Below are positions 1 through 64,000 of a stretch of 64,000 nucleotides of DNA, piece by piece. Both the position numbers and the translations under genes were made by a program. Source of the DNA: a virus. Within the stretch, counting starts at the first letter, position 1, and each line of letters starts with the position of its first letter. The notes beneath the pieces were generated by a model. The model saw only the letters and a list, made by a program, of their open reading frames with translations. It was not told the origin of the DNA and did not search any database. The stretch covers positions 29,512-93,511 of IMG/VR virus record IMGVR_UViG_3300035698_007281; one strand, given 5' to 3'.

Positions 1-872
1 GGGGTTTCATGTGTTGAATAATACGTCTCCAAGTTTTGTGTGAAGTCGATTCCCGATTCCCCTCGGGCCTTGAGGAGATCCGCCAGGGCCTCGAAGTCGA
101 AGTCTGTCTCGCGTTTCTCCACTCCCTTGGCGGTCAGGTCAAACACCTCCTCGGACGGTGGGAACCCCAGAGAAACGTCTTCGGGTTCATTGGCCTCAGT
201 GTCGAAGATGACGACCTTCGGGTCGTGGGCCAGTTCCCGGTCGGCGGTGGTTTTGCGGATCAGGGTTCCGGGGTTGATCACCCATTGGGATCCGACCTTC
301 GCGGTGAATGGATAGTGATAGTCCCCCAGGCAGTACAGGTCAAACTGGGGATGTTTCTTGACGAACTCCCTGGGGCCGGTCAGGCCTTGCCCTGGGTACA
401 GTTCCCGGTTGCCCACCATGACGTGGGCCACGAGGACCAGGAGGCGATCCTTCGGAGGGCGGCGGACCTTCGGGATCTCTTGGCCGAAGTCGGCTCCGTA
501 GAGAACACAGTCCCCAAACCCCTCTCCCTTGTGGTTGATGATTTTGACGGCCCCGGCGGCCTCCATGATTCGGAGGGCGGATTTACGACGGGAGGCTTCG
601 GTATGGTAGGCGAGGTCGTGTTGGCCATGGATGGCGTACACGGGAGGGTGAACCTTTCGGAGTTCCCTGATCATCTCCACCACGAGTTCCCCGGAAGGGT
701 TCGGAGAGTCAAACCAATCACCCACCTGGATCAGGGCGTCACAGTTGGCCCGGTCGGCGGCGGCCAGGGCGGCCCGGAGTTTCGCCATCGAAACTTCCAG
801 GAAGTCCTCCTCGACCCGGTGGCGGGGAGGGCGGACTCTAAAGTGAGTATCTCCGAGGATACACAGTTTCAT
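1..872 (-). CDS. SbcD/Mre11-like metallophosphoesterase nuclease (runs off the window's left end)
   Basis: ATG at 872 reads MKLCILGDTHFRVRPP; metallophosphoesterase motifs GDxH, GDFFD, GQHD and GDYH; open to position 1; adjacent to SbcC-like ATPase. Confidence 0.85.
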   Translation of the reverse strand, partial: MKLCILGDTHFRVRPPRHRVEEDFLEVSMAKLRAALAAADRANCDALIQVGDWFDSPNPSGELVVEMIRELRKVHPPVYAIHGQHDLAYHTEASRRKSALRIMEAAGAVKIINHKGEGFGDCVLYGADFGQEIPKVRRPPKDRLLVLVAHVMVGNRELYPGQGLTGPREFVKKHPQFDLYCLGDYHYPFTAKVGSQWVINPGTLIRKTTADRELAHDPKVVIFDTEANEPEDVSLGFPPSEEVFDLTAKGVEKRETDFDFEALADLLKARGESGIDFTQNLETYYSTHET

Positions 873-987
873 CTGTTAGGTTCCTTGTAATAGTAGGTCC
901 GGGCGCTCGTGCCTCATCTAAGGCCGATCACGGACAGCGAGGCGGAAAGAAGACCAAAACACCTCCCGGCACGCCCGGACCAAACCT

Positions 988-2046
988 TCATTCGTCAGTC
1001 AGGAGGTGGCCACACACGGGACAGACTCGGATCTCCGCTCGTAATTCAGTATAGCGTTCTGTCGCTCGATGGAGTTTGTTTTCCATCTCGGCCAACGTCT
1101 TTTCGATCTCGTCGAGATCCAACACGGTATCCCTCAGGTCAGACAGTTCCCGGAGGATGTGGTCGCACTTGGCGGCGTTGGTTCGGATGTGGCCTTCCAT
1201 GGCGGTGAGGTCTGGCATCTCTGGGATGTCATCCAGGTCGGCTTGGTTCCCGGCTAGGCCGGTTAGGACGAACCTCAGAGTCCCTGTAAGGCGTCTTGTT
1301 GCTTCAACGTCTCTCTGGGCCTCTTCGGCCTTGGAGATCATCTCGGCGGCGTTTGGAGGTATTCCCAGGCCCTTCAGATCCTGATTGGCCCGGTCGATGT
1401 TGTCGAGAAGAGTCCCCAGGGCCAGGAACTCCTGGCGGGCGCTCTTGTGGGCCGTTTTGAGGGTCTCAGCGGTCTTGACGGCCTGTCGGTAGGCTTCGAC
1501 GCCTTCGAGGGCCTGGAGGGCCTCCTGGGCCTCCAGAGACTCCCCCTGGGTGGCTTTCAGGTCGGTCCGCGTGGTCCGGAGGTTGGAGGCGAGGCGATTG
1601 GCGACAGCGCGGGCCTTTTCCAGATGGAGCGCATCGTTGATCGTGTTGGCGATCTGAGAGGGTGGGGCCAGGACCAGGAAGTGGGGGTCCAGTTGATGCG
1701 CGAGGTTCAGATCTCCCAGGGGTAGGGCGGCCTGTACCGGTGTCGGCACGTCGGCCCCCATGGCCTCCAAGATCTCGGTGTTCAAGGTGTACCGGTTCTT
1801 GGTCTTCGTCCTGGATCTCTCGATCACGTCCCCGTCGGTGGTTTCGACCGTGACAGTGGCTTCCTTCTCTCCGGTCCGGATCATTCCGGTCCCACGCGGT
1901 CGGTTCTCGGTGATCCACCGAAGGCCCCGGAGGATAGCGGTCTTCCCGACATTCGATGAACCGACCAGGACGGTGACCCCAGGGCCGAGATCCACCTCGG
2001 AGGAGTCGTGGGACTGGAAGTTGTCGAGGGTGATGGATTTGATCAT
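988..2046 (-). CDS. SbcC/Rad50-like ATPase, N-terminal half ending at the zinc hook
   Basis: IKSITLDNFQSH start, Walker A GSSNVGKT, coiled coil, terminal CPVC. Confidence 0.85.
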   Translation of the reverse strand: MIKSITLDNFQSHDSSEVDLGPGVTVLVGSSNVGKTAILRGLRWITENRPRGTGMIRTGEKEATVTVETTDGDVIERSRTKTKNRYTLNTEILEAMGADVPTPVQAALPLGDLNLAHQLDPHFLVLAPPSQIANTINDALHLEKARAVANRLASNLRTTRTDLKATQGESLEAQEALQALEGVEAYRQAVKTAETLKTAHKSARQEFLALGTLLDNIDRANQDLKGLGIPPNAAEMISKAEEAQRDVEATRRLTGTLRFVLTGLAGNQADLDDIPEMPDLTAMEGHIRTNAAKCDHILRELSDLRDTVLDLDEIEKTLAEMENKLHRATERYTELRAEIRVCPVCGHLLTDE

Positions 2047-2552
2047 CCTCGTGTCCTCCGAGAGTACTCGGCCAGGAGGAGGGCCTCGGCAATGTTGTCA
2101 TCCTTGACCCGACACCGGGGTGTCCGTAGGAGGGAGATGTCCGGGAAGAGTTTCCCGGCGGCGAGGATTGACCGGGCCTTCTGATCGGTTCCGGGGATGT
2201 CGCGGAGGATCACCTTCTTCCACGTCCGGGGGTGGACGATGGCGTGGGAGATCTTGAGGGAGGCTAGGATGGCGACCCAGATCCCGTACCCATACCCGAT
2301 CTGAAAACAGGACGACCGTCCCTGGCCGGGCATGGCCTGTTGTTTCTCGACCACGGCCATGACCTCACAGGGTGCGTCGGCCATTCTCTGGATCATCTCC
2401 ACCATGGCGGGGATGTCGTACTCGGGGCGGTTCTTGTCGGTGACCAGGGTGGGAGTCAGTTCCCAACTATAGAGGGATCCTCCCCGGCGTTGGTTGTCCC
2501 AGATTCGAGCGACTGCGCCCTTCTTGCCGGGGTCGATTCCGATGTGGATCAT
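2043..2552 (-). CDS. RuvC-like Holliday junction resolvase
   Basis: IGIDPGKKGA, VVEKQ, VHPRTWKK, DNIAEALLLA motifs. Confidence 0.85.
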   Translation of the reverse strand: MIHIGIDPGKKGAVARIWDNQRRGGSLYSWELTPTLVTDKNRPEYDIPAMVEMIQRMADAPCEVMAVVEKQQAMPGQGRSSCFQIGYGYGIWVAILASLKISHAIVHPRTWKKVILRDIPGTDQKARSILAAGKLFPDISLLRTPRCRVKDDNIAEALLLAEYSRRTRG

Positions 2553-2761
2553 GGATTAGTTCCTTTGTAGATTCCGAGGTTGAGGCGGTAGTCGATCCAA
2601 TACTCATGATAGGTGAACGGGCTGGGTATCGGCCAGGGTTGCCCGAACTTGTCCTTCTCCCAGGTGGACGGTTTCTTTGTTGGGACACAAAAAACTGACG
2701 CCCCCTCGTTGACGTTGTACCATCTACCATCCGCCGGGCCGCCTCTCAATAAGATCCTCAT
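2549..2761 (-). CDS. hypothetical protein
   Basis: MRILLRGGPADG start; ATGA overlaps with neighbours. Confidence 0.55.
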   Translation of the reverse strand: MRILLRGGPADGRWYNVNEGASVFCVPTKKPSTWEKDKFGQPWPIPSPFTYHEYWIDYRLNLGIYKGTNP

Positions 2762-2850
2762 GGGAAGGCGAACCACCCAACCACAAATGATCCGATCATC
2801 AGTAGGAGTCCGATCACTAGAAGGGTGACGGTTGCGGTCTTCTGTTTCAT
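2758..2850 (-). CDS. 30-aa single-TM membrane peptide
   Basis: MKQKTATVTLLVIGLLLMIGSFVVGWFAFP; ATGA coupling at both ends. Confidence 0.45.
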   Translation of the reverse strand: MKQKTATVTLLVIGLLLMIGSFVVGWFAFP

Positions 2851-4061
2851 CGTTGCCTCGGCTTTCGTTCCGGGGGTTCGTGGACCACGTTCCAGATCCG
2901 GACCACCTCCTGACGGACTTCCTCTTCGAGGCTGTTCTTCTCAATCCCGGCGATGGCGGCTCCCATTCCCTGGCCCAGGGCGAGATCTCCCCAGGAGAAC
3001 CACGATCCGGCTTTGACGAACTTGGAGTCGTCAACGGCGTCATCGTTTTCCTTCAACCATTCGAGGTTGGACCGGACATCGTCCACACCGTAGTCGAACA
3101 CAACGAAGAAAAATCCCTCGCGGTGAGGGGGCGCAATCTTGTTTTTGACCACAGAGAACTTGACCTTGATCCCGATCAACTTCTCGTGTTTGTTCTTGAT
3201 GTCTCCGGTCTTGTCACGGGCCAGGAAGATCCGGGTGGAGGCGTACTGTTGCATAGCCTTCCCGCCGGAAGTCGTCCATTTTGGCCCGAAGATCACACCG
3301 ACGTTGTCGCGGATGTGGTCCACGGCGACCACGGTCAGGTCGTGGGTGGCGATGGGCTTCAGCCATTTCCGGAACCCGGCCGACATCCGCTTGGCGCGGA
3401 CCGTGTTGTAGGAGGCCCCCTCCAGGGCTTCGTCGGTCTCGTCACAGGACGGGAGCGCCGTAAATGTATCGACCGACATGACCACAGGCTGGGGCATCCT
3501 GGGGAGGCCCTTCTTCTTGCCCCACACACCGTCAATCAGATCCACGGCCCCGGAGATCTCGTCGTCGAATACTTCCTCGATAGAGGCGGGGTTCCGGTAG
3601 AGGTATCCCTCGGCGTATCTCTGGGCGTCCTTCATTGTCTTGTCGGGGCCGTCGAGTTGGACATCCTCCTTCACCCAGTCTCCCACGTCCAGGCCGAATA
3701 GTTCGGCGCGGTCGAAGTCCGGGGTGAATTCGGCGTCCTCCTCGATGGCGGTTCCACCGGCTCGTTGGGCGGATCCCATTATCTCCTTTGAGATCACGCT
3801 CTTGGCGGTGGAGTTGTTCCCGATGATCTGGGTGACCCGGCCGGACCCAACGCCTCCAGGGTAGCGGCCGGAGATGGCGAGGTCCAGGATGGTCGATCCC
3901 GTCGAAAGGAAGAACCGGACCGGCGGAAGGTTCTCACGGACCAGATCTTCCGAAACCGAATCCACCTCACTCGGCGGTTGGGGGGGCCGTCTCTGTTTGG
4001 GTTTCTCGGCGTCGGCGGCGGCGTTTGCTTTCGTTAGGTCGCTCATTGTGTTGGTCTCCAT
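2847..4061 (-). CDS. recA: RecA/UvsX-like recombinase
   Basis: STGSTILDLAISG, variant Walker A GNNSTAKS, TTSGGKAMQQYASTRI, VVKNKIAPP. Confidence 0.9.
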   Translation of the reverse strand: METNTMSDLTKANAAADAEKPKQRRPPQPPSEVDSVSEDLVRENLPPVRFFLSTGSTILDLAISGRYPGGVGSGRVTQIIGNNSTAKSVISKEIMGSAQRAGGTAIEEDAEFTPDFDRAELFGLDVGDWVKEDVQLDGPDKTMKDAQRYAEGYLYRNPASIEEVFDDEISGAVDLIDGVWGKKKGLPRMPQPVVMSVDTFTALPSCDETDEALEGASYNTVRAKRMSAGFRKWLKPIATHDLTVVAVDHIRDNVGVIFGPKWTTSGGKAMQQYASTRIFLARDKTGDIKNKHEKLIGIKVKFSVVKNKIAPPHREGFFFVVFDYGVDDVRSNLEWLKENDDAVDDSKFVKAGSWFSWGDLALGQGMGAAIAGIEKNSLEEEVRQEVVRIWNVVHEPPERKPRQR

Positions 4062-4524
4062 CTTTCCTGTCCACGGTATCCTCGGCCCCAGTCATTTCCT
4101 TCTGGACCACTTCACCGAAGTAATTTCGCGTGTAGAGTTCGACTTCGAGTTTGAGCATACTCCGGCGATGCTCGTAAGAGTTGGCGACCACGGCGGCCCG
4201 GTCAGCGTCCCGGTCGGCGTCGATGGACTTCTCGGCCGCCGTGCTGACCCGTTCGTCACAGGTTACCGCCGCGCCGACGGCCGCCTCGGTCGTCTTCTCC
4301 AGACCGAATTTCTCGGGGTTCCGCCTGACCTCGGTGGCCGTGGCGGCCCGGATCTCCTCCAAACGGATCTTGGCCCGTTTGGATCCGGCCTTGAGTTCGG
4401 CCGTGAGTTCCCCGGCTCTGGCGGCTAGGTCCGGTTGCCACTTGGCGTCCTCATGGAGACCAGTGGGATGGATCATCAACTTCTTCCGGAGGTCGGCGTA
4501 TTCTTCTTGGGATTCCGTGTTCAT
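3967..4524 (-). CDS. helical protein, possible UvsY-like recombination mediator
   Basis: Helical ORF between SSB and RecA; function inferred from position only. Confidence 0.4.
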   Translation of the reverse strand: MNTESQEEYADLRKKLMIHPTGLHEDAKWQPDLAARAGELTAELKAGSKRAKIRLEEIRAATATEVRRNPEKFGLEKTTEAAVGAAVTCDERVSTAAEKSIDADRDADRAAVVANSYEHRRSMLKLEVELYTRNYFGEVVQKEMTGAEDTVDRKDGDQHNERPNESKRRRRRRETQTETAPPTAE

Positions 4525-4808
4525 GGCATCATCGGCTTTTCGGCCGGTCCTTTTTTGCCCTCGGCGACGGAACCTTGGTCGAAGTCCGGGGTGGGCATCA
4601 CGGGTTCTGCGTTGGTGATGCCAACCCGGCCGATGTCAAACCAACGACCATCCTCACACTTGCCGTTCTCACCCACCTGGGGTTGTAGTACAACCTGGAT
4701 GCAACCAAAGAGATCGAAGCTGATGGATGTCACCACACCAACGACTCCAGTCACTTTGTCCCGGCCCAACATGCCGAGAACCTTCAGGTGTTTTTTCATT
4801 GCTTTCAT
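4521..4808 (-). CDS. hypothetical phage protein
   Basis: RDKVTGVVGVVTS...GCIQVVLQP...WFD; RBS upstream. Confidence 0.6.
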   Translation of the reverse strand: MKAMKKHLKVLGMLGRDKVTGVVGVVTSISFDLFGCIQVVLQPQVGENGKCEDGRWFDIGRVGITNAEPVMPTPDFDQGSVAEGKKGPAEKPMMP

Positions 4809-4860
4809 GGGGTGTTCCTTTCCGAACGATGTTTGTACTTGGTGAACGGTTCAACGGAGG

Positions 4861-6249
4861 TTAGTACGGCATCTCCTCATCGTCGTCCTTGCCCTTGCCC
4901 CGGCCGTTGTCGTCCTTGGCCCGGCGTCCCGCCCGACGGCGGCGAATCTCGGCGACCTCGTCGTCCTCGTCGTCTTTGGTATCGTCCCGGCTCCGGCGGC
5001 GGGGTTCGTCGTCCTTCTTGGGATCGTCGTCCGAATCCCGGCGGCTCCGGCGTCTCGGCTCCTCGGCGGGAGGATCATCGTCGGGATCCCGACGGCTCCG
5101 GCGGCGGGGTTCTTCCTTGGGGTCATCGCCATCATCCCGGTCCCGTTTGGGATTGGTGTTATCAAAGTGGTCGCCCACCTCGTCCTTGACACCCTCCCGG
5201 CGGCGGGGTTCCTCGGCCGGAGGATCATCGTCGTCCCGGCTTCGGGACCGGCTCCGGCGGCGTGTGTCGTCGCCCTCGTCGGCCTCGTCCCGGCCCCGGC
5301 GGCTGGACCGGCTACGGCGGCGGGGTTCTTCCTCGTCGTCTCGGTTCCGGCGGCGTGTGTCGTCGCCCTCGTCGTCATCGTCGGCCTCGGTCATCGTACC
5401 CATCGCGGCCCTGATGGTGTCGTAGTCCTCGAACTGGAGGACATCGTAGTAATGAGGGACGGCGTCCATCCACTCATCCGGGACCGGGTCTCTGTCGGTC
5501 AGCCCGTAGCCGGAGTACTCGATCTCGTGCCACTCCTTCCCCTCCCGCTCGAACTCGAAGATATACCCATCATCGGGGTCCAGAGGATCTTTGCCCTTGC
5601 GGTCACCCGAAGGTTTGATGAACTTCACCAGACCCTTGTCGTGGATCGTGGGGGCCATCAGGAAGACTTTGACGCCCTCGTCCTCGGTGTCCCTGTCGGT
5701 GGCGTCAACGACCCAGGTCAGGAACTTGACGGGTCCCGGTTCGTTCCATTTGCCGGAGGAAGCGCGGTACTTGCGCAACTCCTGCCACATCTGGTTCCGG
5801 ACCTTCTCCCCCACCTTGTCCTTCTTCTTCTTGTAGACCGACAGGAGTTTCTCGTGGTGTTCGCACATCGGACACCGGCCGTCCTCGATCTTCGGCGGAA
5901 TGGGGAGTTGCTGCTTGGCCAGATACGCCCGCATCTCCTTCGGGCATAGGAAGGCGTCTCCGTTGCCTCCCACATCACGGTGGCCGTAGAGGCCCAGGCC
6001 GACGAGGTTGGGATCATCGGGATGCGGTTCCAGGACGTGGATGGAATGGAGTTTGGCGGCCCCGTCCTTCCCGGATGCGGTTTGGTACATTGTGATCCCG
6101 GCCTTGGTCAACTCGGCTTCCGATTTCAGGAAACCGGCGCGGTCGTCGAACGTCCCTTTGTCGTCTCGGTTCCGTGTGACATTCTCGGCGCGTTCTCCTG
6201 CGCCTCGGCCTCGGCTTCGTCTGCTGTTTCGGTCTAGTGCCATCTTCAT
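4861..6249 (-). CDS. gp32-like single-stranded DNA-binding protein with long D/E/R-rich repetitive tail
   Basis: H...CP...CPMC zinc motif, DPLDPDDGYIFEFEREG, acidic C-terminus DDDEEMPY; position in the recombination operon. Confidence 0.7.
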   Translation of the reverse strand: MKMALDRNSRRSRGRGAGERAENVTRNRDDKGTFDDRAGFLKSEAELTKAGITMYQTASGKDGAAKLHSIHVLEPHPDDPNLVGLGLYGHRDVGGNGDAFLCPKEMRAYLAKQQLPIPPKIEDGRCPMCEHHEKLLSVYKKKKDKVGEKVRNQMWQELRKYRASSGKWNEPGPVKFLTWVVDATDRDTEDEGVKVFLMAPTIHDKGLVKFIKPSGDRKGKDPLDPDDGYIFEFEREGKEWHEIEYSGYGLTDRDPVPDEWMDAVPHYYDVLQFEDYDTIRAAMGTMTEADDDDEGDDTRRRNRDDEEEPRRRSRSSRRGRDEADEGDDTRRRSRSRSRDDDDPPAEEPRRREGVKDEVGDHFDNTNPKRDRDDGDDPKEEPRRRSRRDPDDDPPAEEPRRRSRRDSDDDPKKDDEPRRRSRDDTKDDEDDEVAEIRRRRAGRRAKDDNGRGKGKDDDEEMPY

Positions 6250-6277
6250 CTGCTCCTTGGTTTGGGTTCCGTGTTGG

Positions 6278-7210
6278 TTAGCGGTTGTACGCGGTGAACA
6301 TCATCGCCAGGAGTTTCGGTTCCCCGGCGTCATACGTGTTTTCCGACAGATCCAAGATCATGTCGGCGAACTTCCCGCCCTCGGCGTCCGACTTGGATCT
6401 CTTCAGGCATCCGGCGAAGTATCCCATGAGGCATCTCCGGACCCGTTCCGGATCGTGGTCTTCTAACGCATTATAGATCTTCACAAGACCATTCCACGAT
6501 TTTGTTCGTTCAACCATCTTCCGGCACAACTCAATCATCTCCGAAGCGCCGTTGAGATGCCTTTTGACGATGTTGAGGGCGTCCAATGGTTCCATCCCGA
6601 TGGTCTGTTCCAGGAGGACCAACGCTTGGCGTGGGCATCCCTCACAGGCCCGGACGATAGCGGCGATCACATCATCCCCAGGGTCAGGGATCCTATCGGA
6701 GTCCTGGACCAGTACATCGTCGATCAGGTCGAAGAGATCGTCCTTCTTCAGGGGTGCGACTTCAACTAATTCGGCCCGGCCTCGGATGGTGGGTTTGAGT
6801 TTCTTGGGTTCGGTCGAACACAGGAAATAGTAACAGTGGGGCGGGATGTCCTCCAGGGTCTTCAGGAGACAGTTCTGCGCCTCGCTTGTCAACATGTGCG
6901 CCTCGTCCAAGAGGACCACCCGGTTCCCTCCTCCGAGGGGAGTGTGTCGGGCGAACTTGTCCAACTCTCTGGCGGTGGCCACTCCACGTTCATTGGCGGC
7001 GTTGATCTCGATGATGTTGGACGGGTCGTTGGTTAGAGACAGTCCCATGATACGGGCGAGGGTGGTCTTCCCACATCCGGAGGCCCCGTAGAAGAGGTAG
7101 ACGTGGGCGCGGTTGTCTGGGTTGTCCAGGGCGCGTTGGAGTTGGGCCTTGGCGGCCTTGTTCCCGAAGACCTTGTTGAGAGTGGTGGGCCTCACATCCT
7201 GATAGAGCAT
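6278..7210 (-). CDS. DNA polymerase III gamma/tau-like clamp loader ATPase
   Basis: LYQDVRP, GASGCGKTT, EINAANERG, LLDEAHMLTSEAQNCLLKTLE. Confidence 0.9.
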   Translation of the reverse strand: MLYQDVRPTTLNKVFGNKAAKAQLQRALDNPDNRAHVYLFYGASGCGKTTLARIMGLSLTNDPSNIIEINAANERGVATARELDKFARHTPLGGGNRVVLLDEAHMLTSEAQNCLLKTLEDIPPHCYYFLCSTEPKKLKPTIRGRAELVEVAPLKKDDLFDLIDDVLVQDSDRIPDPGDDVIAAIVRACEGCPRQALVLLEQTIGMEPLDALNIVKRHLNGASEMIELCRKMVERTKSWNGLVKIYNALEDHDPERVRRCLMGYFAGCLKRSKSDAEGGKFADMILDLSENTYDAGEPKLLAMMFTAYNR

Positions 7211-7226
7211 AGAGTATTTTTCCTTT

Positions 7227-7775
7227 TTAGAAGTCGTCGTCGTAGTCAGGCTGGACGACTTCGCCTTCCAGTATATCCCCACCGCTGGGGGTAGCCACTG
7301 TTTTTCCTGGAAGGCCTGGGAGACCCCCGGATCCATCTGGCGCGGGCATCACAGGGAAGACCACCTGGACCTGACCACTACCTCCCCCGGAGTCCTGTTG
7401 GGCCTGGGCCAATTGCGCCTCGATTTCCTTCAACCGGATCTCCTTCTCGTCGGGGGACATCTCGTCGGGGATCAGTTTTTTGAAGACCGGGTTGAAGATG
7501 TAGCGGAGGTACATGTCGAGGCGCTCGTTGTTTGGTTCCCTCAGGAGGGCGGCCAGACCGGCGGCGAAGTCGGCCCCACCTTCATCGGCCTGGAGGGCGA
7601 TGGCCCTGACGATCTCGGCGGCGTAGGCCTTCCGAGAACCCTCTCGGGCATTGGTGGGAGGCCCCTTCTCGGACCCCGGCCGATGGTCCGGGAACTCCCT
7701 GTAATGCACACCCAGGGTGGCCGGACCATTGGCCAAGAATCCACACTCCAGACAGTTGAAGTTTCGCTTCTTCAT
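7227..7775 (-). CDS. hypothetical protein with N-terminal C2H2-like zinc finger
   Basis: CLECG...LGVHYREFPDH. Confidence 0.55.
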   Translation of the reverse strand: MKKRNFNCLECGFLANGPATLGVHYREFPDHRPGSEKGPPTNAREGSRKAYAAEIVRAIALQADEGGADFAAGLAALLREPNNERLDMYLRYIFNPVFKKLIPDEMSPDEKEIRLKEIEAQLAQAQQDSGGGSGQVQVVFPVMPAPDGSGGLPGLPGKTVATPSGGDILEGEVVQPDYDDDF

Positions 7776-8752
7776 CGGGCCTTCACCATTTCCTTGGCGG
7801 CCCGGAAGGCGGTGGCCCGGAGTTTCGCACCGGACCCGAACCACGAATACGACAGGCGCTTGCCCGGATCCCGCCCGGCGAATTTGACGTGATCGACGTA
7901 TTCGGTGGCGGCATTGTAGGCGGCCCAGAGAGTTCCTCGGGTTCCGTCCAGGGCGTTCCCCTTGCCGGTCTCGAAGAGTTCACCCATCTTGGCGCGGACG
8001 TTGGCCTTCGACTTGTAGGTGGCCTGTTTCTCCGGATCGTCTGGGATGATCTTCTCGAAGTACTCGGCGGCCGTGGAGGTGGTCAGGCCGAAGTCCCGCA
8101 TCATCGAGTAACAACCTCCGGTAGTCTGGAAGGCCTTGGTGGCAATCCCCAGGATCTCGGCGGCGTTGGAGAACTGCCACGCGGTGTTCCCGGTGTGCCA
8201 GACACAGGCCTTGACACCGGCCGTCTGTACGGCGATGTTCAGGGTGTTCTGGCAGACGATCCGGATCGGGGTGAAGAAGATCCGGGCGGCCTCGGTCCCG
8301 TCGTGACAGTTGGAGATGGCGAGGTACTGCGCCACGCGGTCCTGGGACGTCACCTCGATCTCCCCAGGGAGTTTGGCCAGAATCCACACCCGGCGGCCGT
8401 TGTGAAGGACACCGCCGGCGTGGTAGATGGCCTTCGACTCCCCGACGATCTTGTCCATCACGTCGAAGAGTTCGGAGGTCTGGATCGGGACGTACTTTCC
8501 CTTGACCAACCCCAAGACGTTCTCACCGGTCGGCTTGTCGGTTCGCACCACGGCCCACCAGTTGGGGACCGGGATGGCGGCGTCACCCAGGCGGACCTGT
8601 TGTTTCTCGACCTCGAAACCCAGACCGGCGTTCTCGGCCAGGAACTCTCGGGTCATGGCCCCGTCGTGGGCTTGGCCCATTCCATGCCAAGGTGGGTTCC
8701 CTGAGTAAGCGATACTGGCGCGGCCGTTGATGACTTCGATCTCGTCTGACAT
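7772..8752 (-). CDS. DUF932 (LGT_TIGR03299) family phage/plasmid protein
   Basis: PPWHGMG, TPIRIVCQNTL, GTLWAAYNAATEYVDH. Confidence 0.85.
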   Translation of the reverse strand: MSDEIEVINGRASIAYSGNPPWHGMGQAHDGAMTREFLAENAGLGFEVEKQQVRLGDAAIPVPNWWAVVRTDKPTGENVLGLVKGKYVPIQTSELFDVMDKIVGESKAIYHAGGVLHNGRRVWILAKLPGEIEVTSQDRVAQYLAISNCHDGTEAARIFFTPIRIVCQNTLNIAVQTAGVKACVWHTGNTAWQFSNAAEILGIATKAFQTTGGCYSMMRDFGLTTSTAAEYFEKIIPDDPEKQATYKSKANVRAKMGELFETGKGNALDGTRGTLWAAYNAATEYVDHVKFAGRDPGKRLSYSWFGSGAKLRATAFRAAKEMVKAR

Positions 8753-8806
8753 TTTGTGTTCTCCTTGTGGGTTCGTGTTGCTTTAGTTTATCTTCCAGGG
8801 TAGGGA

Positions 8807-9253
8807 TCAGGTGAAGGTAATACCGATTTTTTTTGCGGCGGCCTCGTATCGCTTCCGAAGGCTGGCCCAGTTTTCGGCCAGGGGGCTTCGGTGGTAGTTG
8901 ACCCACAAGTCGGCGGCCTTCACGGCCATGGCGTCCGGGTCGCCCATCAGGCGGTCGATGTAATCCAGGTAGATCTCCCCCTCTCGGCGAGACAGGTGAT
9001 CCACCACCCGGCGGACATCGGGGCCGAGGGCGGCTTCCACATCGTCCAGGGTGGCCCCGGTGTCCTCGACCGTGTCGTGGACCAGGGCGGCCTGTTCCTG
9101 GAGTTCGTTGGGGTCTGCCAGGGCCATCAGAACTTTGAGGGGGTGGAGGATCTCTGGTAGTCCGGCTTTGTCCTTCCGGCCCCGGTGAGCCTCGGTGGCG
9201 AAGGCCAGGGCGGCGTCCAGGTGGGTCGGCCTCGGGAGGTCTTCGTATTTCAT
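8807..9253 (-). CDS. HD-domain protein, SpoT/Mesh1 hydrolase-like
   Basis: AHRGRKDKAGLPEILHP, AALVHDTVEDT, VKAAD. Confidence 0.8.
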   Translation of the reverse strand: MKYEDLPRPTHLDAALAFATEAHRGRKDKAGLPEILHPLKVLMALADPNELQEQAALVHDTVEDTGATLDDVEAALGPDVRRVVDHLSRREGEIYLDYIDRLMGDPDAMAVKAADLWVNYHRSPLAENWASLRKRYEAAAKKIGITFT

Positions 9254-9414
9254 GGTGAGTTCCTCAGGTCTCGGACCGCGCTCCAAATGAGGGCGACTCC
9301 GGCGATGATCATGGTCAGGAGGATGTGTTCGTTCTTCATCACCTCCTCGTGGGTGGAGGCGATAATCACGCCCCCACCCAGGAGAAGGAGAATCACTCTG
9401 GCGGTCCGGTTCAT
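9250..9414 (-). CDS. small two-TM membrane protein
   Basis: MNRTARVILLLLGGG...IIAGVALIWSAV; ATGA overlap with the HD gene. Confidence 0.5.
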   Translation of the reverse strand: MNRTARVILLLLGGGVIIASTHEEVMKNEHILLTMIIAGVALIWSAVRDLRNSP

Positions 9415-9415
9415 G

Positions 9416-9604
9416 TCACTTCGCCTTTCCGGCCTGGACGTTCAGGGCGGCGGCCAGGGCCTTGGCCTCGGCGGCGTCCAGGTAGTCCACGGCCACTTCG
9501 GTGTCGGGACTGTCGTCGCGGTAGTGGCGAGTGACGGACAGGCGGATTCCCAGGCCCAGTTCGTTCCGGGTTTCGATGGTGTGGTAGGCGAGGCGGATTT
9601 TCAT
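9416..9604 (-). CDS. small early hypothetical protein
   Basis: AGGAGA RBS; phage-like codon usage. Confidence 0.6.
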   Translation of the reverse strand: MKIRLAYHTIETRNELGLGIRLSVTRHYRDDSPDTEVAVDYLDAAEAKALAAALNVQAGKAK

Positions 9605-9642
9605 GGTGGTCTCCTTGCAGCGGGTTAGGGGTTGGGGGTTGG

Positions 9643-9882
9643 TTACTCCGACGCCTTCTCGTCCCGGATCTCCTGGGCGGCCTGGATCAACTTCCGGCCG
9701 ATCAGTTCAGCATCGTCCACCGACAGGGCCGAGACGGATTCGATGCTTCCGGCGGTCAGCGCCAACAACTGGACGGTGAGGCCTTCGCCGAGAACGTCGG
9801 CTTCGGTGTAGCGGGAAACCTCGATGGCGTCGGAGTCATCCAGGCCTAGTCTGATCAGGGTCTTTTTCGTTCGGGTCTTCAT
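9643..9882 (-). CDS. small early hypothetical protein
   Basis: Downstream of repeated promoter; C-terminal pattern resembles 9416-9604 (LSVDDAELIG vs YLDAAEAKALA). Confidence 0.6.
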   Translation of the reverse strand: MKTRTKKTLIRLGLDDSDAIEVSRYTEADVLGEGLTVQLLALTAGSIESVSALSVDDAELIGRKLIQAAQEIRDEKASE

Positions 9883-9931
9883 GGTCTCGGTTCCTTGGTT
9901 GGGGGTTCGTGTTGTTTGCTTCACTGAACAC

Positions 9932-9960
9932 AGTATCGGTCAGGCCCAACCATTTGTCAA
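9932..9960 (-). promoter_or_regulatory. early sigma70-type promoter, copy 1
   Basis: TTGACA-N17-GATACT with AT-rich UP element. Confidence 0.85.
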
Positions 9961-10343
9961 GAGGAAAAACAAAATAATTTCGAGGCCTCCAGAATGGAGT
10001 CGATCCGTTGGGCCAAGTAGGACCGGCCGTTTGGGAGAAGTTCTTCCCGGAGGATGGCCAGGGTCTCCGGGTCACCGTGGGCCATTCGGTCACAACGCTC
10101 CTTGGCCCAGGCGTCGGAGTCGGCGGCGATGACCAGGGCGTTGGCCTTGGACCGGTACTGGATCGCCTCGGCCAAGGAGGCCACGCTGGGGGCCTCTGGG
10201 GACTCTCCGTTGAGGGTGGCGGCCGCCTGGGCCATTTGGAGGACTTCGGCGATCTGGGGGCCGTTCAGGCCCAGTTCCTTGGCGGCGTGGGCCAGGAGTC
10301 TCTGGCCCATGATGTCGAGGTTGTCGGGGGTGATCATGTTCAC
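9957..10343 (-). CDS. early hypothetical protein
   Basis: ORF whose 3' end runs into promoter copy 1. Confidence 0.55.
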   Translation of the reverse strand: MNMITPDNLDIMGQRLLAHAAKELGLNGPQIAEVLQMAQAAATLNGESPEAPSVASLAEAIQYRSKANALVIAADSDAWAKERCDRMAHGDPETLAILREELLPNGRSYLAQRIDSILEASKLFCFSS

Positions 10344-10648
10344 ACCCCCCAGGCCGAGACGGCCCAGGACGAGTCCGCTTCCAGGTTCACGCCCATGGCC
10401 TTGATCTTCTCGACGGCGGCCTGGAGGTTGGCTTGGAGGGGGGTGGAGTAGTTACCCGACTCCCCGGCCAGGATCGAGGAACCGATGGTCACACACACGG
10501 CCCATTCGTAGATGCCTTCCCAGACCAGGATGGGGTGGTCGTATTCGGCCTCGGTGATCCTGGGTGGGTCTTCGTCCGGGAACAACTCGACTACGGCGTC
10601 CCGGAGGATGATGAGGGCTTTGATCTTCTTGACGTTGTCGGTGATCAT
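10340..10648 (-). CDS. early hypothetical protein
   Basis: AAAGGGA RBS, compact ORF. Confidence 0.6.
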   Translation of the reverse strand: MITDNVKKIKALIILRDAVVELFPDEDPPRITEAEYDHPILVWEGIYEWAVCVTIGSSILAGESGNYSTPLQANLQAAVEKIKAMGVNLEADSSWAVSAWGV

Positions 10649-10663
10649 GGTGTGTCCCTTTCG

Positions 10664-10900
10664 TTACCGGTAGGAGGGGTCGTCGTAGTACAGATCCGTG
10701 ATGTTGTTGCAGCGGTCCCAGGTGATCCCGTGGTTGGTGACCTGTCCGCCTCTGGCGAGGCCGCCCCGGCGGGGGGTCCATCCCTGGGCTTCCTTCAGTT
10801 CGATGTAGGCGTCCTTGGCGTCTACCATCGTGACCTCTTCCGGGCCGATGCCCTTGGCCTTCAGTTTCTCACAGACCATCGTGTTCGTGATGCGTTTCAT
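10664..10900 (-). CDS. early hypothetical protein
   Basis: AAGGGA RBS, compact ORF. Confidence 0.6.
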   Translation of the reverse strand: MKRITNTMVCEKLKAKGIGPEEVTMVDAKDAYIELKEAQGWTPRRGGLARGGQVTNHGITWDRCNNITDLYYDDPSYR

Positions 10901-10953
10901 GATTGTGTCCCTTCCCTCCCCCCCCCGGAGGGGGAGGGGTTGGTGGTGGTTGG

Positions 10954-11196
10954 TTAGGCGGCGATTGCCTTAGCAAGATATTTGAAGTAGTGCATCACGT
11001 TCCCGTTCATGTAGTCGATCTTGACGATGGTCGTCTTGATCTTCTTCTGTTCGTTGGCGGGGGCGCTGATCATGGCGTCGATCAGGATGGCGACCGGCAT
11101 GATGTTGAGGCCGGAGGGGCCTTCGATTTCCATCAGGGCCTCGGTGTCGATGTTCTTCTCGGCAACAAACGTTTTGATCCAGGTTTTGAAGTTCAT
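10954..11196 (-). CDS. early hypothetical protein
   Basis: MNFKTWIKTFVAEKNID..., downstream of promoter copy 2. Confidence 0.65.
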   Translation of the reverse strand: MNFKTWIKTFVAEKNIDTEALMEIEGPSGLNIMPVAILIDAMISAPANEQKKIKTTIVKIDYMNGNVMHYFKYLAKAIAA

Positions 11197-11253
11197 GGTG
11201 AGGCCTTTCGGTTGGGTGCTTTGCTTGGTTGTGTTCGTGTTGCTCATGTAGGT

Positions 11254-11282
11254 ATAGTACACCACACCCAACCTTTTGTCAA
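11254..11282 (-). promoter_or_regulatory. early promoter, copy 2
   Basis: TTGACA-N17-TACTAT with UP element. Confidence 0.8.
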
Positions 11283-11290
11283 GGGGAAAA

Positions 11291-11545
11291 TCAAAATAAT
11301 TTCGCGGCCCATTTATCGAGGATCGAGCGTAGGGCGATTGACTGGTCGGCCTCGACCGACAGGCCGAAGATGTGGCCGGTTCGGGCGACGTATTCGGTGG
11401 CGTCGGCCTGGAAAATCTGACCCCGGAACGCGAAGGCCAGGATCTCCCGATCCTCGACAATGGTGGCCACTGGATTTTTGATCTCGGACCTCAGGGCCTC
11501 GACGGCGTCGGCCCCTGCCTTCAGTAGTTGTTCGGTCAGGTTCAT
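11291..11545 (-). CDS. early hypothetical protein
   Basis: GGAGGAGA RBS; ends within the UP element of promoter copy 2. Confidence 0.6.
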   Translation of the reverse strand: MNLTEQLLKAGADAVEALRSEIKNPVATIVEDREILAFAFRGQIFQADATEYVARTGHIFGLSVEADQSIALRSILDKWAAKLF

Positions 11546-11594
11546 CGGAGGGTCTCCTCCCCGCCCCCCGGAGGGGGAGGGGTTGGCTTGGGGT

Positions 11595-11861
11595 TTAGGC
11601 GGTCAAGGCGGCCCTGGTCCTATCCTCGTAGGCCTGGACCTCCGAGTCCAGGAACTTCGGGTCGGCCTGTTCCACGGTGGCCCTGTAGATCGCGTAGGCT
11701 TCCTTGGCCAGGACTTCCAGTTCCTTGACCGTCTTCCGGCGGTAGTTGGTGGTGGTCTCGATGGCGGCAGCCTTGCCGACAACACCACATCTCGACATCT
11801 GGATCTGGGTGATGAGGTCTGTCTTCCGGCTTCTCTCGGCGATGTTGTTTCCAAATGCCAT
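11595..11861 (-). CDS. early hypothetical protein
   Basis: AAAGGGA RBS, downstream of promoter copy 3. Confidence 0.6.
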   Translation of the reverse strand: MAFGNNIAERSRKTDLITQIQMSRCGVVGKAAAIETTTNYRRKTVKELEVLAKEAYAIYRATVEQADPKFLDSEVQAYEDRTRAALTA

Positions 11862-11915
11862 GTCTGTCCCTTTCGTCTCGTGGTTACGTGTTCGGTTGTT
11901 TACTTCACTGAGAGT

Positions 11916-11944
11916 ATTATCGGCGAGGGTGGTTCGTTTGTCAA
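11916..11944 (-). promoter_or_regulatory. early promoter, copy 3
   Basis: TTGACA-N17-GATAAT. Confidence 0.85.
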
Positions 11945-11970
11945 GGATAAAATCAGAAAAACTTTCCGGC

Positions 11971-12234
11971 CTAGAACTCCAAGGCCTGGAGGCCCAGTTC
12001 GTCGGCCGACATCCCGACGGTATCGAGTTGCGGCTTCCCGCCCCAGTACACGTCCGACATCTGGCCACGGCCCTGGGCCATCCGGACGATCACGTCGGTG
12101 ACCTGGACGGTGGGATCCTCGTTGAACTTCGAGGAGGACAGGTAACGGATCAAGTCGTCGTGATTCTCGCGGTTGGCTTCCAACATCTCAGTGAGGCGGA
12201 CGACCTGGGCTTCCAGTTTCTTGATGTGGTTCAT
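11971..12234 (-). CDS. early hypothetical protein
   Basis: MNHIKKLEAQVV..., behind a long structured leader. Confidence 0.6.
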   Translation of the reverse strand: MNHIKKLEAQVVRLTEMLEANRENHDDLIRYLSSSKFNEDPTVQVTDVIVRMAQGRGQMSDVYWGGKPQLDTVGMSADELGLQALEF

Positions 12235-12394
12235 GGTGAGGCCTTTCCGGTTGGGGTTGGTTTCGGTTGTCATCGACGAGCGGTGATATTGTCCCGTGTC
12301 GGGTCTTGTCCGGCGGGCCGCCTGGGCGGTTCTTATCACTATCCGTTTGGACCGGCGCGACGTTGTTATCGCGTCACCTTCGCCGATGGTTTGT

Positions 12395-12524
12395 GACACA
12401 CCGCCGGGCGTCTCTCTGAGACTACCTCTGCCTTTCGCGGACAGAACTCCGGATGGGTGAGAACCTGGGTCTTCTCGGCTGTCTACTGGCCTTGCCCTTG
12501 CGGTCACCTTCCCGGCGGTGTGTC
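12395..12524 (-). ncRNA. putative structured RNA in early leader (copy A)
   Basis: 14-bp perfect inverted repeat (12395-12408/12511-12524) enclosing several hairpins, just downstream of promoter copy 4. Confidence 0.5.
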
Positions 12525-12559
12525 GTATTCGGTTGTCAATACGTCATTCATCTACAAAC

Positions 12560-12588
12560 ATTATCGGCCAAGGTGGATCATTTGTCAA
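12560..12588 (-). promoter_or_regulatory. early promoter, copy 4
   Basis: TTGACA-N17-GATAAT. Confidence 0.85.
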
Positions 12589-12670
12589 GAGGAAAATAAG
12601 AAAAACTTCGGCCCATAGAAAAGGCCCCCCGGTTGGCGGCCGGAAGGCCTGGGGCGCTGAGTTGGTTTTC

Positions 12671-13060
12671 TCAATCGTCCGAGATCTCCAGGGTGAGTTG
12701 GAGTTCGTCCAGGAGGGCCTGGGTCAGGGGGTCGAGGAACGCCCCGTTGAGATCTTCGGCGGCCATGGCGGACTCCAAACCATCGTTGGACGGGACCCCG
12801 TTGTATCGGTAGTGGACGCCCTCGGGGAGATCCTGTTCCCCGTCGGTCGGCCAGTCGTCGAAGTCGGTTGGGTCGGCGTCGTGCATGATCTCGTCAATCA
12901 CGCACTCGTAGGCCTCCTCCCAGGTCGAGGCCCGGACGATCCCCAGGACCCCCAGGGGTTCCCGGTAGATCCACAGGGGGCCGAACCCCGCGTCCCAGAT
13001 CCGGATGGGGGAACCGAAGCGCGTCTTCGCTCCGCTGAGACTCTGGTCGTCGGCGATCAC
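12671..13060 (-). CDS. acidic hypothetical protein
   Basis: GGAGG RBS, GTGA coupling to upstream gene. Confidence 0.6.
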   Translation of the reverse strand: MIADDQSLSGAKTRFGSPIRIWDAGFGPLWIYREPLGVLGIVRASTWEEAYECVIDEIMHDADPTDFDDWPTDGEQDLPEGVHYRYNGVPSNDGLESAMAAEDLNGAFLDPLTQALLDELQLTLEISDD

Positions 13061-13332
13061 TTGGACACCTCCTCGGCGCGTTCGGCCTGGGAGTCGTACA
13101 CGGCCACGTCACCCAGGAACATCCGGGCGGTCGAGATGAAGAACCACGACATCCCGATGGTCTCGATCACGTCCCAGGTGGTCAACCACTCGGGGACACA
13201 ATCAGCGATGGCGGCGATGACCATGATGACCAGGGCCAGGACACCGATCCCGCCCAGGACTCCGGCGATCATACCCATGATCATCCGGTCGTTCCGGCTT
13301 TCCTTGTTGATGCTGATCTCGATTCGCTTCAT
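13057..13332 (-). CDS. membrane protein
   Basis: Two hydrophobic segments. Confidence 0.55.
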   Translation of the reverse strand: MKRIEISINKESRNDRMIMGMIAGVLGGIGVLALVIMVIAAIADCVPEWLTTWDVIETIGMSWFFISTARMFLGDVAVYDSQAERAEEVSK

Positions 13333-13354
13333 GCTGCACGTCCCTTTCCGGGGG

Positions 13355-13525
13355 TTAGATATTCGAGTCGGCCAGGATGGCCTTCTCTTCGGTGGTGAGG
13401 GCGAGGTCCAGGTCGCGGCCCTTGCACTCGGGGCAACCGTTGATCCGTGCGTTCTGGACGGCCTTCAGGTTCTGGAAGGTTCGGCCACAGGCCAGGCATT
13501 CGTAGCGGGCGGTCTTTTGAGTCAT
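13355..13525 (-). CDS. small zinc-ribbon protein
   Basis: CLAC...CPEC. Confidence 0.6.
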   Translation of the reverse strand: MTQKTARYECLACGRTFQNLKAVQNARINGCPECKGRDLDLALTTEEKAILADSNI

Positions 13526-13615
13526 GATTTTTTCCTTGGAAAATCTTTGTGCGACACTTGGTTCGTGCGACAATTCCCCGCCCCCCTCCAAGGAGGGCGG
13601 GGTCCGGCGGTTGAT

Positions 13616-14077
13616 TCAACCGTTGGCCAGATCCTCCAGGGAGGTCAGGGTCGTCCGGCGGTAGCCACAGGCCTCCATGGATCGGGCGGTCCGTTCGGCC
13701 TCTTCCAGGCCCTGGCGGGTGACGGCGGCTTCGGGAGCGCCCTGGTCGTGGTCGGCCCCACAGACGATGTAGGCGTCCTTGACGGCCACGGCCCGGCCGC
13801 CGAAGACCAGGAGGGCCACGAGGCGGTCCAGGTCTTCGATGTGGCGGCCGGGCGGGGCGATGGCGAACCGGGCGAGAACCTTACCCGGCCCGGCGGACAT
13901 TCGGACCCGAACCTCGAACATCACGCCGGTGTTCCGGATCTCGTGGAGATCTGAGTAACCGGTCCCATTGTCATCGGGGCGGATGATGCTGATGTCGGTG
14001 GAGGCCTTGGCGACGGCGGCCAGGAGGGTGTTCCAGGCGGTGGCTTTGATGGTCTGGATCATTTCTTCGGTGGTCAT
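13616..14077 (-). CDS. early hypothetical protein
   Basis: AAGGGA RBS, MTTEEMIQ start. Confidence 0.6.
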   Translation of the reverse strand: MTTEEMIQTIKATAWNTLLAAVAKASTDISIIRPDDNGTGYSDLHEIRNTGVMFEVRVRMSAGPGKVLARFAIAPPGRHIEDLDRLVALLVFGGRAVAVKDAYIVCGADHDQGAPEAAVTRQGLEEAERTARSMEACGYRRTTLTSLEDLANG

Positions 14078-14088
14078 GGTCTTGTCCC

Positions 14089-14244
14089 TTAGGCGGCCTT
14101 GTGGGCCTTGTACCAGATCGCGGCGAGTTCTCGGATGCCCGTGCATCCGGGAAGATTCGTGCTTTGGTTCTCTCGGAGAAACTTGTAGAGGTCGGCTTCG
14201 TGCCTTGCCTTGCTCGTCATCGCTTTGTTCTGTTCGTTGCTCAT
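14089..14244 (-). CDS. 51-aa early hypothetical protein (possibly leaderless)
   Basis: ATG 6 nt after the -10 box of promoter copy 5. Confidence 0.45.
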   Translation of the reverse strand: MSNEQNKAMTSKARHEADLYKFLRENQSTNLPGCTGIRELAAIWYKAHKAA

Positions 14245-14250
14245 GTATGT

Positions 14251-14279
14251 ATAATACGCTCGCCACAAACAAAAGTCAA
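14251..14279 (-). promoter_or_regulatory. early promoter, copy 5
   Basis: TTGACT-N17-TATTAT. Confidence 0.8.
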
Positions 14280-14349
14280 CAAGAAAATCAGAAAAACTTT
14301 CCGGGCGAAAAATCCCCCTCCCCGGAGGGAGGAGGATCCCGGCGGCTTC

Positions 14350-14769
14350 TTACGGCCCGGCCGGTCCGGCGCGGTAACCGGCGGCCTTGATCCGAAGGTA
14401 GTTCCGGCCGGTCCGTTCCATGATGGCGGGGACGGTGGCGGTGAAGTGGATGATCGCGGCCTTGACCCGGTCGAAGTCTCTGGTTCGGATGATGGCGTCG
14501 ATGGGATTCCGCCAGTCGATCTTGTTCTCGACCATCTCGAAGGCGGCGGTCAGTTGGACCTGGGTGTACTCTCGGAGGGAGGCCTTGATCTCCTTGGAGG
14601 TCATCGGGAGATCCCGGTCATCGGCCGAGAGGTCACGGGCCATCACACTGAACGTTCCGAAGACGGTCTGGACTCTGGCGAGTCTGGGCGACACCATCTC
14701 GATGATCCGGCCGAAGGCTTCTTGGTTGTACGTGGCGAGGAAGAATTTCACTCGGCCGTTGATCTTCAT
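14350..14769 (-). CDS. early hypothetical protein
   Basis: DWRNPIDA...AIIHFTATVP...AAGYRAGP. Confidence 0.65.
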   Translation of the reverse strand: MKINGRVKFFLATYNQEAFGRIIEMVSPRLARVQTVFGTFSVMARDLSADDRDLPMTSKEIKASLREYTQVQLTAAFEMVENKIDWRNPIDAIIRTRDFDRVKAAIIHFTATVPAIMERTGRNYLRIKAAGYRAGPAGP

Positions 14770-14821
14770 GGTCTGGTTCCTTGTTGAGGTTCCGCGTTCG
14801 GGTTTGTGCTTCACTGAGAGT

Positions 14822-14850
14822 ATTATCGGCGAGGGCGGATCATTTGTCAA
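14822..14850 (-). promoter_or_regulatory. early promoter, copy 6
   Basis: TTGACA-N17-GATAAT. Confidence 0.85.
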
Positions 14851-14882
14851 GGGGAAAATCAGAAAAACTTTCGGGCCTGTTT

Positions 14883-15059
14883 TTACATGGTCCCGATGAA
14901 GTAGCCGTCCTCGTCGAACACCTCGATGGTGGCGGTCTTCCCGGAGGGCGACCCCTTGACGCGGTAGTCCCAGTCCGGGTCCTCGATGTTCAGGCACTCA
15001 CCGTGGTTCTCGGCCTTGGCGGTGGGGAAGACGGTGGGGGGTTCTTCATTGAGTTTCAT
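14883..15059 (-). CDS. 58-aa early hypothetical protein
   Basis: AAGGAACCAAGGCCATG start; ends IEVFDEDGYFIGTM. Confidence 0.55.
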   Translation of the reverse strand: MKLNEEPPTVFPTAKAENHGECLNIEDPDWDYRVKGSPSGKTATIEVFDEDGYFIGTM

Positions 15060-15082
15060 GGCCTTGGTTCCTTATCTAGGGG

Positions 15083-15445
15083 TTACAGGTTCTCTACGTG
15101 GGTGATGAACTCCTCGGCCGTGTCGAGGCCGAAGTGATTGTTGACCGTCCAGATGTGGAGGCGCTTCACGAAGTCTACCACCTTGGCCCGGTCGTGACTG
15201 GCCAGGAACTTCTGGACCTTGCCAACCAAGTCCACCTTCGTCTTGGTGATGGCCAGGGCAACCTTGGCGGCCGGGCGAAGGGCCTTGGCCACGCACTCGG
15301 ACCCCAGGACTCTCTGGGCGTTGGTGTCAAGGTTCTCGACGTGGTGATGCCAACGGATCTTGGTCCCACAGGCATCACAGAAACCCTGGCCGCCGTCTTC
15401 TACGCCAAGGAGTCGTTCGTTTGTCTTGGTCTCGTTAGTGTTCAT
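15083..15445 (-). CDS. early hypothetical protein with CxxC...C motif
   Basis: CDACGTKIRWHHHV...LGSECV. Confidence 0.65.
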   Translation of the reverse strand: MNTNETKTNERLLGVEDGGQGFCDACGTKIRWHHHVENLDTNAQRVLGSECVAKALRPAAKVALAITKTKVDLVGKVQKFLASHDRAKVVDFVKRLHIWTVNNHFGLDTAEEFITHVENL

Positions 15446-15486
15446 GGCCTTGGTTCCTTGTTGGGGGTTCGTGCTTCACTGAAAGC

Positions 15487-15515
15487 ATTATCGGCCAGGG
15501 GTAACCATTTGTCAA
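15487..15515 (-). promoter_or_regulatory. early promoter, copy 7
   Basis: TTGACA-N17-GATAAT. Confidence 0.85.
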
Positions 15516-15574
15516 GAGGAAAACCAGAAAAACTTTCCGAGAAAGAAATGATGGGACACTTGGTATTGTGGGCG

Positions 15575-16330
15575 CTACCCTCCGAACATCCTCTTGATAC
15601 GCTGGGGGATGTAATCGGTCCAGAGAACGTCGAGGATCAACTTGGACGGTGAAACCCAACCACCATCCCCCCAACGTTCCTCGACCTCGTCCAACATGAA
15701 CTTGATCAACTGGTCCTCAGAGTAGTTGGTCCTCTCGGCACGGAGGGTGATCCAATCACCGGCCCCGGCGAAGGCCGAGTACTGGGAACCTGTTTCTTTG
15801 AGGTTGTACCTCTTCCGGCCCAGGAATCTTTTGGCGTATGAGTCAGCGATGTGTTGGGTGAGTTTCGGGTTGGGGTCGTTGAATTTTGGTTTGCCCCACC
15901 AGGGAATGACTTTTGGATTCTGGTGCAACTTACGAAGGCGTCTGATGAACCCGATCAGGTTCTTGTAGGCGTTGTTCCTTCCTTGGAACAAATGGAGGCC
16001 AGCATCACACGCCTCGAAGTATTTGGCCATGGCGGCCTTGATTGCCCCCACGCCCATCTCTTCCACGATTTTGGCCAAGAGGTTTTTCTGTTCGATGATC
16101 TCGTCATCGGAGACCCTGTTGTTCTTGGGATCCTGGATTGATTCGACCAGGATGAAGTCGGACTTGTTCCAGGCATCAACCACGACCTCGACTCGTTTGG
16201 GGATGTCCATGTTTGAGACCTCCCTCTCTCGTTTCGTTTCCCCTGGGTGGAGGATCGTGACGGTTAGAGGTTCGCCTTGGACAAATCGTTGGTGTTGTTC
16301 CTTGGACAGTTTCACTGTGAGGTTGGCCAT
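15575..16330 (-). CDS. hypothetical protein
   Basis: GGAG RBS, 251-aa ORF at the strand-switch point. Confidence 0.55.
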   Translation of the reverse strand: MANLTVKLSKEQHQRFVQGEPLTVTILHPGETKREREVSNMDIPKRVEVVVDAWNKSDFILVESIQDPKNNRVSDDEIIEQKNLLAKIVEEMGVGAIKAAMAKYFEACDAGLHLFQGRNNAYKNLIGFIRRLRKLHQNPKVIPWWGKPKFNDPNPKLTQHIADSYAKRFLGRKRYNLKETGSQYSAFAGAGDWITLRAERTNYSEDQLIKFMLDEVEERWGDGGWVSPSKLILDVLWTDYIPQRIKRMFGG

Positions 16331-16667
16331 TCTGTTCTCCGTTCTTCTTGGCCCAGTATAGCGACCGGGGTTGATATTCGGCGCGCAACTACTAACGCTC
16401 GTCGGGGGCTTGCGCCCCCTTCTCACGCTGGGTGTCGTTTTTTGATTCTCGTGGGTTCTCTCCCCCTAAAGGGGGAGAGAACTAAGGGGGTTAAGGGCCT
16501 CAGTTTGGTAAGGGTGTGGAGATCCTCTGAATAATCAGAACCCACGAAAAAATTGGATTGAGAAAAATTACATACCCCTTGATGAGATTCTCTGAGGAAA
16601 CTTTGAGGGGACCCTGACCCTGGTCGGTATAGTGTGCTGGCACCCAAACCGAAGGAGATCCACCAAC

Positions 16668-17672
16668 ATGACCAAGAAGAAGTCCAAGACAACGGCGGAT
16701 TCAATGACCCCCACCGATGTGGCCGACATGGCCGACATCAAGAAGCAGTACTCGAAGGATTGCGGCCTGTTCGGTGAGGATCCGGACATGACCGTCGCTG
16801 AGTGTAAGGGGTGCAAGGTCGAGGACCACGTCATGTGGGTCCTCTGCCAGAAGTCCCACGCCCTCAAGAAGGGTGAGGCCCCTGAGGCCCCCCAGGAGGC
16901 ACCGGAACCCCCGGCCGCCCCTGAGGTCGTTGAGAAGGTCGAAGACGCCCCTGAGGCCGTCCAGGCCGTCGAGGAGATCCCCGAGGGGGTCACTCCTCCG
17001 GTCGATGAGATCCCTGAGAACCAGTGGCGCAATAGGACCACCGGGGAAATTATCTTCTTCCCTGAGAATGTGGCGGTTAACGTGGATAATTGGGAGAGGA
17101 TCGAAGGCGCCCTTGAGGAGGCCGAGGTGGACCAGACCGATGGCGGGGACCAGATGTCCGATCAGGAAATGCGGCTCAACCAAAACAACGCCATCAGTGG
17201 GAGTGGTGGGACTCCGGCCGAGGATGATCCAGGTACTGCCGTCGCGGCCGCCGAGGATGCCCCGTCCAGTGAGTCCCACCCCACCGATGGCGTGGCCAGT
17301 GCCGATGACAAGACCGAGGCGGTCTCGGAGATCCCGGACGCCGGGACGGGTGACCGAGGAGAGGACGCCCCCGACGAGGCCGCCTCGCCCCCCCGGCCCA
17401 AGAAGCTGAAGCCCAAGAAGCCCAGGCCCGCCGGGAAGGAAACTCTCCGGGGGATGGTGGCCGATATCATCTACGCCCTGGGTGACGGCCTCCACACGGC
17501 CCAGGAGGTCACCAAACGTACCATGGAGGCCTATGGGGACAAGATCGCCTCCAGGGCCTCCCTGGAGAAAACGGTGGGGTACGGTATCGGGTTCGGGAAG
17601 GCGTTCGGGATCCTCATCCCCGAGGGCCGGATCACGTTCCGTCTGAAGGTCGGCATCAGCCGGGAAGGGTAG
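16668..17672 (+). CDS. acidic low-complexity protein with Cys-rich N-terminus and possible C-terminal wHTH
   Basis: AAGGAG RBS; E/P/A-rich linker. Confidence 0.6.
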   Translation: MTKKKSKTTADSMTPTDVADMADIKKQYSKDCGLFGEDPDMTVAECKGCKVEDHVMWVLCQKSHALKKGEAPEAPQEAPEPPAAPEVVEKVEDAPEAVQAVEEIPEGVTPPVDEIPENQWRNRTTGEIIFFPENVAVNVDNWERIEGALEEAEVDQTDGGDQMSDQEMRLNQNNAISGSGGTPAEDDPGTAVAAAEDAPSSESHPTDGVASADDKTEAVSEIPDAGTGDRGEDAPDEAASPPRPKKLKPKKPRPAGKETLRGMVADIIYALGDGLHTAQEVTKRTMEAYGDKIASRASLEKTVGYGIGFGKAFGILIPEGRITFRLKVGISREG

Positions 17673-17675
17673 ATC

Positions 17676-18260
17676 ATGCGTTGTATCATCGGAGCGTTCG
17701 GCAACAAGGACATTCTCAACCTCGGTTGGTTCCTGGGTATGCTCGACCGGGTCAAGGCCGAGGGGTTGGTGGGCCAGTATCGGCGCTATGCCATGACGCC
17801 GTACTGTACCGTCTTGGGTGTGTTCGAGACCAAGTTGAAAGGGCGACAACCTCCCACGGCCGAGGCCGGTGTGGTGGCCGCTGGTAGTTTCACCAATGCC
17901 GAGTCCCTGGGTCTCCGTGGAGGAGAGCGCCCGCTGGATCTTCTCTCCCGTTTCATGGGCCGGACAACTATCGATGATGTGGCGTTGTCGTGCCGCCTGA
18001 TCGAGACCACGCCGGTTGAGGGGGTGGCCTTGGTAGTCGTTGGGAATGAACCCGAGAACCCGAGAACCTTCCTCGTCAGAACGTCGAGCGACCCCTCTAT
18101 GTTTTTCTGGCGACATGCCCCGAGTGGGTCGATTTACTTCGCCTCTCGGAACGAGCATATTCAACCGTGCGTGTCTTGGGGAACGGCCCCAGTTGAACTA
18201 CAACCCGACCACGTCCTGGATCTCAGAACGGGTGGGGTCGCCACAATCACAGGAGTGTAG
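17676..18260 (+). CDS. degenerate class II (Ntn) glutamine amidotransferase-like protein
   Basis: RCIIGAFG N-terminus, GSFTNAESL, IYFASRNE resemble GATase-II motifs. Confidence 0.45.
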   Translation: MRCIIGAFGNKDILNLGWFLGMLDRVKAEGLVGQYRRYAMTPYCTVLGVFETKLKGRQPPTAEAGVVAAGSFTNAESLGLRGGERPLDLLSRFMGRTTIDDVALSCRLIETTPVEGVALVVVGNEPENPRTFLVRTSSDPSMFFWRHAPSGSIYFASRNEHIQPCVSWGTAPVELQPDHVLDLRTGGVATITGV

Positions 18261-18263
18261 AAC

Positions 18264-18695
18264 ATGGCCTCATCGTCTGTCACCAAGTCGTTCGTGATGA
18301 ATTTCATTCACCGCCTATTGTCGTCCGGTTTTACCGATCCGGAACGGATACTCCACGGGCACACCGCCGAGGTGGAGATCACTTTCACTGGCCGTTTGCA
18401 GGCCGGGCGTGTCGTGGGTGATGAAGACGTGGGGGAACTTATAAATCCGATTATGGAGGGTTTGAAGAACATCACGATTTTGAATGGTACGGCGGATCAG
18501 GATCTCATCACCAACTTGGTCAAAATCGCTACCGTCCAGATGTTCTCGTTCGATGGAGAACCAACCCCCTGTAATATCGCCGCCGAGATCGGGGCGGTCC
18601 TCAACCGGGTCTCGAAGACTGGGTCCCGTTCGTGGGCCGTGTCGAATGTCACGCTCTGGATCGAGGAAGAGATGTTTTCTTGGGATGTTGGGTAG
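18264..18695 (+). CDS. degenerate QueD/6-pyruvoyl-tetrahydropterin synthase-like protein
   Basis: FIHRL...LHGHTAEVEITF...EPTPCNIA. Confidence 0.65.
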   Translation: MASSSVTKSFVMNFIHRLLSSGFTDPERILHGHTAEVEITFTGRLQAGRVVGDEDVGELINPIMEGLKNITILNGTADQDLITNLVKIATVQMFSFDGEPTPCNIAAEIGAVLNRVSKTGSRSWAVSNVTLWIEEEMFSWDVG

Positions 18696-18739
18696 GCCCC
18701 TGGCCCGCCCGCTATACTGAACCACAAGGAGATTTACCG

Positions 18740-19783
18740 ATGAATAGACAAACTCTCGTTGACGCCATGGCCCAGGTGTTCCCCGCTGTGGCGTCCAACC
18801 CGACCGCCGAGGAGTGCGTTGACTTCCTCTTCACCGGCAACAAGATACGGGCCAGTGACGGCCAGATCCTGATCGAGGCCACTCTACCTGAGGACGCCGG
18901 TCTGGGGTGTCGTGTTCCGGCCGACGGGTTCTTCAAGTACATCCGGGCCATCCATGACGAGGAGATCAAATTCGACCTCGACGAGACGACCCTTACGGTC
19001 AAGGCCGGGCGGAAGAAGTACAAGACCTCCGTGGCCATGGATCCGAAACAACTCTCGAAGCTGACCCTCGAAAACATCGATTGGAAGCCGGTCCCCGCTG
19101 GCCTGATCGAGGGGATCCGCCGGGTTCGGTTCGCCGCCGCCAAGACCACCTCCCAAGGTGCGCTTTGTGGGGTGCGTGTCGAGGACAACCACGTCATGGC
19201 CGCGAACGCTTTCCGGATCGCGGTCTTCACGATGGACGATGCCGTGATGGAGGACGGTGGATTCAACGTGACCCAGGAACTCGCCTCCCAGTTGGTTCGG
19301 TATGAGTGTGAGATCACCGAGTGGGCCTGGAAGTCCGGGGTGTTGTACTTCCGAACACCGACCCTGGTCATCGCCGCCCTGGCCCTCTTCGGGCAGTACC
19401 CCGACGTGATGAAGTGGGTCGAGGACACCGAGGATCTCTCCATCGAGGTCAACCTCCCCGAGGAGACCCGTGAGTCCCTCCGGCGACTCCAGGCCCTCCA
19501 GAAGGAAGAGGCGACCTTGGACCAGGAGGTGTTGGTCTCGTTCGCCGAGGGCGAGATGACCCTGACCTCCGAAGGCCGCGACGGATCCTACCGCGTGGAC
19601 GAGAAGTTCGATGTCCCGGCCGAGGTCGCCCCCATGAAGTTCAAGATCCATCCGGGGTTCTTCTCCGACATCCTCGGCGAGTCCCAGGTTGTCAAGGTTG
19701 TCAAGGTGGCTGAGAACGGCCAGTTCGCCCGGTTCGAGTCCGAAGGGTTTGTGTACCTTTCGGCCACCGAACGTGTGGGATGA
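18740..19783 (+). CDS. DNA polymerase III beta-clamp-like protein
   Basis: ~347 aa; IRASDG, VRFAA, VMAANAFRIA, GQYPD; clamp loader is present in the window. Confidence 0.8.
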   Translation: MNRQTLVDAMAQVFPAVASNPTAEECVDFLFTGNKIRASDGQILIEATLPEDAGLGCRVPADGFFKYIRAIHDEEIKFDLDETTLTVKAGRKKYKTSVAMDPKQLSKLTLENIDWKPVPAGLIEGIRRVRFAAAKTTSQGALCGVRVEDNHVMAANAFRIAVFTMDDAVMEDGGFNVTQELASQLVRYECEITEWAWKSGVLYFRTPTLVIAALALFGQYPDVMKWVEDTEDLSIEVNLPEETRESLRRLQALQKEEATLDQEVLVSFAEGEMTLTSEGRDGSYRVDEKFDVPAEVAPMKFKIHPGFFSDILGESQVVKVVKVAENGQFARFESEGFVYLSATERVG

Positions 19784-19878
19784 TCGCTACAATGTCTTGG
19801 TTGTCGTTTCGTGTGTTGTGTCTCCTCGTGGACCCCGGTCCGGTGACCCTAATCACCGGGCCGGGGTTTGGATAAACA

Positions 19879-21117
19879 ATGGGAATTAAAAACTCATTCT
19901 TCTTCACGCCGGAAGAACTGTCGAAGACGGTCATCAAGAAGGCCGCCCGCCGGACCCCCACTCGTGGGTGTCAGGATTGTGGCCTGGATCGCCTGTGTCG
20001 ATCCGGTAGGATGGATCCCGCCGGTGGTGGTGACTTGGGGATCGCGGTGGTCATGGGATTCCCAGGCGATGAGGAGGGCCGTATCGACCGGCCGATGGTG
20101 GGCCGCCAGGGCGCTTTCCTCCGGAAGCATTTCCGGAAGGTGGGGATCAGCCTGGATGACGACTGCCTGAAGGTCCACGTCCTCCAGTGCCGGACCCCGA
20201 AGGACCGGCTTCCGGAGGGGGAGGAGTTGATGTGTTGCCGGTCGAGAGTGACCAAACAACTCCGTGAGTTCAAACCGGATCTGATCTTCGCCTTCGGGAC
20301 TCCTGCCATCTCCGAGATCCTGAGGGACGCCCCCTTCAGCGCCAACGCCTCCAACATGCACGGCCGGGTCGTCCCGTCCCACCTGTGGGGGTGTCCGGTG
20401 GTGTGTGGGTTTGCCCCCTCGTTTTACCTGTCCGAGAGGCAACGGGGAGAGAAGACCGGGAAGTTCGACGCCCGGATGACCGAGGCCATGAGGTTGGGCC
20501 TGACCGCCCTCGCCGGTCCTCCCCTGGTGGATACACGCCTCGACCCTGTCGGGTTCGAGATGGTCGAAGACTTGGCCGGGGTGGAGCGCCTCCTGAACCG
20601 CCTGACCGCCGAGAAGAAGCCCACGGCCTTCGACTGGGAGACAAACGGCCTCGACTCATTTCAACCTGATGCCAAACTCCTCCTGGCCTCCCTGGCCAAC
20701 GTTGAGGAGACCGCCTGGGTGATCCCCCTGGAACACCGCCAAGCGCGATGGTCCCCCGAGGATCTGGTCCAGGTTAAGGAGTACCTGAAAAACTGGTTGG
20801 CCGGGCCGACGCCGAAGATCATACAGAATTGGCAATTTGAGGAGGTGTGGTCTGTCGTCAAACTGGGGACGACCATCAAGAACGTGGTGGCCGATACGAT
20901 GGTCCGCGCCCACATCCTGGACAACCGATCTGGTGTGACCAAACAGGAGTTCATGGAGTTTGTCCGGTACGGGGAATCAGGACACAAAGGATCCGTGGAT
21001 CGGGCCGCCCTACACCACGAGTACCTCGACACGGTGGCCCGATATGGTGCGCTTGACGTGAGGTACGACCTCCGGATATATTACGATCAACTCGCCGAAC
21101 TACCTATGGAGTTTTGA
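19879..21117 (+). CDS. DNA polymerase A N-terminal part: UDG-family-4-like domain plus 3'-5' exonuclease
   Basis: CQDCGL, GFPGDEE...PMVGRQG, AFDWETNGL (ExoI), QNWQFE (ExoII), YGALDV (ExoIII). Confidence 0.85.
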   Translation: MGIKNSFFFTPEELSKTVIKKAARRTPTRGCQDCGLDRLCRSGRMDPAGGGDLGIAVVMGFPGDEEGRIDRPMVGRQGAFLRKHFRKVGISLDDDCLKVHVLQCRTPKDRLPEGEELMCCRSRVTKQLREFKPDLIFAFGTPAISEILRDAPFSANASNMHGRVVPSHLWGCPVVCGFAPSFYLSERQRGEKTGKFDARMTEAMRLGLTALAGPPLVDTRLDPVGFEMVEDLAGVERLLNRLTAEKKPTAFDWETNGLDSFQPDAKLLLASLANVEETAWVIPLEHRQARWSPEDLVQVKEYLKNWLAGPTPKIIQNWQFEEVWSVVKLGTTIKNVVADTMVRAHILDNRSGVTKQEFMEFVRYGESGHKGSVDRAALHHEYLDTVARYGALDVRYDLRIYYDQLAELPMEF

Positions 21118-21119
21118 TA

Positions 21120-23399
21120 ATGCCTATTCTTGTTGGTGATTGCATCGAAGTCCTCGCTACCCTACCCTCCGGCCACTTCCACACCTGCATCACGTCCCCG
21201 CCCTACTGGGGCCTGCGTGACTACGGAACGGCTGAGTGGGAGGGCGGGGACGCGGAGTGCGATCACAGAAGCCCGGCGCAGGAGGCGAGTGACCGAACAG
21301 CCCTCAGAGTGATGCGGCTATGCCCCAAGTGCGGCGCTCGCAAAACCGACAAGCAACTCGGCCTCGAACCCACCCCCGCCGAGTACGTCGCCAAGATGGT
21401 CGCCGTGTTCCGCGAGGTCCGGCGCGTGCTGCGGGACGACGCAAGTCTTTGGCTTAACCTTGGCTCATCTTACGCTTCTGGTGATATACATCCCAGCCAG
21501 TCTCCCCTGCTTCGGCGTGCTTCTGCATGTGACACCGATGGCACAGCACGGCAAGGTTCTCAATGCGATTGTCTCGCCGGTCACGGTTCCGATGATGAAC
21601 ATCCAACCGGGACTCAGACCCGTCGTGACTGCAACACTCGCACCGACCAACCTTCTCCGCGAGAGCATTCAGGCCCCGCTTCGTCAAGCCGCGATTCGGC
21701 TGCGTCGAGTGAAAGCGAGCCACCTGCTCCCGCTTCTCTTGACGGCGTTCCTTCGTCCACCATGCGGCAATCTTCTTGCCAACCTTCGGACGCTTCCGAC
21801 CTCGGAGCCAAGGCTTTGGCTTCCCGGCTGTCGCCTCAGACATCTTGCGGCAACAATCCTTGGTCCGCTCATATGGGCGACTGCACGCCCGGCACGTCTT
21901 CGATGTCGCCGCCATTGGCTGTCCGCACTCAGGGCAAGGAATCTTTCTTCTCGGCATGTGGTCGCTCCGACTGTCAAGGAATAGGACGGTGTGGCTTCTG
22001 TTGGTGTAGTTTAGCAATCCCATCCCTTGCAGTCAAGCAAAAAGACTTGGTTCCGATACCGTGGCTGGTCGCCCTTGCCCTCCAGGCAGACGGCTGGTAT
22101 CTCCGCCAGGAAATCATCTGGTCGAAGCCCAACCCCATGCCGGAGTCCGTCACCGACCGCTGCACCAAGGCACACGAGAGCATCTTCCTGCTCACGAAGA
22201 AGCCAAGGTACTACTACGACCAGGACGCGATTCGGGAGCCACACCAGGACGCACATCGGGAAGCCAACCGCCCGACTCGGCGAGCCAACTTGAAAAAGGC
22301 CGTTGCTGATGGATGCCCTACATACCACACCGAAGATCACCAGCCGTCCATGGATCTCCCTATGGCCGGGCACGCCAATGGCCGCAACAAACGCTCCGTC
22401 TGGACCGTCAGCACCAGGCCGTTCAGCGGATGGTCTGAAACCTACCATCTGGCCCGTGTGGAACCGGGTGACGCTTCCGGTGGCACGAATCGCATAGAGT
22501 CTCCAGGTTGCCCAGTGCATGATCGTCAGGATCGTCAAGATGGTGGACGTTCAGGCGATCATCCGACCCACACTGGCAGCAGTGGAACTGATCCCGTTCA
22601 AGAGCAGCCTGCCGCGCCGTCGAGTGCTTCCACGCCCCGCGCGAGTTTGCATCCTCCCGATGATTCGGGTTCGCAGGCCCCTGGCAGTTCTCAGCCTGCC
22701 AAGCCCCGTAGCAATCGAACCCGCAAAACGGGCCACGCTCCTGCGACCACTTCGCCATGTACGCCTTCCGGTGAAACACCTGGCCGCACTGACGGCACGT
22801 CAGGGTCACCCGATCCCGCTGGGCCTGGTGAGAGCACGCCCGAGAGCAGAACTTGGCCGGATGAGATGGCCGCTGATTCACTGGATCAAACGCCGCACCA
22901 CACTGTTCGCAAGTCGTCATTGCCAATATCTCCTAAATGCACCTGTGTATTCTACCACAAGATAACCAAGAAAACAAGCCACTTCGCCACCTTCCCGCCC
23001 AAACTCATCGAGCCCTGCGTACTCGCCGGAACCTCCGCCAAGGGATGCTGCCCGGAATGCGGGGCGCCGTGGGAGAGAGTGGTAGAACGCAAGGCCATGG
23101 TCATCGACCGCAGCTCTCGCACGCACAGCAGGGGCCAGACCAGGAGCAGCGGAACGATGGTCGAGCCCCCGAGCAGCACCACGACCGGCTGGGAACCCGC
23201 CTGCCAGCACGACCAGCCACCCGAACCCTGCCGCGTCCTAGACCCCTTCGGCGGGGCAGGAACCACCGGCATGGTCGCCGCGCAGCACGGGAGGGACTAC
23301 ACCCTAATCGAACTCAACCCGGAGTACGCCGCCATTGCCGAGGACCGGGTTGGCAAGGCCGAGTGGTCCTATGAGAAACGAAGGAAGAGGTTTTTTTGA
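21120..23399 (+). CDS. DNA N4-C/N6-A methyltransferase (beta class) with two ~185-aa insertions
   Basis: GDC, TSPPYWGLRDY, WLNLG, IIWSKPNPMPES, HFATFP, LDPFGGAGTT, IELNPEY. Confidence 0.9.
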   Translation: MPILVGDCIEVLATLPSGHFHTCITSPPYWGLRDYGTAEWEGGDAECDHRSPAQEASDRTALRVMRLCPKCGARKTDKQLGLEPTPAEYVAKMVAVFREVRRVLRDDASLWLNLGSSYASGDIHPSQSPLLRRASACDTDGTARQGSQCDCLAGHGSDDEHPTGTQTRRDCNTRTDQPSPREHSGPASSSRDSAASSESEPPAPASLDGVPSSTMRQSSCQPSDASDLGAKALASRLSPQTSCGNNPWSAHMGDCTPGTSSMSPPLAVRTQGKESFFSACGRSDCQGIGRCGFCWCSLAIPSLAVKQKDLVPIPWLVALALQADGWYLRQEIIWSKPNPMPESVTDRCTKAHESIFLLTKKPRYYYDQDAIREPHQDAHREANRPTRRANLKKAVADGCPTYHTEDHQPSMDLPMAGHANGRNKRSVWTVSTRPFSGWSETYHLARVEPGDASGGTNRIESPGCPVHDRQDRQDGGRSGDHPTHTGSSGTDPVQEQPAAPSSASTPRASLHPPDDSGSQAPGSSQPAKPRSNRTRKTGHAPATTSPCTPSGETPGRTDGTSGSPDPAGPGESTPESRTWPDEMAADSLDQTPHHTVRKSSLPISPKCTCVFYHKITKKTSHFATFPPKLIEPCVLAGTSAKGCCPECGAPWERVVERKAMVIDRSSRTHSRGQTRSSGTMVEPPSSTTTGWEPACQHDQPPEPCRVLDPFGGAGTTGMVAAQHGRDYTLIELNPEYAAIAEDRVGKAEWSYEKRRKRFF
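21454..21957 (-). CDS. HNH endonuclease nested antisense in methyltransferase insertion 1
   Basis: GGAG RBS and ATG at 21957; CPECG..TCRAC zinc finger; RCECC..LDVHH..DRRDNRIENLAVLCHRCH..H. Confidence 0.85.
   Translation of the reverse strand: MPRRKIPCPECGQPMAATSKTCRACSRPYERTKDCCRKMSEATAGKPKPWLRGRKRPKVGKKIAAWWTKERRQEKREQVARFHSTQPNRGLTKRGLNALAEKVGRCECCSHDGSESRLDVHHRNRDRRDNRIENLAVLCHRCHMQKHAEAGETGWDVYHQKRKMSQG
22008..22036 (-). promoter_or_regulatory. antisense promoter for HNH 1
   Basis: TTGACT-N17-TAAACT at the right junction of insertion 1. Confidence 0.7.
22423..22920 (-). CDS. HNH endonuclease nested antisense in methyltransferase insertion 2
   Basis: AGGAG RBS; two CxxC..FCxxxC zinc fingers; ALERDQFHCCQCG..LNVHH..GNLETLCDSCHRKRH. 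Confidence 0.88.
   Translation of the reverse strand: MTTCEQCGAAFDPVNQRPSHPAKFCSRACSHQAQRDRVTLTCRQCGQVFHRKAYMAKWSQERGPFCGFDCYGAWQAENCQGPANPNHREDANSRGAWKHSTARQAALERDQFHCCQCGSDDRLNVHHLDDPDDHALGNLETLCDSCHRKRHPVPHGPDGRFQTIR
22949..22977 (-). promoter_or_regulatory. antisense promoter for HNH 2
   Basis: TTGTTT-N17-TAGAAT with extended -10 TG, at the right junction of insertion 2. Confidence 0.7.
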
Positions 23400-24763
23400 T
23401 GTCCAGTAAAGGCCTCGACATGATGGACGCGGACGCCCTCTTCCATGAGGCCATTCCGGTTTTTGCCCAGATGAAGATCCGGGGTGTCCAACTGAACCTC
23501 GGCAAACTGAACGAACTGGACGCCGACGTTCTCGATGAACTTGATGAGGTTCGCCGTGCGATGTCCGGCCCTGAGGCCAAACGGTTCCTGAAGAAGTACG
23601 GCCGGGACTTCGACTCCGGCAAGGACGCCGACAAGCGGAAACTCTTCCTCGGCCTCTTGGGGTTGAAGGCCTTCCGAACTACAAACGAGAAGGGGAACAT
23701 CGATACACCGGGCGACTGTTCAGTTGACGCTGAATCGATCCGCCATCTGATGACCCAGGTCAGTGAGAACTCGTCAACCTACCGACTCCTGGAGGCTTGC
23801 ATCGACGAGGCCCACCTGATCAAGTTGAGGGGGTACGTTAAGAACTTCCGGAAGATGGCCGACCCAAACGGTCGCCTTCATCCATCGTTTCTCCTCCATA
23901 TCGTGTCGTCCTTCAGATCCTCCAGCGCTGATCCCAACTGGCAGAACATCCCGGTGAGGAACCCGGTACTGGCCAGGATCCGCCGGACCATCGTTCCGAC
24001 CTACGACTACTTCATGGAGATGGATTTCTCCGGGGCCGAGGTGCGTGGGTATGGTGTCCACACACTTGACGCCACACTGATCGACAACATCCGAAACAAG
24101 GTTGACTTCCACCGCAAGTATGCCGGGCTTTTGTACGAGAAGCCTGAGGATGAGATCACTGGGGAGGAGCGATTTCAAGGGAAGAATCAATTCATCTTCC
24201 CGGAGTTTTATGGGTCGTACCATAAGTCCATTGCCAAGAAGAATCCCCAGTGGAGGGCGAGGGCCGTCGAGAAGGCCGAGAAGATTTTGTGGGATGACAT
24301 GCCCGACGTTAAGCGTTGGCAGGAGGACACGGCCGAGGATTACTACAAGGACGGTTACATCGACTACCTCACCGGCTTCCGGATCAAGTATGGGAAGCGC
24401 GGGTTCCTGACCTTCAACCAGATCTGTAACCTCCCCAACCAGGGGTTCGCCTTCCACCGCCTCCTTCGGATCCTGATCAATGTTGAGAATGAGATGAGAC
24501 GCCGGAACATGAAGTCCTGGATCTGTGGCCAGATCCATGACTCGGTTGTGGTTGACGTTGTCAAGGAAGAGGCCCACGATCTGATGGCGATCTTCGAGAC
24601 CCACGTCCGGAAACCGTGTTGGGGTTTCGACGATGTGGTCCCGTGGGAGGCGGAATACAAACTGGGGAAGAACTTCGTTGATTCGATAGAGGTGGAGACT
24701 GGTGTGGATCTCGATGATCTGGATCTGCGCCTCATAGAGAAGATGGGAAAGGCCCTATCATGA
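23399..24763 (+). CDS. DNA polymerase A polymerase domain (C-terminal part)
   Basis: RSSSADPNWQNIP, motif A MDFSGAEVR, motif B K..F.F...YG, motif C QIHDSVV. Confidence 0.9.
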   Translation: MSSKGLDMMDADALFHEAIPVFAQMKIRGVQLNLGKLNELDADVLDELDEVRRAMSGPEAKRFLKKYGRDFDSGKDADKRKLFLGLLGLKAFRTTNEKGNIDTPGDCSVDAESIRHLMTQVSENSSTYRLLEACIDEAHLIKLRGYVKNFRKMADPNGRLHPSFLLHIVSSFRSSSADPNWQNIPVRNPVLARIRRTIVPTYDYFMEMDFSGAEVRGYGVHTLDATLIDNIRNKVDFHRKYAGLLYEKPEDEITGEERFQGKNQFIFPEFYGSYHKSIAKKNPQWRARAVEKAEKILWDDMPDVKRWQEDTAEDYYKDGYIDYLTGFRIKYGKRGFLTFNQICNLPNQGFAFHRLLRILINVENEMRRRNMKSWICGQIHDSVVVDVVKEEAHDLMAIFETHVRKPCWGFDDVVPWEAEYKLGKNFVDSIEVETGVDLDDLDLRLIEKMGKALS

Positions 24764-25017
24764 AATGCCCCTACTGTGGATCCCATGATGCCGTGTGGAT
24801 GTACCGAGAATGTTCAATCGGGTTCGTCCCTGAGATCCCCGATCCCCACTTCCACTACACCTGTCCTGATTGTGGTGGGAACTGGGCCACGCCTCTGTTC
24901 CCGAGGCCGGGTGAGGAGAAAACCAACCGGCTTCAAACCGCCCTTAAGATCGTGGTGGTGGCCACGGTTGCCTTGGCGACGCTTGGTGTGGCCGCTATCC
25001 TCGGCGGGAGGTTCTGA
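24760..25017 (+). CDS. zinc-ribbon membrane protein
   Basis: CPYC..CPDC plus C-terminal TM segment. Confidence 0.55.
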   Translation: MKCPYCGSHDAVWMYRECSIGFVPEIPDPHFHYTCPDCGGNWATPLFPRPGEEKTNRLQTALKIVVVATVALATLGVAAILGGRF

Positions 25018-25197
25018 TGGAGTACCCAACATGCCCTGATTGTGGGTTTGAGGACCAGGACTGGTGGGACGGCCTCGGCAACAAGGGCGACGGTGATTCC
25101 TGGAAATACGACTGTCCTGGGTGTGGGAATAGGTTGAAGGTCACCCTGTCACTATCCCCTGAGTTTGATACTGTACTTGTCGAAGGATGATTGAAAC

Positions 25198-26040
25198 ATG
25201 AGATACGCCGTCTGTATTCCAACGTGTGGCCGGACCGAGGTTCTTGAACGGACCCTCACCGCCGTCCTGGCCCAGAGGCCCGCCCCCGGTGCTGTGTGGT
25301 TGGTGGACAACAATGAGGATCCCACCTACCTGGACGCCATCCAACTCCCCGCCGGTGTGGGGAAGACCTCGGTGAGAAGTGGTGTCCCCCAATCAGATCC
25401 GGCCGGTTCAAATTGCGGTCTCCAACTTGCCGCCCAGTTCGGGTACGAGTACCTGATCAAATGGGATGACGACCTGATCCCCCTCCCTGGTTGTTTCAAG
25501 GCCCTGGTGGCCCCTCTGGAGTCCTACGACTCCGTGGTCGCCGTTGGAGGCCTTTACCCCTCTCCGGAGAACCAAGGGCGATTGTCGGCCCTTGTGGATG
25601 GCCAACTGAAGATCCCCGACGAACGGCCCAACCACCTCCAGTTCTTTCCCTGGGAGGGTAGACGCCGAAGGTTCGTCGTCCACCACCTCTACTCGTCCTT
25701 CGCCTACCGGGTGTCGAGGGCGCTCCTGGTGGGTGGTTTCTGTGAGGACTACTCCCTGGTGGCCCACCGCCACGAGACCGACTTCACGATGCGCCTGGAC
25801 GCTGTGGGCGACCTGATGGTCGATACCAATGCCACAGCCATCCACCTCGTTGAAGCCGGAGGGACGAGGAGGTTCTCTCAGATGGAGCGCCATGGGATGG
25901 TGAACCTGGACGAGGAGATCTTCCGCCGCCGGATGGTGAGGATGGATCTCCTGTGGAACCTGGACATTGAGACGGTCAACGCCGCCCCCTCCGACCCGAG
26001 GCACATGGTGGCCGTGGGTGGTATAGGCCCTTGCCGGTGA
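25198..26040 (+). CDS. glycosyltransferase family 2
   Basis: VCIPT, LVDNN, KWDDD, ETDF. Confidence 0.8.
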   Translation: MRYAVCIPTCGRTEVLERTLTAVLAQRPAPGAVWLVDNNEDPTYLDAIQLPAGVGKTSVRSGVPQSDPAGSNCGLQLAAQFGYEYLIKWDDDLIPLPGCFKALVAPLESYDSVVAVGGLYPSPENQGRLSALVDGQLKIPDERPNHLQFFPWEGRRRRFVVHHLYSSFAYRVSRALLVGGFCEDYSLVAHRHETDFTMRLDAVGDLMVDTNATAIHLVEAGGTRRFSQMERHGMVNLDEEIFRRRMVRMDLLWNLDIETVNAAPSDPRHMVAVGGIGPCR

Positions 26041-26123
26041 AAGTCTGAGGTGAACCTCCTGGGGTTTCGCTATACTGTGGCGTGGCCGGGATGATCTGGC
26101 CGGTACTTGTAAGGGATCTCTTG

Positions 26124-26678
26124 ATGACGAAACACAAGGCCAGGAATTGTAAAGAATGTTTGGTTTCTTATACACCAACGACGGGCAATCAAAAGTACTG
26201 TGTCGATTGTGGGGAAGAGGCCCAGAAGGTCAAGTCCAAGGAGTGGCACGCCGAATCTTACGCCAACCTGACCCCCAAGGAGAGAGAAGCCCGGTTGGCC
26301 TACTGCAGGGAGTACGATGCCAAACGAAAGGCCAACATGACCCCCAAGGAGAGAGAAGCCCAGAAGGTTAAGAGGCGGAAAACAAATAGGGCTGCAAGAA
26401 GCAAGACCCTCCGGTTCGATATCCTTGAACGTGACAACTTCACCTGTCAATACTGTGGATGGCAACCCGGCCACGGAGGGGGCCGCCGCCTCGAAGTGGA
26501 CCATCGGGATCCCCTGGCCGGTAAGAAGAGGCGATACTCCAAGGACGATCTCGTGACGGCGTGTAGTGAATGCAACGGCGGGAAGTCCGATAAGTTCCTG
26601 ACTCCCAGAGAGTGTTGTGGGTTGTCGTTCACCCGAGGCCGGGACTTCATCACGCATCGGGCCGAGGCCCACACATAG
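26124..26678 (+). CDS. free-standing HNH endonuclease
   Basis: LRFDILERDNFTCQYCG..LEVDH..DLVTACSECNGGK. Confidence 0.85.
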   Translation: MTKHKARNCKECLVSYTPTTGNQKYCVDCGEEAQKVKSKEWHAESYANLTPKEREARLAYCREYDAKRKANMTPKEREAQKVKRRKTNRAARSKTLRFDILERDNFTCQYCGWQPGHGGGRRLEVDHRDPLAGKKRRYSKDDLVTACSECNGGKSDKFLTPRECCGLSFTRGRDFITHRAEAHT

Positions 26679-26818
26679 AAAAACTTCGATGAACCCCCTG
26701 AGGCTTTGCTATATTAAGGAAAAACAATGGCCCTGATCCTGATGGCTATACTATCACTGAAGCCGGTGGCCTGGACCGAAGGCGATAAGACGTTCCTGGT
26801 CTACCATACTGACATCCC

Positions 26819-26859
26819 CCGGCTGGTCGAACTGAAGGAGACTCAACAATGAACCTGAT
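26819..26859 (+). repeat. 41-bp direct repeat, left copy
   Basis: ccggctggtcgaactgaaggagactcaacaatgaacctgat, identical to 28238-28278. Confidence 0.95.
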
Positions 26860-26915
26860 TCTCTGGATGATATTCTCACTGAAGCCGCAGCCCGCGAGGC
26901 GAAGGGAGAACTCAC

Positions 26916-27656
26916 ATGACTGACCAGACACCCCCGGCGAGCAACTGCCCGAAGTGCGGGGCGGGGAGACGAAAGCTCGATAAACACGAGAAGGAGAACC
27001 GCCGCCTCCACCGGCAACTATCCCAGGCCCAGGCCGAGATCGAGCGGATGCGTGTCGCGATTGAGATACAGCGGGACGCGATTGAGATACGCAATGGCGA
27101 CCTGGGCACGGCCCAGGCCCGCATCGCCGAACTGGAGGCCGAGCTAGCCCCTCGCCAGGTCGAGTGCCAGCACGCGGCAGGCGTGACGCACGACGCCACT
27201 GGTATCCCGTGCGTGTGGTGCGAGGTGGAGAGTCTGGAAGCTGACGCGAAATCCCGCGACGTGATCGAGAAGGCCCAGGCCGAACGAGCGAAGAGGTTGA
27301 TGGCCAAACTCGCCACGGCCCGGCGGGATGCGTTGGCCGTCTACATCCAGGAGCAGAGGGCATGGAGCGAGCGAACCTTTGGGCCTGGAATGCGGACGAT
27401 TGGTTTGACTCGACACATCCGGAAGGAGTTAATCGAAATCGCAGCAGACCCGCACGACGTGACCGAATGGATTGACGTTGTGATTCTGGCACTGGATGGG
27501 GCGTGGCGATGCGGTAAGACGCCTAAAGAAGTCGCCCTTGCTATGCTGGCAAAACAGGCAGTGAACTTCGCCCGTGAGTGGCCGCCGCCTGGGCCAGACG
27601 ACGAACCCAGCGAGCATGTCCGCGACCTCGTGGGGAAGGAGCGCACTGATGATTGA
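26916..27656 (+). CDS. coiled-coil protein with C-terminal DUF550-like (MazG-superfamily) dNTP pyrophosphohydrolase domain
   Basis: WSERTFGPG..HIRKELIEI..EWIDVVILALDGAWR..KQAVNFAREWP. Confidence 0.75.
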   Translation: MTDQTPPASNCPKCGAGRRKLDKHEKENRRLHRQLSQAQAEIERMRVAIEIQRDAIEIRNGDLGTAQARIAELEAELAPRQVECQHAAGVTHDATGIPCVWCEVESLEADAKSRDVIEKAQAERAKRLMAKLATARRDALAVYIQEQRAWSERTFGPGMRTIGLTRHIRKELIEIAADPHDVTEWIDVVILALDGAWRCGKTPKEVALAMLAKQAVNFAREWPPPGPDDEPSEHVRDLVGKERTDD

Positions 27657-27767
27657 GGCGCTACTCGTAGGCATAATACTCCAGATCTTCACCGTTGCTG
27701 TCTGCTTGACTGGTATCGCGAAGCCGTTGTCCCGTATCGCCGACGCGCTTGAGCGGAAGGAGAAGCC

Positions 27768-28157
27768 ATGACCCCCGACCAGGTACAGGCCCGCTGGGAC
27801 CGACAGACCGACGCCGAGAACAACGCCGACGTGGCCTTGAGGGTGATGGGGTGGCGAACGCGAGAGGTATTCGGGACCGTACTCGGATGGGAGTCTCCGC
27901 TAGGCGTCAAGCAGACGTACCCATCTCACTACACCACCGACCACAACCACGCCCACGAGGCCCTGGCGACGTTCTCTGGGGAAGGCTGGATGTGGTTCGT
28001 GTCACAGGGCGGCTGTAGCATCCACCGTGGCATTGAGCTATCGCCGGGTGACTGGGATGAGGATTGGGTGGTCCGGGCAAAACTCGCCGTCACCCCCGCC
28101 GCGATCTCCCTCGCCTGCCTCATGGCGATGGAGTGTGAGGAGAACGCCGATTACTGA
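27768..28157 (+). CDS. phage ABA-sandwich-like hypothetical protein
   Basis: VALRVMGW...PSHYTTD...AAISLACL pattern. Confidence 0.55.
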   Translation: MTPDQVQARWDRQTDAENNADVALRVMGWRTREVFGTVLGWESPLGVKQTYPSHYTTDHNHAHEALATFSGEGWMWFVSQGGCSIHRGIELSPGDWDEDWVVRAKLAVTPAAISLACLMAMECEENADY

Positions 28158-28237
28158 ACACCCGATACTGTTTTCCGCCCCGAATGACGAGCCCGGCGTG
28201 TGGCACAACGCGATCCCCGCCTACACCACCACCTGGT

Positions 28238-28278
28238 CCGGCTGGTCGAACTGAAGGAGACTCAACAATGAACCTGAT
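28238..28278 (+). repeat. 41-bp direct repeat, right copy
   Basis: Identical to 26819-26859. Confidence 0.95.
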
Positions 28279-28672
28279 CTGGAAACGATTCCGAACTGCC
28301 CGCCGGGTACTCGCCATCCTGGCCGTCGTATACATCCTGACCCTGATCGTCATGTCGGCCGGGTGTCATCCCGACCAGGGAATGACCTGGATCTCGGTCC
28401 GGGTGTCCGAGAACCCGGTACTGGTCAGGAAGACCATGGACGCCGACCGGGTGATCTTCAGCGCCGAGTACGCTGGGAGGATCGTGTCCATGACAATGAT
28501 GGGTGACGAACGCGCCGCCCTCTTCGCCGCCTCGGTCAAACCGGGAGACTGGGTGGTCGTCCGGGTGTACACCTCGGATCTAGGCAAGGGCAAGACCGAG
28601 TTTAACGCCTACGGGTTCCGCCGGATGATGCCCTCGGAGACTCAACCCACCACCCAGGAGACCGAACAATGA
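28268..28672 (+). CDS. putative lipoprotein
   Basis: Basic N-terminus, hydrophobic stretch, SAGC lipobox-like motif. Confidence 0.55.
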   Translation: MNLIWKRFRTARRVLAILAVVYILTLIVMSAGCHPDQGMTWISVRVSENPVLVRKTMDADRVIFSAEYAGRIVSMTMMGDERAALFAASVKPGDWVVVRVYTSDLGKGKTEFNAYGFRRMMPSETQPTTQETEQ

Positions 28673-29493
28673 ACCCCATTATGAAGAGACGCCTGGAGCG
28701 GTACAAGACGAACCACCCGATCACAAACAAACCGATCAAGCCCACGGCCGACCTGTCCGAGGTTCAGTTGTTGGGCCTACTCCTGAAGGAGGCCCGATTC
28801 ACCAATGCCCTGATCACGGCCTACATCGCCCTGTTCCTCCTCAGTGCCGCCGCTATGGCCGCCTGGGTGGCCTGGAGTTGAACCAATGCCCTATGTGACC
28901 GGAGACGGTGTTGAGATCACCATCGGCCTCACGGTGTGGTTCCACACCACCTCTTGGACGGGCAAGGATCTGAGGCAAGGGCGAGTCATGGAGATTGGCC
29001 AACCTCACTGGGCCAAGGAACCGATGGCCAAGGTCTCCAACTCCGGAGAAGCCGGGTTCCCGTCCTGGTGCGACATGGAGTGGATCTTCTTTGACAAGGA
29101 CAAGACAACGAACTGGTACGATGAACTCCCGTTCGAGGACTTCGAGGAGATCCAACCCAACGACACGTTGATCGCTAATTCGTTTTTTCGTATCTTCCCC
29201 TGAGAGGTTTACTGGACAATGAACGACAAGGATCTGATCAAGAAGTTGGCCCTATGCTTGCGGGAACTGACCGGAAGCTACAAGGACGCTGTGTCAGTGG
29301 GAACGGGTGGCCTGATGGATCTCCTGGTGTGTGGGGAGGATGTCAAGACCGCCTTCCACCTGATCAAGGAAGCCGAAGCCAATGAACCCGACGAGGTTCT
29401 CACAAGTTGTCCGAAATGTGCGAGTTGGAGTTGGGTGAGGAAAGATCGCCCCCGGCCATGTGATTCTACCTACTGCCTGAGGGCCAACTCTAA

Positions 29494-30828
29494 ATGAACA
29501 CCATCGAGATACCCTACACGCCCCACGCCCAACAAATGAAGGCCCACCAAGCCAAGGAACCGTACATCCTCTTCGGGGGTGCGGTAGGGGGAGGGAAGTC
29601 GGTGTGTCTGGTCAATGATGCCCTATACCGATCCATGTGGTGGTCAGGGAACCGGGTGGGTATATATCGTTGGGAGTACGCCTCATTCATGAAGACCACC
29701 TTCAAGACCCTGGAGGAATGGGTCTTCGGTGTCCCCGGCCTCGTCACCTACCACAACGAACAGAAGAAGGTGATCCGCCTGTGTAACGGGTCAGAGATCT
29801 TTTATGGGGGCCTGAAGCCCTCCTCCATGGTATCAGGAGATCCCCTGTCCGTGGTCAAGTCCCTGGAACTGTCCACAGCGTATCTCGACGAGGTCACCGA
29901 CTTCCCCGAGAACGTGTATTCATTTCTCCCGGCCCGTGTCGGCCGTGTTAAGTGCATGAACTCCCGAACGGGCATCAGAGAGTTTCCTCCTGCAAGGATA
30001 CTTGCGTCTTGCAACCCAGCCCTGGGGTGGGTCAAACTGAAGTGGGTTGATGAACCTGTATTAAAAGACCACGTATTTATTCCCTCGAAAGTCTCCGACA
30101 ACCCCTATCTGACGAAGGAGTACGAGGAGCGGTTGAGAGAAACATGGTCATCAACCCCCATGGACCTGGAGCGGTATCTTGATGGATCCTGGGACGCTGT
30201 AATCGATTACGAGGCGGTCTGCCCTGCGCCCTGGTTGACCCGTGCGACCAAGTTGTCCTATAGGCCTACCCGTGGGGATGTGGTGGCCTTCGGTGTTGAT
30301 GTGGGAGCGTATGGGAACGATAAGACCGTCGTGATCAAAAGGACAGGCCGAAAAGCGGAGATCCTCTACGAGGCCTCCTGTCAGTCAACCACCAAGACTA
30401 CCGCCGACATCGAGACCCTGGCCGGTATCCACAACCCATCCATCATCGTGGTCGATTCTATCGGTGTAGGCCAGGGCGTGTACGACTCCCTGAACGATGA
30501 CGGGTATCCCGTCTTTGGGTTCATCGGTGGAGCGAAGGCCCGAGACCCTCGGTTCCTGAACCTTCGTGCTGAAACCTACTGGGGCTTCCGGAACATGTTG
30601 GAGAAGGGCCTCGTGGACATCCCGGCCTCGGCGGCCCTGATCAACGACATCGGTGTGATCAAGTACACAAGGAACGCTTCGGACCGGGTCATCCAGATCG
30701 AGTCCAAGGGGGGTATCAAGAAGCGCCTGGGCAAGTCCCCTGACTACGCCGATGCCCTGATCTACGCCTACTATGGTGAAGGTTTCGAGTATGGGATCGG
30801 TGGAGTGTTCGGGGCCAGTGAAGGATGA
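29494..30828 (+). CDS. terL: terminase large subunit
   Basis: GGAVGGGKS, AYLDE, ASCNP, FGVDVG, KSPDYADAL. Confidence 0.92.
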   Translation: MNTIEIPYTPHAQQMKAHQAKEPYILFGGAVGGGKSVCLVNDALYRSMWWSGNRVGIYRWEYASFMKTTFKTLEEWVFGVPGLVTYHNEQKKVIRLCNGSEIFYGGLKPSSMVSGDPLSVVKSLELSTAYLDEVTDFPENVYSFLPARVGRVKCMNSRTGIREFPPARILASCNPALGWVKLKWVDEPVLKDHVFIPSKVSDNPYLTKEYEERLRETWSSTPMDLERYLDGSWDAVIDYEAVCPAPWLTRATKLSYRPTRGDVVAFGVDVGAYGNDKTVVIKRTGRKAEILYEASCQSTTKTTADIETLAGIHNPSIIVVDSIGVGQGVYDSLNDDGYPVFGFIGGAKARDPRFLNLRAETYWGFRNMLEKGLVDIPASAALINDIGVIKYTRNASDRVIQIESKGGIKKRLGKSPDYADALIYAYYGEGFEYGIGGVFGASEG

Positions 30829-31071
30829 ACCTGTGAAAGGAACAGAGCGATGACGAAAACCGAACTGATTGTGGCCTCCACGAGGATCTGTGTCCGGTGT
30901 GGGGGAACGGGGTGGATCTCCAGGACGTGTACCGCTACGGTGGCCCCAGGCTGATCTTCCGCCTGGGTACGTTATGCGCCCAGGCCCCCAGGCCATGCCC
31001 CTGTGTGAGGACCAACCAGGGTGAATCCGAGGGGGATGTTTTCCAGGCCGGATAATAATTTGAGATTATCC

Positions 31072-31100
31072 TTGACATCCTGAGGGCCTTGGCCGATAAT
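31072..31100 (+). promoter_or_regulatory. early promoter, copy 8
   Basis: TTGACA-N17-GATAAT with AT-rich upstream element. Confidence 0.85.
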
Positions 31101-31151
31101 GCTTACATGAGCATTAACGAACACAATGAAACGCCCAAAGGAACCAAGGCC

Positions 31152-31439
31152 ATGAAACTGACCGACCTCGAAACCAAGATGATCCTGAACATCGCCCTGA
31201 ACAACTTCCAGGATGACCCCAACTACGCCAACCCCGTCTGGGCCGATTGCCTCGTCTTCGAGGGTCCATTCAACGAGATCAAGGACAACCAGATCGGCGG
31301 GATCGTTTCCAGCCTGACCAAAAAGGGGCTCGCCAGGGCCGAAGGCGAGAACCGGGACGCCATCACCTCACTGACCGAAGCCGGACAGGCCCAGGCCAAG
31401 ATCCTGGTCCCCGAGTTCCGGGCCTCCCTGGCCGTCTGA
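31152..31439 (+). CDS. small wHTH-like early protein
   Basis: GGIVSSLTKKGL...SLTEAG. Confidence 0.6.
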   Translation: MKLTDLETKMILNIALNNFQDDPNYANPVWADCLVFEGPFNEIKDNQIGGIVSSLTKKGLARAEGENRDAITSLTEAGQAQAKILVPEFRASLAV

Positions 31440-31472
31440 ACCTCCACACTGAACCTTCAAAGGGACACAACC

Positions 31473-31757
31473 ATGACCAACTCGACCTGGACCAACTACG
31501 CCGATCCCATCACCGAGGCCTTCCCCGCCGTCCACGGGTTCAAGGTCGTCCTCCTGTGTGGTGGCCGTCGTGACGTGGTCGTCGTGTCGTCCGGGGGTAT
31601 CGAGTTCGATTACGAGGCCGTTGACGTGGCCGTTGCCGCCGGTCGCCTCGGCTACCCTGGCCAGGAGGTCAAGTGGGTCGAGATGTCCTCCGTTGGGACA
31701 TGGTGTCCGACTGGTCACAATGCCAACGAGGAGGGGACGGCTATCTGGGCCGACTGA
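31473..31757 (+). CDS. early hypothetical protein
   Basis: AAAGGGA RBS; followed by a hairpin. Confidence 0.55.
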   Translation: MTNSTWTNYADPITEAFPAVHGFKVVLLCGGRRDVVVVSSGGIEFDYEAVDVAVAAGRLGYPGQEVKWVEMSSVGTWCPTGHNANEEGTAIWAD

Positions 31758-31784
31758 CCCCACGCAACCAGGAAACCAAACCCG

Positions 31785-31823
31785 CCCCGACCCCCTGTGA
31801 ATAGGGGGCCGGGGTTTTGCTTT
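31785..31823 (+). terminator. rho-independent terminator
   Basis: GC-rich stem CCCCGACCCCCT/AGGGGGCCGGGG followed by TTTTGCTTT. Confidence 0.6.
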
Positions 31824-31933
31824 CCAGGGGGTAAGCAAACAACCACGGGCCAACCTCAACTCGGAACCCCCTCTTGTCCGATTGGAGGGATAGGAAGGTC
31901 CGCAACCTGGACCCTACCAAAGGAGAACCCGAC

Positions 31934-32365
31934 ATGAACTTCCAGGCCCCCTGCAAGACAATCACCGTTGAGACCTCCAACAAGGAGACCTTTAGCTTCA
32001 CCCACCTCCTGATCAAGCTGACCTCTCGGAAGTTCCTGGTGGCCGTCGGTGTGTTGGTGGGTGGCCTGATCAAGGTCTTCACACGATCCAACGACCCCGA
32101 GAACATCGATCAGGTAGTGACCCTGACCTGCGCCGTGGGGGCTGCCATCGCCCCGATTGTCTACATCCTGGCCGAGGGCAAGGCCGACCGGGAACGGGAG
32201 CAGTACCTCCAGGAACATCAGGAGGACGTGGATCTCGACCTGAGTGATGGAGACCGGGAAGCCCTGGCCGCCGAACTGGGCCTCGGTGGTATCGAGCCGC
32301 CCCCCACTTGGGGTGGTCAGATTCCGCTGGGTGATGAACTCGACAAGGAACATCCCCCGGCCTGA
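31934..32365 (+). CDS. holin-like membrane protein
   Basis: KLTSRKFLVAV, two TM segments, YILAEG. Confidence 0.6.
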   Translation: MNFQAPCKTITVETSNKETFSFTHLLIKLTSRKFLVAVGVLVGGLIKVFTRSNDPENIDQVVTLTCAVGAAIAPIVYILAEGKADREREQYLQEHQEDVDLDLSDGDREALAAELGLGGIEPPPTWGGQIPLGDELDKEHPPA

Positions 32366-32395
32366 ACCCCTACACTGAAACCCCCGAGGTAATAC

Positions 32396-34078
32396 ATGAC
32401 CGACCGAACCCGCCTATCGAAAAACGCTCCTGTGGCCAAACGGAGGACGCCCTCCGATCAACCCGCCGCCGCCGATGCCCGAGAGGCCCTGAGGGTGATG
32501 GATCCGCCCTCGGCTGATGAACTCGAACACATCCTCGGCAACGTCTCCGACGAGGCCCTGGCCAAGGCGTCCATGTCCGCCGCCATCGCCGTACAGGGGA
32601 TGTACGAGACCGGCAAGGCCCTCAAAAACCCTGAGACCGTTGAGGACTGGATCGCCCTGTACCATGACCACGTCTGGGCCTACGCTGGGATCTACGCCAT
32701 CGCCTCGACCATCTCCCGGCTGGAAGTCCAACTCTATCAGAAGCCGAAGAAGGGTCAACTCGACGAGGACGGCCAACCGGCCGGACCGATCCGGATCTAC
32801 GACCACCCGATCCTGGACCGCCTCCAGAAACCGAACGATTCCCAAACCGGGTACGACCTCATGGAGATGTTGGTGATCTACCTGGAGACCGCCGGTGAGG
32901 GGTACTGGGAGGTGGTGTGGGGGCGCGAGGCCAAGGTCCAGGTCACAACCGGGAAGCGGATCGTCCCGAAGACCGGCCTGAACATCCCGACCGAACTCTA
33001 CAACATCAGGCCGTCCAGGATCACACCTCGGCCCGACAAGGCCGGGAAGGGTATCAAGGAGTATGTGTACCAACTGAAAATGTATGCCAAGAAACACGAG
33101 TTCTCCAGGGATCAGGTCATCCCATTCATGTACGCCAACCCCCTCCAGGACTGGGCCGGTCAAGGTTCACTGGAGGCCGCCGTGGATGACCTCCGTGGCG
33201 ACAAACAGATGGCCCAGTGGAACAACGATTTCTTCAAGAACGGGGCGACCCCCGAGGGGATCATCCGGACTGACCAAAACATGACCGTCAACGAACTGAA
33301 GGTCATCGGCGCGCAGATCCGCCAGTTCCTCAAGGGCAAGGGGCGGAACATCCTCCTCCTGACCAAAGGCCTGGAGTGGCAAACGATCTCTCTGGATCCG
33401 AAGGACGTGGACTTCCTGGAGGGGCGCAAAGCCAAGCGCGAGGCCATCCTGGCCTGTCTGGGTGTGCCTCCCTGCAAGGTCGGCCTCCTCGATTCGGCCA
33501 AGTACGACAACTACCGCCTCCAACTCTCCGCGTTCGCCCAGGACACCGTGATCCCGAAGGTCCGGAAACTGGAGAGCGTCTTCAACTGCTACCTCGCCCC
33601 CCTGTATTCTGTCGAGAAACTCCTCCCGCCTGGGTTCGCCGGGCTGACAGCAATCCAGCAAAAGACGGCCCTGACCAGGGCCAAGGAACTCGCCCTCGTC
33701 GATGAAACGGACAACGCCACACACTACCTGACAATTGACGTGGGTCCGATCACTCGTGAGGACGAGGACAAGCTGACTGACCGGTTGGTCAAACAGATGG
33801 AGACCGGTCTGGTCACACCGGATGAGGCCCGCGAAGTCCTGGGCCGGAAGGCGTGGAAGGGCCAGAAGGGCGGGGACAAGTTCTACATGAAGACCACCCT
33901 TACCGAGGTGGGGACGGTTCCCGCCGGAGGGGAGACCGGGCTGGAAGGCCAAAGCGACATCATGTCCAAACGCCTGGAATCCCTGGAGCATGGTCTGACC
34001 GAGGAACTGGGCCTGATCAAGGCGGAACTGATCGAGATCATCGCCGCCGAGGTGACCAGACGGGTCCGAGAGGCCTGA
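32396..34078 (+). CDS. HK97-type portal protein
   Basis: VWAYAGIYAIA, FFKNGATPEGII, DVDFLEGRK..REAILACLGVPP, TPDEAREVLG. Confidence 0.92.
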   Translation: MTDRTRLSKNAPVAKRRTPSDQPAAADAREALRVMDPPSADELEHILGNVSDEALAKASMSAAIAVQGMYETGKALKNPETVEDWIALYHDHVWAYAGIYAIASTISRLEVQLYQKPKKGQLDEDGQPAGPIRIYDHPILDRLQKPNDSQTGYDLMEMLVIYLETAGEGYWEVVWGREAKVQVTTGKRIVPKTGLNIPTELYNIRPSRITPRPDKAGKGIKEYVYQLKMYAKKHEFSRDQVIPFMYANPLQDWAGQGSLEAAVDDLRGDKQMAQWNNDFFKNGATPEGIIRTDQNMTVNELKVIGAQIRQFLKGKGRNILLLTKGLEWQTISLDPKDVDFLEGRKAKREAILACLGVPPCKVGLLDSAKYDNYRLQLSAFAQDTVIPKVRKLESVFNCYLAPLYSVEKLLPPGFAGLTAIQQKTALTRAKELALVDETDNATHYLTIDVGPITREDEDKLTDRLVKQMETGLVTPDEAREVLGRKAWKGQKGGDKFYMKTTLTEVGTVPAGGETGLEGQSDIMSKRLESLEHGLTEELGLIKAELIEIIAAEVTRRVREA

Positions 34079-34097
34079 TCTCCTGGAGAGACCCCCG

Positions 34098-34520
34098 ATG
34101 GACCTTGCAACCAAGAAGATCAACGAGAAACGCCTCAGGGGAGACCTTGGGGCCATCTCGACGGTGTTGGACCAGATCCGGGAGAACAAGTACCTCACGG
34201 TGGAGGTCAAGGAGGGGGATGACACCCAAGCCGTCCTGGTCCATCCGGGTCTCCTGGCGTTCCTGGTGGACATGTATGACCGCCTGTGTGAGGCCCAGGC
34301 CACGCCGGATTGGGGGGCGTTGCGGGCTGAGTCCCGTAAGTTCAAACGAATCGCCGCCTCGGTGACAAGGGAGTTGGCTAAGATGGGGGGTGCGGAGAGG
34401 ATCTCCGAGGATCTGTGGACGGAGATCAAGACCAGTATCTTCGAGGCCATCGAGGGGGGCCAGGAAGTCTGGACCGAGAACCGTGACCCTGTGAACGTCT
34501 TCGCCCCCACTGGAGAGTGA
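34098..34520 (+). CDS. hypothetical protein
   Basis: GGAG RBS, co-directional ORF. Confidence 0.55.
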   Translation: MDLATKKINEKRLRGDLGAISTVLDQIRENKYLTVEVKEGDDTQAVLVHPGLLAFLVDMYDRLCEAQATPDWGALRAESRKFKRIAASVTRELAKMGGAERISEDLWTEIKTSIFEAIEGGQEVWTENRDPVNVFAPTGE

Positions 34521-35158
34521 TCCCTGTGAATGATATTGGCCGTATGATCGAGAATGGTGGGAGCGGGCCTGAGTGGTGCAATCGGCCCCCCGCTGTGAAA
34601 CCAGACCCCAACCACGAGAATGACCGGCGCGGCACAAGGGAGAGATGGTTTACCATCCTACCCTTCATCCAGGGGGATGATGTCCTTGATGTGGGATGCG
34701 CCCATGGGGATGGGTACAGGTTCCTCCCGGAGGGAACGTGGTATACCGGGGTGGACATCAACGCCGAGAAGATCCCGTTCCGGTCGAGGTACTGGTGGCA
34801 ATTGGAAGAGGGGCCGATGGTCACCATGTACGAGGCCGACATCCGGTCTGTCCTGGCCGAGTCATACCGCCTGATGCTAGGCAACCTGTGGTCCACCATC
34901 GTGGCCCTGGAGATCATCGAACACGTCGAGGACGGGCTGGCCCTGGCCCAAACCCTCCGGGGGTATGGGGAGCGGGTCATCATCTCGGTTCCCAAAAACC
35001 GGTCAGGGCCACAAGAGATCCGGAACGGTCACGTCCTAATGAACCTCACCGCTGAAGATTTTCCGGGGTACGTTGAGATCCCTGGTTTGGTAGCCGGGTC
35101 ACTGGTCATGTTGTGCGACCGAGGAGAGGTTGATGTCGAAGGACTACCCGAAGCCTGA
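34517..35158 (+). CDS. class I SAM-dependent methyltransferase
   Basis: VLDVGCAHG, YTGVDIN, ALEIIEHV, IISVP. Confidence 0.8.
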   Translation: MIPVNDIGRMIENGGSGPEWCNRPPAVKPDPNHENDRRGTRERWFTILPFIQGDDVLDVGCAHGDGYRFLPEGTWYTGVDINAEKIPFRSRYWWQLEEGPMVTMYEADIRSVLAESYRLMLGNLWSTIVALEIIEHVEDGLALAQTLRGYGERVIISVPKNRSGPQEIRNGHVLMNLTAEDFPGYVEIPGLVAGSLVMLCDRGEVDVEGLPEA

Positions 35159-35552
35159 GTTCAACAAACGGTGGAAATGGTTCTTGAAGGAGATGCGGGT
35201 CCAGGACTGGATCGTGGATCTTGACATCAACCCACACGAGCCGACGGCCTTCTCCTTCGAGGCCGATCCTGACGGCGGGGTGTACCTGGGGTTTTGTTCA
35301 TCTCACCAACTCGACAAGGTGGCGAGGATCTGGGTCTCCCCGGCCAAGTGTGTCGCCAACTCTGAGAACCTCTATGAGGTGTTGTTCCACGAGTTGGTCC
35401 ACATGGTCTGTCGGGATGTGGGGATCGACGATGACAGCGACCCCCGGAAGGAGTTTGTCTGGGATCGGCTGGCCGCCGTGATGGAGTCCGCCTATTTGGC
35501 CCAGGTCCGCCCGAAGGTCGCCAAGAAGAAGGTCAGGAAAAAATCCAGGTGA
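35133..35552 (+). CDS. HExxH metallopeptidase-like protein
   Basis: VLFHELVH. Confidence 0.55.
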   Translation: MSKDYPKPEFNKRWKWFLKEMRVQDWIVDLDINPHEPTAFSFEADPDGGVYLGFCSSHQLDKVARIWVSPAKCVANSENLYEVLFHELVHMVCRDVGIDDDSDPRKEFVWDRLAAVMESAYLAQVRPKVAKKKVRKKSR

Positions 35553-35605
35553 TCCTCGGTGAGGTCGGTATAATGCCTTGACGCCCTAACAAGGAGACCG
35601 ACCTG

Positions 35606-36028
35606 ATGAAGAAGAAAATATTCACACTGGAACAACTCCAAAGCTACGCCCCCTGCAAACAACATTTCCTGATACATGACAGGCTCATACGCAACATCGG
35701 CGGGGAACTTCCCATCACCCGGAAGGATGTCCTCAAGTATCTCAAGGCTTGGAAACGCCTCTTGAAGAAGGAGGATGACTGGTCTGAAAGAATAGCGTAT
35801 GGCCTGTCGTGGGTTCTGTGTCGTGTTGTGTCCCACAAAGCCGGTGTCAACCTCTGTTATTACGAGGAATGGCTTTACCTGAAATGGGCCAAAGAAAGGG
35901 AACCTTATTACAAGCCCCTGGCCTTCAAACGGCCGATGACTAGCGAGAAGTATCTGACTAAACTCACCAACCGGTTCGTCTGGTTGATCAAGAAGCCCAA
36001 GGGCTTCATACCTCCAACAAGGAGTTGA
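35606..36028 (+). CDS. hypothetical protein (lower GC)
   Basis: AAGGAG RBS and upstream TATAAT. Confidence 0.55.
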   Translation: MKKKIFTLEQLQSYAPCKQHFLIHDRLIRNIGGELPITRKDVLKYLKAWKRLLKKEDDWSERIAYGLSWVLCRVVSHKAGVNLCYYEEWLYLKWAKEREPYYKPLAFKRPMTSEKYLTKLTNRFVWLIKKPKGFIPPTRS

Positions 36029-36143
36029 ACATGAACAACGAGACACCGAAGGTGGTTCAGATTCAGCGGACCTACCGCGATGTGATTTTCTTCCTCTTCA
36101 AGGTGGCGGTGATTGTCGCCGTCATCAAGATCTGGTTGGTGTC

Positions 36144-36752
36144 GTGAGACGCCTGATCGTCAACCTGTACGAAGACCCTAAACGGGGTGACGAGATGTTA
36201 GAGACCCTGGTGAAGAATGCCGGGGTCTTCGATCAACTCCTGATCTTCACCTCCGGAAAAGTGGCCTGTGAAAGGCTTATGTATAGTACCAATCTGACCA
36301 ACTTTGAGGTGGTCAGTGAGGACCGGCCGACGTTCCGGGATTACTTCGTCTGGGCCAACTCCGTGTCTGGAGCGTGGGATCTGAACGTTGTCGCCAATGT
36401 GGACATCGAGGTTTCCAAGGAAGCCCTGGTCGAGATCGACAACCGGACTCATGAGGGGGCGTGTCTGGCCCTCAGTCGATGGGATACTAGGAGGGGCCTG
36501 GACGGTGAACCCGTTGAGGTTATCCATGGGGGGACCGACCTATGGTCCTTCCGTGGCCTGATCAGGATACCGGAGAGGTCGGTCTTCCCTCTGGGCCTGT
36601 TTCCCTGTGACTACGCCATCAACCACTCACTCCTCGGCAAGGGGTACGTCATGACCAACCCCGCCAAATCGATCAAGTTGTATCACCGCCACACACCCCA
36701 CATTTACGACTTCGATGACGGGTTTATCTCCAGACCGGATATCACCGAATGA
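36144..36752 (+). CDS. GT-A-like hypothetical protein
   Basis: RPTF..VVANVDI..ALSRWD..DLWSF..CD..NP..LYHRH pattern. Confidence 0.45.
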   Translation: MRRLIVNLYEDPKRGDEMLETLVKNAGVFDQLLIFTSGKVACERLMYSTNLTNFEVVSEDRPTFRDYFVWANSVSGAWDLNVVANVDIEVSKEALVEIDNRTHEGACLALSRWDTRRGLDGEPVEVIHGGTDLWSFRGLIRIPERSVFPLGLFPCDYAINHSLLGKGYVMTNPAKSIKLYHRHTPHIYDFDDGFISRPDITE

Positions 36753-37027
36753 ACCAACCACCCAAGACAATCTTCCTCCAGACCGACGGGAAACCGTGGG
36801 ATGAACTTGAGAACACCTACGGTGATATCACTTGGTGCAGTTCGGCGATGGAAGGCGGGGACGAGCAATACATCCAAATGTCCGAGGTCGAGGATATACT
36901 ACAGAAAGGCATCCAGGCCTTCCGGGATGGAAGCTCAGGAGGCGATATCAGTAGTCTGATCGCCAACCATATCGAACTCCTCTTCCTGAGATTGAAGGCC
37001 GTTACCAATCAAGAAGGAGATTGAACA

Positions 37028-37561
37028 ATGAAACTGCCCGGAGACATCACAATCTTGATGAGTGAGGAAGGCGCGAGTTTGCAAATTAACGACCGCCTGT
37101 CCCGTGAGATGTTGTTGTGTGTTGAGATCGAACCGAAGGACTTCACCGCCCTGATGGGTCGGATGGCCTCGATCCACGTAGACCTCGACCTAACCGACAA
37201 ACTACAACGGGTCGGTAAATATATGGAGTGGAAGACGTTCACCTTCTTGATGCCGGAGGGGGTAGAATACGGCCCCAAACGACAGGCCCTGGCCTGGAAG
37301 GCCCTTCAGGAACAATGTCCCGAAGGGTGGACCCCGTCCGATAGTTTCAACTCCCAGGATTCGTTCTTCCACAAGGAGGATCAGTTTTGGGCGAGGGGCC
37401 ACATCCGCCGATGGGTTGATGTGGATGACGGCGTCTGCCCTGAGTGTGGGATCGAAAAGGCTTGGCGGGGTAAGGGTGCGGACCACAAGTTGGGTGGGAT
37501 GGAGTGTTGGGATTACGCAAGGGAAAACCCGAAGGTGGCCGACTGGGTGGACAAGACATGA
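37028..37561 (+). CDS. hypothetical protein
   Basis: AAGGAG RBS. Confidence 0.55.
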   Translation: MKLPGDITILMSEEGASLQINDRLSREMLLCVEIEPKDFTALMGRMASIHVDLDLTDKLQRVGKYMEWKTFTFLMPEGVEYGPKRQALAWKALQEQCPEGWTPSDSFNSQDSFFHKEDQFWARGHIRRWVDVDDGVCPECGIEKAWRGKGADHKLGGMECWDYARENPKVADWVDKT

Positions 37562-37727
37562 CCATCCTGGATTACGTCGCTGTGTTCCTCTTAACCATGA
37601 TCGTCCAATTCGAGGCCCTGGTGATCTACCTCTTGGTCCGAAGGTCGAGGGCCGTGTTTCTCGATCTACTGGCCATCCTACTCCTGTCCTCCCTGGGGCA
37701 ACGCTTAACGAGAGGGCGGAAGACCAA

Positions 37728-38348
37728 ATGGTTCTGATCGGATCATACCAATTCGACGACTCGGGCTTCAAGGCCCTGAAGAGGCCTCCTGTCGCTATCG
37801 ACGGAGGGGCCAACCACGGGGAGTTCTCAGTCAACTGGATGAGGCACGGGGGCCGGGTTGTTGGGGTCGAACCTACAGAGGCCCTGTGTCAAGAGATCGG
37901 GGCCAAGTCCCAAGGCCTTGACGGGGTGTTCCTGGGCGCGGCCCTGGGTGCGCGGGAGGGTGTGCGAGATTTCTACGTCTGGGACGATGATCAAATGTCC
38001 TCTCTATTCGACAAGACCGGAATCAAACACGATGGCCGGGAGGTCGTCCCCCCACCCACACAGGTCGTACAAGTCCCGGTCATCACCTTGGAGATGATCA
38101 TCTTCACTGAACTCGGAGGGGTTCCTCCGGATGTCCTGAAGCTGGACGTGGAGGGGGCCGAGTTCGAGATCCTCCTGGAGAGTGACCTCTACGGGATAAA
38201 TCAGATCGCCGTGGAGTTTCACCGGGAGTGTGATCCCGGTGATCGTTATACTATGACACAGGAGCGATTGGCCGACGAGTTCGACACCATCGCCTTCCGA
38301 GAATCCGCCGATGGCCATCATGTGGTGGCCACCTACCTGAGGAGATGA
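37728..38348 (+). CDS. FkbM family methyltransferase
   Basis: IDGGANHGEFS, VGVEP, LKLDVEGAEFEIL, IAVEFH. Confidence 0.85.
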   Translation: MVLIGSYQFDDSGFKALKRPPVAIDGGANHGEFSVNWMRHGGRVVGVEPTEALCQEIGAKSQGLDGVFLGAALGAREGVRDFYVWDDDQMSSLFDKTGIKHDGREVVPPPTQVVQVPVITLEMIIFTELGGVPPDVLKLDVEGAEFEILLESDLYGINQIAVEFHRECDPGDRYTMTQERLADEFDTIAFRESADGHHVVATYLRR

Positions 38349-38352
38349 ACAG

Positions 38353-41300
38353 ATGATCGAACCGACCAAGGAAATGATCCAAGCCGTCGCTGACCGGTGT
38401 GTGGATCTCGAAGCCCAACTCGAAGCCGAGAAGAAGAGATCCACCAAGTTTCACCGCCGCGCCCAGGCCGCTGAGGCTGCCATGAAGACCGGGCGATTGG
38501 AGGGGTACTGGTGTCGCAAGTACGACGAGATGCAGAAGGAACAGTGGGCGGCCCAACGCCGGGAGTTGTTGGAGACCCAGATGGATCGTGAGTGGGCCAG
38601 AACGGCCCAGAGACACGGGGAGCGGGTCAAACGGGCCGAGGAGGTCCTGGAAGCCAACGATACCTTGATTGCCCCCCTGAGGGCCTTCCTACGGGGTGAG
38701 GGGATCCATGACGGGGAACTTACCTCCACGGCCCTGTCCTTCGGTTCCCTGGGTGACGCCGCCGGTTGGAGTGTTGGGGAAACCGCCATCTCGATGATCC
38801 AGTCTCTGTGGGCCATCCGCGACAAGAGGTCTTCCGACGAAGTTGAAGCCGACGAAGCCGAACGTAGGGGACTGTGATGACGACTGATCGCCAAGGCCCA
38901 CACACCTCGGAGACGCCTGACATCTCCACAGAGGCCGCCGCCTGTCGTCTCGAATCCCAGGCCGTCCTGGCCCAGTTGAGGGGTGAGGGGTGGCATTGCC
39001 GGGCCTGGAATGCCGGTGGGTGGCACTGGGTCTTGGAGAGGGAGTTCCGGTTGGACCGGAGAACGTCCCTCCACCTGTCCGTGCATCGAAGCGGGGAGAG
39101 GGTTGAGGCCCGGTACTATGCCCTCCTCGGCTACAAGGCGGGGACCGGGGAGATGAACTGGTCCAGTGGTATGACCTACACCGACCCTCAGAAGGCCGTG
39201 GACTCTCTGTTGAACTTTGCCCTGGTTGCGGTTCGACGGGATCTCCGTAATGTCGAGGCCGTGTCCGAAGCTATGAAAGGAGATCGTTAGTGTCTTACGA
39301 CGAGGAACCCCGAAAGAGGAAAGCCTGGGCCGATCAAGTCATCCAGGAAGCCGAGGCCGACACCCACTACACCTGTCGGTTCTGTGGTAGCCGACACCCT
39401 ACCGGTCTGACATGCCAACAAGCCGTCCTGAAATTGGTCACCCAGATGGAGGCCGTCAAAGGCATCAACCGGACCCTGTCCGCCACTGTCAAGGTGTTGA
39501 CCGGCCGACTCACCGAAACCACCCGCCTGTTGGTGGAAGCGCAGAGACTACTCGAAGCGGAGGTCGATGATGACGGTGTTGAAGGAGGGGGTGTTTGTGA
39601 CCAGGGCTGATGAACTTCCGAAAGGGTACATTTGCGGGAACTGCGGGGCGTTCAACCGATTCTCTTCTTACGTCTACGCCCACTGGAGAGATCCTCTAAT
39701 CCACATCTGTGAGTGTGAGGCCAAGAGTGAGATCCTCCTGGGGAAGGTGACCAAGGAGGCTGCCGATGAGTAATTTTTGCGGGACGTACACGGTCAGGAC
39801 TCGGAAGCCCCACAAGTGTTGGGGGTGTGGTGGGGTGTTCCCGAAAGGCCAGGACATGCTAGTGGCCACCGGCATGTTTGAAGATCAGTTTTTCCGGTCC
39901 TACTATTGCCCGGTGTGTGAGAAGACTCTCGACGCCGTTCTTAAGGAGGATTGCTACGCCGGAGAAGACGGTTGGGGACTCGGAGATCTGCGCTACAACT
40001 ACCCGATCCTGTGGGGGTTGTTCTACGAGAAGTCCCTTCTCGTGGTGGCATCATGAAGGGTTATCTCTACATGAACCCGGTCAACCTCACCGTCTGTGTG
40101 GGGCAAGGACTGGCTGGGCCGGTGAATGTTCCGGTGGCCATGGATCAGGAAGTTCTGGCGGTTCTGTGTGTGTACCGGACCAAGAAGGCGGCCCGGAAGG
40201 TCCATGGCCGGAAGGCCGAATTGATGGAAGTTCAGATTCCCGAGGGGAACCTAAAGGGTTGACGTTATACTGAACCGAAGGAGATTACAATGATTGTTTT
40301 TTATTGCCCGAAGTGCGGATCGCCCCGGAAGGCCGGACAACCCAGTCAAGTTTTTGAGTGTGAGTCCTACCTCCAGGGCGGCAAGTTCTACCAGACCCAC
40401 ATCTGTCTGGTGGCCGAACATGCGGTCGCCATGTGCGCCGGGCGGGTGAAGTACAACGCCATGAAGGAGGCCTTCCTGGAGGTCATCAAGCTACAGAACG
40501 GGGTCGTCAATGGTTTGTTGCGGGTGGCCGACTCCGGGTGTCCGAGTTGTTCCGGGGACGCCATGGCCCTCTCCGTCTGGAACACGTTCCGGATGTGTGA
40601 GGTGGCCGAGGCCTTGAAGGAGAAAATGGGCGTCTACTATCCCGATCTTTTGGAGATGCCCGATCTTTGGGGCGCGGATCCTCCCGCCACTGATTACGAG
40701 GGGGCCATGCCCGAAGATCCCCCGGAGGAGGTCCTGGGATGAACCAATGCCTTGTCCCCATGATCCTCCGCATCCTGATCATCATCAACTTGGTTTTGCT
40801 CGGTGTTTTGTTGGTCATGGTCATGCTTGGGTGTGCGCCCCTGGGGGACGAGCCGACCATCCCCTGGTCAACCAACCCCGACTGGTTGTCCTCCAGGACG
40901 ACTGATGATATGATCGAGGAGATCCAGACCAAGGCCTACTTCATCCGGGCCGAGTGGCATGAGGGGGCCGGGTGGCGGTTGTGGACCAAGTCCGACCAGG
41001 GAGGGATCTCTTCCGAGACCACCTGGATCGATGGGCGGGGAACCCTCCAGGACGCCCTGAGAGATACGATTAACGTGATACCGACTGGAGACCCACAATG
41101 AAGACGATCATTCAACTGACGTTGTTCCTGGTTGCCCTGGGGGGTGTTGGGTGGGGTTTCTATCACTTCGGTGGGTGGCAAGGTCTCGTGACGTGCGCCG
41201 CCATCTTTTCCCTGGTTGTGACCTTCCCCCGGTTTGACAGGGCCGAGGATCGGGTCGAGTGGTTTTGTTCGGAGTGTGAGACCGCCTGGGCCGCCGTGGG

Positions 41301-43503
41301 TGATACCGGTGTATGCCCGGCGTGTGGGTGGGAGATGTCTTACATCACCTCGGTGGGCAAGGGATACCCGGCCACGAAGGAGGCCGACATTGTTTGAGCG
41401 ACTCGCTCGGTTATTCTCGAAGGTCAAAACGTCCCCCGTGCCCCCGCCCCCGCCTGGGGCCGTGCCCGTCCTCGACACCGACCAGGACTACGAGGCCCTA
41501 AACCTCTCAGATATCCGCCGGGCCAAGCGAAGCAAGAAGGACCGGAAGCTGGTGTTGGCCCAGTTGGTGGATGTCTATGATTACTTCGCCTCTGGCCTGG
41601 GTGGTGGCCCTGTTCGCCGCGCTTTCGACGCGATGATGAAGCGGCCCGACCAGCGCCGTGGGTGGGAGGCCTGGATCCTCGACCGCCTGATGACGGACAT
41701 GATCGAGGGCTTTAAGGTTGTGACGACCTATCGGGAGGCTGATGAGTGGATCAAGAGGGCCGGTTACAGACGTTACGAACACACCGGGTCGAAGGTCTAC
41801 GCCCCCATCTTCGGGTCGTTGGCCGACATCGGGAAGGATCTCCCTGACGTGTCCACCTGTCGGTGCTACCAGCGCCGGTGTTTGTGGTTCCGTGGGATCT
41901 CCCACGTTTACACTGGCCGAGGGAAGTGGATCTGTGAGGGGTTCATCCAAGGCATCCCTGAGGAGATCGCCCTGGGCAAGAACGAACACAAGGAACAGGT
42001 CAAAGGTGACCGGGGGTTCAAGTTCACCCCGCTGGTTCCGTAACCGAGGAGATCAACATGAGAATCAAGTCCCCTGAGTTGGAGTTGGGTTACAACAACG
42101 GCAGGAATTACAATTCGAGGTCTGAGGTGGTGTGGTTCTGTTGTCCTGTCATGATGAGATTGTGTCCCTCGTTGTGGGGTTTCTACAAACCGATCAAGGT
42201 CCACGTCTCCTCCCATTATACCCGGAAGGCCCACAAGATCCAGGTCAGGTTCAGGGGGAGGTTTAACTACGAGGGCTGTTGTCCGAAGCGTGTTTGGACC
42301 TGTGATTTCCGCCGCCATGGGACCAAGAACTTCCACTGTATTGAAGATGCCCCGATGCAACGGCTGGCCAAGGCCGCCCGGATCGATGGTTGGTTGCCTC
42401 CGGAGATCGGTATCGGTAGGCCTCCCATCTTCAAGACCCTCTACGTTTGGGTCACTGACGAGACCGGCCGGACCCTGACGCCGAAAACAAAGGCTTTACC
42501 ATGACAGTTCCGTTACACTTCCCTTTGAGGGATCCTTACCCACCCCCCACCATAACCATCAAGACCCAGGGTGTGCCGTTGGGGAAGTTGTTGGAACTGG
42601 TTGGTGTTCTCGTGGTGGATCCGGTGAATAGGAAGGCGTTCATGGTTGTCAAGGTAACGGGCCAGATGTCCTCGTTTCGTCAGGCCGTAATAATCGCCCA
42701 GGTTTTTCCCTACGAGACCGTAGGGGATGAACGTTATAATGTGATATCAATCGAAACCTTTAAGGAGATCTTACAATGAACTTCCCCAAGAACTACCCCG
42801 TAATCCTGACTCGCAATGGCAAGCGCCGCCCCGGTGACAATGCTCGTCCGGTTCACGTCCCGAGGAAGTTGAAGGCCTCGCCGTTCTTCGGGTACAACCG
42901 GCGGATGTCGGCCGCCTCCATGATCAAGCCCCCGTCGTATTTCAAGGGATACGTGTCCTACATCGCCGCCTGGAACAAGGCCAAAAAACGCCGGGTCAAG
43001 TGGCCCACCCAGGCCTTCGAGAATTGACGGCCCTCCAGGCCTGAAAGGAACCTCCAAGATGAACTACGATCAGATCCTCATTGAGATGTTGGCCGGGTTG
43101 ATGAAGGTCTCTCCGTCAAAGATCCCACGGGATCTTTTTGACTTCGTTCTCCGGGTCAACGAGAGGTTGAAAGACGGCCCCCGGTTTTACAGCGACGAGG
43201 AACCCCGCCTCCGGTCCCGGCAGATCTTGGCCCTGGCCATCGAGTTGTGGGAGACGTTGTCTCCGGGGGCCTGGACCTCAAGGTCGGAGGTTCCTGGGCC
43301 GAAGTAGTTGGTAGGTGATTCGTTTGTGGACGGTTCCCCCACTACCTCCGCGTGATGTTGATGATATCGAAGAGGTCGCCAGGATGTACGTCCAGGAGGC
43401 CCTTTGTGTCTGCGCTGTGAGAGTCTGGGTTCTCGACCTAGTAACGGAGACGACAAAGGCCGATGTGCGAGACCTGTTGTTCGACAACCTCGACGGTCCA
43501 TAA
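38353..43503 (+). other. run of ~14 small co-directional hypothetical genes (several Cys-rich zinc ribbons and membrane proteins)
   Basis: Tightly coupled ORFs, e.g. 38353-38877, 38874-39290, 39290-39610, 39766-40056, 40290-40742, 40739-41101, 41098-41397, 42058-42504. Confidence 0.6.
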
Positions 43504-46500
43504 GGCGGAAGACCTGGATGAGGTCTCCCCGTCCCAGGGTAAGTTCCTCCGGATCTACCGCCGGAGTATCATGGGGATGTACCGCGCCGTCCGAGACCAC
43601 CTCCAGGGCCTGAGGAAGGCCGTCCTCTACGGAGTCGAGACCCAGGTGGTTCGACGCCTAGTCCCCGACATCTCTCAGATCTCCAACCCCCTCATTGACT
43701 TCATCCCACAGACCGGCCTCGACAAGGCCCTCTACGATCTCCGGTTCCCCGAGACCGTGGTCCCTGTCGGGAAGGCGGTCGCCTGGAATGGGTGGGACAA
43801 GGTCAAGAACACCATCGTGGATTGGAACGACATCAACGTGGCTGGGGATCGCCGGATCGGCCGACACACCATGAAGATCTACGGGGAGTCGATGGGGGTG
43901 GCCGGACAGATCGCCCGGATCGCTACACCCTTCGACGTGGTCAACGAGAACGCCGTCAAGTACGCGGCCGTGAGTACCAATCACCTCGTGACGGTGATCT
44001 CCGACGAGACCAAGGCAACCCTCCGGAAGATCATCGAGTCGGGGGTCCAGAATGGGGACAGCGCCTACACCATCGGCCGGAACATCCGACCATACGTCGG
44101 GCTGAACCGACAACAATCGGAGTGGTTGAACTCCTACCTCGCCAAACTGGGGAAGGCCAACGTCCGGGGTCAGGTCCTGGTCAAGAAGGTGGACAAGTGG
44201 GTGGCCAAACAGATCAGGTACAGGGCCGAGATGATCGCCCGGACCGAGACCGCCAGGGCCATGTCGGAGGGAACTATCCGGGGGTACAAGGAGGGCGGGC
44301 TGAAGAAGATCCAGTTCGAGGCAAGTGGGGACGCCTGTATCGAGTGTTTTTACCTGGATGGAAATGTCTACACCCTCAGTGGAGGGTCGGGGCTGATCCC
44401 GGTCCACCCGAATTGCCGGTGTACTTGGTTGCCCCTCTACGAGGAGATCTCTGGAGAGGTCGCGGAGCCGGTGAAGCCGAAGCCCAGGTTGGGTCCGAAG
44501 CCGAAGACCCCCGCCGGTGGAATCCCGAAGCCTCTTCCCCGGACCTCGAAACCCGCCAAGGTTCCGATGGGTGGCCTCGCTGATGATGTGGTTGAACTGG
44601 TGGATGACCTCGCCTACCAGATGGAAGGCGGTCGGGTCATCCCCCCTGTGAACGCCCCACCGGCGGCGGCCGATTATAAAGCCTACGCCGACAAACGCTG
44701 GGCCGACTACAAGAAGGTGGGAGGGGACTACCCGGCCAGCATGAGCGCCAAGGATGTGAAGGCCCTCAAGGAACTTTACGCCTTGGAGGCCAGGGAGGGT
44801 TTGGCCGATGGGTTCGACGACTATCTGATTCACCGCCGAAAGGTCCAACGGGGATGGGCCAAGAAGAACGGCGGGAAGTTGGTTCCGTATGAGGGGCCGC
44901 CCGTTATAGGGACACCCCCGGTGGCGGTGAAGCCCACGGTGACGCCGAAGCCGAAGCCTCCCAAACCGGCGGCCCCCAAGAAGCCGAAGTTGTTGGATTT
45001 GGACGACCCGCCGTCCTTCGATGAGTTCAAGTCCTACGCCGACCACAGGTGGGACGAGTTCAAGGCGTCCGAGTGGTACAAGAAGGAGGAGTGGTCGGCC
45101 AAGAGTATCAAGGACTACAAGGACGATCTCGCCAACGTGGCCAACAAGACCTGGACCAAGTACGGGAAGGACGGGGTCAAGGAATTTGCGTCGGGGCCGG
45201 TCAAACCCAACGCGAGGTTCACCGAGTGGTTGGAGACTCGCCGCAAGGCCCAACATGCGCGGGCGGGTGCGAAGGTCCCGACCCCGAAGCCGAAGCCGGT
45301 GGCCCCGAAGCCGAAGCCGGTTCCCGAACCGAAGATTGTTCTTCCCAAGACGCCGGACCTCCCCACGGCCCCGCCTGTCCGCGCCCCCACGGGGCCGCCT
45401 AAGTTCGCCGAGATGCAACCCGAGGACATCGGGAAGCGTTTGGTCTACGAGAAGGATCTGGGCGGGAGTACCGGCGCGAGGTTGTACAAGGACGTGGAGA
45501 CTGGGGAACGGTGGGTGGTGAAACATGGCGCATCAGAAGCCCACGCCCGGAATGAATTACTGTCCAACAAATTGTACGACTTGGTGGGGGTCAACGCTCC
45601 GGAGTCCCACGCCGCCCTGGTGGACGATCAGTTCGCCATTGTGACCCGGTGGGTCGATGGTAAGGAGATGAGGACCCTGGCCAACCTGGGCAAGGCGGGG
45701 CGGAAACGGATGCAGCAAGGCTTTGCCTCGGACAGTTGGTTGGCCAACTGGGATGTCCTGGGGGCCAGTGGGGACAACATCATCATCGCAAGGGGGAACG
45801 TCCCCTGGCGGATTGACAACGGCGGGGCGTTACTGCGCAGGGCCAGGGGAGAGGCGAAGAGGTTGACCGGGACGGTTGGTGAGTTGACCTCGTTGAAGGA
45901 TCCGGCGAGGAATCGGATGGCGGCTGAGTTGTTCGGAGATCTCTCGGCGGATGACGTGTACAAACAGGCCCTGAAACTACGCCGGGCCGCGACGGACCGG
46001 GATCTCGCCAGGGCCGTGGATAGGGTCTATCGTGGTTCGACGATGCCCTTGAAGGAACAAAGGGAACTCATCCAGTTGTTGAAGGATCGCCGGGATGACT
46101 TGTTCGACAAGGCAAGGGCGGCAAGGGCGGCCGCCCGCAATGCGGCGAATCCCGTTCCGCTGAAGCCCCAGGAACTCCGTTTTGTGACGGAGCGGAGCCG
46201 GAACATGCCCCCTTCTGTGGAACGATGGAAGCCGAAGAAACTTGGCCCGATTGATAGCCGAGTTCCGGACATGCCAGCAAGGTGGGCCGATGACGTGGCC
46301 TCACAGTTCAAAGAACCCGCCAATAGGGTCGGGGCGTCGATTGAGCAATTGACGAAAGAACTTAAAATGTCGGAGAAGGAGGTAATGGAACACCTCCAAC
46401 AAATGGTTGAGCAACAAATGAAAAAATCGAAGGCTTTTATTCGAGCGCCTATCACAACGAGGCGGGGGACTCCCGGATTTAATCCGGCGGAAGCTATTTT

Positions 46501-47095
46501 GAAAGATGGCCGGTTCAAGACCCAGTTTGAGACCGGAACCAGCAGCGGCGCTTTGGATAATACCTTCAGAAAGAGGTTCGAGCGTGATGGGTTTGGGGTG
46601 CGTAATAGTACGCCTCTCCCGGAGCGGCCGATCTATGGTTACCTCTCGGACGGCCCCGGTGATGCCTTGGATGGGGCAGCGGGAATGGATCACTACGGTC
46701 AGGTGGCCTTCCGGTTGAAGGACAAGGTGAAGACTAGGGCCACATGGACTGGGGCCGATAGCCTGGGGAATGATGCGTTTGTGGCGTCCCCGGTCAACCA
46801 ACCTTCGGTGTATTCTCTTTCACCCAATCGGATGCCGAAGACGTTGGCGACGGATGGGGGGTTTCAACCGATGGCGGACCCGAAGATCTTCACGGACATG
46901 ACCTCGAAACACATGGGGTCCGGAACGTCCTACGTTGAAGCGCAGTATCACGGGGGCCTTGGTGTTGACGACATCGAGGCCGTGGTGTTGCGTATTCGAG
47001 ACAAAACTGAACCCGCCATCCAGGCGGTGGTAAGGGAAGCTGAGAAACGTAATATCCCCATCGAGTGGATCGAGTACACCGGGAAATATTATTGA
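43463..47095 (+). CDS. MuF/SPP1 gp7-like minor head protein fused to a kinase-like domain and a DUF3626-like domain
   Basis: RAEMIARTETARA, IPVHPNCRC; LGGSTGA..VVK..NELL..LANWD..DNI..RIDNGG; FKTQFETGTS..RPIYG..YVEAQYHG. Confidence 0.8.
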   Translation: MCETCCSTTSTVHKAEDLDEVSPSQGKFLRIYRRSIMGMYRAVRDHLQGLRKAVLYGVETQVVRRLVPDISQISNPLIDFIPQTGLDKALYDLRFPETVVPVGKAVAWNGWDKVKNTIVDWNDINVAGDRRIGRHTMKIYGESMGVAGQIARIATPFDVVNENAVKYAAVSTNHLVTVISDETKATLRKIIESGVQNGDSAYTIGRNIRPYVGLNRQQSEWLNSYLAKLGKANVRGQVLVKKVDKWVAKQIRYRAEMIARTETARAMSEGTIRGYKEGGLKKIQFEASGDACIECFYLDGNVYTLSGGSGLIPVHPNCRCTWLPLYEEISGEVAEPVKPKPRLGPKPKTPAGGIPKPLPRTSKPAKVPMGGLADDVVELVDDLAYQMEGGRVIPPVNAPPAAADYKAYADKRWADYKKVGGDYPASMSAKDVKALKELYALEAREGLADGFDDYLIHRRKVQRGWAKKNGGKLVPYEGPPVIGTPPVAVKPTVTPKPKPPKPAAPKKPKLLDLDDPPSFDEFKSYADHRWDEFKASEWYKKEEWSAKSIKDYKDDLANVANKTWTKYGKDGVKEFASGPVKPNARFTEWLETRRKAQHARAGAKVPTPKPKPVAPKPKPVPEPKIVLPKTPDLPTAPPVRAPTGPPKFAEMQPEDIGKRLVYEKDLGGSTGARLYKDVETGERWVVKHGASEAHARNELLSNKLYDLVGVNAPESHAALVDDQFAIVTRWVDGKEMRTLANLGKAGRKRMQQGFASDSWLANWDVLGASGDNIIIARGNVPWRIDNGGALLRRARGEAKRLTGTVGELTSLKDPARNRMAAELFGDLSADDVYKQALKLRRAATDRDLARAVDRVYRGSTMPLKEQRELIQLLKDRRDDLFDKARAARAAARNAANPVPLKPQELRFVTERSRNMPPSVERWKPKKLGPIDSRVPDMPARWADDVASQFKEPANRVGASIEQLTKELKMSEKEVMEHLQQMVEQQMKKSKAFIRAPITTRRGTPGFNPAEAILKDGRFKTQFETGTSSGALDNTFRKRFERDGFGVRNSTPLPERPIYGYLSDGPGDALDGAAGMDHYGQVAFRLKDKVKTRATWTGADSLGNDAFVASPVNQPSVYSLSPNRMPKTLATDGGFQPMADPKIFTDMTSKHMGSGTSYVEAQYHGGLGVDDIEAVVLRIRDKTEPAIQAVVREAEKRNIPIEWIEYTGKYY

Positions 47096-47532
47096 TGAGA
47101 AAAATTGAAAACTATATGGACGTGGAGTCTCTCGAACTGGTGGCCAGCCTGGGCCTGAGATACTACCTCGTTGTGGACAAGGACGCCTCCAGCAAGGACG
47201 AGGGTGTTTGGTCTACGGCCCTGGGGGTGATGGTGGATGTTGACGATGAGGTTAAGTGGCCCCCTCAGACGATAGGGTCCATCTTGAAGTGGTCCTCCGA
47301 GTGGGTGGACTATCCGGACCATCCTGAGATGAGAGAGAAACTCTTGGCGTTCCCCTGGATCGCCGAAGATCCCCCCGTTCGAGTCAAGTGGGATGAACTG
47401 GACAGGCAGTTCGCTGGAAGAAAAACAAAAGGGGTAATTAAGAACCTTATGTCCGGGGTGGTTGCTATAATGAGGGACAGCGTGAAGCCCAACCAGCAAG
47501 GAGAGACCGATGACACCGAGTCAGTTGATTGA
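47095..47532 (+). CDS. hypothetical protein, candidate immunity partner
   Basis: TGATG coupling directly after the MuF fusion. Confidence 0.45.
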   Translation: MRKIENYMDVESLELVASLGLRYYLVVDKDASSKDEGVWSTALGVMVDVDDEVKWPPQTIGSILKWSSEWVDYPDHPEMREKLLAFPWIAEDPPVRVKWDELDRQFAGRKTKGVIKNLMSGVVAIMRDSVKPNQQGETDDTESVD

Positions 47533-47941
47533 GTTCCGAGACAAGTTGGAGGCCGCCGGGCGGAAGATCATGGTGGCGAAAAATCATGACTATTGTGGCG
47601 GGGACGATGCTACCACGGATCCCTTCAAGAATTTTCGGATGGTCGAACAGTTGGGGATCTGTAGCGTCGAGACCGGCCTCCTGGTCAGGATGTGTGACAA
47701 GTTCTCCCGGCTGATCCATCTGGTCCAGGGAGTGGAGGCCAAGGTCAAGGACGAGTCCCGGCGGGACACCGCCCTGGACTTCGTGAACTACCTGATCCTC
47801 CTGGAGGCTTTCATCGAAGCCGGGGGCGATCCGGAGATGGCCATCGATATAATGGCGGCCGACAAGAGACGGGCGGATGAACGCCGGGCCAACTTCCCCC
47901 CCATCAGTCAAGATGAGCCAATTGGGGAGGTAGGAGAATGA
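47510..47941 (+). CDS. DUF1599-like nucleotide-modification-associated protein
   Basis: KNHDY..PFKNF..GLLVRMCDKFSRL..DESRRDTALDFVNY. Confidence 0.7.
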   Translation: MTPSQLIEFRDKLEAAGRKIMVAKNHDYCGGDDATTDPFKNFRMVEQLGICSVETGLLVRMCDKFSRLIHLVQGVEAKVKDESRRDTALDFVNYLILLEAFIEAGGDPEMAIDIMAADKRRADERRANFPPISQDEPIGEVGE

Positions 47942-48396
47942 CCGTACCCCTCGTGTATCTGGCCGGAACGATCACCCAAGATCCTAAACACTTCCGGTGG
48001 CGGGAACAGGTCGCTGACGCCCTGGCCCTGGATGAGATCGGAACCCTCAATCCTACTCGGGGCCAGAAACCCTCGGATTGGAGATCCGACGGCCTCGATT
48101 CTACCCAGTCCACCCCCTACGATGATGGCGGGTTTGTGACCAGAGATCTTCGGGACATCGACCGGTGTGATGCCGTTCTTCTATCGTTTGCGGAAGCCCC
48201 GGATCGCCAGTCCATCGGAACGTGGTTCGAGTTTGGATACGCCGTCAAGGCCGGGAAGCCGGTCATTGTCGTGTCCACACTCCCCGAGGTCGTCCAACAT
48301 CCGTTCATCTACAAACAGGCGGACCGGATTGTGGCCACCTTTGGAATGGCCCAGGAGTACCTCCAGTTCTTGTTCCAACCCGGCGCGGGTGAGTGA
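47938..48396 (+). CDS. nucleoside 2-deoxyribosyltransferase-like protein
   Basis: VYLAGTI, RDLRDIDRCD, SIGTWFEFGYA. Confidence 0.75.
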   Translation: MTVPLVYLAGTITQDPKHFRWREQVADALALDEIGTLNPTRGQKPSDWRSDGLDSTQSTPYDDGGFVTRDLRDIDRCDAVLLSFAEAPDRQSIGTWFEFGYAVKAGKPVIVVSTLPEVVQHPFIYKQADRIVATFGMAQEYLQFLFQPGAGE

Positions 48397-48397
48397 C

Positions 48398-48889
48398 ATG
48401 GGTATCGCCAAGAAGAAAGTCTATCTGGCCGGGCCGATCACCGGGGACTACCGGGACGCCGAGTGGCGGAACTTCGTGGCCTCCGGCCTTCGGCGGCATC
48501 TCGTTGAGGCAATCAACCCCCTCGACGGATCGAAGGTGGAACAGTACCGGGAGGACGGGATGAAGTGGATCCGAAAGACCCGGAGAGATCTTACCGGTGT
48601 GGAGGAGGCCCTCCCCTTGTCCTGGGCCGCCCGTGACTTCGACAATATCAAGGAGTGTGATCTTCTCTTTGTCGGGTTCCCATATGTACCGGAGCGCCAA
48701 GCCATCGGGACGTTGATGGAGATGGGGATGGCCGTGGCGTTGCGGATCCCGGTTGTCCTCGTGTGTGCGTGCCCGTTGTTCACCGAACACCTATTTGTCC
48801 GGGGGTTCGTCGAACAATCTGTCGATCATATGGACCTGGGTATTGACCGGGCCATCGCTATCTTACAACGTCAGGTCAGACAGGCCTGA
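48398..48889 (+). CDS. nucleoside 2-deoxyribosyltransferase-like protein (tandem paralog)
   Basis: VYLAGPI, RDFDNIKECD, IGTLMEMGMA. Confidence 0.75.
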   Translation: MGIAKKKVYLAGPITGDYRDAEWRNFVASGLRRHLVEAINPLDGSKVEQYREDGMKWIRKTRRDLTGVEEALPLSWAARDFDNIKECDLLFVGFPYVPERQAIGTLMEMGMAVALRIPVVLVCACPLFTEHLFVRGFVEQSVDHMDLGIDRAIAILQRQVRQA

Positions 48890-49137
48890 TGTTCTTAATG
48901 ACCATCGCCATCCTGGCCAATGTGACTTCTTGTGTCGCCGCCTACCTTGTCACTCGAAGAATCTGGTGGGGTCCGATTTTTGGGACCGCCGCACAAAGTT
49001 TTTGGTTTGTGTACGCCTGGGCGCTTGGAGCGCCTGGGTGGCCGTTGTTCATCCCGGCCGTATGGTTCGGGTATTGCTACGCTTCCTCCATCCGGCCTTG
49101 GGTGAGGGAACACCACCAACTGAAGAAGGAGACTTGA
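48889..49137 (+). CDS. small membrane protein
   Basis: Three hydrophobic segments. Confidence 0.5.
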   Translation: MFLMTIAILANVTSCVAAYLVTRRIWWGPIFGTAAQSFWFVYAWALGAPGWPLFIPAVWFGYCYASSIRPWVREHHQLKKET

Positions 49138-49525
49138 CCATGACCATTTGTACAGCGACGAGAGTAGGGTACGATGCCTACACCGGATGGAGTAGACGAG
49201 GGCGCTAGGGTTGCGTTCTGTCGTTCAGTCGGCCAGTTGATTGTGTCCAGGATGCGGTTTACCTACGGTGAAAGGGTGGCCCCGTTCCTGGATGATATAC
49301 GTGGGGAGTCTGTCCTGCTGGCCGTTCAGGTCAGTCAGGACTTTCCGTCGTTGGTGGGACACCATTGTCCCCCGGAGACTCTGGAGGAGATCGAGGCGGG
49401 AGTCGTTGCCCATCTCACCTACCAGGGAATCCTGGGCGAAACAATAACTGAGATACTGTCTGGAGAGGCCCTGGAGGCGCGGTGTGCGCCCGTCGAGGGC
49501 TTCTCTTCATTGGAGGAATCAAACG

Positions 49526-50881
49526 ATGAAACTTGAAGAAGTGACCCCTGACAACATCCGAGGCGTTGACCAGATCTCCGACGAGGAACTCCTGAACCTT
49601 CGGGAACGGGCCAACCAACTCTACCGGACCGCGACCGCCTGGGAGCGACACCTCCGGAAGTCCGTGGTGGGTGTGAACCAACCGATCCAGAAGGACGAAC
49701 TCATGGAGGCCTACGTGGCCCTGCGCGAGGAGATGAAGTCCCGAGGGTTGGACTCCGGCCGGACGCCGACGGCCCTGGACCGGAAGTTCCTCCGGAAGTC
49801 GATGAGAGGTTTCGACGTGTCTGACCTTCCGCCGGTCGTGGTGGCCGAGGGTGTGGTGGTTCTGGACGGGCTGATGGTGGGTAATCCGAAGGCGGCCTCC
49901 GTGGCCTCGGTCAGGATCGACGGGGACCAGTTCGGGAACGGGTACTTCACCAATGCTTTGGAGAAGCGAGTGGTGACACACTTCCTGGATCAGGTGGATC
50001 TCCCCGCCGTGGTCCGCCGGGACAATGCGGATCTCGATGGGCCGATCCTTTCCCTCTACGACCTCGTCCTGGTTCCCCGCCTGTCTTCGGATGGGGAGGT
50101 GGGCCTGGATGACCTGAGGAAACGCCTGGGACCGCCTGAGGGCGACGATCTCCCTGAAGACGACTCCCTGGCGGCCGAGGCCCCCGAAACGCCCTCAGAT
50201 GATGAACCCGAACCCTTCCTCACCGTCGAGGATGTGACGAAGTACCGGAACCCGGCCCATGTGGTTCAGTTGGTCCCCCTGAGTCCGGAGTTTGCGACCT
50301 ACGAGACCAAGGCCGACCATTTCGGGCCGGGGATCTCGGTGACCTACGGCCTCCTGGAGAAGACCGGGAAGTCGAAACTCGTGGCCATCAGGTTTGACGC
50401 CAAGGAGTTCTTGGCCTCGGCCGCCGAGGATTGGGTCAAGGGTTTCGGGTACTGGACCGACGAGGCCCGGATGAAACCGGCCGAAGTTCTGGCGAAGCGG
50501 GAACCGGACGATTCTCCCTTCCTCAAGAACGAGGACCAACGCATCGTGGGCGGGGTGGTGTACTATCTGAACAAGGTTGACGCCCAGGGCGATTTTATGG
50601 ATGACTTCCGGGAACTCTTCGACGCCATGAAGTCCTGGATGATCACCGGCCACGTCATGAAGGTGATGCACAACGGCCATCCGGTCGAAACCCCTCTGGT
50701 TGAATGCTTCATGGCCGAGGGGCCGTGTGAGAAGGGAGGTTGCAAACTGGAGAAGGGTGACTGGTACATCTCCAACTACATCCCCGAGGAGGCCGAGGGC
50801 CTCTGGCAGGACATCCGCGACGGCAAGATCACCGGTTACTCGATGGGAGGCGCGGCGACCGAAGTCGAAGACGTGTATTGA
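49526..50881 (+). CDS. protein with C-terminal XkdF-like (Peptidase S78_2) prohead protease domain
   Basis: QRIVGGVVY..VDAQGDFM..VMH..GDW..LWQDIRDGKITGYSMGG. Confidence 0.8.
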   Translation: MKLEEVTPDNIRGVDQISDEELLNLRERANQLYRTATAWERHLRKSVVGVNQPIQKDELMEAYVALREEMKSRGLDSGRTPTALDRKFLRKSMRGFDVSDLPPVVVAEGVVVLDGLMVGNPKAASVASVRIDGDQFGNGYFTNALEKRVVTHFLDQVDLPAVVRRDNADLDGPILSLYDLVLVPRLSSDGEVGLDDLRKRLGPPEGDDLPEDDSLAAEAPETPSDDEPEPFLTVEDVTKYRNPAHVVQLVPLSPEFATYETKADHFGPGISVTYGLLEKTGKSKLVAIRFDAKEFLASAAEDWVKGFGYWTDEARMKPAEVLAKREPDDSPFLKNEDQRIVGGVVYYLNKVDAQGDFMDDFRELFDAMKSWMITGHVMKVMHNGHPVETPLVECFMAEGPCEKGGCKLEKGDWYISNYIPEEAEGLWQDIRDGKITGYSMGGAATEVEDVY

Positions 50882-50915
50882 TCCTACCCCCGAGTAATTT
50901 TTAGGAGTCGTGATT

Positions 50916-52097
50916 ATGGCAGTAGGACAAGCCCTCAATTGGACTGATCGTAAGTTGATCCTCCTGGCCCTTGAGGCCTCCGGCGGAAACCAGCGGGAGG
51001 CGGTACGCGCCCTCCAGGATAAGGGAACGCCATACTCGAAGGGAAGCGTGAGCAATGTCGCCACGGACTTCCACAAGTTGCGGGACACACTCCTGTCGGT
51101 GTCCGGTGTGGATCCCGAAGATCCACTGGTCCGTTCAGCGGCCGTGAAACAACTCAGGAAGCGGAAGGGCCTCCTGGTGGGTACGTTGGCCGAACGGTTA
51201 CATTGTACGGTCCCACAGACCCAGTCGGTGATCCTGAGTTTGGAGGAGGCCGGGTATCTGGTCGAGCGGACCGGTGATCGCGTGCGCATCACGAATATCG
51301 CTACATACCGGCCTGACACCTACACCGACAAGTCCCCCCTCGACGGGAACACCCGGCGGTTCGGGGTGGTGTCGGATACCCACCTGTGTTCCAAGATGGA
51401 ACGTCTTGATGTCCTGGAGAAGGCCTACGACTACTGGGCCAAGGAAGGGATCACCGAGGTGTACCACGCCGGGAACATCGTGGACGGCCAAGCGACCTTC
51501 AACATCTACGAGATCGTGGCCCACGGGGCGACGGATCAGGCCCTTTACACCGTGCAACATTACCCCATGAGGCCGGGCATCATGACCCACTTCATCATCG
51601 GGAGTTGCCACGAGGGTTGGTGGATGAGGAACTCCGGCCTCGACTTCGGGCGATACCTCATGGGTGAGATGGAGGCCGCCGGGCGGACCGACATGAACTA
51701 CCTGGGCTTTGCCGAGGTGGATGTTGAGTTGACCAGCAAGGCGGGCAAGAGCGCGAAGATGAGACTCTTCCATCCGGGCGGGGGCACGGCCTACGCCCTC
51801 TCATATGCGACCCAGAAGATCGTCGGATCTCTCCAGGGTGGCGATAAGCCGGACATCATGTTCGTCGGCCACTACCACAAGTCGATCTACCACATGGTCC
51901 GGAATGTCCACTGTATCCAAGCTGGGTGTGTGCAGGATCAGACCCGGTTCATGCGGAACAGGAAACTGGAGGCCCACGTCGGGTACTGGACGGTGGAGGT
52001 TGAGCAAGACTCCAACGGCGCGGTCCGCCGGGTATGCCCCGAGTTCACGGCGTTCTATGACCGGTCCTATCACGTTGGCTACACTCACCAGGGATGA
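50916..52097 (+). CDS. HTH plus calcineurin-like metallophosphoesterase
   Basis: VSDTH, HAGNIVDG, GSCHE, FHP, VGHYH. Confidence 0.8.
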   Translation: MAVGQALNWTDRKLILLALEASGGNQREAVRALQDKGTPYSKGSVSNVATDFHKLRDTLLSVSGVDPEDPLVRSAAVKQLRKRKGLLVGTLAERLHCTVPQTQSVILSLEEAGYLVERTGDRVRITNIATYRPDTYTDKSPLDGNTRRFGVVSDTHLCSKMERLDVLEKAYDYWAKEGITEVYHAGNIVDGQATFNIYEIVAHGATDQALYTVQHYPMRPGIMTHFIIGSCHEGWWMRNSGLDFGRYLMGEMEAAGRTDMNYLGFAEVDVELTSKAGKSAKMRLFHPGGGTAYALSYATQKIVGSLQGGDKPDIMFVGHYHKSIYHMVRNVHCIQAGCVQDQTRFMRNRKLEAHVGYWTVEVEQDSNGAVRRVCPEFTAFYDRSYHVGYTHQG

Positions 52098-52705
52098 CCA
52101 TGACACCTGAGGAAGAGTTCAAGGAGTTGAAACCCCTGATGGATCGGGCGGTGGCCTTGCGATACCCTAGGTTGATATGGAGTCGGGAGGCAAGCAAGGA
52201 GGATTGCCTCCAGTTCGTCCAGATCAGTATGTGGGAACTCTGGGACCGTTATGATCCCGAGAAGGCCTCTCGGAAGCGGTGGGTGGCCTTCAAGGCATCG
52301 AAGTTGGTCATCGACTATCACCGGAAGGTCCACGGCCGTCTGGGTGGGAAGCGGAAGGCCAAGGAGGTCCCGTCGCTGATGGCGAGTGAGGTTTTTTTCG
52401 TTGATCAAACGACCGGACCCCAGGTCGAGGTGGATCGGAAGTTGGACACCACACTGTGGGTCCAGCGGGTGATGACAGAACTCCGGGCGATCCTTCCCAA
52501 GAAGTTCCTCAGCGTGGTCGTCCTGTACTACCTCGATGGGTTGACCATGAAACAGATCGGGGAGCGGGAGTCCCGGACCGAGTCGGCCATCTATCACAGG
52601 TTCACCACGAGGATCTGGCCAGCGATGAAGGACATCCGTGAGAGGTTCCGGGTGGAGTACCCCGACGCGGAATTCGATATTTCTTGCCTTCTATGTGGGG
52701 AGTGA
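52094..52705 (+). CDS. phage RNA polymerase sigma factor (sigma70 family)
   Basis: Region 2 RYDPEK..VIDYHRK; region 4 VLYYLDGLTMKQIGE...TESAI. Confidence 0.8.
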   Translation: MTMTPEEEFKELKPLMDRAVALRYPRLIWSREASKEDCLQFVQISMWELWDRYDPEKASRKRWVAFKASKLVIDYHRKVHGRLGGKRKAKEVPSLMASEVFFVDQTTGPQVEVDRKLDTTLWVQRVMTELRAILPKKFLSVVVLYYLDGLTMKQIGERESRTESAIYHRFTTRIWPAMKDIRERFRVEYPDAEFDISCLLCGE

Positions 52706-52851
52706 TCGATACAATAGGTTCACGGAGTTTGTGTCAGAAGACGACAAACATGAAGGAGAACTGATATGAAGCGTTAACCGATGGACCCCATGTGTAAGCG
52801 AAGTTTCCCTGGGGGTGGCCGACACCACCCCCAGGGTATGAGTTGCAAGCC

Positions 52852-52987
52852 GGGGACGTGATGGTATCGACGGCACGGCCAGCAAGATCTCGGAGGTGGT
52901 ACTCCGACCTGGACAAACGCTCAAGTGAACACCAGGGAGATCCCGAGTGACAGTGACCGGACAAGAGTTCGACTCTCTTCGTCTCCA
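52852..52987 (+). ncRNA. tmRNA-like RNA, only 136 nt
   Basis: 5' GGGGACGTGATGGTATCGAC; 3' GGAC-AAGAG TTCGACT CTCTT-CGTCTCC-A; G3.U70 pair and discriminator A. Confidence 0.7.
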
Positions 52988-53087
52988 GTTGGACCGGGTA
53001 CTCTGCCAAGAGTCCAAAGCGAAACTAGGGTGGCCCCTGAAACTTCGCACCAAACCCCGGACCATCAACTGCTAGGAGCATGTTTGA

Positions 53088-53218
53088 TCGGGAGTGGCGG
53101 AATCGGCAGACGCGCCGGGATATAAACCGGTGGACACAATCTAATCGGCCCCCTAACCTGCGCGCGGGTCGGGCCTGAGAGATTCTTGTCCTTGCAGGAT
53201 CATACCCTGCCTCCCGAG
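53088..53218 (+). ncRNA. tRNA-Leu-like RNA with ~60-nt variable hairpin and aberrant anticodon and T loops
   Basis: TCGGGAG/CTCCCGA acceptor, Leu-type D arm GTGGCGGAATCGGCAGACGCG, T stem GCAGG/CCTGC. Confidence 0.55.
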
Positions 53219-53351
53219 TGGGCAAGCGCCCAAGAAGTGAGTCCACGAATGGCAGACCCCGGACTCAGGGGGCATCGGATACCATGACGCTTTCCGGTGC
53301 TGCAACCGAAAAACCGTGACTGTCTGACGGCCGGGAACAGACCGGCAATAT

Positions 53352-53425
53352 CGCGGGATAGTTCAGTGGCCTAGAACGCCGGACTCATAATCCGGAAGTC
53401 GTGGGTTCGACTCCCACTCCCGCAA
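53352..53425 (+). tRNA. tRNA-Met(CAT), initiator-like C1:A72 mismatch
   Basis: Full cloverleaf, anticodon loop CTCATAA, TTCGACT T loop; CCA not encoded. Confidence 0.9.
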
Positions 53426-53528
53426 ATGTCGTAAGGCCTACGACTCCGTCGGAGACAAAGGACATGGTTCCGAGATCCGGTGGGTGGGGTTTGATCACCT
53501 TGCCACATCGGCTTGACCGGCGGCGGGC

Positions 53529-53606
53529 CACAGTGCGTATCTCAAAAAACCCCACAGGGTAGAGACCGGCAAGCCGGAGATCCTGGTTCGAGTCCAGGCG
53601 CGCGTG
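53529..53606 (+). ncRNA. tRNA-like RNA lacking an anticodon loop
   Basis: D stem TCTC/GAGA, CCGG-CAAG-CCGG in anticodon position, T arm CCTGG-TTCGAGT-CCAGG. Confidence 0.5.
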
Positions 53607-53621
53607 GGTGTGGCCCATTAA

Positions 53622-53695
53622 GCGGCGGTCGTCTAGTGGCCAAGGACTCCGGTTTTTCATACCGGACAACGTGGGTTCGACTCCCACCCGCCGTA
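53622..53695 (+). tRNA. tRNA-Glu(TTC)
   Basis: Cloverleaf GCGGCGG/CCGCCGT, anticodon loop TTTTCAT, TTCGACT T loop. Confidence 0.88.
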
Positions 53696-53843
53696 CTCGT
53701 TGGGAGGAGATCGAGGTCCAACCAGAAACCCCACCCACACCGAGTAATCGCGGCGGTGTGCCTCCGGTCATAACAGAGCCGGGTGGCCAACAGTGGGAGT
53801 CCTGACACAGAGCGGCCTTAGTGATCTCCACCTGACCCCAACG

Positions 53844-53883
53844 AAAAGAGGCCCCGGAATGGTTCCGGGGCCTCTTCTTTATT
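53844..53883. terminator. bidirectional rho-independent terminator
   Basis: AAAAGAGGCCCCGGAA-TGG-TTCCGGGGCCTCTTCTTT between convergent units. Confidence 0.8.
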
Positions 53884-53918
53884 GCCCCTCGATGACCAGT
53901 CGGGGAGGCGACGAAAGG

Positions 53919-54308
53919 TCAGTCGGTGGGGTCGGGCCTGTGGAGGTTCCGCGCCAGGGCAAAGGCCCTGGTGGCTACCGTATCGGCCCCGAGTTCTTTG
54001 GCCAGGGCGGCCACGTCGTGGGCCAGGGCGGTGATGGCGTTCCGGGCCAGGAGATCCATGACCACGGTCGCGGGGGAGGCCTTCTCGAATTTGCCCTTCC
54101 ACTCGGCGGCGGCCACGTCGTTCTCCAGGATGCCCCGGAAGTTTCCGTGGGTGACGTCGAAGCCCAGTTCCATCGAGGCGGCCAGGGCGGCCTGGGTCCG
54201 GGTGACCTTGTCGGCCTGGAGGCGGGTGTCATTACCCTCGATCCATTTGACCAGGGCCACCTGTTGTTTGAGTGAGAGGCGGTTGGGTGATGTTCCTTTT
54301 GTGGACAT
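53919..54308 (-). CDS. hypothetical protein
   Basis: AAAGGGA RBS. Confidence 0.55.
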   Translation of the reverse strand: MSTKGTSPNRLSLKQQVALVKWIEGNDTRLQADKVTRTQAALAASMELGFDVTHGNFRGILENDVAAAEWKGKFEKASPATVVMDLLARNAITALAHDVAALAKELGADTVATRAFALARNLHRPDPTD

Positions 54309-54395
54309 ACGTGTGTCCCTTTCACGTTGTGAGGACTCCATTGTCCTCGGTTCATTGTAGCCGAACCCCCGAGGGTTCAGTGAAGTTTTTACTGA

Positions 54396-55460
54396 TTAGT
54401 TTTCGTCCTGGGGGGCGGCCTCCAGTTCCTCGGCCTTGGACGGCCGTTTGCCCCAGGCGAACTTCTTGTCATCGTCTGAGGGCGTCCAGTTGGCGGTCAG
54501 GGTGACGCGGGATCCCTTGTCGCCGGGGATGTTCGAGGGGCAAGTCACCCAACCCTTCCAACCCGAATCGTCCTTGACCAGGAGTTTGACTACGATCCCG
54601 TAGGCGTTGTCTCGGACGTTGTAGGACAGGACGGTCCCGGTGATCACGGCCCGGCCTTCGGGGGCGTCGGCGGCCTCGGCCACATCGGCCTCATGTTTGG
54701 CCTTGCGGTCCGTGGCCCAGGTCTTCCAGTTCGAGATCCGGCCCCACAACTTCTTAGCGAATGGGATCTGCTTCTCGGACCAGTCACCATACTTGGCCAG
54801 TTTGTGGAGCATATCGTTCAACGTCTCTTCGGCCCACAGGATGTCGTTGAAGGCCTTCCCGTAGGCGGCCCGCTGGGTCCGGAACCAAGCGGCCTCACCC
54901 TTACGGAAGGCGTCCTCGATCTGGTTCAGTTCCAGGAGGCGTTCGGGGGTCACGTCCTGGGGATCGATGTATTGATACATGGAGGCGGGGGCTTCCGGCT
55001 TTCCGTCCCGGAGGCCAGCGACCCGGCCACCGTTCTCGTGGTCGAACCAATCACCCAGGTCGGTCATCCCGTATTCGCCGAGGGCCTGGGCCAATCGCTT
55101 CTTCCCGGCCATGAATTCGCGGCCCAGGGCGATGGCGGCGCGGGCGGCCTTGAAGACGCCGAGGTCTTCCAGTTCCATCTTCTCGGAACAAGTGGAGCCG
55201 ACCCGGATGACCTCGCCGGTGTGGGTGTGAACGAAGATGCCAAGGTAGTGGCTCAAGGCCCCACAGATCCCACAGTTCCCGCCGTGGGTGTGGAGACTCC
55301 AGGTCCAGTTGTTCTTGGCCATGACCTTCTTGATCTGGTCGCGCTCGCCTCGGAAGCCCATCATCTCTAAGGCATCGGGGCCGACGTAGTCCCAACCGAT
55401 GTTGAGGTAGTCAGCGGGGTTGATCTTGCCGGTCGAGTGGATGTCGGTTCGCTTGGTCAT
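54396..55460 (-). CDS. early protein with CxxC...C motif and C-terminal OB-like domain
   Basis: CGICG..VGSTC; ITGTVLS..KLLVKDD..KGSRVTLTA..FAWGKRP. Confidence 0.6.
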   Translation of the reverse strand: MTKRTDIHSTGKINPADYLNIGWDYVGPDALEMMGFRGERDQIKKVMAKNNWTWSLHTHGGNCGICGALSHYLGIFVHTHTGEVIRVGSTCSEKMELEDLGVFKAARAAIALGREFMAGKKRLAQALGEYGMTDLGDWFDHENGGRVAGLRDGKPEAPASMYQYIDPQDVTPERLLELNQIEDAFRKGEAAWFRTQRAAYGKAFNDILWAEETLNDMLHKLAKYGDWSEKQIPFAKKLWGRISNWKTWATDRKAKHEADVAEAADAPEGRAVITGTVLSYNVRDNAYGIVVKLLVKDDSGWKGWVTCPSNIPGDKGSRVTLTANWTPSDDDKKFAWGKRPSKAEELEAAPQDEN

Positions 55461-55508
55461 GGTCTTGTCCCTTGTTTGCGGTGTTCGGTTGTTTGCTTCA
55501 CTGAGAGT

Positions 55509-55537
55509 ATTATCGGGTGCGGGCTTCTTGAAGTCAA
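55509..55537 (-). promoter_or_regulatory. early promoter, copy 9
   Basis: TTGACT-N17-GATAAT. Confidence 0.85.
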
Positions 55538-55574
55538 TAACAAAATCAAAAAACTTTCCCCCCTGGGAAACCGA

Positions 55575-55934
55575 TTAGAGGCTGGCCTCACAGAGATCCT
55601 CTCGGAGGGCGTCACATTCCTCGTCCGACATCAGGACCAGATAGGAGACGTACACGTCGCCATCGTTCTGGAGGGTGTGTTGTGGGGACGTCGGGCGGCG
55701 GCGAAGTGTGCCGGTTCCGAAGACGGCCTGGGCGAACCCGGCCAAGTTGGTCCCGGAGGAGTAGGTCTGGCGGTTCGAGATCGAGCAACGGAAACCGGCC
55801 TTGTCCTTACCATGCTTATCCGGGCAAACCCAGATGATGTCCTTGGCGGCGGCGTCCTCTTCCTTGATCTCGGCTAGGAGGCGGGCGAGGTCTTCGTTGG
55901 CGGCTTTGATAACGTTGTCGGTGTGGTTGGTCAT
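55575..55934 (-). CDS. early hypothetical protein
   Basis: AAGGGA RBS, downstream of promoter copy 10. Confidence 0.6.
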   Translation of the reverse strand: MTNHTDNVIKAANEDLARLLAEIKEEDAAAKDIIWVCPDKHGKDKAGFRCSISNRQTYSSGTNLAGFAQAVFGTGTLRRRPTSPQHTLQNDGDVYVSYLVLMSDEECDALREDLCEASL

Positions 55935-55981
55935 GTCTGTGTCCCTTGGTCTCGTGTTCGGTTGTTTGCTTCACTACAACC

Positions 55982-56010
55982 ATTATCGCCCGGACCAACC
56001 AGGAAGTCAA
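55982..56010 (-). promoter_or_regulatory. early promoter, copy 10
   Basis: TTGACT-N17-GATAAT. Confidence 0.85.
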
Positions 56011-56084
56011 GAAGAAAATGAGATTTTTTTGATCCCCCGAAAACCCCCTCCCACACAGGCCCACGCGGGAGGGGGTGGGCGCGA

Positions 56085-56552
56085 TCAGGCCAGGGTGGCC
56101 GTCACCGCGCGGTAGTAAGCGCCGGACCGGGCCGCCTTCCTCTCGTTGACTACCCACTCCGGGGTCTGGAGTTCTGCCTTCCACCGCTTGACGGCCAGAC
56201 CCACCTCGGACCGGGTGATGAAATAGATCCCGTGGGATCCGGAGTAGGACAAGGAATCGATGGTCTCCAAGTCATCCAGTTCCCCTTCGGTGTTCTCGAT
56301 GGTGATCAGGTGTTCCTTGTCACCATCCCGGCGGTCGAGCAAACGCCCGGCCGTTCGGACGAACTCGGCCACGTCGGCGCGGGGATCTCCGATGGTGTTC
56401 CTGGCCACACCCACCCGTCGGTAGTCCATGTCGTCGAGGATGGCCCACACCGTGGCCGGGTCGCCCATGTCCTCCAGGATCACGGCCGGGGAGTGGAGGA
56501 CTTTCGAGTCACTCCGGAATACGATTACGCCATGTTCACTCATCAGGTTCAT
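56085..56552 (-). CDS. hypothetical protein
   Basis: Co-directional ORF after the HExxH gene. Confidence 0.55.
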   Translation of the reverse strand: MNLMSEHGVIVFRSDSKVLHSPAVILEDMGDPATVWAILDDMDYRRVGVARNTIGDPRADVAEFVRTAGRLLDRRDGDKEHLITIENTEGELDDLETIDSLSYSGSHGIYFITRSEVGLAVKRWKAELQTPEWVVNERKAARSGAYYRAVTATLA

Positions 56553-56555
56553 CTC

Positions 56556-57362
56556 CTATTTGGCCCAGGTCGCGGCGACCTTGACCTTCTTGTTGATGAT
56601 ACCGTCCAGGAGGAGAGACGCCGCGATTGGCCCCATGTACTGGGAGACCAACTCCAGGAAGATCTTGACGAAGGCCGGACCGTGGGAGTCACTTCGGCCT
56701 TCGTTCTGGTTGACGTAGTGGGCCAACTCGTGGAGGACAACCATCTCATTCCAGGCCCACCGGGGGAAGGTCAGACCGGCGATCCCGCCGGTGGCGGACT
56801 GGTGTTTCCTGTTCGGGAACACCAAACGGATCGTGCCGGAGGACGAGCGGGGACAGTTGGCCTTGAACCAGTCGGAGGCCTGGACCATCTCGATGAACAA
56901 CTTGACCTCGGTGGGGGAGTTGAACTTCCCGTTGATCCGGCCGTGCGCGGTCTTCAGGAGGCGTTCGGCATCATACACCCGTTGCCTCTGGTGGTCTCGG
57001 TTCTTCCGGGTCGAGGGTGATGTCCCCAGGACCAACTGGGCCTTCCCGCCGTAGACGTGGATCCCCACGGCCTTCTTGATCAGGCGGTCGTTGGGGCCTT
57101 GATAGTACCAGGACTTTGCCACAACGTCCACCCACCCGTAGGTGGTGAACCAGCGGATGACATTCTTGTGGTCGCCGGTCCACTCGCCCAGGGGCCAGTT
57201 GTCCGGGCCGTCGATCCGGAAGTTGTGATACTTTGCGTCCAGGGTCGGCATCAGTTCGGGGAAGGCTTCACTCAAACGCAACCCCGCGAGGTTTCCTCGG
57301 TGGAGGATCGTGTAGAGGTTCACTTTGTCGAACGTGTTTTTCACTGTGGCGGTGATTCTCAT
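56556..57362 (-). CDS. HExxH metallohydrolase (SprT/TIGR04338-like)
   Basis: RDHQRQRVYDAE, WAWNEMVVLHELAH, HGPAF. Confidence 0.75.
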   Translation of the reverse strand: MRITATVKNTFDKVNLYTILHRGNLAGLRLSEAFPELMPTLDAKYHNFRIDGPDNWPLGEWTGDHKNVIRWFTTYGWVDVVAKSWYYQGPNDRLIKKAVGIHVYGGKAQLVLGTSPSTRKNRDHQRQRVYDAERLLKTAHGRINGKFNSPTEVKLFIEMVQASDWFKANCPRSSSGTIRLVFPNRKHQSATGGIAGLTFPRWAWNEMVVLHELAHYVNQNEGRSDSHGPAFVKIFLELVSQYMGPIAASLLLDGIINKKVKVAATWAK

Positions 57363-57401
57363 GGTAGTCCCTTTTCGTCTCGTGGTCTTGTGGTTGTCAA
57401 T

Positions 57402-57531
57402 GAAGACCGGAACCAAAATCCCGTGGCGGGACTCGAACCCACTCCGAGAGTGCAACCAGGATTGCCGTCCTTCTCTCAGTTCCTTCCGGCCCCCGGCAAG
57501 GGGCCTTCACGGGATTTTGGTTCCGGTCTTC
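57402..57531 (-). ncRNA. putative structured tRNA-like RNA in early leader (copy B)
   Basis: 24-bp perfect inverted repeat (57402-57425/57508-57531) enclosing hairpins, including GTGGG-TTCGAGT-CCCGC. Confidence 0.55.
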
Positions 57532-57560
57532 GATTGTCAATACCAACTTCATCTACGAGC

Positions 57561-57589
57561 ATTATCGGGTGTCCGCTTCTTGAAGTCAA
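57561..57589 (-). promoter_or_regulatory. early promoter, copy 11
   Basis: TTGACT-N17-GATAAT. Confidence 0.85.
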
Positions 57590-57613
57590 GAACAAAATGA
57601 GATTTTTTTGAGG

Positions 57614-57832
57614 TTACTTTCTCAGGGCCTCCTGGGTGAGATCCACAACGAGGTGGCATCGGCCGAGTGACTCGTCCTTCGAGTCGTGGATCGTTACGTG
57701 GACGTTGCCCCCTCGACGGAGGGAGACCTTCCGGGCGGCCCGGAGGTCCTTGACCAACCTGTCCAGCGATTCCGTGGTCAGGAGTCGGAGGGTGATGGAT
57801 GGAGCGTTCAGCGGTCGGCGGCCTTTCGCCAT
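57614..57832 (-). CDS. hypothetical protein
   Basis: AAAGGGA RBS. Confidence 0.5.
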   Translation of the reverse strand: MAKGRRPLNAPSITLRLLTTESLDRLVKDLRAARKVSLRRGGNVHVTIHDSKDESLGRCHLVVDLTQEALRK

Positions 57833-57987
57833 TATGGTCCCTTTCCTCGTTGGGGTACATGCTAGGAGTTCACTTTATTATATCGATCACGAAAGACATT
57901 CAATAATTTTCTCAAGTGGTAAAGGGGGTGAGGCCGTTATAGATAGAGGAAGCGGGACGATGTCTCGCGCCTGGAGACGAGATCCAC

Positions 57988-64000: not shown

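Follow-up and report, generated by a model that had tools for sequence, protein, structure and literature searches.

Two antisense HNH endonuclease genes within the open reading frame of a phage DNA methyltransferase

In the viral DNA analysed here (the window, 64,000 nucleotides covering positions 29,512 to 93,511 of IMG/VR record IMGVR_UViG_3300035698_007281), one DNA methyltransferase gene harbours two inserts, and each of them holds an intact HNH endonuclease gene on the opposite strand. We consider it quite probable that these are two selfish, non-splicing HNH genes that preserve the host frame while lying antisense to it, and that translation of their complement adds loops which the methylase tolerates. 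The comparison of related loci supports dual coding, sense-stop avoidance, purifying selection on the HNH proteins and selection on sense-frame Cys motifs; it also shows that the elements are site-specific, keep their promoters and occupy the methylases patchily. We further infer that the loop-bearing methylase is active and that the Cys motifs bind metal.

Results

The methyltransferase gene and its inserts

The methyltransferase ORF begins at 21114 or 21120 and ends at 23399 on the plus strand. Its assignment to the beta-class N4/N6 enzymes (PF01555) is based on motif IV, motif I, a profile match with E = 2e-35 and a confidently modelled core; in the Pfam scan, for which the 761-aa product was used, N6_N4_Mtase matched in three separate stretches. 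The catalytic motifs are invariant in the occupied methylase alleles.

21120..23399, plus strand: beta-class N4/N6 DNA methyltransferase ORF, 759 aa, reading through both inserts
21192-21206, plus strand: motif IV, TSPPY, of the methyltransferase ORF
23241-23270, plus strand: motif I, DPFGGAGTTG, of the methyltransferase ORF
~21477..22034, no strand given: insert 1, ~186 codons, between WLNLGSSYA and KQKDL
22431..22979, no strand given: insert 2, 183 codons, between RPFSG and HFATFP (empty allele, ...PFKG-AHFATFP)

Both inserts (~185 codons each) have a length divisible by three and are missing from the closest empty homologue of the methyltransferase; their boundaries were set by comparison with the empty homologue P0363, which, like P0102 and P0106, carries no inserts and has no counterpart of insert 1. 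All four insert junctions are spanned without differences by contigs of four salt-lake metagenome runs. Read joints skipping insert 2 (from 22405 to 22979, separated by 24-28 other letters) were not counted as empty alleles of this phage; their sides measure only 20-30 nt, and other methylase genes of the same lakes are their probable source. A search for close phage relatives in IMG/VR via the PolA half found none, and PurZ, sought because of a DUF550/MazZ-like gene, is absent.

AF2 modelled the methyltransferase core with pLDDT >90, and pLDDT falls below 50 over residues ~121-275 (insert 1) and ~474-578 (insert 2). Both inserts are thus predicted to be disordered loops on a confident methylase core, which agrees with the looping-out envisaged in the preliminary description of this DNA.

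The two HNH genes and their expression signals

That description, made from the sequence alone, had claimed two frame-preserving antisense HNH cassettes in one methyltransferase gene, and the claim is borne out: the ORF at 21120-23399 is open, both HNH genes are intact, and Pfam HNH is matched by both antisense products. The antisense ORFs within the methyltransferase span 21454-22023 and 22423-22926 on the minus strand, and comparison with relatives places the true starts at 21957 (HNH1) and 22920 (HNH2).

21454..21957, minus strand: HNH1 CDS, 167 aa, N-terminal CPxC...CRxC zinc ribbon and C-terminal HNH; AF2 pLDDT 85
22423..22920, minus strand: HNH2 CDS, 165 aa from the ATG at 22920, multi-zinc-ribbon HNH
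22008..22036, minus strand: HNH1 promoter, TTGACT-17-(TG)CTAAACT, with -35 TTGACT at 22036-22031 and extended -10 TGCTAAACT at 22016-22008; kept in ~70 loci
21963..21970, minus strand: HNH1 ribosome-binding site, GGAG
22949..22979, minus strand: HNH2 promoter, with extended -10 TGGTAGAAT at 22957-22949; kept in ~28 loci
22929..22935, minus strand: HNH2 ribosome-binding site, AGGAG

HNH1 and HNH2 belong to different families, each bound to its own site. A beta-beta-alpha-Me core with His-Asn-His and a CxxC...CxxC zinc site place the products among the HNH endonucleases (PF01844/PF13392), the invariant HNH residues being C106, C109, H121, H122, N134, C139, C142, H143 and H147. When the HNH1 model was compared with the PDB by Foldseek, the matches were weak and none was significant (best E 0.098), with HNH domains among them.

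At the left junctions, the stop codon of HNH1 lies inside the host L-N codons of WLNLG and that of HNH2 inside the host F-S codons of PFSG, as first described. Each element had also been credited with a ribosome-binding site and a promoter whose -35 box sits at the right junction. Both indeed have an extended -10 and a ribosome-binding site, and the -35 box of HNH1 is made partly of host V-K codons; the -35 box of HNH2 (TTGTTT), which abuts the host HFA codons, is weak. Promoters and ribosome-binding sites are kept across the loci of both families.

An open sense frame in the window and in related loci

The two HNH genes share one register, antisense codon position 1 standing opposite sense position 1; it is not the codon-aligned shadow frame, as had been observed at the outset. 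In 15 other genes of the phage the same register contains one stop per 32 codons, and the probability of 167 open codons is 0.005. Synonymous shuffles of the window locus gave P values of 0.004 (HNH1) and 0.002 (HNH2), and none of the 18 and 23 risky xTT/xCT/xTC codons in the two HNHs precedes A. These values favour the earlier suggestion that the stop-free sense runs are a product of selection.

Loci were collected via the HNH protein (by tblastn on HNH for the HNH1 family), and because they were retrieved in this way the sample is unbiased with regard to the sense frame. In the HNH1 family, which comprises 92 protein clusters, the methylase frame is free of stops in 76/76 diverged loci, whereas synonymous shuffles predict 3.4 stops per locus (mean P0 0.034; ~10^-148 summed over the 76 loci); the other two antisense registers contain 3-16 and 0-9 stops. 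In the HNH2 family 30/30 loci are stop-free versus 1.3-6.2 stops expected. In every locus of the two families the HNH gene runs opposite to the methylase, and the anatomy first described extends to >100 loci. These loci are not near-clonal (56% HNH identity), and the sense frame is still open in L084, where the HNH is broken, and in P0079, where it is deleted. Judged from these alignments, selection holds the methylase frame stop-free across such inserts in >100 related phages.

Selection on the two strands

Where HNH and methylase overlap, pairwise comparison gives 57% identity for the HNH frame and 28% for the sense frame, and entropy tracks the HNH codon phase. By these measures, the HNH frame is what selection follows within the overlap, and the HNH is under purifying selection. 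In the HNH 5'UTRs, entropy tracks the sense codon phase, and each of these regions encodes a Cys motif in the methylase frame.

21951..22007, plus strand: sense-frame Cys motif of insert 1, SAC-x4-C-x5-C-x2-C-W-C, coded within the HNH1 5'UTR; AF2 pLDDT 57-86
22938..22946, plus strand: sense-frame C-x-C motif of insert 2, in the HNH2 5'UTR; present in 28/29 loci

The motif of insert 1 has entropies of 0.57/0.44/1.17 by sense codon position and retains Cys in 23/23 loci, and the C-x-C codons of insert 2 vary synonymously between TGT and TGC (17:11 and 15:13). Such codon patterns imply purifying selection, at the protein level, on the sense-frame Cys motifs, which lie outside the HNH CDS. This conservation with synonymous variation, in insert ends beyond the HNH CDS, points to translation of the sense strand. 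The complement had been described as a tolerated loop; a disordered loop that is read through agrees with our results, but the selected Cys motifs argue against its being purely passive.

Occupied and empty alleles

Among the empty homologues, P0363 is the sister of the window methylase (mid core 82% identical, tree support 93), and occupied/empty sister pairs with support are found on the methylase tree. The core tree implies at least 15 occupancy changes, compared with 66 when labels are shuffled, and HNH and core pairwise identities correlate with r = 0.33 only. From these sequences we infer that the elements may home into empty alleles by HNH cleavage.

The same loci have to be weighed against a domesticated, vertically inherited dual-coding module, in which the HNH would not (or no longer) home and would be a partner of the methylase, for example a restriction-like or addiction nuclease blocked by methylation; nesting would ensure that the two genes are inherited together, and the ratio of their proteins would be fixed by antisense transcription. 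Consistent with such a module, each HNH family is confined to its own site in the methylase (80/80 for HNH1; 30/30, at site 2, for HNH2), a single origin of the occupied alleles is not rejected by the AU test (p = 0.081), and the selected sense-frame Cys motifs imply co-adaptation. Furthermore, HNH and host core have diverged to the same mean extent (56% and 55%), which long co-residence would fit as well as frequent transfer, and among the compared loci there was no pair with near-identical HNH in clearly divergent hosts. We nevertheless regard domestication as unlikely: close methylase relatives without inserts look intact, there are the sister pairs and the repeated occupancy changes, and decayed copies exist (P0079 and L084). 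One methylase with two unrelated HNHs, in a family that also has an intein, bears the hallmark of a hot spot for selfish elements, and distant HNH2 relatives are nested within terminase genes.

Splicing signals

Searching 20500-24000 against Rfam at E<=1 returned no family, and hence no ribozyme core of a group I/II intron; the 761-aa product contains no Hint/intein Pfam domain, and at +1, where an intein requires Cys/Ser/Thr, site 1 has Lys and site 2 has His. A group I/II intron is likewise at odds with the uninterrupted host frame and with sense codons under selection. A true LAGLIDADG intein is present in the same methylase family (L145), in contrast to the window inserts, which are without Hint splicing blocks. 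The methylase is, on this sequence evidence, evidently translated straight through the inserts, unspliced.

It might still be argued that the inserts are atypical self-splicing introns with an antisense homing endonuclease gene, their open sense frame being incidental or otherwise used, since phage HNH genes are often carried by group I introns and Rfam can overlook atypical, divergent introns. This seems to us very improbable, because 106/106 loci are stop-free in sense, which would be needless under splicing, because the sense Cys codons show three-periodic, protein-level conservation within the putative intron, and because promoter and ribosome-binding site account for the conserved non-coding parts. 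Finally, although the genome has 59% GC and many long antisense ORFs, chance openness or a dead methylase gene can be dismissed almost entirely, given that most of these ORFs occupy the shadow register and not the stop-rich one used here, that the shuffle probabilities are as small as they are, and that the catalytic motifs are invariant.

Discussion

We propose that two unrelated selfish HNH endonuclease genes would have settled in the methyltransferase, each in its own loop and both backwards. On the antisense strand, each element would carry its own extended -10 sigma-70 promoter, ribosome-binding site and HNH CDS, and because it does so the nuclease would be made from an antisense transcript. 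Neither RNA nor protein splicing would take the elements out; because insert length is a multiple of three and the methylase frame is stop-free, the ribosome would read through. The methylase would consequently bear two ~185-residue loops, rich in S/A/G/P/D and mostly disordered, with its fold otherwise intact, and could be impaired by them. The Cys motifs, which each element encodes close to its promoter, probably give the loop a small base that is structured or binds metal. More tentatively, and with little confidence, we suggest that the elements are more than passengers and that each encodes, in the sense frame, a small Cys clasp, probably zinc-binding, which would fasten its loop at the base and so, by structural means in place of splicing, keep the insert from doing harm. 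Another possibility, which could also hold in combination, is that HNH and methylase are a one-locus, two-strand nuclease/protector pair balanced by convergent transcription.

Homing endonucleases are known as intron- or intein-borne and as free-standing genes, for example I-HmuI, I-TevI and MobE, which splits nrdA in Aeh1. As in these systems, a selfish nuclease would target a conserved position within a useful gene, whose function must be spared; unlike them, the window inserts involve neither splicing nor gene splitting, and the host would be spared by in-frame read-through of the complement. This amounts to a third route, besides introns and inteins, by which a homing-type nuclease could reside inside a useful gene that stays unbroken.

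The preliminary description knew of no account of this strategy, but same-strand hidden HNH insertions in phage methylases have been published: the ShiLan domain or "hidden out-of-frame HNH" insertions of actinobacteriophage DNA methylases (Gosselin et al. 2023, PMC9957025; Arsenault, Gosselin & Gogarten 2025, PMC11855218; also Pacc40 gp60) are frame-preserving and neither intron nor intein, with the HNH on the same strand. The likeness to our elements is considerable: an HNH gene in a phage DNA methylase, a stop-free host frame, no detectable intron or intein, predicted looping-out, an apparently patchy distribution and a host family that also has inteins and LAGLIDADG elements. However, the ShiLan HNH lies on the same strand in the +3 frame without promoter or ribosome-binding site, and its translation route is an open question, whereas the window HNHs lie on the opposite strand with their own conserved promoter and ribosome-binding site; the HNH families and insertion sites also appear to differ. 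The window elements are therefore a variant of the hidden-HNH (ShiLan) type and not a strict member, since their HNHs are antisense to the host gene. The antisense form is absent from PMC9957025 and PMC11855218; we regard the antisense, self-promoted, doubly occupied form as new, the same-strand principle being already published. Beyond ShiLan, we describe two elements in one gene, >100 loci, a quantified stop-avoidance test and sense-frame Cys selection, and the antisense form answers, with its own promoter and ribosome-binding site, the expression question left by the same-strand form. A tblastn search with HNH1 against 50,697 GenBank phage records gave no match, and the organism tally of HNH2 matches names no Mycobacterium phage. 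When the ShiLan site was looked for via Mantra and Rando14, the Mantra methylase gene was seen to be uninterrupted (314 aa), with an HNH upstream.

Long antisense overlapping genes have been reported in prokaryotes and phages, with candidates for example in E. coli O157:H7 (PMC9927249), and here too protein would be made from both strands of ~500 bp. Most reported long antisense overlaps come from a single genome, whereas both frames are backed here by >100 diverged loci; with selection visible on both strands, the locus appears to be among the best comparative cases of a long (~500 bp) antisense overlapping coding pair in phages. Gene callers give only one of the two genes, and over-long metagenomic methylases with low-complexity "domains" may conceal nuclease genes. 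Such loops would also point to insertion-tolerant methylase sites.

Distant HNH2 homologues (24-28% identity) occur in the terminases of Gordonia phage Clown and Synechococcus phage S-EIVl and in a methyltransferase of Escherichia phage BUCT618. They resemble HNH2 in lying inside a long annotated host ORF that is open across the HNH, and they differ in sharing the strand of the host gene, in using its +2/+3 frame and in the host genes themselves.

Results

The window derives from a complete 93.5-kb tailed-phage genome (59.4% GC) that has direct terminal repeats and genes for terminase, portal, major head protein, sliding clamp and PolA; the phage is contained in salt-lake metagenomes. Two HNH ORFs lie on the minus strand within a DNA methyltransferase (methylase) ORF, and their similarity to each other is confined to the catalytic core (44% identity over 39 aa).

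Features of the methylase locus and its neighbours
19879-21117, ORF with UDG and 3'-5' exonuclease, 412 aa
21120-23399, +, methylase ORF, 759 aa, Pfam N6_N4_Mtase match in three separate stretches
21454-21957, -, HNH1 (insert 1), 167 aa, start at 21957 (MPRRKIPCPECG) set by alignment with relatives
22423-22920, -, HNH2 (insert 2), 165 aa, start at 22920 set by alignment with relatives
23396-24763, polymerase-domain ORF, 455 aa
25198-26040, +, family 2 glycosyltransferase gene, adjoining the replication module
26082-26678, +, third, free-standing HNH endonuclease gene, 198 aa, Pfam HNH E = 4e-9
26916-27656, +, dATP/dGTP pyrophosphohydrolase-domain gene (PF04447/DUF550, MazZ-like, E = 4e-24)

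The stop codons, promoters and ribosome-binding sites assigned to both HNHs in the preliminary description were all found where claimed, and the common register proposed there was borne out: in each HNH, antisense codon position 1 lies opposite sense (methylase) position 1, which is not the codon-aligned shadow frame. All four insert junctions are spanned with zero differences by contigs from four independent metagenome runs; therefore, an assembly artefact is ruled out as the source of the arrangement.

In the HNH register, 15 other genes of the phage contain one stop per 32 codons, a rate at which a run of 167 open codons has P = 0.005, and the open frames are thus more than chance. When synonymous codons were permuted within each HNH and sense stops were counted, 3.5 (HNH1) and 3.7 (HNH2) stops were expected and the probability of zero was 0.004 and 0.002, respectively. 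The HNH1 family comprises 92 protein clusters and is tight (43-73% identity, nearly all ~167 aa), and HNH1 had no match among 50,697 GenBank phage records. Loci were collected with HNH peptide patterns and tblastn, so that the condition of the opposite strand had no influence on the sampling. Methylase-register stops were absent from 76 of the 76 testable, mutually diverged HNH1 loci (mean identity 56%; 3.4 expected), the remaining two antisense registers containing 3-16 and 0-9 stops. Wherever the flank sufficed for sense-frame alignment, HNH1 occupied the same methylase loop, directly upstream of K-x-K-D-L (66/66 loci), and more than 100 called proteins continue through insert 1. HNH2 has 14 close representative clusters, and all 30 distinct loci place it between PFSG and HFATFP, stop-free in the same register. 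Two loci (L032, L093) and two methylase records (P0002, P0076) are doubly occupied like the window. The preliminary observation is confirmed and statistically overwhelming.

Where the two genes overlap, locus pairs are 57% identical when compared in the HNH frame versus 28% in the sense frame, and nucleotide entropy tracks the HNH codon phase (0.94/0.86/1.51). Sense second positions are HNH third positions in this register, and the sense peptide can therefore drift freely; it is S/A/G/P/D-rich, with the absence of stops as its sole constraint. Upstream of the HNH start the pattern is reversed, and conservation shifts to the sense frame. The HNH1-family 5'UTR, read in sense, encodes C-x4-C-x5-C-x2-C-W-C with Cys invariant in 23/23 loci and free variation at Gly third positions (entropy 0.57/0.44/1.17 by sense codon phase), and the HNH2 family has a sense C-x-C in 28 of 29 loci, with TGT and TGC codons mixed. 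Unlike these motifs, the -10 and -35 boxes are conserved as DNA, as exemplified by a fixed Leu codon TTA that forms TAAACT on the opposite strand. The Cys motifs show that, within the insert, the methylase frame is under selection as protein, which is direct comparative evidence for translation of the sense strand.

The inserts are evidently not spliced. An Rfam search of the insert region (20500-24000) gave no match at E<=1, no Hint domain was found in the methylase product with Pfam, and the residues at +1 after the inserts are Lys (site 1) and His (site 2). The sense frame is still open where the HNH is broken (locus L084) or deleted (methylase record P0079). As anticipated, AlphaFold2 (99 sequences) gave the methylase core a pLDDT above 90 and modelled both inserts as long loops, disordered except for their semi-ordered ends. 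In P0079, just both ends of insert 1 (~70 aa) are left, in frame and with the HNH lost, which looks like a decaying element. Two other records, P0109 and P0113, carry different Cys-rich inserts of similar size in the same loop, and these may represent further antisense nuclease families.

The predicted empty alleles exist: the nearest methylase, P0363 (82% identity in the mid core; sister to the window enzyme, support 93), lacks both inserts. On a core tree of 196 tips, no fewer than 15 changes are needed to explain site-1 occupancy, versus 66 for shuffled labels. Several supported sister pairs are occupied/empty, and the correlation between the pairwise identities of HNH and core is weak (r = 0.33). 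However, the AU test did not reject a single clade of occupied alleles (delta lnL 164, p = 0.081, 170 columns), and the HNH is as diverged as its host methylase. Spread by homing is therefore putative, although it is the most economical reading. A 98-kb viral contig (L145) encodes a 1043-aa methylase (2519-5650, -) that is empty at site 1, carries an antisense HNH2 element (70% identical) at site 2 and has a LAGLIDADG intein (CLAGETP...THN|C) after the motif 'IIW'. The co-occurrence of intein and HNH2 element in one gene identifies a hot spot of selfish elements in this methylase family, which hosts three kinds of them.

Discussion

The ShiLan domain, an insertion in actinophage methylases, is likewise stop-free in the host frame, lacks intron or intein features and shows a disjunct distribution; its hidden HNH shares the strand of the methylase but uses the +3 frame, and how this HNH is translated was left unexplained (PMC9957025; PMC11855218). 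Neither paper mentions an antisense arrangement, and the HNHs of the window, unlike that of ShiLan, are antisense with their own promoters. Distant HNH2 relatives in the cultured phages Clown (Gordonia; L143), S-EIVl (Synechococcus; L144) and BUCT618 (Escherichia; L142) also share the strand, though not the frame, of the genes that contain them, which are open ORFs of 620-920 aa annotated as terminase or methyltransferase; these are unannotated hidden-HNH cases. The window therefore shows an antisense, self-promoted version of a published logic, doubly occupied by two families; the preliminary interpretation was largely right, but its claim of an undescribed strategy overstated the novelty.

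Several neighbouring genes also deserve mention. The exonuclease and polymerase domains of a family A DNA polymerase are encoded by separate ORFs (19879-21117 and 23396-24763), the break falling precisely at the domain boundary. The entire methylase gene lies between these ORFs, with stop and start codons that overlap, and this cassette may itself have been inserted into polA. Close relatives of the phage, sought through the PolA half in IMG/VR, were not found. The genome has no PurZ-like adenylosuccinate synthetase to accompany the MazZ-like gene, and so gives no sign of a Z-base pathway. The complement of the third HNH is likewise open throughout (200 aa). Its frame, however, is the codon-aligned shadow register, where open frames are common in this GC-rich genome.

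Follow-up and report, generated by a model that had tools for sequence, protein, structure and literature searches.

The 136-nt element at positions 52852-52987 of the window is a genuine, selectively maintained RNA gene, which we call a mini-tmRNA. It is no one-off: it belongs to a structured family of RNAs that occurs in phages and in small-genome bacteria, the bacterial members residing beside a normal tmRNA, and this is what is new here. The window is the whole stretch of DNA that was analysed, 64,000 nucleotides corresponding to bases 29512-93511 of the viral record IMGVR_UViG_3300035698_007281, with a G+C content of about 0.6. Taken as a whole, the evidence is best explained by an accessory paralogue of tmRNA that has been maintained, that would be charged with alanine, and that would act in dependence on host SmpB as a competitor or a tag-less rescuer at stalled ribosomes, a reading that we hold to be moderately probable.

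The identity of the RNA comes from its match to the Rfam tmRNA model RF00023, which covers positions 52852-52990 and runs end to end along the model (1-374). The score is 47.7 bits, just above the gathering score of 47, with an E value of 8.8e-16 for the whole window, and in the alignment 70 nt occupy the place of 304 model positions. No Rfam family besides tmRNA matched the mini-tmRNA at E values up to 1. The possibility of a tRNA-Ala was considered and rejected: neither ARAGORN nor Rfam calls a tRNA, the best member of the Rfam clan is tmRNA, and the fold has no anticodon arm. The alignment to the Rfam consensus shows a tmRNA-specific D-loop analogue (GGNNUCGAC) and GGAC instead of the D arm and the anticodon arm. 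In standard tmRNA, the region of the D-loop analogue is contacted by SmpB.

A sequence-only reading of this DNA had proposed a miniature tmRNA-like gene that lacks the normal mRNA-like domain, and the analysis bears this out, since the gene is 136 nt long with an intact tRNA-like domain and has neither a pseudoknot ring nor a normal tag message. The tmRNA-type ends that the reading listed (GGGG, the D-loop analogue, GGAC, G3.U70, and the discriminator A) are all found at this location on the plus strand. It had also suggested searching with the Rfam tmRNA models and with ARAGORN. The Rfam search agrees with it, as described above, and ARAGORN run on the window neither called the mini-tmRNA nor found a tag. 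The parts of the RNA are as follows, R2 being a covariance model of the family described below.

52852..52987, plus strand: mini-tmRNA gene, 136 nt from G1 to the discriminator A (Rfam RF00023 and family model R2)
52852..52858, plus strand: 5' strand of the acceptor stem, GGGGACG, 7 bp with 52980-52986, including G3.U70
52859..52870, plus strand: D-loop analogue of the tRNA-like domain (..UGGUAUCGA), aligned to the Rfam consensus uGGaUUCGAC
52871..52880, plus strand: 5' strand of helix P2a, partner at about 52949-52959 (R2 alignment)
52881..52885, plus strand: conserved internal-loop strand AGCAA, opposite CCGAG at 52943-52947
52886..52891, plus strand: 5' strand of helix A, GAUCUC, partner at 52937-52942
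52892..52905, plus strand: hairpin 1, a 4-bp stem with the loop GUGGUA (fold and family conservation)
52908..52936, plus strand: hairpin 2, a 5-bp stem CCUGG/CCAGG with a 19-nt loop at 52913-52931 that holds the resume-codon-like motif ACAAAC-GCU
52959-52962, plus strand: GGAC, directly before the T arm
52963..52979, plus strand: T arm, a 5-bp stem AAGAG/CUCUU with the loop UUCGACU (Rfam alignment)
52980..52987, plus strand: 3' strand of the acceptor stem and the discriminator A at 52987 (sequence, Rfam alignment, and family covariation)

The minimum-free-energy fold of the interior consists of the GAUCUC/GAGAUC helix and two hairpins, whose loops measure 6 nt and 19 nt. These are the helix and the two hairpins that the sequence-only reading had recognized, and they are kept with covariation in the relatives. 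The ring of pseudoknots PK1-PK4 is missing, its place being taken by a nested three-way junction at the end of helix P2; inspection alone revealed no consistent pseudoknot partner for the loop of hairpin 1. The folding energy of the mini-tmRNA is uninformative on its own (z = 0.18). The gene does not encode the terminal CCA, as GTT follows the discriminator, and the two tRNA genes of the phage likewise lack it.

Relatives of the mini-tmRNA were collected with a search pattern that required an interior of 61-121 nt. The pattern matched 5 viral, 61 metagenomic, and 9 genomic stretches, which yielded 68 distinct sequences of 110-166 nt, and about twenty of these, 134-141 nt in length, have the same interior plan as the RNA of the window. 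Five more members came from a further pattern, for which hairpin 1 served as the anchor: one from a complete phage of 355 kb that has terminal repeats, the others from four small-genome bacteria (CPR/Patescibacteria, Berkelbacteria). Betaproteobacterial matches to the hairpin-1 pattern, in Vogesella and Neisseriaceae, proved unrelated, at about 24 bits. The three-way-junction family now stands at 26 members of 133-141 nt from phage contigs, metagenomes, and sporadic CPR bacteria, a total that is a lower bound, the searches having relied on exact motifs.

The covariance model R2 was built from eight members with the window RNA left out. In this leave-one-out search, the window RNA scored 123.8 bits (E 1.6e-26), while the short forms made up of the tRNA-like domain (TLD) only scored 50-56 bits (49.6 for that of DS6A) and full-length tmRNAs scored less than 27 bits. 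The difference between the window RNA and the TLD-only forms means that about 70 bits come from the central module. Judged by these scores, the RNA of the window is a member of the three-way-junction family and not merely a stub of the DS6A type. The family of 133-141-nt mini-tmRNAs with this junction is apparently undescribed so far; no published description of the form was found in a literature search that was thin on subscription journals, which leaves its novelty unproven.

The members of the family share more than their length. When folded singly, 20 of 20 give the same topology: a long P2a, an internal loop that is mostly AGCAA opposite CCGAG, helix A with a conserved C-G pair at its end, and two hairpins. 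The spacer between hairpin 1 and hairpin 2 is one or two bases, and hairpin 2 has a stem of 5-6 bp and a loop of about 19 nt and abuts the 3' strand of helix A. RNAalifold, applied to an unfitted MAFFT alignment of nine members, recovered all six helices with compensatory change in 30 of 37 pairs. Covariation among relatives was a check that the sequence-only reading had itself proposed, and it turned out in its favor. A larger alignment of 21 sequences was fitted to a covariance model, R1, and unfitted MAFFT alignments agree with it. There, 94.2% of the cells are paired, and in 30 of 37 pairs both partners have changed. The covariation score of this alignment is 0.814 compared to 0.199 after shuffling, with none of 500 shuffles reaching 0.814, and to about 0.1 when the partners are slid.

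The compensatory changes are spread over the whole molecule. They are seen in 9 of 10 pairs of P2a, in all 6 pairs of helix A, in 4 of 4 pairs of the hairpin-1 stem (where 100% of the cells are paired), in 5 of 5 pairs of the hairpin-2 stem, and in 4 of 5 pairs of the T arm. By contrast with this variation, some positions do not change at all. All 21 sequences have G.U as pair 3-70, the discriminator A and a T arm with a loop of the UUCGA type are invariant in the same 21, and so are the GG and UCGAC of the D-loop analogue throughout the family. Acceptor pairs 5 and 6 alternate among GC, CG, AU, and UA, and because G3.U70 stays fixed while these pairs vary, the identity pair has been kept by selection rather than by recency. 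The unpaired regions are conserved to differing extents. The internal loop reads GCAAG/CCGAG in nine members, with a swapped-looking AGUGA / CAGCAA in others, and the hairpin-1 loop is exactly GUGGUA in 15 of 21, most of the rest differing by one or two nucleotides and one having a longer loop. An additional 3-bp stem within the loop of hairpin 2 is weak, with 43 of 63 cells paired, and is not claimed. On the evidence of these alignments, the interior of the mini-tmRNA is more than leftover sequence: it is a conserved three-way-junction module common to 26 sequences.

The genome that carries the gene is a 93.5-kb virus with direct terminal repeats and an estimated completeness of 100%. The phage encodes a caudovirus portal and an HK97-type capsid, and its capsid has less than 30% identity to that of any isolated phage. 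Capsid relatives came down to one viral contig, at 51% identity, in which tRNA and tmRNA genes are absent. A BLASTN search of the mini-tmRNA locus against isolated phages gave no matches, and no relatives of the portal protein were found among bacterial genomes. The complete phage genome encodes no SmpB and no tyrosine integrase (PF00589), and elsewhere in it there is one further match to the tmRNA model, with a score of 12 bits only.

Around the mini-tmRNA, the following features were placed.

52094..52705, plus strand: sigma-factor-like ORF of 203 aa (Pfam Sigma70_r2, E 1.4e-5; PHROG 1740), the upstream boundary of the RNA cluster
52703..52715, plus strand: promoter-like motif TGATCGATACAAT, a putative promoter 137 nt upstream of the mini-tmRNA
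52807..52836, plus strand: perfect 12-bp hairpin, 15 nt upstream of G1
53351..53426, plus strand: tRNA-Met (CAU) (ARAGORN; Rfam 68.5 bits)
53622..53696, plus strand: tRNA-Glu (UUC) (ARAGORN and Rfam)
53846..53876, plus strand: strong intrinsic-terminator-like hairpin of 14 bp followed by a T-rich tail, at the end of the RNA gene cluster

The promoter-like motif TGATCGATAYAAT is present in 8 copies in the window, allowing up to 2 mismatches, compared to 0.94 expected, and none of 100 shuffles reached 8; the copy at 52703-52715 is exact. The region 52716-52856 folds with z = -3.69, and the 12-bp hairpin inside it may serve as part of a leader, in processing, or as a terminator. The plus strand continues, downstream of the mini-tmRNA, with a tRNA-shaped element and the genes for tRNA-Met and tRNA-Glu. 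The mini-tmRNA and the two tRNA genes are in this way bracketed by the repeated promoter-like motif and the terminator-like hairpin. No homologues of the sigma-like neighbor, other than itself, were found.

Other members of the family have a similar setting. Those on phage contigs share their strand with tRNA genes, often at a distance of 5-35 nt. For example, the member at locus L136 is inside an array of 32 tRNA genes; those at L137, L147, and L185 adjoin tRNA genes; and those at L169 and L189 have a tRNA gene within a few hundred nucleotides. ARAGORN missed these members or, in two cases, mis-extended them, which means that these genes go unannotated in phage genomes. The CCA end is encoded in 8 of the 26. 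Two complete phages that carry a mini-tmRNA were searched for SmpB and for a protein with the RF-1 domain, and both are absent.

In bacteria, the mini-tmRNA is an addition. Nine bacterial genomes have a form of middle size, six of them with the three-way-junction family, and all nine also have a normal tmRNA of 363-402 nt. In one case, the mini-tmRNA and the normal tmRNA are on the same 0.7-Mb chromosome. The chromosomal neighborhoods are ordinary and include the gap between uvrC and uvrA, a position near a release-factor gene, and one beside a TrmB-type regulator. The tRNA-like domain of the minis is 0.66 identical to that of the resident tmRNA compared to 0.67 for unrelated tmRNAs, which rules out a recent deletion of the resident gene as the origin and makes the family a separate, horizontally spread lineage instead of the product of repeated local deletions. 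A core gene of the CPR was also considered and rejected: over 150 sampled genomes of the phylum, R1 gave one weak match of 51.7 bits and, the centre genome aside, no further match at the level of the family. The three-way-junction family is sporadic in CPR bacteria.

Whether the mini-tmRNA carries a message for a tag depends on the loop of hairpin 2. The consensus of this loop is A-U-A-A-A-Y, followed by G-C-C and then C-U-U-G, and the window reads ACAAAC-GCU. The G and the C of the motif are kept in 19 of 21 and 20 of 21 members. The resume codons that ARAGORN assigns to two standard tmRNAs have the contexts AUAACU|GCC and AAUAUCU|GCC, and the hairpin-2 motif is alike. After the conserved GCN, an in-frame stop is present in 8 of 20 members and is lacking in the window, whereas each of the other two frames has stops in 11 of 20, so that no frame is consistent across the 20 members. 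The sequence-only reading had pointed to a tiny frame, CAA ACG CUC AAG UGA. This frame is indeed present in the 19-nt loop, where it is in the +1 frame relative to GCN, but it is not conserved in the relatives. By inspection, UAA or UAG occurs at the start of the loop in about half of the members. Since no frame has a conserved stop, the RNA encodes no tag, and the family retains a resume-like signal without a tag message.

The same loop could be read differently. The mini-tmRNA could be a minimal but complete trans-translation RNA, in which, once alanine has been transferred, the hairpin-2 loop enters the mRNA channel, GCN serves as the resume codon, the chain is extended before release by a peptide that is very short or variable, and hairpin 1 substitutes for the pseudoknot PK1. 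We regard this as a possible but rather unlikely explanation. The A-rich stretch followed by GCN matches the resume contexts of standard tmRNAs, the G and the C of the motif are conserved, and all four bases occur in the third place of GCN, as they would at a wobble position. Some members have early stops, giving 'A*' in L182 and 'ALA*' in L172, and among standard tmRNAs there are tags just two residues long (PMC11915505). Weighing against it, 12 of 20 members, the window included, have no in-frame stop before the 3' end, and stops are no rarer in the other frames than in this one. The absence of an ARAGORN tag in the window counts in the same direction, as does the fact that the loop is closed by a covarying stem just about 45 nt from the 5' end, from where it may not reach the decoding centre. 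If the minimal trans-translation RNA were real, there would be a natural trans-translation RNA with no need for the pseudoknot ring, and rescue in phages and CPR bacteria would add alanine or a few residues with no degron; of this, too, we are doubtful. It would amount to a dedicated pathway of rescue without degradation, running parallel to the host tmRNA or against it.

A role outside ribosome rescue is less probable still, and we consider it improbable. The tRNA-like RNA would then be a decoy or a substrate for nucleases or RNA repair, a partner of Ro60 in the manner of Y RNA, or a primer or handle used by an enzyme of the phage; the targets could be anticodon or tRNA nucleases of the host, and the tmRNA-like end would be there for stability and processing only. 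Some neighbors invite this explanation, namely a Ro60/TROVE gene 2.8 kb off in L204, RlaP in L155, and an Rnl1-like RNA ligase in L189, and hairpin 1 resembles the D arm of a tRNA. These RNA-repair neighbors are inconsistent from locus to locus, however, and there are none in the window, nor does the Rfam search favor any family other than tmRNA. The invariant D-loop analogue, GGAC, and G3.U70 argue instead that the interface to alanyl-tRNA synthetase (AlaRS) and SmpB is in use.

Copies of ssrA left at integration sites in phages hold only the 3' part of the gene. The sequence-only reading had named a remnant of an integration site as the finding that would overturn it, and what is seen is that both halves of the acceptor stem covary and that the complete phage has no tyrosine integrase. 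A nonfunctional remnant, whether an attachment-site copy of the 3' end of host ssrA or a decaying deletion of a full tmRNA, is very unlikely: tmRNA genes are common integration sites, prophages contain ssrA fragments (PMC9004378), and the Rfam score is barely over its threshold, but both acceptor strands are present and compensated, the six helices are kept by compensatory changes in 26 diverged relatives, the family alignment is too diverse (mean column identity 63%) to stem from a single element copied recently, the leave-one-out score is high, the phage with its terminal repeats lacks the integrase, and the minis do not derive from the tmRNA of the same genome.

The explanation of an accessory, alanine-charged RNA that acts through host SmpB is the one we prefer. 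Its identity, selection, context, and accessory status come from the observations above, and its mechanism is one that we infer from the general knowledge of trans-translation. It would start with the mini-tmRNA being transcribed together with the adjacent tRNA genes and with host tRNA-processing enzymes trimming the ends. The CCA would be put on by the CCA-adding enzyme of the host, after which host AlaRS would charge the RNA with alanine, and host SmpB and EF-Tu would bind it. AlaRS reads G3.U70 and A73, and the tRNA-like domain is bound by SmpB. The mini-tmRNA would next enter ribosomes stalled on broken mRNAs, competing with the full-length tmRNA of the host. For want of a conserved frame that runs to a stop codon, it could not attach a proteolysis tag, and SmpB and stalled ribosomes would be drawn off the rescue-and-degrade route of the host. 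The outcome would be either a dominant-negative block or the freeing of ribosomes with their nascent, largely phage, proteins unmarked.

Tag-less rescue and titration of SmpB are the two leading mechanisms, and sequence alone cannot separate them. RNAs consisting of the TLD only accept the nascent chain in vitro. If titration of SmpB were everything, a bare tRNA-like domain would suffice. Pure titration fits poorly because the marks of alanine identity are selected and because the 70-nt module has been kept even though genes for the bare TLD are commoner. The conservation of 70 additional nucleotides, with a resume-like motif among them, indicates that the RNA does something more than the competitor explanation covers, and the module may help the RNA engage the ribosome or may bind a second partner. 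Neither the competitor nor the rescuer accounts for how, with no stop codon, a ribosome that has accepted alanine is released.

Bacteria rescue their ribosomes mainly by trans-translation, which is also a drug target and on which several phages are known to depend. The mini-tmRNA raises the testable question of whether phages deliberately separate the rescue of ribosomes from the degradation of proteins or switch trans-translation off. It also makes it possible to ask what is the least RNA required for engaging SmpB and the stalled ribosome.

The closest published precedent is the TLD-only tmRNA of DS6A, an 83-nt RNA (JN698994, 28478-28560) described as 'little more than the TLD' (Hudson, Lau and Williams 2014, PMC4131195). 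In the account given of Mao et al. (2009) in PMC4131195 and PMC11915505, tmRNA in E. coli is strongly inhibited by a TLD-only molecule of the DS6A kind, regardless of whether that molecule can be charged. Like the mini-tmRNA, the DS6A RNA is encoded by a phage, has a complete tRNA-like domain of the alanine type without a tag frame or pseudoknots, and is expected to obtain SmpB from the host; its score with the Rfam tmRNA model is 43.2 bits compared to 47.7 for the window RNA. The two differ in that P2 of the DS6A RNA ends in a simple hairpin, whereas the window RNA has the extra 70-nt junction with GUGGUA and the resume-like loop, a difference that is reflected in their R2 scores (49.6 bits vs 123.8).

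Short genes of this kind are far commoner in phages than the 136-nt form. TLD-only genes of 64-82 nt are present on at least 120 IMG/VR contigs (e.g., L018, L019, L058, and L074). They share the TLD motifs and the location on phage contigs with the mini-tmRNA and score 53-74 bits with the Rfam tmRNA model, but they have no central module, which is why they reach just 50-56 bits with R2. Among phage genomes more generally, ARAGORN has found tmRNAs in 402 of 18,146 (PMC9004378), and tmRNAs also occur in huge phages (PMC7162821).

Compared to the standard tmRNA (SsrA, RF00023), the mini-tmRNA has the same acceptor with G3.U70, the discriminator A, the D-loop analogue, GGAC with the T arm, and the lower part of P2, as well as an A-rich/GCN motif like the context of the resume codon. 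The standard molecule is about 350-400 nt long and has PK1-PK4 and a tag ORF; the 136-nt mini has no PK1-PK4 and conserves neither a tag ORF nor its stop, and the mini occurs in addition to the standard tmRNA and not as a substitute for it.

Reduced tmRNAs without a coding sequence (CDS) are known from organelles as well, in the mitochondria of jakobids and, at about 65 bp, in the plastids of Mallomonadaceae (PMC11915505), and they are thought to partner with SmpB without full trans-translation (PMC11915505). They resemble the mini-tmRNA in being reduced, in keeping the tRNA-like domain, and in missing the tag frame. They differ in being much shorter, in having no three-way-junction module, and in serving as the sole tmRNA of their compartment, whereas the mini-tmRNA is a supernumerary tmRNA carried by mobile or viral DNA.

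The motif TGATCGATAYAAT has eight copies in the window, against 0.94 expected, when up to two mismatches are allowed, and is probably the -10 region of the phage's own promoter. Besides the two copies placed below, there are six further, looser ones. The exact copy at 52703-52715 begins where the sigma-like gene (a 203-aa ORF upstream of the RNA cluster) has its stop codon, and from there it would drive the cluster.

Features around the mini-tmRNA, the 136-nt tmRNA-like gene (window positions, strand)
50910-52097, +, gene for a 395-aa protein, directly upstream of the sigma-like gene
52703-52715, +, exact copy of TGATCGATAYAAT
52807-52836, +, perfect G+C-rich hairpin of 12 bp with a 6-nt loop
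53088-53218, +, cloverleaf-like element of 131 nt (predicted fold), between the mini-tmRNA and tRNA-Met
57877-57889, -, copy of TGATCGATAYAAT

The hairpin, which has no T run after it, ends 15 nt short of base 1 of the mini-tmRNA; it may be a processing signal, a leader or the terminator of the sigma-like gene. In the 395-aa protein, an N-terminal region resembling a helix-turn-helix is combined with a metallophosphoesterase domain of the calcineurin type (Pfam Metallophos_2, E 2.9e-7). On the other side of the mini-tmRNA, the cloverleaf-like element is closed in its predicted fold (minimum free energy -57.4 kcal/mol, z -1.88) by a stem of 7 bp and bears a hairpin resembling a T arm as well as a "variable" arm that is long and branched; it is called by neither ARAGORN nor Rfam.

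Three members of the mini-tmRNA family, which is defined by a three-way-junction interior, have genes of the RNA-repair type no more than a few kb away. These neighbors are inconsistent among the family loci, and the window has none. In two syntenic Patescibacteria genomes (L218 and L210), the mini-tmRNA is followed on its own strand, at a distance of about 3 kb, by a class I release-factor gene, probably the housekeeping prfB.

Neighbor genes at family loci outside the window
L204:6300-7979, -, Ro60/TROVE with vWA domain
L155:1623-2531, -, RlaP
L189:4662-5840, +, T4 Rnl1-like RNA ligase
L218:3014-4000, -, release factor with PCRF and RF-1 domains, 328 aa as called
L210:3634-4620, +, release factor with PCRF and RF-1 domains, 328 aa as called

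In several CPR genomes (L221, L227, L229), the resident full-length tmRNAs start with GGGCCUG, not GGGG, and still have G3.U70. ARAGORN failed on five of nine resident full-length CPR tmRNAs and gave doubtful tags for two more.

Mid-size tmRNA-like genes in metagenomes also form at least three further, distinct families, each with a separate conserved interior.

Other mid-size groups
130-131 nt: L132, L134, L139, L159, L165, L176, L194, L196, L201
124-130 nt: L161, L162, L173, L190, L191
118 nt: L154, L170, L187

In the 130-nt group, a stretch GUA-GCG-AUA-ACU-GCC is conserved and terminates in a conserved ACG-UGA; it may represent either a short reading frame or structure. Short forms of 64-82 nt, having the tRNA-like domain only (loci L018, L019, L058, L074 and L230-L304), are common on uncultured phage contigs in IMG/VR, where at least 120 contigs match one strict pattern; with the Rfam tmRNA model, scores of 53-74 bits were obtained for the four that were checked, and the type is that of Mycobacterium phage DS6A.
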